Assembly (NCBI GenBank): GCA_963793305.1
Contig: CAWBZV010000002.1
Coordinates: 128,001 to 192,000 of the forward strand
Reading direction: 5' to 3'
DNA from: an uncultured Gemmatimonadales bacterium
Lineage (GTDB): Bacteria > Gemmatimonadota > Gemmatimonadetes > Gemmatimonadales > Gemmatimonadaceae
Length of the DNA stretch: 64,000 nt
Made by a program: the position numbers and the translations under genes. The notes beneath the pieces were generated by a model. It was not told the origin of the DNA, did not search any database, and saw only the letters and a program-made list of their open reading frames with translations. Below are positions 1-64,000 of the stretch, one piece after another. Position 1 is the stretch's first letter; each line of letters opens with the position of its first letter.

Positions 1-2
1 CG

Positions 3-113
3 GCGATCAACGCCGACCCGAACACCCCGAACATTGGCCCCACCGCGCTGAACGCCAATCAGCCCACGGCGTGTCCGACTCTTACGTACTCGTCAACACC
101 GGCCGCGTGGTAA
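3..113 (+). CDS. 3' end of an upstream gene, probably a RagB/SusD-family lipoprotein (partial)
   Basis: Frame 3 reads AINADPNTPNIGPTALNANQPTACPTLTYSSTPAAW* (TAA 111-113). The Asn/Pro-rich tail with a late Cys resembles the ends of the two SusD-like proteins in the window (NNNFAAVCP, NNPNYHGCLNRNP). Confidence 0.45.
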   Translation, partial: AINADPNTPNIGPTALNANQPTACPTLTYSSTPAAW

Positions 114-592
114 CCGGTAGAGACACGCGAAAGCGCGCCGCAGTCCTGGCGCGCTTTCGCCCGTACGGCTCGCTGCTGCTGATCCTCTTCGCGGCGAGCT
201 GCTTGGATTATCGCGAGTCGCAGTCCACCCACTTCATGCCCGGTCGCGAGGTGCGGATCACGCTCACGCCGGAGGCCCGCACGACGCTCTCCAGTCAGGT
301 TGGGACGCAGGTCAAGTCGGTCACCGGCCGGCTTCGTTCCGTTGACAGCACCGGGGTCACACTCGCTATGAGCCGGACGGTGCTGATCGATGGGACCGAG
401 GCCGAGTGGAATGGGGAGGTTGTTTCTATACCGAACTCTGCCATGGCTGTCGTCGAGCAACGCAAGTTCGCCAGTGGCAAGACGATCGCGCTGGTCGCGC
501 TCATCACGGGTCTCAGCGCGGCGGTCGTGGTCAGCATCGGCTTGACGACCTCATCAAACGGCAGCGGAACGCAGGGAAGTATGTCCAAATGA
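71..592 (+). CDS. Hypothetical lipoprotein / membrane protein (true start probably downstream of 113)
   Basis: Lipobox-like LLLILFAASC, a small beta-rich domain and a C-terminal hydrophobic helix (IALVALITGLSAAVVVSIGL). Confidence 0.6.
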   Translation: MSDSYVLVNTGRVVTGRDTRKRAAVLARFRPYGSLLLILFAASCLDYRESQSTHFMPGREVRITLTPEARTTLSSQVGTQVKSVTGRLRSVDSTGVTLAMSRTVLIDGTEAEWNGEVVSIPNSAMAVVEQRKFASGKTIALVALITGLSAAVVVSIGLTTSSNGSGTQGSMSK

Positions 593-670
593 CCGCTCGG
601 GCCGGTCAATCTTCATGAAAATTTAATGCCGGGCGTAAGCAACGCGGCCATAAGCAATTAGTTGATGTGA

Positions 671-698
671 TACGGACTCCGTACTAACGGAGTCCGTA
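671..698. promoter_or_regulatory. Perfect 12-bp inverted repeat, likely a transcription-factor operator upstream of susC1
   Basis: TACGGACTCCGT-acta-ACGGAGTCCGTA in the intergenic region; TTGACG at 706-711 follows; GGAGG RBS before the TTG start at 863. Confidence 0.55.
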
Positions 699-862
699 CA
701 TATCCTTGACGATAGCTGGCCCGTCCCGTACGATCGCGTGGGTCAAACGCCCGTAAGTGCTCACAAACCTACTACATACATAGTCGGAGGATTGGCATCC
801 ACGTCCCTTGTCCGCTCGTCCCACCCCATCGTCCGCCCCAAGAAAAATCTGACGGAGGAACC

Positions 863-3859
863 TTGAGAATACGTTCGTCTATCCTGACGGCCGTAGCGCT
901 CGCACTCGTCGTTGTGCGAGGTGCGTCTGCGCAAGCCACGCAAGTCATTACCGGCCGCGTCGTTGACGAGGCCAACAAAGAGCCGGTCCCCGCGGTCACC
1001 ATAACGGTCACCGGCACCACGATCGGCGCCCTGACCACGGACAGCGGCCGATTCACCTTCCGCCGCGTGCCGTCCGACGCCAAGACCTTGAGCGTGCGCC
1101 GCATCGGCTACCGCGGCGTCACGGTCGCACTCGTTCCGAATCAGACCGAGTACACGATCGCGCTCACGCGCGACGTGCTGCAGCTGGAGCAGGAAGTCGT
1201 GACCGGCGTCGCCACCAGCGTGTCGTCGAAAAACGCGTCGACGTATGACCCCGTCGTGACTGGGGAGCAGCTCAACGGCGCACCCGCGGCGACGATCGAA
1301 AACGCGCTGCAAGGAAAGGTCGCCGGCGTAGAAATCGATCAGAACTCCGGCGCGCCGGGCGGTGGCCTCCAGGTCAACATTCGCGGCGTCACGTCGATCC
1401 TCGGCAACTCGGACCCGCTCTACGTCGTCGACGGCGTCATCGTCTCGAACTTCACGTTCCCGACGGGCCTCAACGCGGTCAGTCAGGCCGGGAGCAATAA
1501 CGGCGGGATGAATCCTGGCAACCAGGATCAGAGCGTCAACCGCATCGCCGACTTGAACCCGAACGACATCGAGTCGATTCAGGTGCTCCAGGGCGCCGCG
1601 GCATCCTCGATCTACGGCAGCCGCGCGGCGGCCGGTGTGATCGTCATTACGACCAAAAAGGGGACGGTCTCGAAGCCGGAGATCGACGCCACGCAAAAGT
1701 TCGGAACGTTTAACCTCGAGCACGAGCTGGACGCGCGGCACTTCACGCTCGGGCAAGCGGATGTCCTCGGTGGCGACGTCGGCCTGACGAACGCCGAGGT
1801 GGCGGCCAATTACGCCGCTTGCAAGGGATTCTGCGACTTCCAGAAATCGCTCTACGGCGGCGGCCAGCTGTCCGACGAGACGGATCTGAGCGTGCGCGGT
1901 GGATCGGGTTCGACGACGTACTACTTGGGTGGTCTCATCAAGTACGATAACGGCGCCGAGATCAATACCGGATACAACAAGCAGACTGCACGCGCCAACC
2001 TGCAGCAGTCGCTGTTTGGGACGGTGACGGCCGGCGCCGACATCGCCTACACGTCCTCGCTCACGCGGACGAACGTCAACGGCAACGACAACCTCGGCAT
2101 CGCGGGCTACGACGCGCTGTCGTACACCCCATCGTTCTTCTGCCTGAACTGCCACGTGCAGGGCGGTGGGTACGTCACGAATCCCTTCGGTCCAGCGAAC
2201 GCGTACCAGGATGCGAACAACATCCAATCGCCGGACGAGGTGAACCGGACGACGCTCTCCGGTACGGTCAACTGGAAGATGTTTACCGCCGAGAAACAGA
2301 GCCTGGAGCTGGCGCTGTTGGGCGGCGCGGACTTCGTGAACGAGCGGGTGCAGTTCTACGAGCCGCCGAACCTGCAGGTGCAGCAATCATCGCTCGTCAC
2401 GACCCCAGGCGTGGCCACGTCCAACAGCGGCTACAATCGCCTCTCGAACTACTCGGTCAGCCTGATCCACCGCTGGACACCGAGCGGCCTGATCGGGGCA
2501 ACGACGTCGATCGGCTTCACGCGCGACAAGAATGCGACGTACCAGGCGGTCGATGCCGCCCAAGGTCTGGTGGTCGGTAACCTGTCGCCGACCAGTGGAA
2601 CGGTCCAGAACCTGTACAACTTCCAGACCGAATCCAACAACACGTCATTCTACGGCCAGGAGCAGCTGCTGCTGTTCAATGAGCGCTTGTCGTTGACCGG
2701 CGGTGTCAACGCCGAACGCAGCACGAACAACGGCAACGTCAACAAGTTCTACGCGTATCCGAAGGTCGCTGGATCGTACCGGGTCTTCACCGGTGACAAC
2801 GAGCTCAAGGTCCGCGCCGCGTACGGAGAGTCGGGCAACCTGCCGGTCTACGGCGTGCGGTTCAATACGATTCTCTCCACGAACTACCAAGGCATCTCCG
2901 GCCTCACACCCAATGAAATCGCCGGTGATCCCAATGTGCGCCCGGAAACGAACACCAGCATCGAGACGGGCTTCGACCTCACGCTGTTCAAGGGGCGGGC
3001 CGGCCTCAATGCGACGATTTTCCAGAAGCGCATCACCAACCTGCTCCTGCCGCAGAGCGTCCTGCCGTCGTCCGGCTTCCAGCAAGCCTACCTCAATGGC
3101 GGCCAGTTGACGAACCAGGGACTCGAGTTGGGGATGTCCGCGACTCCGGTTCAGGTGGGGCACTTCACGTGGAGCATGAACGGGACCTTCACCCGCGTCT
3201 ACGACCGGGTCGACAATCTGCCGGTCCCACCCTTCGAGGCCGGCCAATTCTTCGGCTACTTCCCATTCGGCGGCTACTATATCCAACCGGGCGCTTCGGT
3301 GAACGGGATCTACGGATATCCCAACGCCGCGGCCGGGGCGTCGGCAACGCTGGCGCAGATGGGGAACGCACAGCCGGCGTTCGTTACCACGTTCGGCAAC
3401 GATCTGACCCTCGGTCCGCTCCACGTGCACGTGCTCTTCGACTGGCGCCTCGGTCAATCGGTTGCTGATCTGACCGAGCAGTACTGGGATGGCGCTTACA
3501 GTGGATTCGGACTGCCGTTCTCGTTCGGGAACTTGGCCGACACGACGGCGACGAAGCAGCACTACGGCGAGATTGGCCAAGGCATTACCGCATACGTGCA
3601 GCGCGCATCATTCCTCAAGCTGCGCGAGCTGACGGCGAGATACGACCTCCCGAACACCTTCATCGCCAGTGTCGGCCACGGTTTCGTGCGGAACGCCGCG
3701 ATCACCATCACCGGCCGCAATCTCGTGACTTGGACGAAGTATCCCGGACTGGATCCCGAAGTCAGCAACTTCGGCACCCAGCAGCTCGGACGTGGCCAGG
3801 ATGTCACGCCCTATCCGCCGACGCGGAGCTATTTCGTCTCCCTCGACCTGGGCTTCTGA
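863..3859 (+). CDS. susC: SusC/RagA-family TonB-linked outer-membrane transporter
   Basis: Signal peptide, CarboxypepD_reg-like N-domain, plug motifs (LQGKVAGV, PLYVVDG, DIESIQVLQGAAASSIYGSRAAAGVIVITTKKG), FLKLREL, GLDPEV and a C-terminal Phe. Confidence 0.95.
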   Translation: MRIRSSILTAVALALVVVRGASAQATQVITGRVVDEANKEPVPAVTITVTGTTIGALTTDSGRFTFRRVPSDAKTLSVRRIGYRGVTVALVPNQTEYTIALTRDVLQLEQEVVTGVATSVSSKNASTYDPVVTGEQLNGAPAATIENALQGKVAGVEIDQNSGAPGGGLQVNIRGVTSILGNSDPLYVVDGVIVSNFTFPTGLNAVSQAGSNNGGMNPGNQDQSVNRIADLNPNDIESIQVLQGAAASSIYGSRAAAGVIVITTKKGTVSKPEIDATQKFGTFNLEHELDARHFTLGQADVLGGDVGLTNAEVAANYAACKGFCDFQKSLYGGGQLSDETDLSVRGGSGSTTYYLGGLIKYDNGAEINTGYNKQTARANLQQSLFGTVTAGADIAYTSSLTRTNVNGNDNLGIAGYDALSYTPSFFCLNCHVQGGGYVTNPFGPANAYQDANNIQSPDEVNRTTLSGTVNWKMFTAEKQSLELALLGGADFVNERVQFYEPPNLQVQQSSLVTTPGVATSNSGYNRLSNYSVSLIHRWTPSGLIGATTSIGFTRDKNATYQAVDAAQGLVVGNLSPTSGTVQNLYNFQTESNNTSFYGQEQLLLFNERLSLTGGVNAERSTNNGNVNKFYAYPKVAGSYRVFTGDNELKVRAAYGESGNLPVYGVRFNTILSTNYQGISGLTPNEIAGDPNVRPETNTSIETGFDLTLFKGRAGLNATIFQKRITNLLLPQSVLPSSGFQQAYLNGGQLTNQGLELGMSATPVQVGHFTWSMNGTFTRVYDRVDNLPVPPFEAGQFFGYFPFGGYYIQPGASVNGIYGYPNAAAGASATLAQMGNAQPAFVTTFGNDLTLGPLHVHVLFDWRLGQSVADLTEQYWDGAYSGFGLPFSFGNLADTTATKQHYGEIGQGITAYVQRASFLKLRELTARYDLPNTFIASVGHGFVRNAAITITGRNLVTWTKYPGLDPEVSNFGTQQLGRGQDVTPYPPTRSYFVSLDLGF

Positions 3860-3862
3860 CCG

Positions 3863-5353
3863 ATGAGAGCATATTTCAAACTGATTCCCCTGACCGTTGC
3901 TGGCATGGCTATCACGGCCTGCAACGAGTCGTTGGTTCCGGACTACAATCAATTGACGGCGTTCCCGCACTCCACGGCCGCGCTCCAAGTCGAGTTCACG
4001 GGCGTCTTCAGCCGCGTGCGAACCGACGTCGGTTTCTACACCCAGGCCACAGAGGGCTTCGCGCGCAACGCCGCCTACTATACGCCGTCCGAGGAGCGCT
4101 TTGTCACCGAGCTGACCGGACAGGCGCCGCTGGATGACGACAACTTCGGCGCCGGGGTATGGGACATCGAATACAACGCGGTCAAGGTGGCCGACACGGT
4201 TCAGGGGATTCTTCCCACCATTACCGTGAATGGCTCGCCCATCGCCGCCGCGAATCTCCATGCCTTGGAGGGCGTGGTCGAGACGACCAAGGCGATGGAC
4301 TACATGTACATCGAATTGGCTCACGACACGAACGGCACGGCGATAGGCGCGCCCGGCCAGCCGTACACGGGAACGCTGGCGCCGATTCTCTGCGCCACCG
4401 ATTCCTGGAAAGCGATCGTCGCCATGCTCGACTCGGCCAAAGCGGATCTCGATGCGGCCGGGGCGTCGACCACGATGGCTATTCCTGGCACCAGTTTCAA
4501 ACTGACGATGCCGCCCACCTATTCCGCGCTGGGCAACACGGCGGGCGGATTCGAGGGGCTGACGCTGGCCTTGAGGGCACGCGCGCGCATCGAGCTCGCG
4601 TACGCGATCGCGCGCCGCAGCGCGGCCACGGCGCCGTCCACGACCTCGGCCGGTTCGCCGGACCAGAGCCAGCTCGATTCGGCGATCACCGATATCCTGG
4701 CATCGTCGCTCTACACCCCGACGCTGTCAGCGTCTGAAGCCGTCGCGGCGAACGATCTCGGCGTGTTCCTCGACTTCAGTTCCGCATCCGGCGATATCAC
4801 CAATCCGATCTTCGGCAATGCGGGCGGCACCTTCGCGTTGGAGGGCGCCGCGCAGCAGATCGACACGGTGAATGACCAACGGTTCCTGGCGATGTTCCAG
4901 AAAGCGCCGGCTCTGCCGACGTCGGTCGGGGCCTCATCCGCGTCGAGCTATTCGATGAACTTGAGCAACATCGGCACCAACACACCCCTTACTATCACGC
5001 GCAACATTCAGTTGCAGTTCCTCCTGGCACGGGCGTACCTCGGCACCGGTCAGACGGCCAAAGCGGCCACCATCGTCGACAATGTGCGAACGACGGTTGG
5101 CGGTCTGGCGAGCGGTCTCGGGTCGGTGAACAGCACCGACTATGTGAGCGTCCGAGACTTCTTGATGCGGGAGCTGCGGCCATCAGAGATCATGGACGGC
5201 ACAGGCGAGATGATCGTCTCCATCCGGGACTACGGTCTCATCAAGACGGACCTGACGACCTGGGGCGCCATCGATCAGCATACGACGATGGAGAACATCC
5301 CAGCCGTCGAGCGTCAGCAGCGCAACAACAACTTCGCGGCGGTGTGCCCGTAG
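3863..5353 (+). CDS. susD: RagB/SusD-like lipoprotein
   Basis: Lipobox ITAC; lies 3 bp after susC; about 500 aa; helical ALRARARIE and FLLARAYL segments. Confidence 0.8.
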   Translation: MRAYFKLIPLTVAGMAITACNESLVPDYNQLTAFPHSTAALQVEFTGVFSRVRTDVGFYTQATEGFARNAAYYTPSEERFVTELTGQAPLDDDNFGAGVWDIEYNAVKVADTVQGILPTITVNGSPIAAANLHALEGVVETTKAMDYMYIELAHDTNGTAIGAPGQPYTGTLAPILCATDSWKAIVAMLDSAKADLDAAGASTTMAIPGTSFKLTMPPTYSALGNTAGGFEGLTLALRARARIELAYAIARRSAATAPSTTSAGSPDQSQLDSAITDILASSLYTPTLSASEAVAANDLGVFLDFSSASGDITNPIFGNAGGTFALEGAAQQIDTVNDQRFLAMFQKAPALPTSVGASSASSYSMNLSNIGTNTPLTITRNIQLQFLLARAYLGTGQTAKAATIVDNVRTTVGGLASGLGSVNSTDYVSVRDFLMRELRPSEIMDGTGEMIVSIRDYGLIKTDLTTWGAIDQHTTMENIPAVERQQRNNNFAAVCP

Positions 5354-5390
5354 GCACCGCTTGGTAGTGCGTGCCGCCGGGTGCGATCCG

Positions 5391-6245
5391 TTAGTCTGGG
5401 ATCGCGCCCGGTAGCACGTAGGTCAACGGATCCACCACTTTGCCGTTGACATGCACCTCATAATGGAGGTGCGGGCCCGTAGAGAGGCCGCTGTTGCCGA
5501 TCGCCGCGATCGGCTCGCCGCGCGTGACGCGCTGGCCAACATGCACGAGCACGCGTGAGAGGTGCGCGTACTTCGTCTCCACGCCGTTGCCGTGATCGAT
5601 CTCCAGCACGAGACCATAGCCGTTCTGCGTCGTAATGCGCTCGACGGTCCCCGCGGCCGGCGCCACCACGGGCGTGCCATACGGCGCGGCGAGATCAATG
5701 CCCTCGTGCGGCCGCGCTTTGTGCAGGATCGGATGAAAGCGACTGCGGGAGAACTCACTCGACAACCATCCCGTCGTCGGCATGATCGATGGCGTCGACG
5801 CCAACCGCTCGACATTCTTCGACAGACGGTCGGACACTTCGGCGAAGCTCGCCGACAGATCGTTCGCGCGACGAATGAGGGTGTCCATGTCGACGGCAAC
5901 CATCTCTGATACCGGCGTCGTGCCGACGGAATCCGAGACGGGCAGTCCCGCGAGCAACCGCATCTGATCGCCACGCTTGGCGAGCGAGGCGATCGTGTCT
6001 TGCAGCACCGCGACGCGCTTCTGCATCACGGCCATCTCATGCGCGCGTGAGTCGAGACCCAAGATGCCCAACACGCTGCCGCGCGCGATCGAGAGGCCAA
6101 TGAGCGCGGCCGCGGCCACGACGATACCGCCCGCGAATCCAGCGCCCCATTTCGCGACGCGAACCGTCCGCTCCGACACATTGAGATGTCGGGGCGAGTC
6201 GCTCCCATGCGGGACGATGACGACGGTCCAGGTTCGCTTCATCAT
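5391..6245 (-). CDS. M23-family metallopeptidase (peptidoglycan DD-endopeptidase)
   Basis: N-terminal TM and coiled coil; HEGIDL, YAHL and STGPHLHYEV motifs. Confidence 0.93.
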   Translation of the reverse strand: MMKRTWTVVIVPHGSDSPRHLNVSERTVRVAKWGAGFAGGIVVAAAALIGLSIARGSVLGILGLDSRAHEMAVMQKRVAVLQDTIASLAKRGDQMRLLAGLPVSDSVGTTPVSEMVAVDMDTLIRRANDLSASFAEVSDRLSKNVERLASTPSIMPTTGWLSSEFSRSRFHPILHKARPHEGIDLAAPYGTPVVAPAAGTVERITTQNGYGLVLEIDHGNGVETKYAHLSRVLVHVGQRVTRGEPIAAIGNSGLSTGPHLHYEVHVNGKVVDPLTYVLPGAIPD

Positions 6246-6344
6246 GACACGTTAATCTGGAGCTTGACTTTAGGGGTCGTTGTCATATCCTGGGCGACCA
6301 TGCAATCGCTGTGACGATACTGTCCAGTTCTGTGACAGCGGAGG

Positions 6345-9300
6345 GTGGAGCATGATCTTATGAGTCGTCGGTGCAGTGAACAAGTGGTGCTGGGCAGTCT
6401 CGTGGCCTTCATACTATGGGCCACCCCGGTGTGGTCCCAGCGGGCCGTCATTACTGGACGAGTAACCGACGCGGAATCGAACGCTGGCGTCGTGGCCGCC
6501 CAGGTTCGGGTCCCCGGCACGACCTTCGGGACGGTCACGCATACCGACGGCACGTTTCGCTTGGTCGGTGTGGCCGCCGGGCCCGTCACACTCCGGGCGC
6601 TCCGACTCGGCTACCTGGAGTTGACCAAAACTCTCACGGTTCCTGACAGCGGAACGGTGACGGTCGATTTCGCGCTCTCGGCCAGCAAGGTGCAGCTCGA
6701 TCAAGTCGTGATCACCGCGGCCGGGACATCCGAACGCAAACGCGAAGAGGGCATGAGCGTCGCGACGCTCTCCGCCGATTCGATCGCACCGTCGGCCGTC
6801 GCGAATTTCTCCGACGTGCTGTCGTCGCGCGAACCCGGGGTCTCCGTCCAGACGCAGTCCGGCACGACCGGCGGCGGATCGCGGATTCGCATTCGCGGAT
6901 CGAACAGCGCGTCGCTCGGCAATCAGCCGCTCCTCGTCATCGACGGCGTCCGCGTCGATAACGCGGAGTCCGATCTCTCCACGAGCGTCACCGTCGGCGG
7001 GCAAGCGCCGTCACGCTTCGATGACCTCGATCCCGAGGAGATCGAAGATATCACGATCTTGAAAGGCCCGGCCGCCTCCGCCCTCTACGGTTCGGCCGGC
7101 GCCAATGGCGTCATTCAAGTCACGACCAAGCACGGCAAAGCGGGACACACCCAGTGGGATGCGCGCGGCGAGTATGGCTCCGTCCGCAACTACACTGAGA
7201 TGCCAGCCAACTATGGTCGCAACGGCATCAACACGGCGGATGGCTCGTCGACGTCCTTCTGTACGCTCGAATTGCAGGGAGAAGGCTCGTGCACGCCGAC
7301 GGGCCCCAATGGCGGCTTGTTCTCTTTCAATCCCCTGACAACGTATTCACCATTCATTGCCGGCTATCGCCAGGGCTATGGTGGCTCGGTCTCTGGTGGC
7401 AGCGACCTCGCCAGCTTCTTTGGGAGCGGCGACTATTACAAAGAACAGGGCGTCTACCCGAATAACACCGTCGAGCGCGCCAATGTTCGCGCCAACGTCC
7501 ACACGACGTTGAGCCCGAAATTTGATGGCTCGGTGAATATTGGATATCTGGCGGGCGTCCTCGGCCTGCCGCAAAACGACAATGCATCGTTCGGTGTCTT
7601 GAGTGGTGGGTTGCTCGGACAGCCGACCAACGATTCGGTCACGCATGGGTTTTCTTCCGGCGTGACACCGGCGAAGCTCGCGTCGTTCACCACACAGCAA
7701 CAAACCGATCGCTTTACCATGGGCGCCACGGGCAACTGGCACCCGCTCTCCTGGTTCTCGCTGATCAACACCGCGGGCCTCGACTATAGCTCGATCTTCG
7801 ATGTCGTCGACTTGCCGCCCAACGTCTTCCCGACCGGGAGTCAGCTCGGCGGGGGCGAAGCGCAAGACAACCCATTCAAGCACTACACCTGGACCGTCAC
7901 CAGCACGGGCTCGGCGCAATACCCGATCAGCACCGATCTCAAGGGCACGTCGTCACTCGGCATGCAGTTCGTCGAGAGCGTGACCAACGGCGTGCAAGCG
8001 AATTGCCTCACGCAAGTGCCGGGCACGAGCACGCTCGCGGGCTGCACCACGAACCTTTCGCTGCCGTTCGCCCTCCAGCCCACTGACGTGCAGGAAGGTG
8101 GCTTCGCGCAGCAGCAGATCCAGTGGCGCGACAAAGTGTTTCTCACCGGCGCGCTGCGCGGTGACGAAGTCAGCTCCGAGGGCGTGAACGTCGGCATCCA
8201 GTGGTACCCATCAGTCAGTCTCTCATGGGTGATAGGCGAAGAGCCGTTCTTCCCGAAAACGGATCTCGTCAGTTCGCTCCGATTGAGAGCGGCGTTCGGG
8301 GAGTCCGGCCAGTTCCCGACGTTCGGGCAGGATCGCTCGGCGGAGGCCGCGCGCGCGACCAAGAAGCTCGGGTCCGACCAAGCGGCCGTGTTCGACAGCA
8401 CGTTCGGCAACCCGAACCTCACGCCCGAGCGCACGAGCGAGTTCGAGGGTGGGCTCGACGCCGGATTCTGGCGCGACAAAATCAATCTCGAGGCGACGGT
8501 CTACCAGAAGCGCACGAGCCAGGCCCTCGTGCAACGCACGCTCGCGCCCTCGACCGGCGCGGACGAGCAGTTCGTGAACCTGGGATTGGTCCAGAACCAA
8601 GGATTCGAGTTGGGGCTGAACGCGACGCTCATCGACACGCGTCCGTTCCGGGCCGACGTCACCGCGAACGCGTCGGTGAACCACAACAAGCTGCTCAGGC
8701 TTGGCAACGGCATCGCGCCGATCACGTTCGACGCCGGCAACGCCTCCGACACCCAAGGCTTCTATCAAGGCTATCCGCTCGGCGGATTCTGGTCCTATCA
8801 CTACACCTACAAGGACGCGAACCACGACGGGATCATCGAGGCGAGCGAGATCAACGTCGACCAAAGCCACCTGATCTTCTACGGCAACTCGCAGCCGTCC
8901 GACGAGTACTCGATCAGTCCCGAGATCGTAATCTTCAAGTTCTTGAAGATCTCGTCGGTCTTCGACCGGCACGCCGGCGTGTTGACGTACGACGGCACCG
9001 AAGAGTTCCGCTGCGGCTTCGCCTTCCAGATCTGTCCCGAGCTGTATCTCAAGAGCACGCCGCTCAAGTGGCAGGCCGCGGCCGTCTCGTCCGGCCTTGG
9101 GTTGAGTGACGCGGGATGGTACGAGGACGGCTCGTTCTGGAAATGGCGCGAGCTCACCGTCACCGTCTCGGCGCCAAAGTCTTGGGCCCACCGGATCGGC
9201 GCCGCCGATCTCGCGTTCTCCGTGTCCGGTCGCAATCTGGCCACCTGGACCAACTACAAGGGGTTCGACCCCGAGATCAACTTCGGGTACAACGGCGGCA

Positions 9301-9389
9301 ACACGTCCCAGAACAACTTCACTTCGTCTGACTTCTTGACGCAGCCTCCGGTGCGCTATTGGACGGGGCGGGTGAACGTCACATGGTGA
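6345..9389 (+). CDS. susC: SusC/RagA-family TonB-linked outer-membrane transporter
   Basis: RIRIRG, PLLVIDGV, EIEDITILKGPAASALYGSAGANGVIQVTTKHG, GNPNLTPERT, FWKWREL, GFDPE and a C-terminal Trp. Confidence 0.95.
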   Translation: MEHDLMSRRCSEQVVLGSLVAFILWATPVWSQRAVITGRVTDAESNAGVVAAQVRVPGTTFGTVTHTDGTFRLVGVAAGPVTLRALRLGYLELTKTLTVPDSGTVTVDFALSASKVQLDQVVITAAGTSERKREEGMSVATLSADSIAPSAVANFSDVLSSREPGVSVQTQSGTTGGGSRIRIRGSNSASLGNQPLLVIDGVRVDNAESDLSTSVTVGGQAPSRFDDLDPEEIEDITILKGPAASALYGSAGANGVIQVTTKHGKAGHTQWDARGEYGSVRNYTEMPANYGRNGINTADGSSTSFCTLELQGEGSCTPTGPNGGLFSFNPLTTYSPFIAGYRQGYGGSVSGGSDLASFFGSGDYYKEQGVYPNNTVERANVRANVHTTLSPKFDGSVNIGYLAGVLGLPQNDNASFGVLSGGLLGQPTNDSVTHGFSSGVTPAKLASFTTQQQTDRFTMGATGNWHPLSWFSLINTAGLDYSSIFDVVDLPPNVFPTGSQLGGGEAQDNPFKHYTWTVTSTGSAQYPISTDLKGTSSLGMQFVESVTNGVQANCLTQVPGTSTLAGCTTNLSLPFALQPTDVQEGGFAQQQIQWRDKVFLTGALRGDEVSSEGVNVGIQWYPSVSLSWVIGEEPFFPKTDLVSSLRLRAAFGESGQFPTFGQDRSAEAARATKKLGSDQAAVFDSTFGNPNLTPERTSEFEGGLDAGFWRDKINLEATVYQKRTSQALVQRTLAPSTGADEQFVNLGLVQNQGFELGLNATLIDTRPFRADVTANASVNHNKLLRLGNGIAPITFDAGNASDTQGFYQGYPLGGFWSYHYTYKDANHDGIIEASEINVDQSHLIFYGNSQPSDEYSISPEIVIFKFLKISSVFDRHAGVLTYDGTEEFRCGFAFQICPELYLKSTPLKWQAAAVSSGLGLSDAGWYEDGSFWKWRELTVTVSAPKSWAHRIGAADLAFSVSGRNLATWTNYKGFDPEINFGYNGGNTSQNNFTSSDFLTQPPVRYWTGRVNVTW

Positions 9390-10795
9390 AACGCGCTGTC
9401 GTGCTGCTGTTCGCCGTCGTGTCGTGCGACCCGGGCAGCACCTTGCACCCGACCGATCGCAGCACGATCACCCCGCAGCAGCTGTATGGGAGCAAGCAAA
9501 ATCTCCCCACCGCACGCCTTTCGGCCCTCGGCGATTTTCAAATTGCCTTTGGCGGATCCGCGGACGAGGCGGGAGGTGGGCATGAGGGACACATCAACAT
9601 GACGGGCCTCTTCGTCGACGAGCTCACGGACGAAGAGACATTCCCCACGCGCATTCAGGTCGACACGCGCATTGCCCCAGCCGTGAACGCGTCGCTGCGC
9701 GGCGTATTCCTGGATCTCCAAACCACGCGCGTGTCGGCAGAACGCACCGACACGGCATACCAGAAGTTCGACTCGCTCAACGTCGGCCACGCCGAAGTGG
9801 TCGACCTGGCGGGATTCGACTACGTGATGTTCGCCGAGAACTATTGCTCGGGCATTCCGTTCAGCACATTGGCATTTTCGGGCCAGATCACGTATGGCCA
9901 GCCGCTGCCGACGGATTCCATCTATGGCCGCGCGATGGCGGACTTTCAGCGTGCCGCGCTCCTCGCGCAAGCAACGATCGTCGCCGCGAACGACACCAAC
10001 GATGCGCAGACCGCGGCCGAGGCGCAGATCTATCTGTATGCCGCCCAGGTGGGCATCGGCCGTGTGCTGCTCGACGAGGGCCAGTACTCCGCCGCGGCGG
10101 CCGCCGTCGTGGGGATCCCCGGCAACTTCGCGTACCAGATGGAATTTTCGACGAACACCGTGAAGCAGAACAACGGCGCCTGGTACTACGGCGCGCCCGT
10201 TGGATTCTACTTCTCGGTGTCCGATGTCGAAGGCACGAACGGCCTCCAGTTCGCGGATACGACGACCGGCAACAATCCGACGATCGATCCGCGGGTGCCG
10301 GTGCAGAACACACAGCAGTACGGGTTCAACGGGTTCAGCTTCCCGTTCATGAACCAGCTCAAGTACCCGCAGGCGTCGAGCAACATCGACGTCGCCGACG
10401 GGATCGAGGCCAAGCTCATCATCGCCGAGGCGGCGCTCAAATCGTCCGATTTCGCGACCGAGAAGGCGAACCTCGACTCGGCCCGCGCCCAGTTCGTTCC
10501 GCCGGTCTTCGGGCCGGTCTCACCGATTCCCATCGACTCCGTGGCCGGAGCGGACGGCAACAACGCGACCCTGACGTTCTTCCGCGAGCGCGCGTTCGAT
10601 CTCTATCTCACCGCGCACCGGTTGAGCGATCTCCGGCGGCTCGTGCGGCAGTATGGGTTCAATCCCAACGCCGTGTTCCCGATCGGTCTCGACGTGACGA
10701 CCGGCACGAACTACGGGACCGACGTCACGTTCCCCGGCTCGTCAGACGAGGCGAACAACCCGAACTATCACGGCTGCCTCAATCGGAACCCGTAG
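9383..10795 (+). CDS. susD: RagB/SusD-like lipoprotein
   Basis: ATG at 9383 overlaps the susC stop; lipobox VVSC; FAENYCSGIP, EAKLIIAEA and RERAFDLYLTAHRLSDLRR SusD motifs. Confidence 0.88.
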   Translation: MVKRAVVLLFAVVSCDPGSTLHPTDRSTITPQQLYGSKQNLPTARLSALGDFQIAFGGSADEAGGGHEGHINMTGLFVDELTDEETFPTRIQVDTRIAPAVNASLRGVFLDLQTTRVSAERTDTAYQKFDSLNVGHAEVVDLAGFDYVMFAENYCSGIPFSTLAFSGQITYGQPLPTDSIYGRAMADFQRAALLAQATIVAANDTNDAQTAAEAQIYLYAAQVGIGRVLLDEGQYSAAAAAVVGIPGNFAYQMEFSTNTVKQNNGAWYYGAPVGFYFSVSDVEGTNGLQFADTTTGNNPTIDPRVPVQNTQQYGFNGFSFPFMNQLKYPQASSNIDVADGIEAKLIIAEAALKSSDFATEKANLDSARAQFVPPVFGPVSPIPIDSVAGADGNNATLTFFRERAFDLYLTAHRLSDLRRLVRQYGFNPNAVFPIGLDVTTGTNYGTDVTFPGSSDEANNPNYHGCLNRNP

Positions 10796-10797
10796 CA

Positions 10798-12328
10798 TCA
10801 GGAACCTTCGGGAACAACGGAGTCTTTCGGGAACAACGGGCTCCCTTTGTCGACGTGCCACCCGGTAGGGTCGAGTGCCGGCAACGCCGCGAACCGCTGC
10901 TCGTGGACCGACCCCGGCGCGCCCAGCTGCCGCCAGAGCTCCTCGCATTTCTGCGGCATGAACGGCGCGAGGTGCACCACTTGCCAGGCAATCGCCAGGA
11001 TCAGCGTCGCCAGCGTCTCTTCCAACGCCGCACGCTGATCGGGGTCCTTGGCCAACTTCCACGGCGCCGACTGGTCGACGTACTCGTTAGCGCGTGCCAC
11101 GTGGTCCCGCACGATGCGCAGCGCCTCGTGGGGTAGATATCCGCGCTCGCCGCCCATGCATGCGTGGTAGATACTATAGTCGGCTGTCTGGCGCGCCCGG
11201 GCGGGGACGACACCCGAGCAGTATCGGTCAACCATGGCAATGGTCCGACTGGCGAGATTCCCGAATGCATTGGCGAGATCGGAGACGTACACCGCGTCGA
11301 ACCGTTCCCAGGTGAACTCACCGTCTCCGTTGAACGGCACGTCGCGCATGAGATAGTAGCGACACGCGTCCGGCCCATGCCGGCCGACGATATCTCCAAG
11401 CTCGACTTTCACGCCGGCTGACTTACTGAGCTTGTCGCCACCCATGGTCACAAAGCCATGCGCCCACACGTGCTCGGGCAGGGCCACCCCAGCCGACTCC
11501 AGTATCGCCGGCCAAATGACACAGTGGAATCGTGTGATGTCTTTCCCAACAAAATGCACGGTGGCCGGCCAGCGTTTCTCGTAGCCAGGATCCGGGTACC
11601 CAGTGGCCGTGAGATAATTCATCAAGGCCTCGAACCACACGTACACCGTCTGCGCGACCCCATCGCTGGTCGGTCGCGGGAAGGGGATGCCCCACGCGAG
11701 TCTCGCCCGGCTGGCCGAGACGTCCTCGAGTCCCTGATCGAGCAAAGCCAGAATTTCGTTCTTGCGGATTTCCGGAAAAACAAAGTCCGGCTGACTCGCG
11801 AAGTGACGCCGCAAGAACTCGCCGTACCGACTCAGCCGAAAGAACCAGTTGCGCTCGGTGATCCACTCGAGCACGCGAGTGGGATGCAACTCGCATCGCC
11901 CGTCGATGATCTCGGCGTCAGTCTTGAACGCCTCGCACCCGACGCAATACCAGCCCTCGTACGATTTCTCGTAGAAGTCGTCGGGATTGCGCTCCAGGAT
12001 GCGCTCCAGGAGTGCCGTGACGCCGCGCCGATGCTGGGGACTGGTCGTCCGATAGAACACATCGCGCGAGATGCCAAGCCGATCCCAACTAGCGCTGAAG
12101 TGACCGGCAATCGTGTCGACTTGCTCTTGCGGCGTGACCCCGCGCGCGGCCGCGGCCTGCGCGACTTTCGTCCCGTGCTCATCCATGCCGATGAGGAAGT
12201 AGAACGTCGTCGCCGGCCAAGCGACGATAGCGCGCGAAGACGTTGGCGCCGATCTTCTCGACGGCGTGTCCTAGGTGGGGCTCTCCGTTCGCGTAGTCGA
12301 TCGCCGTGGTGAGGTACGTGCGCGCCAC
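10798..12328 (-). CDS. metG: Methionine--tRNA ligase, short form; apparent +1 frameshift near 12203
   Basis: N-terminus from GTG 12328 reads TYLTTAIDYANGEPHLGH (HIGH motif) in a different frame. It joins YFLIGMDEHG...GKDITRFH...KLSKS after one base is removed at GAACGTC 12202-12208. Confidence 0.93.
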
Positions 12329-13434
12329 TATTCCGTCGGCGCCTCGTCGGTCGGTGGCGCACTCCCACCACCCTTCCCACGTCCACGACGCCCGCCCCGG
12401 CGACCCCGCCGCCGCTTCTTCGGCCCAGCCGTAGCCGCTGCCGGCTCCTCCTCGCTTGGAGGCGGGACAGGGGCCGGAGGCGGTACCACCAAGGCGGCGC
12501 GTGCCGCGATCGTCGCGGCATACGTCCCCGTATCCGGCAGGATCTCATCGATCTCGGCGAGCTCCGGTGCCTCGGCCGACACCGAGAGATCTGCCACGGC
12601 GTCGCCCCCATCGAGCTCGGCGCGGAACGCGGCAAGAGCAATCACCCGCGTCTCGCCCTCGGCCGAGCGCAGCATCACGCGCTCGTTGAAGATGTCGTTC
12701 GAGACGACCTTCTCCTCGCCCTTGGCGGTCGTGACGGTCTTGCCCTCTTTCGGGAATTTCTTGCGGCTGTGCACGTAGAACTCGTGCTCGTAGCGGAGAC
12801 AGCACATGAGTCGCCCGCACGCACCGGAGATCTGGCTGGGGTTGAGACTCAATCGCTGGTCCTTGGCCACGCCGAGATTGACCGGCCTCAATTCCGGCAG
12901 CCATGACGCCGAGCAGTACTGCCGCCCGCATCGCCCCACACCGTCGAGCCGCTTCGCCTCGTCCCGCACGCCAATCTGCTTCAGCTCGATGCGGGCCCGG
13001 AACAGCGACGCGAGATCCCGCACGAGATTGCGAAAATCAACCCGCTTCTCGGCCGTGAAATAAAACGTCAATTTCTTCTTATCCCACTGCCACTCGGCGT
13101 CCGACATCTTCATGACGAGCCCGTGGGCCTTCACTCGCTCGGCCCCTTTTCGGCGCGCCGATTCGTCCTGGCCCCGGACATCGCGCGCTTGGCGCACCTC
13201 GGCCGACGTGGCCACGCGGAGTGCGCGGCGGGGAGGGGGAGCCGCGCCGCAGCCATGCGCGCAGCCGACGCACCGCTTCTGCGCCAGCTCGCCGAGGGAA
13301 TGCACGGTGCCAAGATCCTCGCCCCGGTCGGCGTCGACGATGACCGCCGATTTGAGCGGCGGCGCTTCGTCGGCGTCCCAGGTGAAGAACTCTTTTCGAT
13401 TGCCTTTGAAGGCGACTTCTACGAGGTGCGGCAA
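12328..13434 (-). CDS. ricT: PSP1-domain regulatory Fe-S protein RicT/YaaT
   Basis: FYFTAEKRVDFRNLVRDLA, RIELKQIGVRDEAK, CGRQYC and SGACGRLMCCLRYE; Arg/Gly-rich disordered tail. Confidence 0.9.
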   Translation of the reverse strand: MPHLVEVAFKGNRKEFFTWDADEAPPLKSAVIVDADRGEDLGTVHSLGELAQKRCVGCAHGCGAAPPPRRALRVATSAEVRQARDVRGQDESARRKGAERVKAHGLVMKMSDAEWQWDKKKLTFYFTAEKRVDFRNLVRDLASLFRARIELKQIGVRDEAKRLDGVGRCGRQYCSASWLPELRPVNLGVAKDQRLSLNPSQISGACGRLMCCLRYEHEFYVHSRKKFPKEGKTVTTAKGEEKVVSNDIFNERVMLRSAEGETRVIALAAFRAELDGGDAVADLSVSAEAPELAEIDEILPDTGTYAATIAARAALVVPPPAPVPPPSEEEPAAATAGPKKRRRGRRGGRRGRGKGGGSAPPTDEAPTE

Positions 13435-14409
13435 CTACGTCTCCGAGACTTGCCCCATCTTGAGGAACTTCTCCCGCCGGCGCCGCACAAGCTTGTCCGG
13501 CTTGAGGTTGCGCAGATCCTCCAAATTGCGGGTCAGTGCCTGCTGCACCGCTTTGGCTGCCGAGCCATGGTCGGTCTGCGCGCCGCCGGGCGGCTCCGGG
13601 ATAATCTCATCGATGACACGGAGCTCGAACAGGTCGGGCGCGGTGAGTCTCAGCGCGTCAGCCGCTCTTTCCCGCATCTCGGGACTCTTTCCGTCTTTCC
13701 ATAGAATAGCAGCGCATCCTTCGACCGTGATCACCGAGTACACGGCATTCTCGAGCATGAGCACCCGGTCGGCCACGCCAAGCGCCAAAGCGCCACCGGA
13801 TCCCCCCTCACCGATCACCGTGGCAATGATCGGGACTTCGAGGTCGCTCATCTCGAAGAGATTTCGCGCAATGGCCTCCGACTGCCCCCGCTCCTCCGCT
13901 CCCAATCCCGCCCAAGCGCCCGGCGTATCGATGAACGTCATCACGGGCACGCGGAATTTCTCGGCGATTTTCATGAGGCGAAGGGCCTTGCGATAGCCCT
14001 CCGGGTGGGGCATGCCGAAGTTGCGCCGGAGGTTTTCTTTCGTGTCCCGCCCGCGCTGGTGCCCGATGATCATGACGGTCTCGCCGTCCAACCGCGCCCA
14101 ACCCCCTATAATGGCCGCATCATCTCTGAACGCTCTATCACCGTGTAGTTCGATAAAATCGGTGAAGGCGAGCCGGATATAATCGGCCGTAAAGGGACGT
14201 TTGGAGCTACGCGCAACCTGCACGCGTTGCAGCGGCGTCAGGTTGCGATAGATCTCGACCCGGAGCTCGGTCAGTTTCTTTTCGAGTGGTGCGATTTCTT
14301 CCGTGACTTCGATCTGCTGCCCGCCGGAAATTCGCTTCAGCTCCTCGATTTGCCGTTCGAGCTCGGCGATCGGTCGCTCGAATTCCAGCGTGTTGGCGGT
14401 CGTGGCCAT
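13435..14409 (-). CDS. accA: Acetyl-CoA carboxylase carboxyltransferase alpha
   Basis: [31 protein letters not shown] and [13 protein letters not shown] at 14409; follows dnaE. Confidence 0.96.
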
Positions 14410-14414
14410 GGGAA

Positions 14415-17400
14415 TCAATTTCCCCGTACGAGACGCACGCGTTCGGATCCCAAGAGCGCGCGCAGTTCCGTGAGAGCCGCGGTGGACGCCGACAACGCCA
14501 TGCTGCGCGACCGGAGCCGCGCGCGAGTCCCGTTGCCGTCCGACCATCGCATTTCCAGCGGCGCCGTGCCCGGATGGGCATCAACCACCGCGCGGACGTC
14601 GGTCATGACTTCCGGCGGGAGCGTCGTGCCTGGTCCGAGGTCGATCGACACGACCATCTGACCATTACAACGCAACTCCGCCAACCGCTTGACCGTCTCG
14701 ACGATGAAGGTCGGGTTGTCGCCTCCCTGATCGCGTTTGCCGTAACTGCCTTCGAGGAGTACGGGCACATCCGGCTTGAGCCGATCCTGCAGCGCCGCCC
14801 ACGTCTCTGGGAAGACCAGTACCTCAGAAGATCCAGAAAAATCCTCGACTGTCAACCTGGCGAACTCCGCGCCGGAGCGCTTGCTCACCTGCCGTTTCAC
14901 GGCCGTAATCACGACCCCGAGCTTGATGCGCTCGGTCGACCAGACCCCCAGTTGGGCAACCTTATGGGTCGCAAATAGCTCGCACTCGGCCCGGTAGGGG
15001 TCCAGCGGGTGGCCGGACGTATAGAACCCGAGGATCTCCTTCTCCTTCGCCAAACGTTCGGTTTCCGAGTAGGGCGCGATATTCGCCAGCTTGAGTTGCT
15101 GTCGATCCATCGCCGGCGCCTCTCCGCCGAAGCTCCCGAACAGGCTCGCCTGGCCGCTGGCGACTTCGTCCTGCACGAAGGCCGCCTCGTTGATCGCGCG
15201 ATCGAGAGCATCGTGGTACTGCGCCCGGTGCCCCCCGAGCGAATCGAGTGCGCCAGCGTTGATCAGCGCCTCGAACACGCGCTTATTGCAGAGCCTGAGA
15301 TCCACCCGTTCAGCAAACTCGAAGAAATTCTTGAAGGATCCCTGCTTCCTGGCGGCCAGGATGCTATCGATGGCGCCCCGCCCCACATTCCGGATGGCGC
15401 CCAGCCCAAACCGGACCCGGTTTTCGCCGACGACGGTGAACCGATAACCCGATTCGTTGACGTCAGGCGGCAAGACATCGAGCCCGAGCTCACGGGCTTC
15501 GTTGATATACTTGACCACCGAGTCCGTGTCGCCGATCTGCGACGACAGCAACGCGGCCATGAAGTCGGCCGGATAGTGCGTCTTGAGCCAGGCCGTCTGG
15601 TACGACAGGATCGAGTAGGCGACCGAGTGGGATTTATTGAAACCATATCGGCCGAACGTCTCGATCTGCGCCGCGATCTCCTCGATGACCGGCCGCGGGT
15701 GACCCTTGGCAACCGCCTTCGAGATAAACTTGCCAAGCTCGGCCCGGATGAGCTCCGCGTCTTTCTTTCCCACGGCTTTGCGCAGCACGTCGGCTTCAGC
15801 CAGTGAGATCCCCGCCAGGACCTGCGCGATGCGCATGACCTGTTCCTGATAGGTGATCACACCGTACGTGGCCGAGAGAATGGGCTCGAGCTCGGGCAAC
15901 GCATACGTGACCGGCTCTTCGCCGCGCTTGCGTCGGATGTAGACCCGGTGCATGCCGGCGTCGAGAGGACCGGGCCGCATGAGCGCGTTCGACGCGACGA
16001 GATCGTCGAACCGATCGCACCGCATGCTGCGCAGGATGTCGGTGGCGAGCGGTGACTCGAACTGAAACACGCCCGATGTCCGGCCCGCGCGCAGCATCCG
16101 GTACGTCGGCTCGTCATCGAGCGGCAGCGTGTCGAGGTTGAGCGTCTGACCGGTGCGCTCGGCGATCGACGCGACCGCGTAGGTCAGAATGGTCAGCGTC
16201 GTCAGCCCGAGAAAATCCATCTTGAGCATGCCGGCCTTCTCGAGGGCCGTCATGTCGAACTGCGTCACGACGACGGTCTCGTCGCCGGCGCCCCCGGCGC
16301 CCTTCGTCGTCGTCGTGAAGATCGGGACGTATTCGTCGAGTGGACCTGGCGCGATGACGACGCCGGCCGCGTGCACGCCCGAGTGGCGCGAGAGCCCTTC
16401 GAGCGCGATCCCGTACTCGAGCAGCTGCCGATAGCGCTCGTCCTGCGCGTACAGCCGCTTCACTTCCGGGATCTGCTTGGTCGCCTCTCGGATCGTCAGC
16501 GAGTAGTTCGGCTGATTGGGGATCAGCTTGGCTAACGCATCCGTCTCGGCCGGCGTGAATCCCAGCGTTCGCCCAACGTCCTTGATGGCCGCCCGTGATT
16601 TCAGCGTTCCGAACGTGACGATCTGTCCGACGGAATCCCGTCCGTATTTCTGTCTCACGTAGTCGATGACTTCGCCGCGTCGCTCGAAGCAGAAGTCGAC
16701 GTCGATGTCGGGCATCGACACCCGATCCGGATTCAAGAACCGCTCGAACAGCAGGTCGAACACGAGCGGATCGATGTCCGTGATTCTCAGCGAGTACGCG
16801 ACCAATGACCCGGCCGCCGAACCTCTTCCCGGCCCCACGGGAATACCCCGATCCCGGGCTGCCTTGATGAAATCAGCGACGATCAAGAAATACCCGGCGT
16901 ACCCCGTCTTGGTGACCACGCCCAACTCGTAATCGAGTCGCTCCCGGACCGCCGCGGGCAACGGATCGCCGTATCGCTCTCTGGCGCCTTGCTCAGCAAG
17001 CCGCACCAGTAACTCGTTCTCGCTCGATACCTCGGGAGGAAGCGGGAACGACGGCAAATAGTATTTCTTGGCGAACGTGATATCGGCTTGGTCGGCGATC
17101 TTGAGCGTGTTCTCGAGAACATCGGGCCGGTCGGCAAAGTGGGCCGAGATTTCGGGCGCGGATTTGAAATAGAGCCCGCGGTCGTATCGCATCCGATCCG
17201 CATCGTCCCGATCCTTGCCCAGCCCGATGCAGAGGAGCACGTCGTGCGCGTCGTGATCCTCGCGCCGCAAAAAGTGCGAGTCATTCGTCGCGATGACCGG
17301 CAGACCGAGCTCAGCCGCAAGCGAAAAGACCCGCGTATTCAGCTCGCGCTGGCCTTCCGTGTCATGCGCCTGAACCTCCAGATAGTACCGGCCAGGGAAC

Positions 17401-17897
17401 GTCTCCGCGTACCACGTCGCGGCATCACGAGCCCCCGCGATGTTGCCGTTCAGAAGGTTGCTGGCGACCTCGCCAGCCATGCAGGCCGAGCTGACGATGA
17501 TGCCTTCGCTGAACTGTTTCAGTAGCTCCCTATCGACCCTGGGTTTGGTGTAGAACCCTTCCACATACCCGAGGGACGAGAGCTTGATGAGGTTCTTGTA
17601 GCCCGTGGCGTCACGGGCGAGGAGCACCAAATGGTAGTAGGGCTTTGCTCCAGGCGACTGGCGCTGGCGGGCACCGCGCGCGCCAGGCGCGACATACGCC
17701 TCCATCCCGATGATCGGCTTGAGGCCAGCTTTTTTCGCCTTTTCCTGGAATTCCCAGGCGGCGTGCATATTCCCGTGATCGGTGATCGCCAGCGCGGGCT
17801 GTTCGAATTCCAGCGCTCGCTCGATCAGATCGTCGATTCGGTTGGCCCCGTCGAGGAGGGAATACTCCGAATGGCAGTGGAGATGGACGAAAGACAT
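14415..17897 (-). CDS. dnaE: DNA polymerase III alpha subunit
   Basis: PHP domain ([13 protein letters not shown]), [26 protein letters not shown] and an OB fold. Confidence 0.98.
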
Positions 17898-17914
17898 CAG
17901 ACTTTTATAATAGT

Positions 17915-19012
17915 ATGATCGGGACCGCCTGGCGTCTCTTAGGCCTCGTTGCCCTCCTTACTGTCGTGCTCGCTACGGGCACGCCCACCGGCCGCTACCT
18001 ACTCCGAGCGGCTTGGGAAGAAGGAAAGATCCTGGCGCACCGTCGGCCGATCACCAAAGTCATCGCGGATTCGTCGACTCCCCCGGCCACTCAGTCTCAA
18101 CTCCGGCTGGTCCTGGACGCCCGCGATTTCGCCCAACGCTTAGGGCTAGCCGCCAAGGGCAGCTTCACGACATACACGCGTGTTGATCACGACACTTTGG
18201 TCATGGTCCTCGGTGCTGCCTACCGAGACCAGCTCCGATCGTACACGTGGTGGTTTCCGATCGTCGGGAGTGTCCCCTACAAGGGATACTTCGACTTCCT
18301 GGCCGCCGAACGCGCTGCCGCGGCGCTCCGGCAGGAGGGATTCGACGCCTATGTCCGCCCAACCGCGGCATTCAGCACGTTGGGGTTTTTCAACGACCCC
18401 CTGCTGTCCTCATCACTCCATGATGACTCGGTGGGCTTGGCCAACACCGTCATCCACGAGTTGACCCACAACACGTACTACGCGCCCAATCAGGCAATTT
18501 TCAACGAATCATTCGCCAACTTCGTCGGCTCGCGCGGGGCCGAGGCATTCTTTCGCTCCCGCGGGGACTCCGCCGCTGCCGCCTTCGCGGCCGAGAGTTG
18601 GGCAGACGAGAAGGTCCTCGGCCGGTTCTGGACCGGCGTGTACGATCAACTCGACTCGGCCTTCCGCGCGCATCCCACCGACAAGAGTGCCCGGCTCGCC
18701 GCTCGGGACGTGATTTTCGCTCACACCAAGGAGCGGCTCGTGGACTCAGTCGGGCCACTGCTCAAGACCTACCCCCGAGAGGCGCTGGTCAGGGCGCGGC
18801 TCGACAACGCCGCGCTGCTGGCGCGCCGGGTCTACCACACGGACCTCGATCTCTTCGACAGCGTCTACGCGCTCTCGGGCAACGACTTAGGCGTAGCGGT
18901 CCGCCGCATCATTGCGGCGGCGCGCGAGCACAAGAACGACGGCTTCGAGGGACTACGGTCGCTCGTCGGCGCTGGGGCCGTAGGGAGTCGGCGGCAGGGA
19001 GACCCCAAGTAG
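17915..19012 (+). CDS. Predicted secreted zinc aminopeptidase (DUF2265-like)
   Basis: Signal/TM segment, WWFPIVGSVPYKGYF, AFSTLGFFNDP, HELTH and FNESFANFV. Confidence 0.85.
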   Translation: MIGTAWRLLGLVALLTVVLATGTPTGRYLLRAAWEEGKILAHRRPITKVIADSSTPPATQSQLRLVLDARDFAQRLGLAAKGSFTTYTRVDHDTLVMVLGAAYRDQLRSYTWWFPIVGSVPYKGYFDFLAAERAAAALRQEGFDAYVRPTAAFSTLGFFNDPLLSSSLHDDSVGLANTVIHELTHNTYYAPNQAIFNESFANFVGSRGAEAFFRSRGDSAAAAFAAESWADEKVLGRFWTGVYDQLDSAFRAHPTDKSARLAARDVIFAHTKERLVDSVGPLLKTYPREALVRARLDNAALLARRVYHTDLDLFDSVYALSGNDLGVAVRRIIAAAREHKNDGFEGLRSLVGAGAVGSRRQGDPK

Positions 19013-19462
19013 CCGCAGGTACACGCCGAGCTGGGCCCGATGGTGGATGCCGTGGCTCAGCACCCGCAAGCGGAACGCTTCAATCTTCGGCTTGGTGTAG
19101 ATGGTGTGGCCGAACGCCTTGAACGTCCACGGCTGGGCGAGCATCGCGTCGTCCGCATTGCCCAGCATCTCTCGCGCGCGCTGGACGTTCGCGTCGAACG
19201 TCTCCAGCAGCTCGGCATTCGTCGACGCTTCGCGTCCCTTCGGCGGAACCTGCCCTGGGGTGCCATAGCTGAACTCGTCGCCCTCGAAGATCCACCGCGA
19301 GGAGCCCGGGATCTCGGCGAGGTGCATGGAGAGTCGTCCGAGCTTCATGGATTTCTCATGCGGGTGCCAATCCATCTGGCCTTCGGGGACGCGTTCCAAG
19401 AAGCGACGGGTTGTCGCCATCTCCGCTTCGAAATCGGCCAGCGCGAGGTCTTTGAGTGTCAT
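18953..19462 (-). CDS. DinB/YfiT-family protein
   Basis: WHPHEKSMKLGRLSMHLAE and HGIHHRAQLGVYLR. Confidence 0.9.
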   Translation of the reverse strand: MTLKDLALADFEAEMATTRRFLERVPEGQMDWHPHEKSMKLGRLSMHLAEIPGSSRWIFEGDEFSYGTPGQVPPKGREASTNAELLETFDANVQRAREMLGNADDAMLAQPWTFKAFGHTIYTKPKIEAFRLRVLSHGIHHRAQLGVYLRLLGVSLPPTPYGPSADERP

Positions 19463-21471
19463 GTGGTGAACCGGCTGCGCAGAGCGGCGCGCAAGTCGAG
19501 GTGAGTGCCGGCCGCCGATTCCGGCGCGCCGACGGGGCTCGCGGGTGACCCGACCACCAGGCGTTGCATGTGCTCGCGCACGCCGGCATCGAGAAACCGC
19601 GACAACTGGTCGATCGAATAGTCGCTGCCCCGGCGTGAGCTGTACACCTCCAACGGATAGGTCACAGCCAGGTGATTGCGCGCGCGGGTCAGCGCGACGT
19701 ACATGAGGCGCCGCTCCTCATCGGTTTCATCTTCATCGTTGAGCGCCCGCGCCGAGGGGAACCAACCGTCTACGGCCCAGATCAGGAAGACCGCATCCCA
19801 TTCTTTGCCCTTGGCCGAGTGCACCGTACTGAGAATCAGCGCGTCGTCCTCGCCATCGCTCCCTCCAGGGAGATCCTGTGTCGCTTGCGGGGGTTCCAAC
19901 GCCAGCGCCGAAAGAAACGCGGCTCTCGTGGGATACCCACCCGCAATGGTCTCCAACTGATCGAGGTCCGCCAGGCGAGGCTGCACTCGGTCGTATCGCT
20001 CTTTGAGAATATCGTCATACAGCTGCCGCACTCGGGCAATCTCGGCGCTCAGTGTCACGGGCGTCTCGGCCCGCCTGAGACTCTCCAGCAACGCGACGAG
20101 CGCCGCGTGTGCCGCCCTCGCGCGGGCCGGCGGCCGATACTGGGCAAACGCCGATGACTCCCAGGCCGCCTGTGCCATGGCCTCAATGGCTTGTCGCGCC
20201 GTCGCATCCCCAATGCCGGGCAACAGGAGCAGAATGCGATACCAGCTCACGTCGTCCCGCGGGTTTTCGAGAATGCGCAAGAATGCCAGGACGTCCTTCA
20301 CGTGGGCCGCTTCGAGAAACCGCAATCCTCCCCATTTCTCAAACGGAATCTTTCGATTCGTCAGCTCGATTTCGAGCGCCGCCGACATGTACCCGGCGCG
20401 AAACAAGACGGCCATCTCGCGCAGCGGTGTCCCGTCTTCGTGCAGCTCGAGGATGCGATCGCACACCCAGCGCGTTTGCTGCTCTTCGTCCCTCGCGGTC
20501 ACCAACGCTGGAGCCTCGCCGCCCACGCGTCTCGTCCACAGGGCCTTCGTATAGCGTTCCCGCGCCCGAGAGATCAGCGTGTTCGTGGTGTCGAGAATGG
20601 GCTGCGTCGAGCGGTAATTGCGTTCGAGCGTGAGGACCGTCGTGCCGGGGAATTGCGCGGGGAAATCCAGAATGTTCCGGAAATTCGCGCCGCGGAACGA
20701 ATAGATGCTCTGCGCGTCGTCCCCGACGACGGTGATATTGGAATGCGTGCGACACATCCCTCGCAGGATGCGCGACTGCAGCACATTGGTATCCTGGTAC
20801 TCGTCAACCAGAAGATGATCGTACAGGCCGGCGATCCGGAGGCCGATATCGCCCGGCGCCTCGAGGAGCGTCGCCCAGAATACGAGCAGGTCATCGTAGT
20901 CGACGAGGTTCCGTGCCGCCTTCCGCTCGATATAGTCCGCGTAAATCTTCGTGAAGTCGGGCACGTATTCGGCGAACTGCGGATACTCGCCCCCGAGGAT
21001 CTTGGCCAGCGGGATCTCGGTATTCACGTGCCGCGAGTAGACGTAGTGCAGCGTCTCCTTCTTGGGAAACCGCTTGCTCTTCTCGGCGTACCCGAGCTGA
21101 GCGCGCGACAGTTGCATCAAGTCTTCGGCGTCCGCTTGATCCATGATCGTGAAATCACTCGGTACGCCGCCCAGCGCACCAAACCGCCTGAGCAGTCGGT
21201 GCGCGGTCGCATGGAACGTCCCGCCGTGCACATGCCCGCCGGCCGCCCCCACCAGGCGTTCGACTCTGCCGAGCATCTCCTGCGCCGCGCGCCGCGTGAA
21301 CGTCAGCAGCAACATTCGCTCGGCCCGCGATCCGCGCTCGATCAAGTGCGCGACCCGGTGCACCAGTGTCCGCGTTTTCCCCGTACCGGCGCCCGCGATG
21401 ATCAAGAGCGGGCCGCCCTCGAACGTCGCCGCCTTCTGTTGCTCTTCGTTGAGCTCGACCGGCTCAGTCAA
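19459..21471 (-). CDS. UvrD/PcrA-family SF1 DNA helicase
   Basis: AGAGTGKT, LLLTFT, VDEYQD, VGDDAQSIYSFRGA, NYRST, STVHSAKGKEW and EERRLMYVALTRA. Confidence 0.95.
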   Translation of the reverse strand: MTEPVELNEEQQKAATFEGGPLLIIAGAGTGKTRTLVHRVAHLIERGSRAERMLLLTFTRRAAQEMLGRVERLVGAAGGHVHGGTFHATAHRLLRRFGALGGVPSDFTIMDQADAEDLMQLSRAQLGYAEKSKRFPKKETLHYVYSRHVNTEIPLAKILGGEYPQFAEYVPDFTKIYADYIERKAARNLVDYDDLLVFWATLLEAPGDIGLRIAGLYDHLLVDEYQDTNVLQSRILRGMCRTHSNITVVGDDAQSIYSFRGANFRNILDFPAQFPGTTVLTLERNYRSTQPILDTTNTLISRARERYTKALWTRRVGGEAPALVTARDEEQQTRWVCDRILELHEDGTPLREMAVLFRAGYMSAALEIELTNRKIPFEKWGGLRFLEAAHVKDVLAFLRILENPRDDVSWYRILLLLPGIGDATARQAIEAMAQAAWESSAFAQYRPPARARAAHAALVALLESLRRAETPVTLSAEIARVRQLYDDILKERYDRVQPRLADLDQLETIAGGYPTRAAFLSALALEPPQATQDLPGGSDGEDDALILSTVHSAKGKEWDAVFLIWAVDGWFPSARALNDEDETDEERRLMYVALTRARNHLAVTYPLEVYSSRRGSDYSIDQLSRFLDAGVREHMQRLVVGSPASPVGAPESAAGTHLDLRAALRSRFTT

Positions 21472-22105
21472 CGGGACAGAGCGCGAAGTGATCGGCGAAC
21501 GCGCTGGTGACCGCCGCGGCGGCGGTGGGGACGTCGACGCCGAGGTCAGGCCGTTCGCGAGCCATCGACGTCATATCGACTCCCTGGATCCCGCATGGCA
21601 CCATGAGGTCGAAATATGACAGGTTCGTCGTCACGTTGAGCGCGAACCCGTGCCAGGTGACCCACTGGCGCGCATGCACGCCGATCGACGCGATCTTTCG
21701 GTCACCGGCGGTCCACACCCCGGTCAGCCCGTCACGCCGCTTGGCAGCAATGCCGAACGCGCCGAGAGCGTCAATCAGCGTCGCTTCGAGCTCTCTCAAA
21801 TACCAGTGCAGATCAGGCTTATGCTGGGACAGATCGATGATCGGGTAACCGACCAACTGTCCCGGCCCGTGAAACGTGACATCCCCGCCGCGTTCGACTT
21901 CGAAGAGGTCGACGCCAGCGGGCAGTGGCGCCGTGACGTGCTGGGATTTCGCGGTGCGGCCGAGCGTGACGACCGGCGGGTGTTCGCACAGCAACAACTG
22001 GTCACCAATCGTGCCCTCGATCCGCGCCGCGGCCAGCTGGCGCTGGAGCGCGAGCGTCTCGGCGTATGGCGCGAGGCCAAGATTGGTGACTACCAACTCA
22101 CGCAT
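21464..22105 (-). CDS. lipB: Lipoyl(octanoyl) transferase
   Basis: EHPPVVTLG, RGGDVTFHGPGQLVGYPI, KIASIG, HGFALNV and PCGI; ATG at 22105. Confidence 0.95.
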   Translation of the reverse strand: MRELVVTNLGLAPYAETLALQRQLAAARIEGTIGDQLLLCEHPPVVTLGRTAKSQHVTAPLPAGVDLFEVERGGDVTFHGPGQLVGYPIIDLSQHKPDLHWYLRELEATLIDALGAFGIAAKRRDGLTGVWTAGDRKIASIGVHARQWVTWHGFALNVTTNLSYFDLMVPCGIQGVDMTSMARERPDLGVDVPTAAAAVTSAFADHFALCPVD

Positions 22106-23474
22106 GTATCCCACGTCCAAGGGAATCCAGGCACGCCTCGGCGATGGCCTCGGCCAACGTCGGATGCGCGTGGACAAAGAGGTCGACTTCCTCGACCGTG
22201 AACTCGTTCTCCCGCGCCACGCCGAGCTCGTGAATCAGCTCGGTCGCGTGCGACCCGATGATATGCGCGCCGAGGATCTCGCCGTACTTGGCCTCGCGAA
22301 TGACCTTCACGAACCCTTCGGTCTCCCCCGCGGTCCGCGCCCGGCCGGACGCCGAGAAGGGAAACTTGCCGACGCGATAATCGATCTGCTGGGCCTTGCA
22401 GACTTCCTCGGTCATTCCGATCGATGCCACCTCGGGATGACAGTAGGTGGCATTGGGGATGTTCCCGTAATTCACGGGATGCGGATCCTGCCCCGCAATC
22501 CCCTCGGCCACGACGACACCCTCGCGCTGCCCCTTGTGCGCGAGCATCGGCGGCCCGGCGACATCGCCAATCGCGTACACGCCGGGCACGGTCGTCTGGA
22601 GTTTGTCGTCGACTTTGACAAATCCCCGATCGTCCAGCCGCACGCCAATCGCCTCGAATCCCAGCCCCTCGACATTCGCGGCCCGTCCGGCAGCCACCAA
22701 CACGCGCTCGACCGTCATCGGTTTCTTGTCGATGGTGAACGAAACCGAATCTTTGTCGATCTTCACGTCGCCGATCTTGGCGTTCGTGTGTACGTCGATC
22801 TTTCGCTTCTTGAAGCTGCGCGTCAACTCGGCCGCCACCTCTCCATCTTCGAGCGGGAGAATCGTCGGCGCGATATCGATCAACGTCACCTGCGTGCCGA
22901 AGGCATTGAACACATCGGCGAACTCGCAGCCGACCGCGCCAGCGCCCACGATAGCCATCGTCTTCGGCGCCTTATCCAGGACCAGCACCTCGTCCGAGGA
23001 GAGCACCGTCGTCTTGTTGAGGTCGAGCCCGGCGCGCGGAAGTCCGCGTACGCGAGAGCCCGTGGCGATCACGACGGCCTTCTTGGCCTCGTGCGTTTCG
23101 TCGCCGACCTTCACGGTTTTCGGGGAGGTCAGTGTGCCGGTTCCCTTGATCCACGTGATCTTGTTCTTCTTGAACAGGAACTCGACGCCCTTCGAGTTCT
23201 GGGCGCTCACCGCGCGCGAGCGCTTCATCGCCGGCCCGTAGTCGAACCCGAGCTCGCCGGTCGTGATCCCGTGCTCGGCCGCGTGCCGCACGCGCGAGGC
23301 GAGATACGCGCTCTCCAGCAGCGACTTCGCGGGGATACAGCCCCACAGGACGCAGGTGCCGCCCAGTCCCTCGCGCTCGATGACGCCTACGCTCAGGCCG
23401 AGTTGCGCGCAGCGAATGGCGCACACATACCCGGCGGGGCCGCCGCCCAGGATCACTACATCGTACGATGCCAT
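22098..23474 (-). CDS. lpdA: Dihydrolipoyl dehydrogenase (E3)
   Basis: GGGPAGY, GGTCVLWGCIP redox-active disulfide and HAHPTLAE. Confidence 0.96.
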   Translation of the reverse strand: MASYDVVILGGGPAGYVCAIRCAQLGLSVGVIEREGLGGTCVLWGCIPAKSLLESAYLASRVRHAAEHGITTGELGFDYGPAMKRSRAVSAQNSKGVEFLFKKNKITWIKGTGTLTSPKTVKVGDETHEAKKAVVIATGSRVRGLPRAGLDLNKTTVLSSDEVLVLDKAPKTMAIVGAGAVGCEFADVFNAFGTQVTLIDIAPTILPLEDGEVAAELTRSFKKRKIDVHTNAKIGDVKIDKDSVSFTIDKKPMTVERVLVAAGRAANVEGLGFEAIGVRLDDRGFVKVDDKLQTTVPGVYAIGDVAGPPMLAHKGQREGVVVAEGIAGQDPHPVNYGNIPNATYCHPEVASIGMTEEVCKAQQIDYRVGKFPFSASGRARTAGETEGFVKVIREAKYGEILGAHIIGSHATELIHELGVARENEFTVEEVDLFVHAHPTLAEAIAEACLDSLGRGIHA

Positions 23475-23475
23475 G

Positions 23476-24801
23476 TCAGTATACGAGCAGAAGGGGGTTC
23501 TCGATCAAACGTCGGAGCGTTGCAAGGAACTTGGCGCCGGTCGCGCCGTCAATCACGCGGTGATCGCAGCTCATCGTCACGCGCATGCGGCGCCGGACGA
23601 CGACGGTCTCGCCGACGACGACGGGCTTGGCCTCGATCGCGCCGATCGCGAGGATCCCGGCTTCCGGCGGATTGATGATCGCCGTGAACTGGTCGATCCC
23701 GAACATGCCGAGGTTCGAGACCGAGAACGTCGAGCCCGTGTACTCCTCAGGTCTAAGCTTTCGGGCCCGGGCCCGCGCCGCGAGCTCTCTCACCTCGCGC
23801 GCAATATCGCGCAGACGTTTGGTATCGGCGTCGAACACGACCGGCGTGATCAGCCCATCGTCGATCGCGACCGCGACGCCGAGGTGCACACGCGCGAACG
23901 CTCGGATGCGGTCACCAAGCCAGTGCGCGTTCACCTCCGGATGTTGCGCCAGCGCCGTCGCCACGGCTTTGAGCACGATGTCGTTGATCGACACTTTATA
24001 GTCGTCGCCCAGCTCGGCCATCGCCTTGCGCATCTCGCTCACGCGTTCGACGTCGAGCTCGGCCGTCAGATAGAACGTCGGGACCGGGCCGATCGACTCG
24101 GCCAGGCGCCGCGCGATCGTCCGGCGGATTTGCGTCAGCGCGATATCGGTGTAATCAGGGCCCGTTCGTGGTGTCACCACCGCCGGCGCTTGAGCTTCAG
24201 CGGCGGTTGTCGCCGGCGCGGCCGTCGCGTCGAGATCTCTCTTGACGATGCGCCCGTTTGGTCCAGACCCAGCGATCGCATGCAAGTCCAGCCCACGCTC
24301 CGCGGCTAGCCGGCGCGCGAGTGGGGATGAGCGTACACGCTCGCTCTCGCTCGTCGCTATCGCGACTGGGGTAGGGGCGGGGGCGGGAGTTGGCGCGTTC
24401 GGCGCAGTGCTCAGCGCTGTGGTCGGCGCAGTAGCCGTGACGGGAGCAACGGCCGCTGGTGTCGAGACCGGTGCGACGGCCGCGGGCGCAGCACTTGGCG
24501 CGTTCGGCGCAGCCGATGCGCTCACGGGGGCCGCACCGCCGACAAGCGCGGCGATGTCCTCGTTCGGCGCTGCGATGACGCCGAGTAGCGTGCCGATGGG
24601 CGCAGTGGTGCCCTCAGCCACGAGCCGGCGCCGCAGTACGCCGTCACCGCGCGCCACGAGCTCCATGATCGCCTTATCCGTCTCGACCTCGGCCAGCGTT
24701 TCGCCGTTGGCGACGCTCGCGCCCTCGGGCTTGAGCCACCGCACGAGGCGCCCTTCCTCCATGGTCGGAGACAGCGCCTCCATCACGACCTTAGTCGCCA
24801 C
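23476..24801 (-). CDS. pdhC: Pyruvate dehydrogenase E2 dihydrolipoamide acetyltransferase
   Basis: One lipoyl domain (LSPTMEEG, VETDKA), Ala/Pro linker, SPLARRLA binding domain and DHRVIDGA; GTG at 24801. Confidence 0.95.
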   Translation of the reverse strand: MATKVVMEALSPTMEEGRLVRWLKPEGASVANGETLAEVETDKAIMELVARGDGVLRRRLVAEGTTAPIGTLLGVIAAPNEDIAALVGGAAPVSASAAPNAPSAAPAAVAPVSTPAAVAPVTATAPTTALSTAPNAPTPAPAPTPVAIATSESERVRSSPLARRLAAERGLDLHAIAGSGPNGRIVKRDLDATAAPATTAAEAQAPAVVTPRTGPDYTDIALTQIRRTIARRLAESIGPVPTFYLTAELDVERVSEMRKAMAELGDDYKVSINDIVLKAVATALAQHPEVNAHWLGDRIRAFARVHLGVAVAIDDGLITPVVFDADTKRLRDIAREVRELAARARARKLRPEEYTGSTFSVSNLGMFGIDQFTAIINPPEAGILAIGAIEAKPVVVGETVVVRRRMRVTMSCDHRVIDGATGAKFLATLRRLIENPLLLVY

Positions 24802-25774
24802 GGTACATGACTCGCTTGACCGCGGCGATGGTCTTCGCCGCATCGGGTTTCGCCGCGCGCTCCAAATTCTTGGCGTACGGCATTGGCGTATCGGCCTGAT
24901 GCACCCGCAGCACGGGCGCATCGAGGTCGTCGAAGCACTCGCGCTGAATGTAGTCGACGACCTGCGCCCCAATGCCGGCGAGCTCCCACCCCTCTTCGAG
25001 CACAACCGCTCGATTGGTCTTCTTGACGGACGCCGCGATCGCCGCCACGTCCATTGGTCGGACGGTTCTCAAGTCGACGACATCGACCCGAATGTCTTCC
25101 TTGGCCAACGTGTCGGCCGCCTGCATCGCCACCAGGACCATCTTGCCGCTCGTCACGATCGTCGCGTGGTTTCCCTCTCGCTTGAGATCGGCGACGCCGA
25201 TCGGAATGACGTGCTCGCCGTCGGGCACGTCGCCACGCGTGTTATACAACATCTCGCCTTCGAGCACGATGACGGGGTTATCATCACGGATGGCGGCCTT
25301 GAGCAGCCCCTTGGCATCAGCCGGCGTTCCCGGCGTCACCACCTTGAGTCCGGGGATGTGCGCGAGCCACGACTCCCACGCCTGACTGTGCTGCGCCGCC
25401 AGTTGGAGGGCCGCGCCGTTGGGCCCACGAAAAACGATCGGGATGTTGTACTGACCGCCGGACATGTACAGCATTTTGGCGGCCGCGTTCACGACCTGGT
25501 CGAGCGCCAACAGCGCGAAGTTCCACGTCATGAACTCCACGATCGGCCGCAAGCCGACCATGGCCGAGCCCACGCCGACGCCGGCGAATCCGAGCTCGGT
25601 GATCGGCGTGTCGACCACGCGCATCTCGCCGAACTCCTGCAGCAATCCCTTGGAGACCTTGTACGCGCCCTGATACACGGCGACTTCCTCGCCCATGAGA
25701 AAGACGCGATCGTCGCGCTGCATTTCTTCGCGCAACGCCTGATTGAGCGCATCGCGATACGTGATGAGCGCCAT
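24791..25774 (-). CDS. pdhB: Pyruvate dehydrogenase E1 beta
   Basis: ITYRDALNQAL, GEEVAVYQGAYKV, DTPITE and AAQHSQ; ATG at 25774. Confidence 0.96.
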   Translation of the reverse strand: MALITYRDALNQALREEMQRDDRVFLMGEEVAVYQGAYKVSKGLLQEFGEMRVVDTPITELGFAGVGVGSAMVGLRPIVEFMTWNFALLALDQVVNAAAKMLYMSGGQYNIPIVFRGPNGAALQLAAQHSQAWESWLAHIPGLKVVTPGTPADAKGLLKAAIRDDNPVIVLEGEMLYNTRGDVPDGEHVIPIGVADLKREGNHATIVTSGKMVLVAMQAADTLAKEDIRVDVVDLRTVRPMDVAAIAASVKKTNRAVVLEEGWELAGIGAQVVDYIQRECFDDLDAPVLRVHQADTPMPYAKNLERAAKPDAAKTIAAVKRVMYRGD

Positions 25775-25776
25775 GA

Positions 25777-26823
25777 TCAGGTCAACGTATCGGTGGTCGT
25801 GTCGACGAGCACGTCTTCCGTCAGCGCCTCGAGCGGCGGCTCGGGACTCTTGTCGGCGAACTGCCAGGCGTCCTCGCACGTCTGCCGCGCCTCGGCATCG
25901 TAGCGCGCCACATCCTCTTCGGTGATCTCGCCGTGGGCTTCCATATAGTCTTTCAAGACCGTGATCGGATCGCGCTTGCGATACTGCTCGAGCTCGTCTT
26001 TCGTCCGGTACGTTCCGCTCACCGCGTCCGACATCGAGTGCCCCATAAAACGATAGGTTCGCGACTCGATTAACGTCGGGACCTGCTCGGTTCTCGCGCG
26101 CTGCACCGCCTCGCCGACGACTTGGCGCACGGCCAACACGTCCTGGCCATCGACGACAGCCTTCGGCATGTCGTACGCCCGCGCACGCTCGGCGATGTCG
26201 TTAATGGCGGATGCTCTTTCGAGGGCCGTCCCCATCCCGTATCTGTTATTCTCAATCACATAGATGACGGGCAGCTTCCACAGCCCGGCCATGTTCAGTG
26301 CTTCGTGAAACGCGCCGTTATTCACGGCGGCCTCACCGAAGAAGCACAGGCACACCTGATCGCCGCCGCGATACTTGATCGCGAACGCCACGCCCGTCCC
26401 GATCGGAATGTTCGCGCCGACAATGCCGTGGCCGCCGAGGAAGTTGTGCTCGCGGCTGAACAGGTGCATCGAGCCGCCCTTGCCGCGCGAAACACCATCG
26501 ATGCGGCCGAACAGCTCGGCCATGATGTACTTCGGCGCCATGCCTCGCGCGATCGCCTGGCCGTGATCGCGATAGGTCGTGATCACGTAGTCATCGTCGC
26601 GCAGCACCGAGATCGCGCCGGTGCCCGTGGCCTCTTGGCCGATGTAGAGATGGGAGAACCCGCCGATCTTCCCGACCGCGTACGCCTCGGCGCATCGCTC
26701 CTCGAAGCGACGTTGTAGGAGCATCGACTTGAACAGTTCCGTGTGCAGGTCGCGGTCAGACTGCACAGCCTCGACAGGGGCCGGCGCCTCGGCCACCGAG
26801 GCATTTCGTTTTCTGGCTGCCAT
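25777..26823 (-). CDS. pdhA: Pyruvate dehydrogenase E1 alpha
   Basis: GFSHLYIGQEA, YRDHG, GKGGSMH, GEAA...ENN ThDP motif and TYRFMGHSMSD. Confidence 0.96.
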   Translation of the reverse strand: MAARKRNASVAEAPAPVEAVQSDRDLHTELFKSMLLQRRFEERCAEAYAVGKIGGFSHLYIGQEATGTGAISVLRDDDYVITTYRDHGQAIARGMAPKYIMAELFGRIDGVSRGKGGSMHLFSREHNFLGGHGIVGANIPIGTGVAFAIKYRGGDQVCLCFFGEAAVNNGAFHEALNMAGLWKLPVIYVIENNRYGMGTALERASAINDIAERARAYDMPKAVVDGQDVLAVRQVVGEAVQRARTEQVPTLIESRTYRFMGHSMSDAVSGTYRTKDELEQYRKRDPITVLKDYMEAHGEITEEDVARYDAEARQTCEDAWQFADKSPEPPLEALTEDVLVDTTTDTLT

Positions 26824-27707
26824 TAGACGCCTGCGGCCTGTACCTGCTCCCAGGCGTGGTAGCTCGACCGCACGAGCGGTCCGGCCTCCACATGCCTGAA
26901 TCCCATGTCCCGACCGATCCTCGCCAGCTCGGAGAACTCATCGGGCGTGTAATACCGATCGAGCGGGAGATGCTCGCTCGAAGGTCTCAGGTACTGTCCG
27001 AGCGTCAGGATATCGACATCGCGCTCTCTCAGATCTTTCATCACATCGATGACTTCTTGAACTGTCTCGCCCATACCGAGGATCATCCCAGTCTTGGTGG
27101 GTATCTCGGGGGCATAACTCTTCGCGAGCCGAAAAATCTCCATCACGCGCGGGTAGCGACCGCCAGGCCGAGCCTTCTTGTATAGTCGGGGCACCGTCTC
27201 GGTGTTGTGATTATAGATCTCTGGCCGGGAATCGAGCACTGTCCGAATGGAGGCTTCGTTCCCTTGAAAGTCAGGGACGAGCACTTCGACAGAGCAGCCG
27301 GGCACCCGCTCGTGGATGCCGCGAATGGTTCGCGCGAAAATGTCGGCGCCGAAGTCGGGCAGGTCATCGCGGTCGACAGACGTGATAACCGCATGGCGGA
27401 GGTTCAGCTCGGCCACCGCTGCAGCGACGCGATCCGGTTCGCCGAGGTCATACGCGGGCGGGCGACCGTGGGCGACCGCGCAGTACGGACAATTGCGCGT
27501 GCATACGTCGCCCAGGATCATGAACGTCGCGGTGCCGTGCTCCCAGCACTCGCCGACATTGGGACAGTGGGCCTCCTCACAAACAGTGTGGAGGTTTAGA
27601 TCCCGCATCAGGCCCTTGAGCCTGGCATAGTTGGGCCCGCCTGGCGCTTTGACCTTGAGCCAGCCCGGCTTTCTGATCTGATAGAGCGTTTCAACCATTG
27701 GCTGCAT
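26823..27707 (-). CDS. lipA: Lipoyl synthase
   Basis: TVCEEAHCPNVGEC, CTRNCPYC radical-SAM motif and VRSSYHA. Confidence 0.97.
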   Translation of the reverse strand: MQPMVETLYQIRKPGWLKVKAPGGPNYARLKGLMRDLNLHTVCEEAHCPNVGECWEHGTATFMILGDVCTRNCPYCAVAHGRPPAYDLGEPDRVAAAVAELNLRHAVITSVDRDDLPDFGADIFARTIRGIHERVPGCSVEVLVPDFQGNEASIRTVLDSRPEIYNHNTETVPRLYKKARPGGRYPRVMEIFRLAKSYAPEIPTKTGMILGMGETVQEVIDVMKDLRERDVDILTLGQYLRPSSEHLPLDRYYTPDEFSELARIGRDMGFRHVEAGPLVRSSYHAWEQVQAAGV

Positions 27708-27740
27708 TTTATCCGCTTTTATACGCTGCCGAAAGCTCGC

Positions 27741-28853
27741 CTAACCTGTCGTAGCGGCTTCAACGGTTAGCGCGAATCTCTCGATTCCGAACGCCGCCAG
27801 ACTCGCCGGCGGCGTCTCGCCGACCAGCAGCGCCGCGACACAATCGCCGGTCAACGGCGCCATGAGCACGCCGTTTCTAGAGTGCCCGCAGGCGTAGATC
27901 AGCGATGGGCTATCCGGGTCCCGGCCGATGATCGGCAGAAAGTCCGGGCTCACCGGACGGAGCCCAGCCCAGGCCTTCGCGACCGGAAGTCCGGCCAGTG
28001 CCGGGCACAACTCGGCCGCAGCGGCCCTGAGCCCGGCCACGCCCTCGGCTGTCGTCGACACATCGAACGCCGCGTGCTCCATCGTCGCACCGACGAGTGT
28101 CATGTCGCCCCTGGGCACGAGGTACCCATCGTGCCCATATACCACATGTCTGACGGGGCTCGCGGCCAGCGAGATCATTTGGCCGCGCAACGGCTCGACC
28201 GGCAGCGGTCGGGGCAAACCCTCGATCAGCGAGCTCCAAGCTCCCGCCGCCAACACCAGCTGTTCGGCGCTGACGGACTCGCCCCCGCCGATCTCACACG
28301 TGATGCTGTGCTGCTCTATGCGTATGGCCCGCGCGGGCCCGCTCAGTTGACGTACGCGAGCGCAGCGAGCGACGCCTATTTCCAGAGCGCGCAGAAGCAC
28401 GACGTTGTCGACAGCCCCGTCCTCGGTAAAGAGTCGCGCTCCGGCCGCGTGGGCGAGCGAAGGCTCCAACGCAGCGAGCGCGGCGCGATCGAGCCAAGTC
28501 GTGCCGGGGATGTCGATGGCCGCCTGTTCCAAGGCGCGAGCGTCGTCCAGCACGATGTGCAGCAGCCCGAGCCGATTGATTGGGACGGCTACGCCCGACT
28601 GCTCGGCCAGCTCGATGAGGTAGCTGGGATATCGATTCCGCGCGGCCACCGCGAACGCGTGTTCTGGCCCAGCCGCTGACCGCCCCACCATTTCAAGAGA
28701 CGGCGGGGCCAGGATACCAGCCGCCGCCGGAAACGCCTCACCAGCCCGATGCTCGGCGACCAGGACCACAGACAGCCCTCTCCCGGCCGCCGCGAGCGCG
28801 ATGCCGAGGCCTACGCCACCACCGCCGACGACGATGACGTCGGCCGTTTTCAT
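27741..28853 (-). CDS. thiO: FAD-dependent glycine oxidase (ThiO/DadA family)
   Basis: VVGGGGVG, AAAGIL, PLRGQM, WAGLRP and GHSRNGVL; ATG at 28853. Confidence 0.8.
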   Translation of the reverse strand: MKTADVIVVGGGGVGLGIALAAAGRGLSVVLVAEHRAGEAFPAAAGILAPPSLEMVGRSAAGPEHAFAVAARNRYPSYLIELAEQSGVAVPINRLGLLHIVLDDARALEQAAIDIPGTTWLDRAALAALEPSLAHAAGARLFTEDGAVDNVVLLRALEIGVARCARVRQLSGPARAIRIEQHSITCEIGGGESVSAEQLVLAAGAWSSLIEGLPRPLPVEPLRGQMISLAASPVRHVVYGHDGYLVPRGDMTLVGATMEHAAFDVSTTAEGVAGLRAAAAELCPALAGLPVAKAWAGLRPVSPDFLPIIGRDPDSPSLIYACGHSRNGVLMAPLTGDCVAALLVGETPPASLAAFGIERFALTVEAATTG

Positions 28854-28976
28854 CGATGAACCCCGGCGCCGCAAGGTGACGGGCTCCAGCGACGGGGGAC
28901 GTGAGTCACCCGACGCTGAAACTCCGGCCGCGGGAAGCACGTATATTGTGCAGACACCGTTTCGGAGCACCGTACC

Positions 28977-29201
28977 ATGCTACGTCCCATTCTCGTCATT
29001 GGCCTGTTTGCCCTGGCTGGGCTGTTCCTGCTGAAGCTCTTCTTCGGCCTGTTCGGTCCGATCCTCGGCATTGCGTTTTGGCTAGCCAGCCTCGCGCTCA
29101 AGATCGCGATCCTCGGCGCCATTGTGTACCTGATCATTCGCATCGTGAGTCCCGAAACCGCCCGGCGTCTGCGCGAGCGGTTCAGCGGGCCGACGCTCTA
29201 A
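28977..29201 (+). CDS. Small hypothetical membrane protein
   Basis: 74 aa with two hydrophobic helices; GGAG RBS and TATATT upstream. Confidence 0.7.
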   Translation: MLRPILVIGLFALAGLFLLKLFFGLFGPILGIAFWLASLALKIAILGAIVYLIIRIVSPETARRLRERFSGPTL

Positions 29202-29931
29202 GCGCGCGCGCGACACTCCCGAAGCGGAAGACCGTCACGGCGTCTGCCCATGGGCGGACGCGGGTCCCACGAGACCTCAGGTCATAACGCGCATCGAGCT
29301 GTGCGACCTCGATGCGCCGCGCCGCCGGCGCCGTCTTCAACAGTAGCTCCACATTCCCGGCCCACCCATCCCGCTCCACCAGCCGCCCATCACCCAGGCG
29401 CTTGATCGTGTCGCGCAGGACAGAGATCCGAAACAGCCGGAAAGTTCCGAAGGGATCCGTGACGCCCTCCACGCTGACAAACGGTCGCAGCAACCAGCCC
29501 GCCGCGCGCCTCAGCTGACGCACCTCTCGCGGCATCTTGGCATCGATAGGATGCTCGCCGACGACAATGTCCGCCCCACCCTCGAATCGCTTCACGAGAT
29601 CGCTGAGATGCTCCGGTTGATCCGTGAAGTCCCCCTGCATGAGGATCATGGCATCGCGCCGTGCATAGCGCGTGCGCTGCGTCGCCCAGCGACATAACGC
29701 GTCGACCGCGGCACCGTAGCCGAGGTGTCCGCGCTCGCCGCCCCCGAGGATCGTGAGCGGCAGGACCTCCGTATACGGCTTGAGCGTCTCGGCCGTATCG
29801 TCGGTACTGCCGTCGTCATAGACCGCCAGCGCGAAGTCGCGCGGAAACTCTTGAAAGACGCGCCGAATCCTCCAGAGGACGAGCCCGATCGTCGGCGCCT
29901 CGTTGTACGCGGGAATGCAGATGTAGAGCAT
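29182..29931 (-). CDS. Glycosyltransferase family 2
   Basis: ICIPAYNEA, VYDDGSTD and GADIVVG; the DxD position reads QGD. Confidence 0.85.
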   Translation of the reverse strand: MLYICIPAYNEAPTIGLVLWRIRRVFQEFPRDFALAVYDDGSTDDTAETLKPYTEVLPLTILGGGERGHLGYGAAVDALCRWATQRTRYARRDAMILMQGDFTDQPEHLSDLVKRFEGGADIVVGEHPIDAKMPREVRQLRRAAGWLLRPFVSVEGVTDPFGTFRLFRISVLRDTIKRLGDGRLVERDGWAGNVELLLKTAPAARRIEVAQLDARYDLRSRGTRVRPWADAVTVFRFGSVARALRASAR

Positions 29932-30900
29932 TACGAGAAAAGTAAGTCGAAGGCAGCCATGATCGCCTCGGCCGTGATCGTGCCGCTCACAATCCGCGAG
30001 GGCCCGCGACCCTGCGGCGCGAAGCGGGGGAGCTTGGACGTATTCGGGTATACGCCGATGGTCGGCACGCCGAGCGCCCCTGACAAATGCAGCGGACCGG
30101 AATCACAGCCGAGGTACACGTTGGCGCTCGCCAGAACCGCCGCCCCCTCGCGCAGGCTCCCATTCGAGAATTGATCGGAGCACCGCCAGGCAGGCTCGAA
30201 ATAGGAAACGTGCCGGCGGAAGCTCTCCAGCTGTGGAGCGGTCCCGTGCCAGACGACGACGTGATGTCGCTCGACGAGGCACCGCGCGGCCTCCAGCCAG
30301 ATCGACCAGTCGATTCCCACCGGCGGCAGCGTCACGAACGGATTGATAACCGCAACCGGCAATGACCCGAGGACCTTCCGGTACTGGCGTCTGAGCTCGC
30401 TCAGTGGCCCGGGGTCGAGATATGTGCAGAGCCCCGTGGGATCAATACCGAGCGGCACCAGCAGTGATCCCAGGTCCGCGACAACGGGCTTTCCCCGATC
30501 GGCGGGCGGCAAGAACGTCGGTCAGGAACCCACGATTGTAATTCCGCAGTTGCCCGATGCGCTTGGGGATTCCGGCCAGGGTGACGGAGGCGGCCACGCG
30601 CCACTGAGGCGATGCCACGAGCGCGACATCGAAGCGCTGCCGCCGGACGTCGCGGATCGAGGCGAGGAACGGGGCAATGCGCCCCTTGGGGCGCCCGGGC
30701 GCGTCGTCCCAGAATGGGTCGCCGGCGGCGGTCCAGCTCACATCGGGAAACAACGGGGCGATATCAGCCGTGTAGGCCTTGCACCAAAGGCCGATCGTCG
30801 CGTGCGGGTAATGGGCTTTGATCGCCGGCGGCAGAGCCGACGCGAATGCCAGGTCCCCGAGGTTATCGAGCGAGACAAGAAGTATTCTTTCCACCGTCAT
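29931..30900 (-). CDS. Glycosyltransferase family 9 (heptosyltransferase-like); apparent +1 frameshift near 30514
   Basis: N-part LDNLGD...AIKAHYPHATI and C-part YLGCDSGPLHLSGALGVPTIGVY join after one base is removed at GAACGTC 30513-30519. Confidence 0.85.
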
Positions 30901-30922
30901 GCACCGTCATTCTATCGATGGG

Positions 30923-32008
30923 TTGACGGTTGTGCACGTCGACACCGAACGCGGGTGGCGCGGCGGGCAACGCCAGGCCCTCTGGCTCGCCGGCGCGCTG
31001 GAGGATCTCGGCGTGCATTCTGTTCTTGCCGCCCGACCGGGCGAACCCCTCGCCTCGCGTGCTCAGGCGGCTGCTCTTGACGTATTCCCCCTACGTCCAT
31101 TCGCCGAGTTCGACCCGGTGGCGGTGGCCTCTTTACACCGATTGATCCGCCGCAGCGGAGCGCAGATCGTCCACGCGCATAGTGGTCATGCGGTTGGCTT
31201 GGGCGCATTGGCCACCCTCGGCACGCGCGCCCACCTCGTCGTGACCCGCCGCGTCGATTTTCTGCTGCGACGAAACCCGGGTACCCGCTGGAAGTACTCG
31301 CGCGCGAAGGCGATCATCGCCATTTCATCCGCGGTCGCCGCCGCGCTTCGATCGAGCGGCATCTCGCCCGAGCGGATAACCATCATCCCGAGCGGGATCG
31401 ATCTCGATCGCCGCGTGACGCCCGCGTCCCAAACAGTACTTTCGACGCTGGGCGTGCCGCCCGGCTCGCCCCTGGTCGTACAGGTGGCGCAGCTCGTGGA
31501 TCACAAGGACCCGTTGACGTTCGTCAGAGCGGTGAAAGCCGCGCGCAAAGAAGTCCCGGCCCTTCGCGCGCTCCTGGTAGGCAACGGATATCTGTCGGCC
31601 GAGGTGATTGCCGCCGTGCGCGCGGCGGGATTGCGCAACGTCCTCCAGGTGCTCGGCTATCGCCAAGACGCCGACGCGCTGATCTCGGCGGCGGATGTCG
31701 TCACCTTGAGCTCGCGCGAAGAAGGCCTCGGCACGGTCCTCCTGGACGCGATGGCCTTCGGCGGCGCCGTCGCCGCGACACGTGCCGGCGGGATCCCGGA
31801 GATCATCGAGGACGGCGTCAGTGGGCTGCTCGCGCCGGTCGGCGACGGACCGGCCCTCGGCGCGGCCATCGCCCGTTTGCTCTCCGACGCCAGCCTGGCG
31901 GAAAGAATCAAACAGGCAGCGCGTCAAAAAGTCCGCGAATTCTCCGTCCAGCGAACCGCTGAGCGCTCGTTGGCCGTTTACAAGGAGGCGTGCCAACAGT
32001 CAGAGTAG
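30923..32008 (+). CDS. Glycosyltransferase family 4
   Basis: HVDTERGWRGGQRQ, SREEGLGTVLLDAMA and GGIPEII; the TTG start at 30923 is an estimate. Confidence 0.9.
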   Translation: MTVVHVDTERGWRGGQRQALWLAGALEDLGVHSVLAARPGEPLASRAQAAALDVFPLRPFAEFDPVAVASLHRLIRRSGAQIVHAHSGHAVGLGALATLGTRAHLVVTRRVDFLLRRNPGTRWKYSRAKAIIAISSAVAAALRSSGISPERITIIPSGIDLDRRVTPASQTVLSTLGVPPGSPLVVQVAQLVDHKDPLTFVRAVKAARKEVPALRALLVGNGYLSAEVIAAVRAAGLRNVLQVLGYRQDADALISAADVVTLSSREEGLGTVLLDAMAFGGAVAATRAGGIPEIIEDGVSGLLAPVGDGPALGAAIARLLSDASLAERIKQAARQKVREFSVQRTAERSLAVYKEACQQSE

Positions 32009-32009
32009 T

Positions 32010-33599
32010 ATGGGAAAGCCATATCTCGGACTGGCGGTCCTGCTGGTGGGCTGCGGTACGGTGCCCCCCACGCCGAACCCAAGCCCGTTCGAGCCGGCCA
32101 CGGCTATGTCATCCGTGCCGACGGCCGACGAGCTCAGACGCGATCTCATGGTGTTTGCGTCGGACTCGTTTCGCGGTCGCGAGACCGGCACGAACGATGA
32201 GCGGCGCGCCGCGGCGTTTCTCGTCTCGCGGTTGACCGCGCTCGGGCTCACCGGCGCCGGCGACAGCGGATTCTATCAACGCGTGCCGCTCGTACACCCG
32301 GCGCTGGGAAGCGAGACCCGTTTCACGGTGTCGACCCCCGCGCGGACGATGACGCTGCTGCCGATGATCGATGTCGTGCCGATCCTCGACATCGGCGGTG
32401 ACGAGCCACCACCGAAAGCCAACGCCGAAGGGGCGCTGGTGTTCGCCGGCTATGGCGTCGGCGACGATTTCATGAAAGTGCCCATCAAAGGGCACGTGGT
32501 CGTCGTGGTGAACGGCGCACCGGCGCGCACCCCGCCCAACGAACGCGCGGCGCTCGAGTCCGAATCAGCGATTACCGCGCGACTGGAGCGACTGATTCCG
32601 CTGCATCCGGCGGGCATCATCATCTTGCTCTCGGGCGCTTCGAGCAATGTCGGAGATCGCATCTCCAAAGAGCTGAGCCGCTCGTTGGAGCTGGCGGGCC
32701 CCTCACCGGCTGTGCTGCCCGACGGAGAGCGACCCGTGCCGATGATCTTGATCGGCCGCCCCTCAGCGGGCTCTCCGCTTCTTCCGCCCGGCTGGACTGG
32801 TGCTGGCACGCCACGGGTGCTCCGCGGCCGACGATTTACTGGACACGTCGAGTTGCGTCGCGCGCCCGTGTCGTCGTACAACGTCGTCGCCATCGTGCCC
32901 GGCTCGGATCCCGCCTTGCGCCGCACATACGTTGCGTTCGGCGCCCACTACGATCACCTCGGCGTGGTGGCACCAGAGCACGGCGACTCCATTGCGAATG
33001 GCGCCGACGACGATGGCTCCGGATCGGTGGCCTTATTGGCGCTGGCGCGGACATTCGTCTCGGCCAGAAACCCGCCGCGCCGATCCATTCTGTTCGTCTG
33101 GCACGTGGGCGAGGAGAAGGGGCTCCTCGGCTCGGCGTATTTCACCGAGCATCCCACCGTGCCGATCGATTCGATCGTGGCGCAGGTCAACGCGGACATG
33201 ATCGGCAGGAATAACCCGGACTCGTTGTACATAGTCGGGCCGTCGGCGGCACCGCATGGACAGAGTCGCATCCTCGGCCAGATCGTGGATTCCGTGGATC
33301 GCGCGCTCGCGCACCCGTTCGCGTTCAACCGCGAGTGGGACTCGCCAACCCATCCCGAACAGATCTATTACCGGTCGGACCACTACAACTATGCCCGAAA
33401 GGGGGTGCCGATCGTCTTCTTTACGAGCGGCTTGCACGCCGATTATCACCGGGTGACCGACAAACCGGGGAAAATCGACTACGACAAGCTCGCCCATGTC
33501 GATCTCCTGATGTTCAACCTCGGGACAGCGCTCGCGAACCGGGACACCCGGCCCGTTGAGCAGCCGTCCATGGTGAGTGCTAAGAGACAAGTTAGGTGA
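32010..33599 (+). CDS. M28-family peptidase lipoprotein with PA-domain insert
   Basis: Lipobox LVGC; GAHYDHLG, NGADDDGSG, GEEKGLLGS, NADMIG, RSDHY and DYH. Confidence 0.92.
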   Translation: MGKPYLGLAVLLVGCGTVPPTPNPSPFEPATAMSSVPTADELRRDLMVFASDSFRGRETGTNDERRAAAFLVSRLTALGLTGAGDSGFYQRVPLVHPALGSETRFTVSTPARTMTLLPMIDVVPILDIGGDEPPPKANAEGALVFAGYGVGDDFMKVPIKGHVVVVVNGAPARTPPNERAALESESAITARLERLIPLHPAGIIILLSGASSNVGDRISKELSRSLELAGPSPAVLPDGERPVPMILIGRPSAGSPLLPPGWTGAGTPRVLRGRRFTGHVELRRAPVSSYNVVAIVPGSDPALRRTYVAFGAHYDHLGVVAPEHGDSIANGADDDGSGSVALLALARTFVSARNPPRRSILFVWHVGEEKGLLGSAYFTEHPTVPIDSIVAQVNADMIGRNNPDSLYIVGPSAAPHGQSRILGQIVDSVDRALAHPFAFNREWDSPTHPEQIYYRSDHYNYARKGVPIVFFTSGLHADYHRVTDKPGKIDYDKLAHVDLLMFNLGTALANRDTRPVEQPSMVSAKRQVR

Positions 33600-33636
33600 T
33601 GGTCTTTTGGTACGTTTTGTGTTATAGGAGAGAGAT

Positions 33637-34368
33637 ATGATCGTGGCCGATGTGAGGCGGGCATTGCGGCGGGACGACGCGCAGTTGGTAATGCGACTGA
33701 TCGCGCGTGGGAATGCGATCGAGTATGAGCGCGCCGAAGGTCTGTTGCGCGACGAAGGACTCGATGCGCTCCTCGATGATCCGCGGTTGCTGACCGGGCT
33801 CCTCGAGTCACGCCAGGGGGCGTGCGCCTCGTATCCGTTGTTTGCCTACGTCCTCGTGCGGCACGCCATGCAGTCCGTCGGCGAGTCCGACCGCGTGCTC
33901 GCCGATTACGTCGCCTCGATTCTCATGCACTTCGGCTTGCAGCAGCGGGCCAATCGGGTGGCCGAGTCGGACGACGAGTACTACGATACAGTCGCCGGGT
34001 TGCTGGGCGCGGTCGACGGGCCGGATGCGCAGCGCGCCTTCTTGGTGCGCGCTCACCTCGGCAACTATGCGTTGTGGCTCTCGGGCATGTTCCCCGAGTT
34101 TATCGCCGGTCGCCACCATCGCCGGGGGGCGCCGGATCTCGACTATTTCGAGGAAGTCGGCCGCCGCGGCTATCAACTCGCCGCCGACCACCGGCTCGCC
34201 ACCGAGCATGGCCTCGCCACGCTCTACTCGGCAGCGGCCGAGCGCTTCCCGCTCCTGCGGGTCGCGCTCAACCGCGTCAGTGACCGGACGCTCTTCGCGA
34301 ACCGGTACTCGCCCGAGCGCCTCATGCGCCAAGTCCGCGATGAGGCGCGCTGGAAACTCCTGAGCTAG
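33637..34368 (+). CDS. Conserved hypothetical all-helical protein
   Basis: GGAG RBS; protein-like composition; HLGNYALWLSGMFP motif. Confidence 0.75.
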   Translation: MIVADVRRALRRDDAQLVMRLIARGNAIEYERAEGLLRDEGLDALLDDPRLLTGLLESRQGACASYPLFAYVLVRHAMQSVGESDRVLADYVASILMHFGLQQRANRVAESDDEYYDTVAGLLGAVDGPDAQRAFLVRAHLGNYALWLSGMFPEFIAGRHHRRGAPDLDYFEEVGRRGYQLAADHRLATEHGLATLYSAAAERFPLLRVALNRVSDRTLFANRYSPERLMRQVRDEARWKLLS

Positions 34369-34370
34369 CC

Positions 34371-35291
34371 CTACTGCTTGGGCAGTTGAATCATCGGCAT
34401 CGCGTTGCCGCTCACCTGCGGCATCTGTCCATTCCACCGTTTCGCCATCTCGTACTGCACCAGTACCGGCGTGATGCTCTTCGCGAGCAACTCGTTGGCT
34501 TTCGCCTGCGCTTCCGCCTCGGCCAGGATGGCCTTGGCGTGTCCGATGGCCTTGATCGAGTCGCCGCTCGCCTGAAACGTGTTCTTTTGCAGCTCATTCT
34601 GTGCGGTGAACGCTTGCTGCTGCATCACGTTCTTCTGATTGATGGCCTCGACGACCGACGGTGGCGCCCTCAGCTCGTTGATCGTGAACTGCTTGACGTC
34701 GACGCCATAAACGGATAGGCGCTGCTCCAGCAACTGTTGGGTTCTCGCTGTCGCTTCCGATTTTTTCGGCCCGATAATATCGGCGATCTTCTCCTGGCCG
34801 ACGACCTCCTGGAGCGCCTGTCGGATCGCCTGACGGATGTAGCCATGCTGAATCGTCTCGATGTCGGTCCGGAACGTCGTGTAGAGCTGCGGCACGTGCG
34901 CCGGGTCGAGCTGGAACGACATGGAGACATCGAGCGACAACGGCTGCCCTTCGACGCTGTTCACGTTGATCTCATCGTTGTTCATCGAGCCTTCGTTCGC
35001 CGATTTCGTGAGCACGAGGGTCTGCATATACGTCGGGTACTCGACGATCTCGGTCGTCAACGGATTCCTCAGGTGCAACCCGGCGCCCAGCGCAATCGGG
35101 TCGACGCCGCCGCCGCTCAGGCGGTGGATGACGATCCCCACGTGCCCGGGGCTGATGTACTTCGCGGTCGTGGTCATCAGCGGGATGAGGATCAAGACCC
35201 CAACGACGAGCGCGATCCATCGCCCGATGCGCCCCACGGCGCTTGGGTCGATCCCAACGGAATGCATGCGTCCCGCCATCGAGCTAGTCAT
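34371..35291 (-). CDS. SPFH/prohibitin (band 7) family membrane protein
   Basis: TM then ISPGHVGIV, band-7 core, AEAEAQAKANELL coiled coil and KRWNGQMPQV; ATG at 35291. Confidence 0.9.
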   Translation of the reverse strand: MTSSMAGRMHSVGIDPSAVGRIGRWIALVVGVLILIPLMTTTAKYISPGHVGIVIHRLSGGGVDPIALGAGLHLRNPLTTEIVEYPTYMQTLVLTKSANEGSMNNDEINVNSVEGQPLSLDVSMSFQLDPAHVPQLYTTFRTDIETIQHGYIRQAIRQALQEVVGQEKIADIIGPKKSEATARTQQLLEQRLSVYGVDVKQFTINELRAPPSVVEAINQKNVMQQQAFTAQNELQKNTFQASGDSIKAIGHAKAILAEAEAQAKANELLAKSITPVLVQYEMAKRWNGQMPQVSGNAMPMIQLPKQ

Positions 35292-35538
35292 GGACGATCT
35301 CCGAGTAGCACTCGGGGCATATACGTTCACCGCTGGGCAACCGGACCATGTCCGTTTCCGCGTGCGGCCCATGAATCGAGCACACGCGTGCCGCCGCAGC
35401 TTCGATGAGCCGGCGGTTCCGGCCCTGTCGAACGCGAACCCCGAGTGGGGTAAACTGCATGAGTACGAAATAGAGAAGGGCGCCGGTCGTCACAAGCAGC
35501 GCGACGAACAAGACGCCCTCCAGTACGATTGTCACCAT
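35284..35538 (-). CDS. Small membrane-anchored zinc-finger protein
   Basis: N-terminal TM followed by CSIHG...CPECY; overlaps the SPFH start. Confidence 0.75.
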   Translation of the reverse strand: MVTIVLEGVLFVALLVTTGALLYFVLMQFTPLGVRVRQGRNRRLIEAAAARVCSIHGPHAETDMVRLPSGERICPECYSEIVHD

Positions 35539-35550
35539 AGTATATGAATA

Positions 35551-36306
35551 TTACGACCTGCCGCCCGCGGGAGTTTCGCGTACTTGGACGGCAAACGCCT
35601 CGAACAACTTCCGATCCCATGGCTCCGGCCCGCCAGTCAGGTTCTCGGGGTGCCATTGTATCCCTAGCGCCCACCACGGGTTAGCCAAGGGCGTCTCGAT
35701 GGCCTCTATGACGCCATCGCTCGCCGTGGCCGTCACCAGCACCTGTGCCGCCGGCACATCGACGGCCTGGTGATGAAAAGAGTTCACGGTGATCTCGTCA
35801 CGTCCCACCGCCTGCGCGAGACGCGAGTCGCGCGTCAGCGTGACCGTGTGTGTCCGCTCGGCCCGTGGCCCGTCGCCATCGTGCGCGATGGCGCTCGGAT
35901 GCTGGCTCGGGAGGTCCTGAATCAGCGTCCCTCCCAGGCCGACGTTCATGACCTGAATCCCACGGCAGATGGCGAGCGTGGGCATCCGCCGCTCGCGCGC
36001 GCCCTCGAAGAACGCCAGCTCGGTCGCATCGCGCTCGGCATGAACAGTGCCTAGTCGCGGATGGGGCTCGGCGCCGTAGCGCGCGGGATCGACATCCTCG
36101 CCGCCGGTGAGCACGAGGCCCGACACGACATCGAGGATCGCGTCGCGGTCGGCGCAGCGATCGCCGCCGGCGAACGGTGGGACCACGATCGGGGTAAGAC
36201 CTGTGCCGTCGAGCGACGTGAGATACGCGACGCTGAGCCGCACGCGGACCATCCCGTTGTCCATTCGGGTCGTGGCCGTGACTGCAACGAGGGGGTGGCG
36301 GGGCAT
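35551..36306 (-). CDS. Peptidase C26 / gamma-glutamyl-gamma-aminobutyrate hydrolase family
   Basis: LTGGEDVDPARYG, AICRGIQ, VNSFHHQAV and IQWHPE; ATG at 36306. Confidence 0.92.
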   Translation of the reverse strand: MPRHPLVAVTATTRMDNGMVRVRLSVAYLTSLDGTGLTPIVVPPFAGGDRCADRDAILDVVSGLVLTGGEDVDPARYGAEPHPRLGTVHAERDATELAFFEGARERRMPTLAICRGIQVMNVGLGGTLIQDLPSQHPSAIAHDGDGPRAERTHTVTLTRDSRLAQAVGRDEITVNSFHHQAVDVPAAQVLVTATASDGVIEAIETPLANPWWALGIQWHPENLTGGPEPWDRKLFEAFAVQVRETPAGGRS

Positions 36307-36333
36307 GACGTCTGGAATATATCGTATGGCCCG

Positions 36334-36825
36334 ATGTTCGAGCACTTGCGGCGGTCGTGGCAGAGTCTCCTCGATGGATCGCTCCCGGCAGACGAGCGAC
36401 GCGAGGTCGTCGCGGCTATGAAGGACACGCTCGTCCATGCGCGCGTCGGCGTCAGCGCCATGCGGGATGGACTCGTCGAGGTACGGGCGCGGCTCGACAA
36501 GGAGCGCACCGAGCTCGCCACGTGTACGCGGCGGAAGCAGCTTGCGCAGCAAATTGGCGACGCCGAGACCGTGACGGTCGCGGCGAAGTTCGAGCTCTTT
36601 CACCAGGAGCGATGCTCGGTGCTCGAGCGCAAGTGCAGCGCCCAGGAGGCGGAGCTCGCACTCGCCGAGCGCGAGATCGCCGAAATGACGCTCGAGTTCA
36701 AGCACGCTGCCTCCGGCGCTCCGTTACCTGACGCCCCGAAGGCGCCCAGCGGTGACCGCCGTTCCGCGGCCGAGCTGGATGCCGAACTGCGCTTGGCGGA
36801 GCTCAAGCGTCGCATGGGGAAGTAG
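36334..36825 (+). CDS. Short PspA/IM30-like coiled-coil protein
   Basis: Amphipathic MFEHLRRSWQSLL start, heptad coiled coil and terminal LAELKRRMGK. Confidence 0.65.
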   Translation: MFEHLRRSWQSLLDGSLPADERREVVAAMKDTLVHARVGVSAMRDGLVEVRARLDKERTELATCTRRKQLAQQIGDAETVTVAAKFELFHQERCSVLERKCSAQEAELALAEREIAEMTLEFKHAASGAPLPDAPKAPSGDRRSAAELDAELRLAELKRRMGK

Positions 36826-36835
36826 TCGCATTCGA

Positions 36836-38618
36836 ATGCATCGTGTCGTTGCGGTCGCCCTGGTGGCCGCCGCTGTCCAGGCGACCGCGCAGGACTCGAC
36901 GCGCACCGTGACGCGCATCGCGGCGCAGGATGCGGCCCGGGCGGTGGCGTGCGAAGGCCACGTGATCTCGGCGATCGACATCCGCCCCCAGTCCCCGTAC
37001 TTCGCCGGCATCACGGGTCAGTGGCGGTGGATCGCCCGCCGCGCGACGAGCCTGCACGCGACCACCCGCGCGAAAGTGATCCGACGCTTCCTGCTCGTCC
37101 GCGTCGGCGAGCCGTGCACTGGCATTGCCCTCGAGGAATCCGAGCGCGTGCTCCGCGCCCAGCCGTTCCTGGCCGAGGCCCGCGTGAGCGCGTACGACGA
37201 CGGCAACGGCGGCGTGCGGGTCGATGTCTTCACCGTCGACGAAATCGGACTCCTCGCGGGCCTCAACGCGCAGAGCGGCACCCCGTACGTGACGCGCTTC
37301 CTCATCGGCGAAGGCAACCTGGCAGGCCAGGGAATCCAAGCCAGCGCCGACTGGCACTACTATCAGTTCTACCGCGACCGTTACGCGGCGAGCCTCATCG
37401 ACTACGATTTCCTCGCGAAACCCTATCGCCTACAGGTCGACGCGATTCGTCAACCCGAGGGCGGCCTGTGGGATGCCGGCCTCACGCACCCGTTCCTGTC
37501 CGAGCTCCAGCGCGCCGCCTGGGTGGTCTCCGGTGGCTCGCAACGCGTGTTCTACGGATTTCAGAGCCCGACGTTCCCGAACAACTTCGATATACCGGCG
37601 ATCGATTACACGCGCAGCTACTGGCAGGTCGGCGGGATCGTCCGCGTCGGCGCGCCGGGCAAGTTCAGCTTGTTCGGCCTGTCGCTGTCCCAGGAGCGCG
37701 AAGTCGTGGCCCGCACGCCCGTCACGCTCGCCGATTCCGGTCTGATCAAGGACACGGTCTCGGCCACGGCGCCCGAGCTCACCAATCGATTCGCGCACGT
37801 CACGCAGAGCGGTCGCGTCAACATTCTCTGGGGGTTCCGCGACGTTCGACTTCCTGCGCGTCTCGGGCTTCGACGTCCTGAGCGGCGACGAAGACCTCCG
37901 GCGTGGCTTTCAGTTCGGCACCTTCTTCGGCCACGGCATGTCCGCGCTCGGTACGCGCGGCGAGGACACGTTCGTCAGCTCGGCGGTCTATTTCGGCGCC
38001 GGCACCACCCAATGGTTCACCGGGCTGCAAGCGCAGGGCGAGGGTCGCGAGAACGACATCACGCACGGGTGGGACGGCATTCTCGTCAGCGGTCGTTGGG
38101 CCGCGTACTACAAGCCCGCCGGCAACCAGGTCTTCATCCTCGATGAGGAGTACGGCCTCGGCATCCGGCAGCGCATCCCATTTCAGCTCGGCTTCGCCGA
38201 TTTCCGCGGTGGCATCCGCGGCTATCGCCTCTCACAGGACGCCGGCGGCGAGCGCAGCGTGTCGCGGTTCGAGTATCACTTCGCGCTGCCGCCGATCCGC
38301 CAACTGGCGCAGATCGGCGTCGGGCCGTTCGTCGATGCCGGCAAGTTGTGGGCGCAAGACACGCCGTTTGGCGTCTCGACGCCGTTCACGTTCTCGACCG
38401 GCTTGAGCCTCTTCGTCGCCATTCCCCCACGGTCGCGCCGCATGTGGCGTTTCGACGTCGCGTTCCCGGTGACGAACGAGCCGCACGTCCACGGCGTCGA
38501 GTTCCGGTTCACGACGCAGACGTTCTCGTACACCTCGTACACATTCTACCAAGAGCCCCAGGACCTGGCGCGCGCCCGGGAGCCGGTCGTGCCCGGCTCG
38601 ATCTTCAACTATCCTTGA
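36836..38618 (+). CDS. Omp85 (BamA/TamA)-like outer-membrane protein with one POTRA domain; apparent +1 frameshift near 37846
   Basis: Signal peptide; POTRA (TRAKVIRRFLL, ESERVLR); EGNLAGQG; IRGY and PFVDAGKLW barrel motifs. Frames join at GACGTTC 37841-37847. Confidence 0.75.
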
Positions 38619-39918
38619 CCGACGCCGTCAGTCGCTTGAGTACGGGCACGCAGAACAGCATCAGGACACCCGCGCTGACCGACACCACGAAGAAAATGGT
38701 GAAGAACGTGCCGTGCGACATGCCCTGTTCGAGCCCGGCGAGCCACCCGCCCGCATAGCTGCCGACGGCGATCGGCAGGAAGCTGACGCCCATGAAGAAC
38801 GCAACGAATCGAGTCGGCGCCACCTTCGAGACATACGACAATCCGACTGGCGAGAGGCACAACTCGCCGAGCTCTCCGACGCCGTACGTCGCCAAGAGCA
38901 AGAACGGCGATACGGTCGCGCAGTTCGCCGCGTGCGACGCGAGGCACGCGTCGGTCTGATGGCCGGCAGTGATCATAAACGCAAAACTCACCCCGACAAA
39001 CAGGAGGCCGAGCGCCATCTTGAGCGGGGTCGATGGCTCGAGGTTTCGTTTGCCGAGCCACTGCCAGAGTATGGCGAACAGCGGGGCGAGCATGATCACG
39101 TAGAGCGGCTGCGCGGTTTGGAACCACGACGAGGGAATCGAGAAACTGCCGACTTGGAGATTGATGTACCGATCGGCGAACAGGTTCAACGAACTCCCCG
39201 CCTGCTCATAGCTGACCCAGAACGCGGCGGCGAACAGGAACACGATCCAGATCGCGGTAATGCGCTTGCGCTCATCGGAGGTGAGCGGAGTGCGCTCGCG
39301 GACAGTAGCCTCCGGCCGCTTCGCGGGCACCATGCCGATACCGGGGAGATACCGGTCTCGCAGCGCGACGTACGTGATGAGGCCGAGGACCATCCCGACG
39401 CCGGCCGCGGCGAAGCCATAGTGCCAGTTGACCTTCTGCCCCAAATAGCCGCATACGATCGGCGCGAAGAGGCTGCCGATGTTGATGCCCATGTAGAAGA
39501 TCGTGTACCCGGCATCGCGTCGCCGGTCGCCGGGTTCGTACAACTGCCCGACCATGGTAGACGCGTTCGGCTTGAACAAGCCAGTGCCGATGACGACGAG
39601 CGCGAGGCCGGGATAGAACGACCAGGTCGCCGGGATGGCGAGCACAAAATGCCCGGCCGCGATGATCGAGCCACCGATGACGAGTGCGCGCCGTGTGCCG
39701 AAGACCCGGTCGGCGAGCCAACCGCCAAGCAATGGCGTGAACCACACGAGTCCCGTGTACAGCCCGTACACGTGCGTCGCCTGCACGTCCTGATACTTGA
39801 GCACGTGCACCATGTACAGCACGAGCAGCGCGCGCATGCCATAGTACGAGAATCGCTCCCACATCTCGGCGGCGAAGAGTACGCCGAGGCCGCGGGGGTG
39901 CCCGAAGAAAGTCTTCAT
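38605..39918 (-). CDS. POT/PTR-family proton-dependent oligopeptide transporter
   Basis: [28 protein letters not shown] and [13 protein letters not shown] at 39918. Confidence 0.95.
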
Positions 39919-40853
39919 GACCGTTTGGGTTCCTTGATGCACGCCGCCCAGTGCCCCGGCGCCTTTTCCTCGAGCGGCGGGATGCCGCGAGCGCACTCGG
40001 CGTCCTTGAGTGGGTGCAAGCAGCGGGGATGAAATGCGCAACCGGGCGGTGGGGCCGCGGCTGATGGCGGCTCGCCGGGCAGCACGACGCGTTGGCGAGC
40101 TCTCGACGGCTCCGGCACGGGCACTGCCGACAGCAGCGCCCGCGTATACGGCATGATCGGGTCGCCATAGAGCGCCGCAGCCGGCGCCTCTTCGACGATC
40201 CGGCCGAGGTACATGACCGCGACGCGCGTCGCGACGTGCGCGACGACGGACAGGTCGTGCGCGATGAACAAGTACGTGAGCCCCCGGTGCTGCTGCAGGT
40301 CCATGAGCAGGTTGATCACCTGCGCCTGGACCGACACATTGAGCATGGCGACCGGTTCGTCGCAGACGATGAAATCGGGGTTGACCGCGAGCGCTCGGGC
40401 GATCCCGATGCGCTGGCGCTGTCCGCCAGAGAACTCATGCGGATACCGATTCGCGACATCCGGTCGCAAGCCCACCTCGGCCAGCAACTCTCCCACGCGC
40501 TCGTCCCCGCCGGGCAGGCCATGTATCGTGAGCCCTTCCCGGACGATGGCCCCAACGGTCATCCGGGGATTCAGCGACGCATAGGGATCTTGGAAGATGA
40601 TCTGCGCGCGCCGTCGCATCCGACGCAGATCCGCACGCCGCAGTCCCAACACGTCGGTTCCATCGAACGAGATGTTGCCCGATGTCGGTTCGATGAGCCG
40701 CAACGTGGCTCGTCCGGTCGTCGTTTTCCCACAGCCGGATTCCCCAACCAAGCCCAGTGTTTCCCCGCGCTCGATATCGAACGACACGCCTTCGACAGCG
40801 CGTACCGCGCCATAGCGCTTCACGAGATCGCGAACGGCTACGAGCGGCGCCAC
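39915..40853 (-). CDS. oppF: Oligopeptide ABC transporter ATPase (OppF/DppF)
   Basis: [22 protein letters not shown] and C-terminal GCAFHPRC; D-loop reads LN instead of LD. Confidence 0.9.
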
Positions 40854-41830
40854 GGTTCCTCGGCGAGATGACACCGCGACGTATGCCCGGCGGCGATCTG
40901 ATACAGCGGCGGACGCTCGTGCTCGCAGCGTTCCCACGCATACGCACACCGCGCGCGAAACCGACACCCGCCCGGCCAATCGGTGGCCGGCGGTACCGAC
41001 CCAGGGATGACCGCGAGTCGCCTACTCCGGTCAGCGGGAGTCGCGGCCGGAATGGCCTTCAACAAGCCGATCGTGTACGGGTGGTGTGGCTCGTCGAACA
41101 GCACGCCAACCGGGGCTTCTTCGACGACCTCCCCCGCGTACATCACGATCACGCGCGAGGTCGACTCCGCGATCACGCCGAGGTCATGCGTGATGAGCAA
41201 CATGGCCATCCCCATGCGCTCCCGGAGCTCAGCCAGGAGCTCGAGGATCTGAGCCTGGACGGTGACGTCGAGTGCGGTCGTCGGCTCATCGGCCAGCACG
41301 AGCTCAGGATGCATCACGAGCGCCATGGCGATGACCACGCGTTGCCGCATGCCACCCGAGAGCTGGTGCGGGTATTGGTCGAACCGGGCGGCCGGATCCG
41401 ACAGCCCGACCAGGCGGAGCATCTCGATCGCCCGTTCCCGCGCCTCTTTCCCAGGCGTGTGGTCATGAACGCGGAGCACCTCGGCGATCTGATCGCCGAT
41501 GCGCAACACGGGATTGAGCGCCGTCATTGGCTCCTGGAAGACCATGGAGACGCGGGAGCCACGGATCTGGCGCAACGATTCCGCATCGAGCGACATGAGG
41601 TCGGTCCCATCGAGCGCAATGTGCGAGCCTTCGACGATGCGACCGGGTGGGCGAATCAACCGCAAGATGGAGAACGCCGTGACCGACTTCCCGCAGCCGG
41701 ACTCGCCGACGAGCCCCACACTCTCGCCTGGGCCGACATCGAACGAGACGCCATCGACGGCGCGGGCGAGCCCCGCGTCCGTGTCGAAGACGGTTCGGAG
41801 GTCGCGAACGGACAAAATGGGCCTCGTCAT
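40838..41830 (-). CDS. oppD: Oligopeptide ABC transporter ATPase (OppD/DppD)
   Basis: [24 protein letters not shown] and GCRFRARC. Confidence 0.92.
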
Positions 41831-42654
41831 CGCCCGGGAAGCTCGCGCGGGTCGAGGGCATCCCGCAAGCGGTCGCCGAGGACGTTGATCGACAACATCG
41901 TGGCGACGATGGCCAGGCCGGGAAACAGCGACAGCCACCAGAGGCCCACCCCCGTCGCATCGTGCATGATGTTGCCCCAGCTCGCGCGCGGCGGCTGGAT
42001 GCCGACGCCAATGAACGACAGCCCGGCCTCCAGCAAGATCGCGGAACCGAAGCTGATCGTGGCCGCGACGATCACGGGTGACATCACGTTCGGGAGGATG
42101 TGCCGCGCGAGGATGCGGGCGCCGGTCGCGCCGAGGGCGCGGGCGGCGAGGACGAACTCGCGGGACCCCGTGGCTTTGACCTCCGCTCGGACGAGCCGGC
42201 TGATCTGAAACCAACCCGTGGCGGCGAGAAACGCGATCAGGGCGCCGGGCGACGTGCCGCCCCAGAGCGCGATAACGGTGAGGACGAGCAGCACGCGCGG
42301 CATCGCCATGAGCGCGTCCACGGTGCGCATGAGCGCTTCGTCGATCCATCCGCCCGCGTACCCGGCGATCGCCCCGTATACGGTCCCAATGGCAACCGAT
42401 CCGAGCGCCGCCAGAGCGCCGACGCCGAGCGATACCCGTCCCCCGTAGAGCACGCGGGATAGGACGTCCCGGGACAGCGGATCAGTCCCAAACGGAAACG
42501 CTGACGAAGGCGGACGGCTCTTGAGCCCGACGATGTCGATTTGCTGCGCGGGCCCGTACCGCGCGAGCAGCGGCGCGAAGATGGCCGCTGCCACCAGCGC
42601 GACGAGCACGCCGAGGGCGAGCAGCACGACGGGATCGCGCATGAGCCGCTTCAC
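41827..42654 (-). CDS. oppC: Oligopeptide ABC permease (OppC/DppC)
   Basis: FGTDPLSRDVLSR, EFVLAARALGA and GDRLRDALDPR. Confidence 0.92.
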   Translation of the reverse strand: MKRLMRDPVVLLALGVLVALVAAAIFAPLLARYGPAQQIDIVGLKSRPPSSAFPFGTDPLSRDVLSRVLYGGRVSLGVGALAALGSVAIGTVYGAIAGYAGGWIDEALMRTVDALMAMPRVLLVLTVIALWGGTSPGALIAFLAATGWFQISRLVRAEVKATGSREFVLAARALGATGARILARHILPNVMSPVIVAATISFGSAILLEAGLSFIGVGIQPPRASWGNIMHDATGVGLWWLSLFPGLAIVATMLSINVLGDRLRDALDPRELPGR

Positions 42655-43625
42655 GTACGCATCCTGGGGTCGGCGACCGCATACAGCGCATCGGCGATGA
42701 GACTCCCCAGCACCACGGCGCCACTGCCGACGAGCGTGCACCCGATGACGACGGGCGCATCGCGCTGGCTGATGGCGTCAAACGCGAGGCGACCCATGCC
42801 AGGCCACGAGAACACTTGCTCGACAAACAACGCCCCGCCGAACAACGCCGGGAGCGTGAACCCGATGTTGGTGATCAGCGGCAGCAGCGCGTTGCGCAAC
42901 GCGTGCCGCACGATGACGTCGCGCTCGGGAACTCCCTTGGCTCTCGCGGTCCGCAGGTAGTCTTCGCCGGCGACATCGCGCATGGCGTTGCGCTGAAACC
43001 GCGCGATGCCGGCGACGCTCACCGCGGCCAACGTGATGGCCGGCAGAATCAGATGATCGATGCGGTCCCACAGACGGCCCCAGACGTTCATGTAGTCGTG
43101 GGTGATCGCCGTTACGGTTCCACCAGCCGGGAAAATGGGAATCACGTACGCGAAGACGAATAAAGCGATCTGCGCCAGCCAGAACTCGGGCAACGAGTAC
43201 AGCACGATAGCCGTCCCCATGGCGACCTGCCCACTCGTCGATCGGGGTTGGACGCTCCGTGCGACGCCGAGCACGAGTCCACCGATAAGACTGAGCGCAA
43301 TCGCGAGGCTCATCAGCAGGATCGTATTCGGCAACGCCTGCGCGATCATCTCGGCCACTGGCCGCTGCGTGATGTACGACTGCCCGAGATCGCCGCGCGC
43401 CGCGTGAGACAGAAATTCGCCGTAGCGGCTGAGCAGGGGACCATCGAGCCCGAGGCGGACGCGACATTGGGCTTGGACGGCCATGGTGATGCGCGGGTCG
43501 TCCGTCGCGCACGGATCCCCGGGGGCGATCGCGATCAGCCCAAAGGCGATCGTGGCGACGATGATGACAACGAGTAACGAGTGCAGCGCCCGCCGGCCGA
43601 TTCTCGGGGCCAGCGCGCGCAGCAC
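42651..43625 (-). CDS. oppB: Oligopeptide ABC permease (OppB/DppB)
   Basis: APGDP, GDLGQS, DYLRTARAKG, EQVFSWPGMG and DPR. Confidence 0.92.
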   Translation of the reverse strand: MLRALAPRIGRRALHSLLVVIIVATIAFGLIAIAPGDPCATDDPRITMAVQAQCRVRLGLDGPLLSRYGEFLSHAARGDLGQSYITQRPVAEMIAQALPNTILLMSLAIALSLIGGLVLGVARSVQPRSTSGQVAMGTAIVLYSLPEFWLAQIALFVFAYVIPIFPAGGTVTAITHDYMNVWGRLWDRIDHLILPAITLAAVSVAGIARFQRNAMRDVAGEDYLRTARAKGVPERDVIVRHALRNALLPLITNIGFTLPALFGGALFVEQVFSWPGMGRLAFDAISQRDAPVVIGCTLVGSGAVVLGSLIADALYAVADPRMRT

Positions 43626-43643
43626 GGGTAAGCGCCTACGGCG

Positions 43644-45314
43644 TCAGCGCGCGGCGGCGAGCCCGACGCGGTCGCGCGCCGTTCGCTCACCCGCCGGGAT
43701 GTACCATTGTGGCAACCGGATCCACCATCCGTCGGGCCGGAACGGCGCGGTGTGAATCCGCGCGCTGACGGCCGCGACGAGTTGCGGCTCGTAGAGCCAC
43801 ACGCCCGGCGCGTCGGCGACGATGATCTGGTACGCGTGACTGAAATGCGCCTTGGCTCCCGCGGGATCCAAATCGAGTATCGCGCTGTCGATCGCCGCGT
43901 CGAACTTCGGATCCGAGTAACTGAAGTAATTGATCCCGTCTTTCTCCGCGCCGGTCGTCCAGGTCTGTTTCGGATCGTTGGGCGAGAGATCGCTGACCCA
44001 TGATCCGAGGTACGTATCGAAGTCGTGCCCGTGGATCTCGCTCACGGTCACCGACATCTCGACCACGGACGGTGTGGCGGCAATGCCGACGCGCTGCAAC
44101 TGGTCCTGAATGAGCGACGCCATCCGCACGCGATACTTGCTCGACGACGGGGCGAGCACCTGGAAAGCGAGCTTCTGGCCGCCACGCGCGCGCATCCCAT
44201 CCTTGCCGCGCTTCCAGCCGAGCGAGTCGAGCAACCGGTCCGCGGCGACCGTGTCATATGGCGTCTGCGCGACCGTCGTGTCCGAGATGTGATTGAGTCG
44301 CGAGAACGGTCCTTTCGCGACGAGGCCGAGCGTGTCGAGCACGTTCCGCACCATCGAGACTCGGTCGAGCGAGAGGGCGATGGCGTGCCGGACGCCGGCG
44401 TCGGCGAACAGCGGGCGCTTCATGTTGAATCCGAGGAAGCCGTACGACGGTTGCGGATACACGACCGTGCGCAGGCTCGTGTGCTTGGCGACTTCCGGGA
44501 CGTCATCCGGGTGGATGACTTCGTACATGTCCGCCTCGCCGGTGTACAGCTTGACGAGCGCGGATTGATAGTCCGGCGCGATGTCCCACACGAGGCGATC
44601 GAGGAGCGGACGTCCGCGATAGTTCGCCGTATCCGCGATGAGCTCCACGGACTGGTTCGGCGTCCAGCGCACGAACCGGAACTTGCCCGAGCCGATCGGG
44701 TGGCTGGCCGCGTCCGACGCCCGCATCGACGCGACGGGGATGGGGGCCCACACGTGCGCGGGAATGATGCGCATCTGCGTGGCGGCGTCGAAGAACTGCG
44801 TCGGATAGCGCTGCGTGAACCAGAACGTCGCGGTCAGCGAGTCGGGCGTGGACACCGAGTCAATGCGGGCGACATTCGTGGCGATCCCCGATCCCATCGC
44901 GTGATCGGTGTACACCTTGTACGTGAACTGCACGTCCGCCGCGCGGACCGGCACGCCATCGTGCCACTTCGCGCGCGGATCGAGGTGAAACGCGATCGAC
45001 AACGAGTCCGGCGCCCACGTCCACCGGTCCGCGAGGCGCGGCGTGAATCCGTGGTCGCCGAGCATGTTCAGGCTGTCCCCGACGTCGGCCAGGTAATCGA
45101 AGACCATGTCGAGGATTTGCGCCGTCGTGATGTTGACCTGCGCGGGAGGCAGCAGCGTCTCGATGTTCGTCGGAATGGCGAAGACGACGGTGCCGCCGGC
45201 CTGACCAGTGGATGACGACGATCGGTCGCCGCCTTGGCAGGCCGTGAGTCCGAGCGCGATCATCGCGAGTGCGACGAGGCGTGGCATAGCGCGCAAAGGT
45301 GGATACCCCATCAT
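43644..45314 (-). CDS. oppA: Peptide ABC transporter substrate-binding lipoprotein (family 5)
   Basis: Lipobox LTAC; KWHDGVPVRAADVQFT, PIGSGKF and VRHAIALSLDR. Confidence 0.92.
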   Translation of the reverse strand: MMGYPPLRAMPRLVALAMIALGLTACQGGDRSSSSTGQAGGTVVFAIPTNIETLLPPAQVNITTAQILDMVFDYLADVGDSLNMLGDHGFTPRLADRWTWAPDSLSIAFHLDPRAKWHDGVPVRAADVQFTYKVYTDHAMGSGIATNVARIDSVSTPDSLTATFWFTQRYPTQFFDAATQMRIIPAHVWAPIPVASMRASDAASHPIGSGKFRFVRWTPNQSVELIADTANYRGRPLLDRLVWDIAPDYQSALVKLYTGEADMYEVIHPDDVPEVAKHTSLRTVVYPQPSYGFLGFNMKRPLFADAGVRHAIALSLDRVSMVRNVLDTLGLVAKGPFSRLNHISDTTVAQTPYDTVAADRLLDSLGWKRGKDGMRARGGQKLAFQVLAPSSSKYRVRMASLIQDQLQRVGIAATPSVVEMSVTVSEIHGHDFDTYLGSWVSDLSPNDPKQTWTTGAEKDGINYFSYSDPKFDAAIDSAILDLDPAGAKAHFSHAYQIIVADAPGVWLYEPQLVAAVSARIHTAPFRPDGWWIRLPQWYIPAGERTARDRVGLAAAR

Positions 45315-46018
45315 CCCTCGTCAAGCTTTTTCCGACGCCACGTCCACGCGTCGGAGGAATAGTGTTGGCTCAGGTGTCTGGCTTCGTCTCTCACCATCGG
45401 CTCCAGAGCCAATGTTACCGTGTCGACGATCGCGCCGAACGCATCGGCCAACTCTGCCGCCGTCGGCGCTCGACCGAGTGCCGCGCGCAACGTCGCGGGC
45501 TCGACGCCTTCTTGGTCATTATCAATGAGAATCGAGCCATGCTGTAGAACGACGCCGTGCTCCCTCCATTGGGCACTGCCGGCGATCTTGCGCCCATCAT
45601 ATATCAACTCGCCCGGGGACGGACCGGCAAAACAGGGCCCGGTTGTCGTCGTCGCACCGTTGGTCGCAATTGTTACGGGCGCTCCGAGATGCGCCAAAGT
45701 CGCGGCCAGCATCTGATTCAGCCGATCGTAGACGGCCCGAGGTCGCTCGACGGCGGGAAGGGTGAAGCTGTACGTCAGCTCGCGATGATGCAGGATCATG
45801 CGGCCGCCCGTAGGGCGCCGAACAATATCGACCCCGGGTCGGCTGAACGCCGGCTCGTTGCGTCCAAATGAAAGGGTCGGCCGGGACCACCCGTATACCC
45901 GAATGACGCCCTCACCCGTGCGCGAGGCTCGCCGCATGAGCGCGTGGTCCAACGCCATGTTCTCCGCACCCGCTAGCGGCTCGCTAACGACGAGCCGCCA
46001 GACGCTATTCGCCGACGT
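45311..46018 (-). CDS. LipM-like octanoyltransferase (small lipoate-protein ligase family)
   Basis: WRL...GAENMALDHAL, RRPTGGRMILH, CF...EL...GRKIAGSAQ and QHGSIL. The conserved N-terminus extends upstream of ATG 45958, so the start is uncertain. Confidence 0.8.
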   Translation of the reverse strand, partial: TSANSVWRLVVSEPLAGAENMALDHALMRRASRTGEGVIRVYGWSRPTLSFGRNEPAFSRPGVDIVRRPTGGRMILHHRELTYSFTLPAVERPRAVYDRLNQMLAATLAHLGAPVTIATNGATTTTGPCFAGPSPGELIYDGRKIAGSAQWREHGVVLQHGSILIDNDQEGVEPATLRAALGRAPTAAELADAFGAIVDTVTLALEPMVRDEARHLSQHYSSDAWTWRRKKLDEG

Positions 46019-46397
46019 GAGCGGCGTATTGCTGCGCGGTGAGCAGTCCGTCGCCAGCCGCCGGCGACTCGGCGGGCTCGATCTCGATCATCCAGCCGTC
46101 GCCGTACGGATCCGTGTTCACGAGCGCCGGCTCTTTATCGAGCCGCGGATTGATGGCGAGGACGGTGCCCGCGACGGGCGACATGAGATCCGAGACGGCC
46201 TTGACCGCCTCGATCGTGCCGAAGGTCTCGTGCGCGCTCAGGTGCGTGCCGACTTTCGGCAACTCGACGAATACGACGTCGCCGAGCTCACCCTGCGCGT
46301 AGTCGGTGATGCCAACGCGCGTGGGCTCGGTGCCGTTGACGCGGAGGTATTCGTGATCCTTCGTGTACAACAGGTCGGTCGGAATTTTGGAAGCCAT
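46005..46397 (-). CDS. gcvH: Glycine cleavage H protein (lipoyl carrier)
   Basis: YTKDHEY, GITDYAQGELGDVVFVELP, IEAVKA and NTDPYGDGWM. Confidence 0.96.
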   Translation of the reverse strand: MASKIPTDLLYTKDHEYLRVNGTEPTRVGITDYAQGELGDVVFVELPKVGTHLSAHETFGTIEAVKAVSDLMSPVAGTVLAINPRLDKEPALVNTDPYGDGWMIEIEPAESPAAGDGLLTAQQYAAHVGE

Positions 46398-47030
46398 CAA
46401 ATCGTGACGGTAGATGCGAGAGTGTCGGCTTCGCGCTCGAGCTCCGTCCACACGTGGGCGACTTTCGCCTCGAGATCGGTCATCGTCCCGGTATTGTCGA
46501 TGACGAAGTCCGCGCGAGCCCGCTTGAGCTCGGCCGGCATTTGCGCGGCGATCATGTCGAGCGCTTCGGTCTCGTCGAGTGAGCGTTCGTGCGTGAGCCG
46601 CTCCAAGCGCAGCGGCCGGGGCGCGTCGACGAGCACAATACGGTTGAATTCATCCGCCATCTTCTTTTCAAAGAGCAGCGGTACATCGCAGACGACGATT
46701 TTTTCGCCACGACCAACCGCATCGGCAACCAGACGGTCGCGCAAACGGTTGACTTCCGGATGAATGATCTGGTTGAGCTCTTCGAGCTCATCGTGGTCGG
46801 GAAAAACGAGAATGTCTGAGGGCGGCGCGGTCCAAGAGCCCGTCAGCAGCCACCACATCGTTGCCCCAACGCTCCACAATACGGTCGAAAGCGGGTGTAC
46901 CAGGCTCGACCGCGCGGCGGGACAATACGTCCGCATCTATGATCGTCGCGCCGCGCTCCGAAAAGAGGCGGGCAACCGTCGATTTCCCACTGGCGATATT
47001 CCCAGTGAGACCGACCAACAACGTCGTCAT
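46397..47030 (-). CDS. coaE: Dephospho-CoA kinase; apparent +1 frameshift near 46811
   Basis: GLTGNIASGKST...LDRAALR in one frame; VF..LNQIIHP, DVPLLFE and ADFVIDN in the next. They join at GAATGTC 46810-46816. Confidence 0.92.
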
Positions 47031-47061
47031 GAATGGCAAGCTAGGGGCAGAGAATTGCCTG

Positions 47062-47913
47062 TCAACAGGCTTGTTGGGCTACCCCATTGGTGCTGCCATT
47101 GGTCCCGCTCTCAACGCGGGGGGCACGCCGGCGAGGGCCCGCCGCTGCGGCTAAACGCGCGCTAGTGAGGAACGTATCAATGACGTAAGCAGCGCCGCCG
47201 CGGTCGCGGAGCTGCTGTGGCGTGGCCTGGAGATACCGCTGGCACGTATTGCGAAATGCGCTACCGGACGGGAAATCGAGCACCTGCGCGACGCTGTCGG
47301 CGCTCCGGTGCTTGTCCTCCAGCATGTGCGCGGCGACGATCAGGCGTCCCCACGTGAGCAACCGATGCGGTGGCGGAAACCCGGCATCCGCCAGCCGCCG
47401 GGTCAACAGGCGCCGGGGCACCGCGAGGAGCCGCGCAAACGCATCGGGCGTCAACCGCTCGTGCGCGCGCGTCACCGACGCCAGGACGGCGTCACGCGCT
47501 GTCGGCTTGAGGTCCCCGATCGCCCGCCGCAACAAGCTGGCGACGCTTCGCGCTTCGGCCTTGTCGACGTGCGCCAGGAGCGTGAGTGGCGCGTCGTCCG
47601 CGTCAGCCATGACGAGGCCATCGAATCCGCAGCGGCCGGCATCGAACATATCACGGGCTCGCTCCGGCGTGATCGTCACGTAGGCGACGAGCGCGACCCG
47701 AGGGAAGCGCAGCTTGAGCAAGCGCACGCTCTCGAAATTCGCCGTGCCGTCCGCGTAGATATCGATAACAGCCAAATGCACCGGCTCGCTGTCGCACATG
47801 CGCGTCAGCGACGACCAGTCCTCACAGGCAATGATCGAGTGCCGATCGCGGATCGCGGCGCGCAGCCGCTGGAGGCGGACCGGATTGGGGAGAAGCGTTG
47901 CAATGACTCCCAT
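47062..47913 (-). CDS. AraC-type transcriptional regulator with receiver-like N-domain
   Basis: N-terminal REC-like fold (HLAVIDIY); C-terminal AraC HTH (VAQVLDFPSGSAFRNTCQRYLQATP). Confidence 0.75.
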   Translation of the reverse strand: MGVIATLLPNPVRLQRLRAAIRDRHSIIACEDWSSLTRMCDSEPVHLAVIDIYADGTANFESVRLLKLRFPRVALVAYVTITPERARDMFDAGRCGFDGLVMADADDAPLTLLAHVDKAEARSVASLLRRAIGDLKPTARDAVLASVTRAHERLTPDAFARLLAVPRRLLTRRLADAGFPPPHRLLTWGRLIVAAHMLEDKHRSADSVAQVLDFPSGSAFRNTCQRYLQATPQQLRDRGGAAYVIDTFLTSARLAAAAGPRRRAPRVESGTNGSTNGVAQQAC

Positions 47914-48062
47914 GCGTCATGAAGACGCCAAACGGAGCGGCTGCGTCACCACTTCTACGAGATCCTAGCAGAAGGTGATACGGACGTCCCGTGGCGAAAC
48001 AGCGCCTGGCGCGCCATCTGCATACCGTATGGCCTCAGTAGCGCGAGGCAACGCCTGACGGC

Positions 48063-49215
48063 CTAACGCCGATCGCTACCCCGATGGGCCCCTGACGTCC
48101 CTGGACGGCGGGGGTTCTTCGTTTCTCCCCCCCGATCGCGAGGAGGCCCTCGCCTGGGGTCTGACCTGGGAGCGGGAGACGTTGCCGGCGGAGCCGGAGC
48201 GCGCCTTTCGCGCCCGAGCAAATGCACTGCCGCCGCCGCGATCTCGATGCCGTCATAGCTGTCCAGGAGAGGCTCCAGCCAGGTTAGCTCGGCTGCGGGC
48301 ACTCCCGCCTCCAGAATGCGGCGGATCTCCTCGACGCGCTGCCTGGCGCGGTCCAGCGGCCCACTGAGCGTGAGCGGCGTGGCTCCAGGCAACCGGGCCA
48401 ACTCCCCCCGTTCAGCCAGCGCGACGATTTGCACGGGCGCTGACTGCACGACCGCGGCCATCTCAGCCGCATCGAGCGGGACGTCATAAAGCACAACCAG
48501 CGCCGCGCTCTCCGCGACAGTATCCCGCGCGACCCGCACCGCGTTTGCTTCGCCATAACCAAGGGCTCGTACGATCGCGCGCGCGGTCTGTTCCGAGGCG
48601 TCGGTGCGTGTCCAGACGATCGCCGACGGTGGATCGAGATCGTCGAGCAGGCGCCGGAGCGCCGTGGGTCGGTTGCCGGAACGTCACGCCGACATATCGC
48701 ATGCCGACGACGGACGCAGCCGGTGGAGTCCCGGCGACCCGGCGTGCGCGCCTCGCGTAGCGCTCGACGAGCGATTCGATCTCGGGCGTCGCCGCCAGTG
48801 CCGCCGTCGCCACAATCGTACGCGCCGAGTCCTTTGGTACCTCGGCCATGACTGCTTCGAGCGCCGGCCCGGCGCCAACCCATGCCATGACCAGCGCTCC
48901 GAGCCCGTCGAGCTTGAGCCGCGACCGCGCGATGAGGCCCTGGATGACCTCTGGCGGCCCGATCACGATCGCCGGAGGCGTCACACGCGCCGCGCGACCA
49001 ACCAATGTCGCCGCGAGCACGTCAGATCGGCCAAGTGCAGTGGCGATCGACACGGCGGTTTCCGCGTCTGGTGTCAGCACGAGAACAGCCGGGCCGCCGG
49101 AGCCAACATGCTCCAGCACCGGCGTCATAAAAGTCGAGACTGATGATGGATCAGCGGGGAGAACGAACAGCGTGTGCACGGATAGCGCAGGGGATGAAGA
49201 CGCGGTAACATACAT
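48063..49215 (-). CDS. Degenerate DEAD-box (DeaD-like) helicase homologue; apparent +1 frameshift near 48680
   Basis: VLVLTP, IVIGPPE and LKLDGLGALVMAW resemble motifs Ia, Ib and II. Removing one base at GAACGTC 48679-48685 gives LRRLLDDLDPPSAIVW..., continuous with ORF 48063-48539. Start uncertain. Confidence 0.65.
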
Positions 49216-49216
49216 C

Positions 49217-50378
49217 GTGACGACGACACTCGCGCCCGCGTTCGCGCCATCGGCGAACGTATCCCACATCAAAGAGTCCGCCACGCTCGCCGTGGCGAGC
49301 CGCGCCCGGGCGCTCAAAGCCGCGGGACGCGAGATCCTCGATCTCGGAGCTGGCGAGCCCGACTTCGACACGCCGGAATTCATTCGCCGCGCCGCGCAGA
49401 AGGCGATTGATTCGGGTGCCACGCGCTATACGGCGACTGAGGGCATCCTGCCGCTCCGCCAAGCGATCGCGGCCCAGGCCAACGCCGACCCGGCCGAGGT
49501 CGTGGTGTCCACGGGCTCCAAGCAGTCGCTGTTCAATGCGTGCTTCGCGCTCTTTGGGCCCGGAGAATGAAGTCTTGGTGCCGACGCCGAGTTGGACCTC
49601 GTACTACGAGATGGTCTCGCTGGCGCGCGCCAAAGCGGTCCCCGTGCACGGCCATGTCACGCGCGGGCTCAAGGTCACCGCGGACGAGCTGGCTCGTGCG
49701 GCAACGTCGCGCACGAAAGGTCTGATGCTGAACTCGCCATGTAACCCAACCGGCTCGGTGTACACGGCCGACGAGCTGAGCGAGATCCTGGAGCTCGCGG
49801 TTAGCCGTGGGTGGTGGGTGATCAGCGACGAAATTTATCAGAGAATCGCCTACGAATATCCCGCTCCGTCGGCACTATCGCTCATGCCCAATGGCAGTCG
49901 CGACCGCCTCGTATTGATCAACGGCGTCGCCAAGAGCTTCGCGATGACGGGATGGCGGATCGGCTGGGCGATCGCCCCAAAGCCCGTCGCGGCGGCGATG
50001 AACGCCCTCCAATCCCACACGACGTCGAACCCCGCGACGCCCTCGCAGTACGCTGCCCTCGCCGCCCTAACCGATACGGCAGCAGCCGACGCCGCGATCC
50101 AGCATATGGTCGCGACGTTCCGCGAGCGGCGCGATGCCGCCATGACCATTCTGGACTCGGCTGGCGTCACCTATATTCGACCGGACGGCGCCTTTTACCT
50201 GTATGTTCGCGTCGGCGACGGTGACGCGTTTGCTACGCGCCTAATGGATACGCACGGTGTCGCCGTGGTCCCCGGCTCGGCCTTCCTGACGCCCGAATGG
50301 GTGCGGCTCTCGTATGCGGCGCCTACGACGACCGTGACCGAGGGTGTCAAACGACTGACGTTGCTGCTCAAGAGCTAG
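49217..50378 (+). CDS. PLP-dependent class I aminotransferase (AspC-like); apparent +1 frameshift near 49566
   Basis: LGAGEPDFDTP, GSKQSL, PG[D]EVLVP, NSPCNPTG, SDEIY and AKSFAMTGWRIG. Confidence 0.92.
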
Positions 50379-50468
50379 GCGACGAGGCGCGAACCCGACC
50401 GCCAGGTCGGCTCGACAGGCAACCGCTGGCGCCAAAGGCGCCTTCCGCAGCGTCAACCGCCGAGGAGA

Positions 50469-51425
50469 TTAGTTCTGGTGGTCGAGGCACCAGTCTGATG
50501 CGCCGTGAAAGATCTCGAGCCAGTGCCCTGACTTGTACTTGAGCACGATCGGGAAGCTATCACCGCCATAGCGCCACCCTTCGATGACGACTTCGTCCAC
50601 GCCATCGCCGTCGATGTCGAGGTGATCGACATAGCGGCGATACTCGGCGTGCGCGGCCGATCCATCGACGGTCTTCACGAACGACGGCGAGTAGTCGGTC
50701 CCGTCCCAATCGGCGATGACGAAGACGTACGAGGTCTCGTCGCCATGCGCGGCCGCCTCCTCGGCGTTCGGGTCGATAAACGACGCGATGAGCGTCGGCT
50801 GAGCCGTGGCACCCGTATTGATCGCCAGGCCATGATAATCGAGCGAATCGAGGCGTGTCTTCGGGATGCCGGCGCCCGTGCCGACTTTCATGGCGATGTC
50901 GCGCGCCTTGGTCAGCGCGTCTTCGCGCGTCAGCGGCTGGGGCTTCTGCGCTTGTGTCGCGCCCGGCAGCGGCGTTCCCGACGCAAGAAACTCGACGGTG
51001 ATGCCCGCTTTGACCTTGCTATCGAGCGCCACGGCCGAGAGAGGCGTGAGCAAGTGGCAGTTCGGCAGCGAATAGAGCGGCATGCCAGGCTTCTCCCACA
51101 TGCCTTGCTTCACGGTCGCGGTGCCAGCGACCTGGCCATCCTGATAGAGCGTGTAGTTCGCGCCGGACCGGGTGTAGATGCGATCGAACGATTTCCATCC
51201 GGGCGCATCGAGCACGATCCCGCGCAGGTGTCCGCCTTCGACTGTCCCGATGGGAATCATGCGCGGATCTTCCCGCTCGCCGAAGACCTCGAACAAGACG
51301 TTGGGCCGCTTGGACAGATCAAGCACCGCGCTCTGCGATGCGCCCCCGGAGTCGGACTCCGTAGCGTGCTTGTCGCAGCCTAGCGCTGCGATTACCATAA
51401 CGCACAGTGCGACGCGGGCGATCAC
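50469..51425 (-). CDS. Hypothetical lipoprotein with a C-terminal Ca-binding-like loop
   Basis: Lipobox ALGC; DHLDIDGDGVDEVV (FG-GAP/VCBS-like loop). Confidence 0.75.
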   Translation of the reverse strand: MIARVALCVMVIAALGCDKHATESDSGGASQSAVLDLSKRPNVLFEVFGEREDPRMIPIGTVEGGHLRGIVLDAPGWKSFDRIYTRSGANYTLYQDGQVAGTATVKQGMWEKPGMPLYSLPNCHLLTPLSAVALDSKVKAGITVEFLASGTPLPGATQAQKPQPLTREDALTKARDIAMKVGTGAGIPKTRLDSLDYHGLAINTGATAQPTLIASFIDPNAEEAAAHGDETSYVFVIADWDGTDYSPSFVKTVDGSAAHAEYRRYVDHLDIDGDGVDEVVIEGWRYGGDSFPIVLKYKSGHWLEIFHGASDWCLDHQN

Positions 51426-51429
51426 GGAA

Positions 51430-52299
51430 GTGGTGACAGGGTTGAAGAACTTCAACTCGTACCGGGCGGTCCCCACGCTGGAGACGCTCGTGCGGGGCGC
51501 CGAGTCACCGCGTCTGGCGGTGCCCGAGGTGGTGGAAGGTCAGGCGCTGGCGCGCATTCCACTCTCCGGGCCGCCGGTCGTCGGGTTCGCCGCCTTCCTC
51601 AATGGCATCCAGCAAAGCCGCGTGGTGTACCACTCGGGCCTCGTCCCCATCGTCCACGGCACCGTCGGCGCCGTCATCCGGGTGCGCCGCGATCGCCGGC
51701 TCACGACGCACCCGCTCGGCCCCAGGATCTCACGCACGCTCCTCGCCCCGCGCCAGCTCCTTCCCGACGATCTCTGGAACGACCTGGTCCCGCTCGGCGT
51801 GATCGATACCGGGTCCGGCCCGGCCGACGCGCACCCGTCGGCATTGCTCGAACGCGCGATTCACCTCGTCGAGCAACGTCGCGAGGCGGCGGAGCGCTTC
51901 CTGGCCGAGGCCTGGGTTGATTCGGCTCCCCTCTGGGTCGATGGTCCGCTCTCCATCGCCTCATCTCAGGCAATCGGCGTCGTTCGTACCCACCGAACCC
52001 TCTACACCGAGTCGGATACGCTGCCGATGCTCTGCGAGCTGGCCGTGGGTGAGCGCAGCAGCATTTTCCGGGTGAGAGACAATTTCAGTTGGTATCTGCG
52101 ACTCAGAGACCCAGCCGGCCGCGATCCCCTGTGGGGGCTCCTCCGCGTCGAAGTAGCGGACGCAACCTCCGAACGGGCCGATCTCGTGTCGCGCTGGGTG
52201 CTGGCCGAGTCGACGCCACTCGCGCTGCCAGATCCCCGATGGGATACTCTGGTCTATGGAGTACGAGACTGCGAAGAATACCTCCGTGCCGTCTGCTGA
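51430..52299 (+). CDS. nurA: NurA-like nuclease (RNase H fold)
   Basis: AFL[N]GIQQS, R..AE, LWVDGPL, IGVVRTH, GERS.IF, SWYLRL and DPRW...VRDCEEYLR; overlaps the herA start. Start uncertain. Confidence 0.7.
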   Translation: MVTGLKNFNSYRAVPTLETLVRGAESPRLAVPEVVEGQALARIPLSGPPVVGFAAFLNGIQQSRVVYHSGLVPIVHGTVGAVIRVRRDRRLTTHPLGPRISRTLLAPRQLLPDDLWNDLVPLGVIDTGSGPADAHPSALLERAIHLVEQRREAAERFLAEAWVDSAPLWVDGPLSIASSQAIGVVRTHRTLYTESDTLPMLCELAVGERSSIFRVRDNFSWYLRLRDPAGRDPLWGLLRVEVADATSERADLVSRWVLAESTPLALPDPRWDTLVYGVRDCEEYLRAVC

Positions 52300-54247
52300 C
52301 GACGCGCTTCGGCCCGTTGGCCGCGTCGTAGCGACCGAGCGGCGGCCGAACACCCCGCACGAGTTCCATTTCTGGACCGCGCTCGACGCGGCGGTCGGCA
52401 TCGGGACGATCGTGCGGGTGGTCGGCACGCATCCGGTCGCGGGGCGTATCCCGACGGTGTACGGGGTCGTAGTCGAGGGCTTCAGCTACACCGACCTCGC
52501 CACGCCACTGCACGACGTGCTCGGCCACGACGGCGCGCCCGAGCGGGTGGCGGCTGCGCCCACCGAGCGTGCCGAGATCCGGCTGTACACGGCGGCCGTG
52601 CTGCGCCAGGTGCCCGAGGAGCCCCTGCAGCCGGTGCCCCTCGGCCAGGTGTTCCTGGCCAACGAGGCCGACGTCCTGATCGCCCTGCGCATGGACTCCT
52701 ACGCCGGCCGCGGCATCCCGGTCGGGTTGTATCGGGCTGGCGGCAGCGAGTCTCCCGTCTATCTCGACCCGGACTTCCTCCTCGGACCAGAAGCGGCTCA
52801 CCTCAACATCACGGGCGTGTCGGGTCTGGCCACGAAGACGAGCGCCGTCGAATGGCTGCTGTCGTCGATATTTGCTCACTTCCCGGCAGACAAGGGATCG
52901 GTCGCCGCGGTGTGCTTCAACGTCAAGGGACCCGATCTGTGCTTTCTGGATCTCCCCGCCAATCTCGAAGACGTTGATCGCGCGCTGTACGAACGCCTCG
53001 GCGTGCCCCCGGTCCCATTTCCCAACGTTCACTATTTCGCACCGTACACGGCCAAGGGGTATGCGCTGAATACCCTGCGCTCCAATGAAGCGCTGCTACA
53101 CAACGTCTCGCCGCTGACGTGGGGCCTGCGCGAGGTCCTTCAATTCGCCGAAGTATTACTCAACAGAGACGACGTTGACGCGAAGGCCGATGCGGTTATC
53201 GATTTTATACGAGAGAGAGTTGTTGATCGGCCGTTTCACGATGATACGTTGGCGTCGACGCACCATGTCAGATCGTTTGCGGATCTGGATGCGTGGTTTC
53301 GCGATGTCCTGGCGAGCATGGAGCGACGAAACGCGGAGTCGTGGCGAACCCATCACGGGGCGACGATCCGGAAGGTCAGAAATCGCCTGACCAATATCGC
53401 GACGCGTTGCGCGGGCCTCGTGACGAACGATGGGGGGACGAGCGATCTCCCGTTCGGGAGCTTTCGCGACCGGACGGTGTACGTGATCGATGTCGCCTTG
53501 CTCGAAGAAGACGCGCAGGATCTGATCTTCGCCCGCGTTGTCTCGAAGCTCCGCGAGCACCTCGAACGGCGGGATCTCGGCGTTCAGCACGTGGTGGTGT
53601 TCGTGGACGAGCTGAACAAATACGCGCCGGGCGACGGACCGGACACGTATGTGCGGAAGATGCTGCTCGATGTCGCCGAACGGGGCCGGTATCTCGGGCT
53701 CGTGCTGTTCGCCGCGCAGCAGTTCCGGTCGCAGGTCCATCGGCGGGTGGTCGGCAACGCTGGCACCGCGTTATTCGGTCGAATGGATGGCGACGAGTTG
53801 GCGACGCCAGGGTACGCCACCCTGGGGCCGGCCTTGCGCACGAAGTTGGCGACGTTGGAGAAGGGGCAACTGATGGTGCGACACCCGCATTTCGCGCAAC
53901 CGGTGTTCGTCCGGTTCCCTCGTCCGGCCGTGTTGACGGGCCGGCTGGGCGCCGAGCGCTATCCGCCGAGCACAGAGCCAGCCCTCGATGTGGCCGTCAC
54001 GCGCGCCCTGCGCGCGATCGATCCGGGGGTGACGCTCGGCTGGGTCCAAGACGTCATCGCGCTCGTCGACGATGCCGACGTGCTGCGCGCCAAGGTCGCC
54101 GTCGAGGTGACCCGGCCGCAGGACGTCAAAGCGTTCTTCCGCGCGACGCTGCGCACCGCGGCGCGCGTGGCTGCACCGGTTGCGGCATCTCCAGTTCCGG
54201 CGGTCCCATTGAAGACGGCGCCGGACGACGACCCGTACGGGTTTTGA
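52286..54247 (+). CDS. herA: HerA-family ATPase/DNA translocase
   Basis: N-terminal HAS-barrel-like region, HLNITGVSGLATKTS (Walker A variant), FNVKG, VFVDELNKYAP and ERGRYLG...AQQ. Confidence 0.85.
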   Translation: MPSADDALRPVGRVVATERRPNTPHEFHFWTALDAAVGIGTIVRVVGTHPVAGRIPTVYGVVVEGFSYTDLATPLHDVLGHDGAPERVAAAPTERAEIRLYTAAVLRQVPEEPLQPVPLGQVFLANEADVLIALRMDSYAGRGIPVGLYRAGGSESPVYLDPDFLLGPEAAHLNITGVSGLATKTSAVEWLLSSIFAHFPADKGSVAAVCFNVKGPDLCFLDLPANLEDVDRALYERLGVPPVPFPNVHYFAPYTAKGYALNTLRSNEALLHNVSPLTWGLREVLQFAEVLLNRDDVDAKADAVIDFIRERVVDRPFHDDTLASTHHVRSFADLDAWFRDVLASMERRNAESWRTHHGATIRKVRNRLTNIATRCAGLVTNDGGTSDLPFGSFRDRTVYVIDVALLEEDAQDLIFARVVSKLREHLERRDLGVQHVVVFVDELNKYAPGDGPDTYVRKMLLDVAERGRYLGLVLFAAQQFRSQVHRRVVGNAGTALFGRMDGDELATPGYATLGPALRTKLATLEKGQLMVRHPHFAQPVFVRFPRPAVLTGRLGAERYPPSTEPALDVAVTRALRAIDPGVTLGWVQDVIALVDDADVLRAKVAVEVTRPQDVKAFFRATLRTAARVAAPVAASPVPAVPLKTAPDDDPYGF

Positions 54248-55008
54248 TGCTCTCGGTACTGGTCCTCCTGCAGAGCGTGGTGCTGAGCATTCGCCCGCAC
54301 GCGGGTGACACGCTGCATATGCGCTACGACCAGCGGGTGGAGACGATCGCGACGACAGAACGCGGCCACGCCGACACGACCACCTCGGTCGTCTCGACCC
54401 TTCTCGTTATGAGTCGCACCATTGTCGAATCGAGCGACTCGTCGGGTGCTGACGTTGTCGCCGTCACCGACTCGGTGGCGTCGACGTCGTCCGGCGGGCG
54501 GACGCCCGAGTCAGCCCAAGCCGCGCGTGAGATGTTGCAAGGCAAAGAGGTCCGGCTGCGCCTGTCCCCGGACGGCGCCACGGTCGCCGAGGACACCGCG
54601 GCCAATCCCGAGTTGCGGTCGCTCTTCGCCGCCATGCCGGCGATCCTGCCCAAAGCGCCAACGCCGGTGGGGCGCCGCTGGAAACGGGAGATGGCCGGGC
54701 CGATCGGGGGCGCCATAGAGGGTGGGCACTCCGAGGTGAAAACGACGTTCCGGCTGGACTCCCTGTCGAAGACCGGAGATCTGGCCTACGTCTCGGTTCG
54801 CGGGACGATCACGGAAGCTTCGACCGGCCCCGGTCCCACCAAGAGCGAGTCCTCGGGCACGGTGAACGGGACCGTGCTCCTCGATCTCCGGCGCGGGTGG
54901 GTCACCGAATCCCGGGACCGGATCGTGATCACGTCCACCATCCGCTCTCGCGGCGCGAAGATGCGGATCAAAATGACCGTCACGCAGTGGCTGCGAGCGA
55001 TAGATTGA
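54247..55008 (+). CDS. Hypothetical, probably exported, beta-rich protein
   Basis: ATG overlaps the herA TGA; short hydrophobic N-terminus; Thr/Ser-rich alternating beta strands. Confidence 0.7.
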   Translation: MLSVLVLLQSVVLSIRPHAGDTLHMRYDQRVETIATTERGHADTTTSVVSTLLVMSRTIVESSDSSGADVVAVTDSVASTSSGGRTPESAQAAREMLQGKEVRLRLSPDGATVAEDTAANPELRSLFAAMPAILPKAPTPVGRRWKREMAGPIGGAIEGGHSEVKTTFRLDSLSKTGDLAYVSVRGTITEASTGPGPTKSESSGTVNGTVLLDLRRGWVTESRDRIVITSTIRSRGAKMRIKMTVTQWLRAID

Positions 55009-55011
55009 AGG

Positions 55012-56175
55012 ATGCGGCTCGTGCATCTGTCCGACCTGCACCTGGGGTTCAGACAATACCAACGTCTGACCCCGGCGGGAATCAATCAGCGCGAAGCCGA
55101 TGTGGCGGCGAGCTTCAAGACCGCGATAGACAAGATTGTCAGTCTCGAACCTGATCTGGTGCTGATCGCGGGTGACCTGTTCCACACGGTGCGCCCGTCC
55201 AATCCGGCGATTCTCCACGCCTTCTTGCAATTCGGCCGTCTCAAGAAATCCCTTCCGAACGCCGAGATCGTACTGATCGCGGGGAATCATGACCTCCCGC
55301 GTGCGAGCGAGACGGGTTGCATCCTGGGTCTCTTTCGACAACTGGGTCTCCATGTCGTCGACGCCGAAGCGCGGAGGATCGATCTTCCGGACCGCGGCGT
55401 CTCGATACTAGCCGTTCCAGACACATCAGCCCCTTTACCAGCACTCGTCGGCAATCCGTCCGCGAAGTACAACGTGTTGGTGCTCCATGGTGTGGTGCCT
55501 GGCCTGTTGCCGGACTGGTTTACGGCCTCCGATCGCGCGCGCACCGAGGTATCGCTCGAGGACCTCACGAAGTCCGACTGGGACTACGTCGCGCTCGGGC
55601 ACTATCACGTCTATCAACGGGTCAAGAAGCGCATCTTCTACTCGGGCGCGATCGATTACACGAGCACGAGCCCGTGGGGCGAGCTGTATCTCGAGGGTCA
55701 GGCGAACATTCCTGGCAAAGGTCTGATCGAGCACGATCTCGATTCCGGCCGGCACAAGTTTCATCCGTTACCACCGGCACGGAAGCACATCGATGTGCCG
55801 CCGATTCCCGCCTTCCAACTCGCGCCATCCGAGATCGACCGGCTGATCGCCGCTATGGTGAGCGAGGTCGATCTCGACGGCAACATCGTCCGTGTCGTGC
55901 TCCAGGATGCGCAGCGCCATGTCGTGCGCGAGCTCAATCACGCCGCGCTCCGCGAGTATCAACGGCGCGCGTTGCACTTTCAGCTGGACGTCCGGCGGTC
56001 CAATGTCCCGCGGGTGACGCTGTCAGGTGCCACGGGCCGGCGTCTCTCGTTGACCGAGATCGTGCGCGCGAAGCTCGAGACCCGGGAGCTCGAGGCGGAC
56101 CTCAATCGCGACGCGCTGATCGATCTCGGTCTCAAGTATCTGAAAGACGCCGAGGCGGTCGAGGTGCCGGAGTGA
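55012..56175 (+). CDS. sbcD: Mre11/SbcD nuclease
   Basis: HLSDLHLG, AGDLFH, GNHD, LHG, ALGHYH and YSG metallophosphoesterase motifs. Confidence 0.92.
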   Translation: MRLVHLSDLHLGFRQYQRLTPAGINQREADVAASFKTAIDKIVSLEPDLVLIAGDLFHTVRPSNPAILHAFLQFGRLKKSLPNAEIVLIAGNHDLPRASETGCILGLFRQLGLHVVDAEARRIDLPDRGVSILAVPDTSAPLPALVGNPSAKYNVLVLHGVVPGLLPDWFTASDRARTEVSLEDLTKSDWDYVALGHYHVYQRVKKRIFYSGAIDYTSTSPWGELYLEGQANIPGKGLIEHDLDSGRHKFHPLPPARKHIDVPPIPAFQLAPSEIDRLIAAMVSEVDLDGNIVRVVLQDAQRHVVRELNHAALREYQRRALHFQLDVRRSNVPRVTLSGATGRRLSLTEIVRAKLETRELEADLNRDALIDLGLKYLKDAEAVEVPE

Positions 56176-58622
56176 GGCTCAACAGCCTGCACCTGGTCAA
56201 CTTTCGACAGCACACCGACAGCCGCATCACGTTCGAGTCGGGCCTGACGGGGATCATCGGCCCCAATGGCTCGGGCAAGACGACGATCCTCGAGGCGATC
56301 ACGTGGGCCTTGTACGGCCACGCTCGCGGTACGCGCGATTCGATCCGCCACACGCGCGCCGGTCCGCGGGCGCCCGTTCGGGTCGAGCTCGATTTCGAGC
56401 TCGCCGGCCACCGCTTCCGCATCGAGCGGGGGTTGAACAGCGCCGAGTTGTATCTCGATGGCGCATCGACGCCGATCGCGAACACCATCTCGAGCGTCAC
56501 CAGCCAGCTGCAGAAAAAGCTCGGCATGACCCGGGCCGAGTTCTTCCACACGTATTTCACGGGCCAGAAAGAGCTCGGCCTCATGGCCGCGATGGGTCCG
56601 GCCGATCGGGCGCGGTTCCTGTCGCGTGTTCTCGGCTACGAGCGACTCCGCGTCGCCCAAGAGCTGGCGCGGGAACGCCGCAAGGCGATCCTGGCCGAGG
56701 TCACCGGAATGCGGAGCGGCATGGGCGACCGCGAGACGATCCTCCGCGCGGTGGCGGTGGCCGAGTCGCGACTCGCCGAGGCGACCGAGCGGTCGGTGCA
56801 GGCCGGGTCGAGTCTCGAACGCGCCGAGACCGCCCTCGGCGCGATCGCGCCTCAGTGGGAGCGCGCGCAGCAAGAGCGGGAGCGTTGGAAGGAGTTGTCG
56901 GCGCGCCTGCAGGTGGCCGAGGGCAAGGTCGACGATCTCCTGAAGAACGCCCAACGGATTGCGCGTGACCTGGACGAGGTACGCGCCTCGCGCGCGGAGC
57001 TCGACGCCTTGCGCGTGCAGCTCGGCGGATACCGCGCGCTCGTGCAAGAGGTCCAGCAGCTGGATATCCTCGCGCGAGAGGAGGGCCGCCGCAAAGCGTT
57101 AGGAGAGCAGGAGCGGGTACTTGCGGATGATCTATCACAACTCGCCGAGCGGGTCGATCGCCTGGAGTCAGCGCCAACGCTGGCCGCTGAAGTAGAGGCC
57201 GAGCTCGCAAAGTCGCAGGCCGCACTCACGGATGCCCAGTCGCGGACTGACGCTCGGCAAAACGAATGGGTTCGCGACCAGCAGGAAGCGAAAACGAAGC
57301 TCCAGTCACTCGTCGCGCAGCGAAAAGATGTCCGCCGTCAGCAAGAACAGTTGCAGGCGGTCGGCGAACATGGTGAGTGCCCCACGTGCGGCCAGTCGCT
57401 CGGTGGTGGTCACTTTCGAAAAGTTCTGGATGAGTTGGAGCGCCAGGCCGACGAGATCTCGGTCAATGGCAAGTATTATCAAGATCGCCAGAAACAGTTA
57501 GCCGACCGCCCCGCCGATCTGATCGAGCTCGAAGCCTTGCGCGCCACGCTCACGAAACAGTCGGGCACCCTCGATCGCAAGCTGGTGAGAGCCCAGGAAG
57601 CCGTAAAGGAACTGGAAGGGCTGCGACGGGACCTGAGCGAGAAGCAGGTCCGGCGGAAGAAGATTCGCGCCGAGTTGGATGGCCTGCCGGTAGGCTACGA
57701 CGAGGCGCGTCACCGCCAAGCACGGGCCGACATCGAACGGCTGGCGCCCCTCGATCAGCGCGCGTCCCGGGTGAGCGGGGCAGTGGAGCGCACGCCCGTG
57801 CTCGAACACGACAAAGCGCAGATCGAGGCCTCGCTCGCCGCCGCGCGCATCACGGTCGCGGAGCTCAACGGGCAGCGCGATGCGCTCGCGTTCGATGCCA
57901 CGCTCTATGCGAGTCTGCGCGAGCAGTTCGAGCGCTCGGATGCGCTGGCGCGTGCGGCGGAGCTGGACACGGTCCGCGCCATCGCGGAGACCCACGCCGC
58001 GCGCAAAGCGTTGGAGACTGCCGAACAGGCCCGGGTCGAGTGGGACAAGATCCACGCGCGACTGGAGGGGCTGGTGGTCGACCGGCGACTGCACGACGAG
58101 GTCGATCGCGCCTATACCGCCCTGCGCGACGACCTCAATATCCAGCTCAGACCAGAGATCTCGGAGCTGGCCAGCGAGTTCCTGGCCGAGCTGACGGACG
58201 GGCGCTATAGTGAGCTCGAGCTCGATGACGAGTACAATATCAATGTGCTCGAAGACGGGGTGCCGAAGCCCGTGATCTCGGGGGGCGAGGAAGATATCGC
58301 GAATCTGGTGCTGCGCCTCTCGGTGTCGCAGATGATCGCGGACCGCGCGGGCCAGTCGTTCTCGCTCCTCGTGCTCGACGAGGTATTCGGGTCGTTGGAC
58401 GACAGCCGCCGGCACAACGTGGTCGAGCTCCTGCGGCGTCTCCACGACCGGTTCGATCAGGTCATCGTCATCACGCACATCGATTCCGTGCGCGATGGAC
58501 TCGATCGCGTGATCTCCGTGCGCTATGACGCCGCGCGCGGCACGTCGGTCGTGGATGCACCACCAGGTTCGTCCGCCGATCCCACGGAGCCACTCGAACT
58601 GGCACTCGAGGCCGCTGACTAA
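56172..58622 (+). CDS. sbcC: Rad50/SbcC SMC-like ATPase
   Basis: GTG overlaps the sbcD stop; GPNGSGKTT, coiled coils, CPTCG zinc hook, ISGGEE, LVLDEVFGSLD and ITH. Confidence 0.93.
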   Translation: MRLNSLHLVNFRQHTDSRITFESGLTGIIGPNGSGKTTILEAITWALYGHARGTRDSIRHTRAGPRAPVRVELDFELAGHRFRIERGLNSAELYLDGASTPIANTISSVTSQLQKKLGMTRAEFFHTYFTGQKELGLMAAMGPADRARFLSRVLGYERLRVAQELARERRKAILAEVTGMRSGMGDRETILRAVAVAESRLAEATERSVQAGSSLERAETALGAIAPQWERAQQERERWKELSARLQVAEGKVDDLLKNAQRIARDLDEVRASRAELDALRVQLGGYRALVQEVQQLDILAREEGRRKALGEQERVLADDLSQLAERVDRLESAPTLAAEVEAELAKSQAALTDAQSRTDARQNEWVRDQQEAKTKLQSLVAQRKDVRRQQEQLQAVGEHGECPTCGQSLGGGHFRKVLDELERQADEISVNGKYYQDRQKQLADRPADLIELEALRATLTKQSGTLDRKLVRAQEAVKELEGLRRDLSEKQVRRKKIRAELDGLPVGYDEARHRQARADIERLAPLDQRASRVSGAVERTPVLEHDKAQIEASLAAARITVAELNGQRDALAFDATLYASLREQFERSDALARAAELDTVRAIAETHAARKALETAEQARVEWDKIHARLEGLVVDRRLHDEVDRAYTALRDDLNIQLRPEISELASEFLAELTDGRYSELELDDEYNINVLEDGVPKPVISGGEEDIANLVLRLSVSQMIADRAGQSFSLLVLDEVFGSLDDSRRHNVVELLRRLHDRFDQVIVITHIDSVRDGLDRVISVRYDAARGTSVVDAPPGSSADPTEPLELALEAAD

Positions 58623-59599
58623 TGGCGGTCGTGAGGACGTGGCGCTCGACGAGGCCCGCTGACGGCCCGCACCCGGCGCGCCGTGAAGACATCCCCGGCC
58701 TCAATCAGGTCTTCAGCGACGCGTTCACCGAGCGGTACCGGCGCGATGGCATGATCGGCGTGCGCGTCCCGTTCTTGAATCCGGCGATCTGGCGTTACGC
58801 GATCGAAGACGCGGCCGAAGGCGCGATGCTCTGGCGCAGTGATCGCGGCGAGGTGATCGCGTTCAACATGACGCATCGCTCCGGCGTCGAAGGGTGGATG
58901 GGCCCGCTGGCCGTGCGTCCCGAGTCGCAGGGATCCGGGCTGGGGAAGGATCTGGTACGAGCCGGCATTGATTGGTTGAACCGCGCCGAGGCCCGGGTGA
59001 TCGGCCTCGAGACGATGCCGCGGACCATGGACAACATCGGCTTCTACTCGAGCCTCGGCCTCGTGCCTGGGCGACTCACGATGACGTTGACGCTCGAGGC
59101 CGCGGCCGCGGATCGGCAAGGACTCGTGCTCGGGCGCCAGCCGCGCGGCACACAGGACGACCTCATCGCCGAGTGTCGCTCGCTCGTCGGAGCGCAGATT
59201 CCGGGGTATGACTACACGCGTGAGTTGTTGCTCACTGATCATCTCGCCCTCGGTGACACGGTGCTCTTACGGGACGACGCCGATGCGTTGATCGGCTTTG
59301 CGCTGTGTCATACGGCGCCGCTCGTCGAGGGTCGTTCGCGCGACGAGCTCCGTGTGCTCAAACTCGTCGTGCGGTCGCTCCCGGATCTCGACGCCATGGT
59401 CCGGTTGCTCGCCGACTACGCGCGCCGGAGCGGTACGCGCCGCGTCGCGTTGCGGGTGCAGGGTGAATACGTCGAAGCCTACCAGCGCCTCATCGCCCTG
59501 GGCGCGCGCGTGCGCTGGACCGATCTCCGGATGTCGCTGGCGGGCGCCCCCGAGCCTCGCGCGGCTACCGGGATTGTTTGGTCGAATTGGGAGGTTTGA
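58622..59599 (+). CDS. GNAT-family N-acetyltransferase (tandem-GNAT size)
   Basis: GPLAVRPESQGSGLGK acetyl-CoA motif and NIGFYSSLG. Confidence 0.85.
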   Translation: MAVVRTWRSTRPADGPHPARREDIPGLNQVFSDAFTERYRRDGMIGVRVPFLNPAIWRYAIEDAAEGAMLWRSDRGEVIAFNMTHRSGVEGWMGPLAVRPESQGSGLGKDLVRAGIDWLNRAEARVIGLETMPRTMDNIGFYSSLGLVPGRLTMTLTLEAAAADRQGLVLGRQPRGTQDDLIAECRSLVGAQIPGYDYTRELLLTDHLALGDTVLLRDDADALIGFALCHTAPLVEGRSRDELRVLKLVVRSLPDLDAMVRLLADYARRSGTRRVALRVQGEYVEAYQRLIALGARVRWTDLRMSLAGAPEPRAATGIVWSNWEV

Positions 59600-59762
59600 C
59601 GCGCTTCGGCATCGGCGCGCCCCGCGCGACAATGCGCCAGATCACAATGAACAGTCCGAGCGTGAGCAACAGATGGACGAATCCGGGCGCGTTGTTCATA
59701 ACGAACACGAGCACGGCCCAGGTGACGAGCATGATGAGTCCTACAATGATACCGAAGTCCAA
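59565..59762 (-). CDS. Small membrane protein (lmo0937/DUF5670-like)
   Basis: Two TM helices with GFVHLLL; AGGA RBS before the TTG start. Confidence 0.65.
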   Translation of the reverse strand: MDFGIIVGLIMLVTWAVLVFVMNNAPGFVHLLLTLGLFIVIWRIVARGAPMPKRVKPPNSTKQSR

Positions 59763-59802
59763 TTGACTCGTCCTGTTGATGGCGCTTAGTTTAGTGTCCA
59801 GT

Positions 59803-59958
59803 TAGGGGCGGAGAGGCCTAATTTTTGAGCCGATAAGTCCTCCGAGTGGGTTCGACAATCTATGCCAACGTCAGGCCCCAGTGCGGGGAAGACGACACGT
59901 GTGGTGAGGACCTCATACATTCGACAGGGCTTCAAAAACTCCTCTTCGTTCCGCTTTA
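59803..59958 (+). ncRNA. ssrS: 6S RNA candidate
   Basis: Long self-complementary rod: GGGGCGGAGAGG pairs with CCTCT...TCCGCTTT, TTTTGAGCC with GGCTTCAAAAA, GTCCTC with GAGGAC. Contains TGAGCCGATA and GACGACAC, which recall E. coli 6S. Followed by a hairpin. Confidence 0.7.
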
Positions 59959-59961
59959 TTC

Positions 59962-59999
59962 GAGAAGCTCCGTCATTCGTGGCGGAGCTTCTCTAATTT
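59962..59999 (+). terminator. Intrinsic terminator-like hairpin after the ncRNA
   Basis: GAGAAGCTCCGTCA-TTCG-TGGCGGAGCTTCTC followed by TAATTT. Confidence 0.7.
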
Positions 60000-60009
60000 A
60001 CACTGAGCT

Positions 60010-60579
60010 ATGGACACAGAAACAGAGCTAGCGACGCTCGTCCGCCGCGAGTTGGAGCTGCTCGGCGAAAATCCCGACCGCGAGGGGCTGCTCAAGACGC
60101 CGCAGCGCGTCGCCAAAGCGCTCGAATTCTTCACGAGCGGCTACGCGCTGGACGCCGCGCAGGTCATCGGCGATGCCTTGTTCGAGGAGCCCGGGCACGA
60201 GAGCATGATCATGGTCCGCGACATCGAGCTCTACTCGATGTGCGAGCACCACATGCTGCCATTCTTCGGCCGCGCGCACGTGGCGTATATCCCGAACGGC
60301 CGCATCGTCGGCCTCTCGAAGATGGCCCGGGTCGTCGACGTGTTTGCCCGGCGGCTCCAGGTGCAGGAGCGGCTCACCGAGCAGATCGCGCTGGCCCTGG
60401 AGCAGGCGCTCCGCCCGCGCGGCATCGGGGTCGTCATCGAGGCACAGCACCTGTGCATGATGATGCGCGGGGTGCAGAAGCAGAACTCCAAGACCATCAC
60501 CAGCGCGCTGCGTGGCAGCTTCCGCGATGACGCGAAGACGCGCGATGAGTTTCTGAGGCTCGCCCACAACGAGCACTAA
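60010..60579 (+). CDS. folE: GTP cyclohydrolase I
   Basis: [35 protein letters not shown] and HLCMMMRGV. Confidence 0.97.
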
Positions 60580-61234
60580 GTTCGATCCGATCGCCGGTCG
60601 TACGGCCCTCGTTACCGGCGGATCCCGGGGTATCGGCGCCGAGACGGTGAAGGTGCTCACGCGCGCCGGCGTGACGGTGCTGTCCGTCTCCCGCTCCGGT
60701 CCAATCGTGGCCGACCTGACCCGTCCCGAGGATATCGACCGCCTCGTCGAACGGGTCGGGAGCGCTCCGGACTTCCTCATCAACGTCGCCGGCATGTTCA
60801 ACCTCGCGCGCATCGAGGATACTCACCCGCAGGCGTTTGATGCCACGCTCGCGCTCAACGTCGGCGCGCCGTTTCGGTTGATCCGGGCATTCCTGCCCGC
60901 AATGCGCGAGAGACGATCCGGCCACATCGTGACCGTCGGCTCTATCGCCGATCACGTGGCGTTCCCGGAGAACGCGGCGTATGCGGCGAGCAAGTACGCG
61001 GTACGCGGACTCCACGAAGTCTTGCGCGAGGAGCTTCGCGGCTCGCCCGTGCGCGCGACATTGATCTCTCCGGCAGCGGTCAACACATCCCTTTGGGACC
61101 AGGTTGAGGCGCGTCCCGGACTGCCGCCGCGTTCGGGGATGTTGTCGCCCTTGGCTGTCATAGACGCGATCCTGTTCGCCCTGCGGCAACCGCCCGGAGT
61201 GAGCGTCGATGAGATCCGTCTCTCGCACACCTGA
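60569..61234 (+). CDS. Short-chain dehydrogenase/reductase
   Basis: [12 protein letters not shown] (upstream of the GTG at 60647), INVAG and YAASK. Start uncertain. Confidence 0.88.
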
Positions 61235-61845
61235 TGCACCTGGACGTGATTCCCGCTCTGCGCTGTCCGCGCGAGCACGAGGAGTCGGGCCTCGTGCTCG
61301 TCGCCGATGAGACTCGGGGCCGCCATGTGGTGACGGGTGTGCTCGGCTGCCCCGTCTGCGAGGCCGAGTACCCCATTCGCGCCGGCGTCGCGTACTTCGT
61401 GAACCCCACCGCCTCCGCGGCCGACCCGCGCAATGACGAGATCATTCGCACGGCCGCCATGCTCGGGCTCACGGAACCCGGCGGCGTGATCATGCTCGCC
61501 GGACATTGGGCCTCGACCGCCAATGCGATCAGCGAGATCGCCGATGCGCTCGTACTGGTCGTCAATCCGCCGGCACGAGCAGACTATGTCGAGCGGGTTT
61601 CCGTGTTGTACGCAGACCAACTGCCGATCGCCGAGCATGCGCTGCGCGCGGCCGCGATCGATGCGCTCGCACGCAATGTCGCATCCGTGCTGCGCCCAAA
61701 GGGGCGGCTCGTCGCGACACATGCCGTGCCCGTGCCACCGGACATTGCTGAGATCGCGCGCGACGCGGAATACTGGGTCGGCGAAGCTAGTGCGTTGCCG
61801 CCACGGCCGGCGGACCTGACGCCTCTTCGTATAGGGCGTCGATGA
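61234..61845 (+). CDS. Trm112-like zinc-ribbon domain fused to a degenerate methyltransferase-like domain
   Basis: LRCP...GVLGCPVCEAEYPIRAGV; C-terminal SVLRPKGRLV. Confidence 0.65.
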   Translation: MHLDVIPALRCPREHEESGLVLVADETRGRHVVTGVLGCPVCEAEYPIRAGVAYFVNPTASAADPRNDEIIRTAAMLGLTEPGGVIMLAGHWASTANAISEIADALVLVVNPPARADYVERVSVLYADQLPIAEHALRAAAIDALARNVASVLRPKGRLVATHAVPVPPDIAEIARDAEYWVGEASALPPRPADLTPLRIGRR

Positions 61846-63604
61846 TCGGCTTGTACTTCGTGTCGATCACGCGACGCCTGACTTTGAGCGTCGGCGTCAG
61901 CTCACCACCCTCGATGGTAAAGTCGTGCTCGATGAGCGCGATCTTCTTGGGCGTCTCGAACGTCGCCAGACCTTGGAGGTGGTCGAGCACCTCCCGCTCC
62001 ATCTTCGCCTTCACCTCGGGATTCGCGATCAGCTGGGCGTGGGTGGTGAACGCGATGCCTTTGTGCTTCGCCCATCCTTCGAGCTGCTCGAAGTTCGGCA
62101 CGATGAGCAGCGCGACAAACTTGCGCCGATCGCCGATCATGACGGCCTGACTCACGTAGCGATTCTGCCGGACGAGATTCTCAATGGGCTGCGGTGCGAT
62201 GGCTTTCCCGCCGGCGGTCTTGATGAGGTCTTTCTTCCGGTCGGTGATGACGAGATATCCGTCGCGGAGCTCGCCAATGTCGCCCGTATGGAAGAACCCG
62301 TCGCTATCGATCGCCTCGCGCGTCGCGTCCGGCTTGTTGTAGTACCCGCGCATGATGCCCGGTCCGCGCACGCAGATCTCGCCATCGGCGGCGATTTTCA
62401 CTTCGATGTTACTGATCGGCATGCCGACGGTGCCGATCCGGTTGTGGTCCGGTGTATTGACGGAGATGACCGGTGAGGTCTCGGTCAGGCCGTAGCCTTC
62501 CAGGACCACGAGATCAGCGGCGTAGAAGAATTTGGCGATCTCGCTCGCGAGCGGCGCGCCGCCGGAGACGAAGACGCGCATCCGTCCCCCCATCCGCGCC
62601 CGCAACTTCGAGAACACCAGCCGTTGCGCAATCGCATTCTCGAGCGCGAGCGCGCCGGTCGGCTGTCGTCCCGCGAGCCGCTCGCTGGCCGCCCGGTCCC
62701 CGACGCGGCGCGCCCACTGAAAGAGGCGATACTTGAGCGCGCCGCCCTTGCGCGCATTCTCGATCGCGCCGGCGTACACCTTCTCGTAGATCCGCGGGAC
62801 GGAGAACACGAACGTCGGGTGCACCTCGCCGAAGTTCTGTATCAGCTTGTCGATCGACTCCGCGTAGCAGATCTCGGCGCCGACGGAGAACATGAGGTAA
62901 TCCGCCATCCGCCCGAAGATGTGCGACAACGGGAGGAAGCTGAGCGTGACCTCGTCCTGCATCGGGAGCAACTCCCGGGACGCGGCGACGTTGGACGCAA
63001 TGTTGCCGTGCGTCAGCATGACGCCCTTCGGTTCGCCCGTCGTGCCCGAGGTATAAATGATGGTGGCGAGATCATCAGGTTTGACCGCCATCGCCCGGCT
63101 ACGATATTCCGCGGTCGCGGGGGCCGTGTCGGCCGACGCGCCGCGCGATTCGAGCTCGGCGAACGTGCAATCGACGCCGGGAAATTTCCCATCGAACGCG
63201 CAGACGGTCTTGAGGGCCGGGAGATGCGAGCGAATCTCGGCGATCTTGGCCGCCTGCGCGGCGGTCGACACGAAGATGGCGACCGCCCCCGCGTCATTCA
63301 GCAGGTACGGCAGTTGGTCCGCCGGTAAACTCGGATACAGCGGGACGTCAGTCACGCCCAATGTCAGGCACGCGTAGTCGCTGATCGCCCACTCGGGGCG
63401 ATTCTCGGACAGGATCGCGATGCGGTCGCCCGGCTTCGCGCCGGCCGCGGCTATGCCCAGCGCGACGTGGCGCACGCGCCGCTCGATCTCCTTGTGCGAG
63501 ATCGGCGTGTACGCGCCATTGTGCTTGTACCGCATCGCCTGGGGGCGATCGTACTGGGTGATCGCGTCGAAGAAGAGCGTGTTGAGCGTCCCGGGAGTCA
63601 ACAT
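61787..63604 (-). CDS. Long-chain fatty-acid--CoA ligase (AMP-dependent synthetase)
   Basis: IIYTSGTTGEPKG, SGGAPL, EGYGLTE, FHTGDIG, ITDRKKD and LTPTLK. Confidence 0.95.
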   Translation of the reverse strand: MLTPGTLNTLFFDAITQYDRPQAMRYKHNGAYTPISHKEIERRVRHVALGIAAAGAKPGDRIAILSENRPEWAISDYACLTLGVTDVPLYPSLPADQLPYLLNDAGAVAIFVSTAAQAAKIAEIRSHLPALKTVCAFDGKFPGVDCTFAELESRGASADTAPATAEYRSRAMAVKPDDLATIIYTSGTTGEPKGVMLTHGNIASNVAASRELLPMQDEVTLSFLPLSHIFGRMADYLMFSVGAEICYAESIDKLIQNFGEVHPTFVFSVPRIYEKVYAGAIENARKGGALKYRLFQWARRVGDRAASERLAGRQPTGALALENAIAQRLVFSKLRARMGGRMRVFVSGGAPLASEIAKFFYAADLVVLEGYGLTETSPVISVNTPDHNRIGTVGMPISNIEVKIAADGEICVRGPGIMRGYYNKPDATREAIDSDGFFHTGDIGELRDGYLVITDRKKDLIKTAGGKAIAPQPIENLVRQNRYVSQAVMIGDRRKFVALLIVPNFEQLEGWAKHKGIAFTTHAQLIANPEVKAKMEREVLDHLQGLATFETPKKIALIEHDFTIEGGELTPTLKVRRRVIDTKYKPIIDALYEEASGPPAVAATH

Positions 63605-64000
63605 TTGCTCGGATTGACGAAGGTGATCGTGACCAGAACCGGGTTATGTAACTGGTGGTTTTGATACCGCGCCGTCGCCTGTAACGTGACGCTCCACGTC
63701 GTGTCGTGCTTGGCGACCGCCTTCGCGCCAAAGATGAGCACCCGCGTCGATATCCCGCTCTTGGTGGTATCCAGGATCGACGGGTTGCCGGATCCATCGG
63801 CAACGTAGGCAATGAGACCAGTATCCGCGATCGTGCCCTTTTGTTTGCCAACCAGGCTCGCCGGGCTCGTGATCGCCCAATGAATGAGATAGCTGCTCAC
63901 CGGAACGGGCGCCGAGTCGGCCAGGTTCGACGTGTGGAACAGATCGGCGTCGAATCCGGCGCTGAGGGGAAGCCCCGTGCAGAAATTCAGGGCCTGCGCC
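63598..64000 (-). CDS. C-terminal part of a hypothetical, probably secreted protein (partial)
   Basis: Frame is open to the window edge; beta-rich Ig-like composition; stop overlaps the ligase start. Confidence 0.55.
   Translation of the reverse strand, partial: AQALNFCTGLPLSAGFDADLFHTSNLADSAPVPVSSYLIHWAITSPASLVGKQKGTIADTGLIAYVADGSGNPSILDTTKSGISTRVLIFGAKAVAKHDTTWSVTLQATARYQNHQLHNPVLVTITFVNPSKC

Follow-up and report, generated by a model that had tools for sequence, protein, structure and literature searches.

The window, a stretch of 64,000 nucleotides from the genome of an uncultured Gemmatimonad, carries a six-gene block at a fixed chromosomal site; the locus probably serves housekeeping DNA-end processing, in which it would combine SbcCD with HerA-NurA and use RecJ or SbcD for cutting. 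SbcCD (Mre11-Rad50) would bind DNA ends that are broken or blocked and open them; threading and unwinding would fall to the HerA ring, capped by NurA. In this lineage, where two catalytic residues of NurA are gone, 5' strand cutting is likely to be performed mainly by RecJ or SbcD. Similarly to the situation in Deinococcus, the locus is likely to assist a RecJ/RecQ (RecFOR) route and not to be an indispensable replacement for AddAB; D. radiodurans likewise depends on RecJ/RecQ and is without RecBCD/AddAB, and it does not appear in the PF12705 control list. The activities of the proteins, the contacts of HerA with NurA and with Mre11-Rad50, and the loss of NurA cutting are all carried over from work on D. 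radiodurans and on Sulfolobus; for the latter, PMC2288612 describes co-precipitation of Mre11, Rad50 and HerA.

All six genes lie on the + strand in the order first noted, with overlapping or abutting junctions: nurA (51430..52299), herA (52256..54247), orf3 (54247..55008), sbcD/mre11 (55012..56175), sbcC/rad50 (56172..58622) and a GNAT gene (58622..59599). The end of nurA (stop codon 52297-52299) overlaps herA from either candidate start of the latter (ATG 52256, GTG 52286). Herein herA and orf3 share one nucleotide at 54247 (TGATG), orf3 and sbcD are separated by 3 nt, sbcD and sbcC overlap in GTGA (56172-56175), and sbcC meets the GNAT gene in TAATG (58622). The start of nurA is uncertain because a divergent upstream gene begins a few bases off; GTG 51430/51433, TTG 51442 and GTG 51490 are candidates, and the N-terminus is shortened. 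A sigma-70 promoter scan found no promoters, and terminator-like sites were at the expected frequency (5 vs 4.5). The host is a soil-type bacterium.

The identities proposed for NurA, HerA, SbcD, SbcC and GNAT were upheld by fold, profile and motif searches. NurA has no match in Pfam, NCBIfam or PADLOC; phmmer matches it to D. radiodurans NurA (7f6d, E 2e-5). An RNase H-like NurA fold is present in the AlphaFold model of the 51430-52299 protein (pLDDT 92), for which the top three Foldseek matches are all NurA structures (7f6d, E 1e-13; 1zup; 2ygk), and the protein is a nuclease-family member of bacterial (Deinococcus/Thermotoga) type. HerA, an ATPase/translocase, has no Pfam or NCBIfam match; it matches D. 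radiodurans HerA at E 6e-43. SbcD is a calcineurin-like nuclease in which all five phosphoesterase metal motifs (DLH, GD, GNHD, H, GHYH) are intact. SbcC (816 aa) has a split ABC head, with Walker A, Q-loop, SGGE signature, Walker B and H-loop, and a coiled coil; the predicted CPTCG zinc hook is confirmed at residue 403, and CPxC is found in 70/70 aligned SbcC sequences.

The description of the locus as archaeal-type stands in part. The four protein families (NurA, HerA, SbcD and SbcC) are in one coupled block, as in the herA-mre11-rad50-nurA operon of Sulfolobus, Pyrococcus and Thermococcus, and SbcC and SbcD score highest against archaeal Rad50/Mre11 models and structures, at values below curated cut-offs. 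In contrast, HerA and NurA are Deinococcus-type and the gene order differs from that of the archaeal operon. D. radiodurans HerA is the sole PDB match of the HerA profile at E<=1 (E 4e-58), with no archaeal HerA at that threshold, and bacterial NurAs rank first by fold. As far as the sequences go, the cluster is not an archaeal import.

The original prediction of a complete resection machine is not supported, since NurA is missing two catalytic residues. Motif I reads FLNG here; Asp is found at this site in 81/85 aligned sequences, and Asn58 (codon 51601-51603) was equated with drNurA D53 by motif position. The second change is Lys to Arg at the equivalent of drNurA K201 (codon 51985-51987; Lys in 82/85 aligned sequences), where in the alignment Arg186 falls on chain residue 221 of 7f6d_H, which is K201 after a 20-residue offset. 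Motif II (D171-G172) and the C-terminal acidic residue E282 are intact (84/85 aligned sequences in each case). The two substitutions, overlooked in the original reading, occur together in four of the six genomes of the window genus; they are not assembly errors, since contigs from public runs cover both codons with zero differences. NurA of G155 and of G152 bears Asp and Lys. The part of PMC9960219 on drNurA mutants reports that D53A and K201A abolish cutting while ATPase stimulation is kept. By analogy with that work, window NurA is likely to be weak or dead as a nuclease and to cap the HerA motor; both changes are conservative, and residual activity may persist. Mn-dependent 5'-3' nuclease activity, as a dimer on a HerA hexamer, is characteristic of the NurA nuclease family. 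Compared with a single relative (L001), NurA still shows purifying selection (dN/dS 0.30, vs 0.13-0.25 in five control pairs).

In HerA, the Walker A motif GLATKT (GxATKT, as in D. radiodurans), the catalytic Asp, the Walker B DE and an ERGR motif, which we take to be the arginine finger, are invariant in 97/97 sequences. The catalytic residues align with drHerA K175, T176, D220, D487 and E488. The pore differs: R495 and R552 of drHerA are required for translocation according to the corresponding passage of PMC9960219, while window HerA has Gly and Thr, respectively, at the aligned sites. Since these arginines are replaced throughout the family (Gly/Ala/Ser at the R495 site in 77/97, Thr/Ser at the R552 site in 93/97), it cannot be taken for granted that HerA of this clade pumps DNA. 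The motif QQFRSQ contains an invariant Arg, a putative substitute that may take over their role.

The linkage of nurA-herA to sbcD-sbcC expected in related genomes was borne out by a synteny survey. Across 107 genomes of the order, HerA is present in 97, NurA in 83, SbcD in 106 and GNAT in 107. Where both genes of a pair were scored, nurA lies <=300 bp from herA in 73/82 genomes and herA <=5 kb from sbcD in 95/96; GNAT follows sbcD at SbcC spacing in 96/106. Site and order are identical in 80 related loci and are also shared by 20 loci of more distant families, eight of which gave no nurA match. The constant core is sbcD-sbcC-GNAT, which is retained where nurA-herA is deleted; clean deletion of nurA-herA was seen in five loci checked, from several lineages. 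Family f7 has a separate four-gene cluster in 11/16 genomes; the genes are joined in 11/11 of these loci, in two different orders, of which the archaeal order accounts for 6/11. Four-gene clusters are also found on Chlorohelix and Sphaerospermopsis plasmids from other phyla.

The block might instead consist of two or three unrelated modules on one transcript: SbcCD would cleave hairpins and forks, NurA-HerA would be dispensable and in decay here, and GNAT and orf3 would travel along without a part in repair. Survival of the core after nurA-herA deletion would suit such a patchwork, as would the up to ~5 kb of other DNA between herA and sbcD. On a tree of 54 taxa, evolutionary rates did not covary positively for any two of the five genes, although this is a weak test with residuals biased negative at five genes. 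In addition, neither sbcC nor sbcD, herA or nurA was seen near ten sister-family GNAT loci and four further distant ones, although several of the contigs are short. The patchwork is nonetheless improbable: the four genes are joined again in f7, on the two plasmids and, according to a passage of PMC5448004, in Oceanithermus. This repeated joining, with two orders in f7, is not what chance would produce.

Most relatives in the order lack the usual bacterial break-trimming enzymes. The AddA profile matches 18/107 genomes inside the order vs 38/43 outside, and PF12705 matches 34/107 vs 43/43. In the window genome (G000, 92% complete), the proposed check for RecBCD, AddAB and AdnAB found none of them, with neither PF12705 nor RecC detected; there are only two UvrD loci. 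A suspected hidden AddA on contig C11 is actually a PcrA/UvrD with an intein-like insert. The genome carries RecJ, two RecQ, RecO and Ku, and RecJ is present in 57/61 genomes of the order. The suggested DNA-end role is supported, for a genome in which the search detected no RecBCD/AddAB/AdnAB.

A stronger reading of this scarcity is true replacement, in which the four proteins form one archaeal-like resection machine that ousted AddAB and allowed its repeated loss. The complementarity seen at the level of the order and the tight, conserved four-gene linkage are in line with this. Remaining AddA copies in the order form several separate clades, one of them sister to the f7 copies (43 sequences, midpoint root; G049 and G118 left out as fragments), which fits patchy loss and regain, and AddA is present in 6 of the 15 genomes that have herA and are without nurA. 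Within the order, however, the association is not significant: AddA occurs in 11/82 genomes with nurA and herA vs 7/25 that lack the pair (Fisher p 0.12, related genomes not being independent). Fourteen of the 107 genomes have neither the full nurA-herA pair nor PF12705, which refutes strict replacement as a rule; in family f3, HerA is found in 0/12 genomes and clear AddAB in only ~4/12. Family f7 retains both systems (AddA in 15/16 genomes), nurA-herA is cleanly deleted in the five loci mentioned above, and NurA is catalytically altered in the very clade where AddA was not found. Replacement is possible on this balance but unlikely, and a supporting housekeeping role is preferred.

HerA motors paired with nucleases are also known from the anti-phage systems TdpAB, SIR2-HerA and HerA-DUF4297, and the locus had been suggested to be a defence module that senses DNA ends and destroys phage or foreign DNA. 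The NurA fold does resemble the TdpAB structure 8wfd (E 2e-5), the distant four-gene clusters are plasmid-borne, and a passage of a review states that bacterial NurA-HerA chiefly degrades viral DNA (PMC13748450). The setting speaks strongly against defence. The block is present in single copy, fixed between aatC and folE among metabolic genes, with genome-like GC; it is vertical and near-universal in the order and, unlike HerA anti-phage systems, is without a defence island, effector or modification genes. PADLOC matches HerA only at E 0.007 and gives nothing for NurA or GNAT. A search of a plasmid collection for HerA gave three records at 26-30% identity and nothing closer. A dedicated defence module is therefore very improbable. 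Repair and defence roles can overlap, as AddAB-type enzymes also degrade phage DNA.

The closest known relative of the pair is D. radiodurans NurA-HerA (PDB 7F6D, 7WRW, 7WRX; described in part of PMC9960219), the best NurA match by both sequence and fold; unlike it, the window pair is linked to sbcD-sbcC and GNAT, lacks the two HerA pore arginines and has Asn/Arg for the catalytic Asp/Lys of NurA. The layout itself is not new, contrary to the rarity first supposed. Oceanithermus profundus has the identical four genes in identical order (nurA-hepA(herA)-sbcD-sbcC; PMC5448004); this is a single genus-level note, and the passage concerned is silent on GNAT and orf3. In the window lineage, the cluster is order-wide and accompanied by AddAB scarcity. 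A literature search on Gemmatimonad NurA, RecBCD/AddAB and bacterial Rad50 acetylation did not find the cluster; earlier surveys were outside its scope. The new details are the AddA/RecB scarcity, the sbcD-sbcC-GNAT core and the Asp to Asn and Lys to Arg changes in NurA.

A passage of PMC9960219 calls the role of NurA-HerA in bacteria controversial and confined to few bacteria; the order as a whole, with its near-constant herA-sbcD proximity, contradicts that passage. The pair is reported as essential in Sulfolobus islandicus (PMC4351679), unlike in parts of the Gemmatimonad order, where it is dispensable. In Deinococcus and Thermus, nurA/herA deletions affect damage resistance modestly or even improve it. 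Since every part is familiar and this layout is already on record, what is gained is a testable system and no new type of machine. Natural variants on offer include the cluster with AddAB, the cluster alone, the cluster without nurA or without nurA-herA, and the cluster with altered NurA.

The GNAT is a tandem two-domain acyltransferase encoded directly 3' of sbcC, with which it is likely to be co-expressed. It shares a two-domain fold with the tandem GNATs 3tt2, 3ddd and 7q3a and with MshD 1ozp (TM-score 0.55-0.68); identity is <=19%, and a substrate cannot be transferred from them. Its family has motifs of its own, WxGPLAV and GLETMPR. Linkage is what favours a possible regulation of Rad50 by the GNAT. 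Among 61 SbcC sequences, no special acetyl-acceptor lysine stood out, since only K36, K133 and K699 are kept in >=80%. Three apparent SbcC-GNAT fusions (P0155, P0158, P0161) look like frame-broken fragments and were dismissed as fusion evidence. A bolder scenario, which we regard as a long shot, is that the order mostly dropped AddAB/RecBCD in favour of a Mre11-Rad50-HerA machine in which acetylation by the dedicated GNAT encoded next to it switches Rad50, as a bacterial counterpart of cohesin acetylation by Eco1, with NurA in one clade being a pseudonuclease that only caps HerA and splits strands.

The remaining gene, orf3, encodes a DUF6263-like protein. Homologues have a signal-peptide-like N-terminus, which is shortened in the window copy, and the protein is likely to be an exported passenger. 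Its occurrence is variable and mostly within the host's own family.

The nurA-herA-orf3-sbcD/mre11-sbcC/rad50-GNAT cluster is real, conserved and built from known parts. All six ORFs lie on the + strand of the window (51430-59599), and ORF calls and a junction check bear out the overlapping or abutting junctions first described. The GC content of the cluster (0.61-0.68) is similar to that of the remainder of the window; a profile search of the host genome (5.7 Mb, 26 contigs, 92% complete) finds one copy of every cluster gene. The divergent upstream gene (50469-51476, - strand) has no match in Pfam, NCBIfam or PADLOC; its product has a hydrophobic stretch ending in LGC and is presumably a lipoprotein. 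The DNA between this gene and nurA is much shortened in the host's clade, and the two starts nearly touch. At 48063-49422 (- strand), ORFs overlapping in different frames resemble a degenerate DEAD-box-like helicase, possibly with a frame break.

HerA and NurA of the window are recognised by neither Pfam nor NCBIfam. In the PDB, a single-sequence search with HerA has D. radiodurans HerA (drHerA) as its sole match (E 6e-43), and a 27-sequence profile has the same single match at E<=1 (E 4e-58). NurA (51430-52299) matches D. radiodurans NurA (drNurA) and T. maritima TM1739 in sequence; its predicted model (pLDDT 92) confirms a NurA fold, with the NurA structures 7f6d, 1zup and 2ygk as best fold matches, followed by the HerA-based anti-phage system TdpAB. 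By these matches the pair is predicted to be of bacterial type, not archaeal as the original prediction had it. HerA across the window's whole family differs from drHerA: positions aligned with its pore arginines R495 and R552 carry other residues, while the Arg in QQFRSQ is invariant. SbcD and SbcC, straightforward homologues of Mre11 and Rad50, retain every motif; their best scores are to archaeal Mre11/Rad50 models and structures, yet fall under curated cut-offs. Orf3 is DUF6263-like, with matches in 64/80 near loci and 4/20 more distant loci; its N-terminus is shortened in the window, while homologues start with a signal-peptide-like sequence. The GNAT is a tandem two-domain acyltransferase.

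A set of 150 genomes sampled evenly across the phylum includes 107 of the order; these contain orthologues of HerA (97), NurA (83), SbcD (106) and the GNAT (107). A synteny survey shows that linkage is kept order-wide: nurA lies <300 bp from herA in 73/82 genomes, and herA <5 kb from sbcD in 95/96. The GNAT lies one SbcC-length behind sbcD in 96/106 genomes; five of the remaining ones have it on another contig. In 80 loci found via HerA, many on short contigs whose ends limit neighbour counts, the available DNA includes nurA (77), sbcD (68), sbcC (61) and the GNAT (48). Two loci (L085, L093) have another gene, taken to be O-methyltransferase-like, in nurA's place directly upstream of herA. In metagenome loci, sbcC adjoins a GNAT of the cluster type in 61/70 cases; the other nine begin at a contig end. 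All five herA-less genomes inspected lack nurA-herA at the usual site beside aatC and retain sbcD-sbcC-GNAT there (folE is downstream in 4/5). Since this core stays at the same site where nurA-herA is missing, sbcD-sbcC-GNAT is the constant part and nurA-herA the optional part.

No match to PF12705 (the nuclease domain of RecB/AddA/AddB/AdnA) or RecC is found in the 92% complete host genome, which has only two UvrD loci; RecBCD, AddAB and AdnAB are thus not found there. It carries RecJ, two RecQ, RecO and Ku. The PcrA/UvrD gene (G000:C11:31650-35200) is interrupted by an intein-like insert, which itself contains a frame break in the assembly. In the incomplete assemblies behind these repair-gene counts, where not found does not equal absent, a five-sequence AddA profile (E<=1e-45) matches 18/107 genomes in the order versus 38/43 outside, and the looser PF12705 test 34/107 versus 43/43; RecJ is found in 57/61 genomes of the order. 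AddA accompanies nurA and herA in 11/82 genomes and occurs without the full pair in 7/25 (p 0.12; kin are not independent). Neither the full pair nor PF12705 is found in 14/107 genomes. Family f3 has HerA in 0/12 and clear AddAB in about 4/12; in family f7, AddA is found in 15/16, and 11/16 carry a four-gene cluster of a more distant type. These figures speak against a simple swap of the cluster for AddAB. In a midpoint-rooted tree (two fragments dropped), the AddA copies remaining in the order split among several clades; this agrees with patchy loss and regain and does not fix the sequence of events. RecB-like helicase-nucleases in two genomes of the host's own family (G036, G132) branch apart from AddA.

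The window NurA is altered. Motif I reads FLNG where 81/85 aligned sequences have Asp, a site that by motif position probably corresponds to drNurA D53; the GVVK lysine (82/85), which aligns with drNurA K201, is Arg. These two residues speak against the prediction of a complete machine. According to PMC9960219, D53A and K201A in D. radiodurans abolish cutting and leave ATPase stimulation unchanged. Contigs from public runs agree with the assembly without differences at the Asn codon (X3, X5) and the Arg codon (X2). In 4/6 genomes of the genus, a set that may overlap the nearest related loci used elsewhere, the two substitutions occur along with a shortened N-terminus and a deleted loop; the other two retain Asp and Lys. 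Against the related locus L001, dN/dS is 0.06 for HerA and 0.30 for NurA; five control pairs with intact NurA give 0.13-0.25. NurA therefore lies above controls and far below 1, so the protein is retained under somewhat relaxed constraint. Full AddA is not found in four genomes of the host's clade (G000, G151 at 67% completeness, G153, G154); G155 has intact NurA together with AddAB.

The cluster is most likely a housekeeping DNA-end locus assisting a RecJ/RecQ route. Judging from homologues, SbcCD would open blocked ends, and HerA with NurA would thread and unwind them; in most members of the order NurA would in addition resect the 5' strand, an activity shown for D. radiodurans (PMC9960219). 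In the host's clade NurA is likely to be mainly a structural cap. The fixed site and almost universal occurrence make the alternative proposal, a DNA-end-sensing defence module, an unlikely main role.

The GNAT was also proposed to regulate the machine by acetylation. Its start overlaps the sbcC stop in the window, and this, its presence throughout the order and its retention beside sbcCD after nurA-herA loss count in favour of a link. Against a link, the GNAT is absent from two out-of-order genomes (f4, f5) with close HerA and SbcD, from the f7 four-gene clusters and from annotated plasmid clusters; no repair-cluster neighbours accompany the sister GNATs at 10 metagenome loci and four further loci, several on short contigs; and in weak tests the GNAT rate does not track that of SbcC. 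Dedicated regulation of SbcC is improbable. At four loci (L177, L180, L181, L182) a gene that starts with an ISASRR-type motif, presumably DUF1848-like, is found one or two genes downstream of a sister GNAT; in three, the gene just ahead of the GNAT resembles, we assume, an NlpC/P60-type protein.

The cluster is less surprising than originally judged. PMC5448004 places sbcD and sbcC downstream of nurA-hepA in Oceanithermus profundus; a 2026 review (PMC13748450) denies such synteny in bacteria. Our literature search, whose scope left out three key older papers, found no description of the gemmatimonad cluster. The distant f7 clusters, in a family also having AddAB, follow the archaeal order herA-sbcD-sbcC-nurA in 6 loci and nurA-herA-sbcD-sbcC in 5; four adjoin another SMC-like gene. 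The gemmatimonad cluster is useful as a test system on account of AddAB scarcity across the order, its sbcD-sbcC-GNAT core and the altered NurA. The four genes also occur together on one Sphaerospermopsis and one Chlorohelix plasmid; on the latter (L121:3835-13149), genes for a sigma-70 factor, a small hypothetical protein and an ImmA/IrrE protease precede them.
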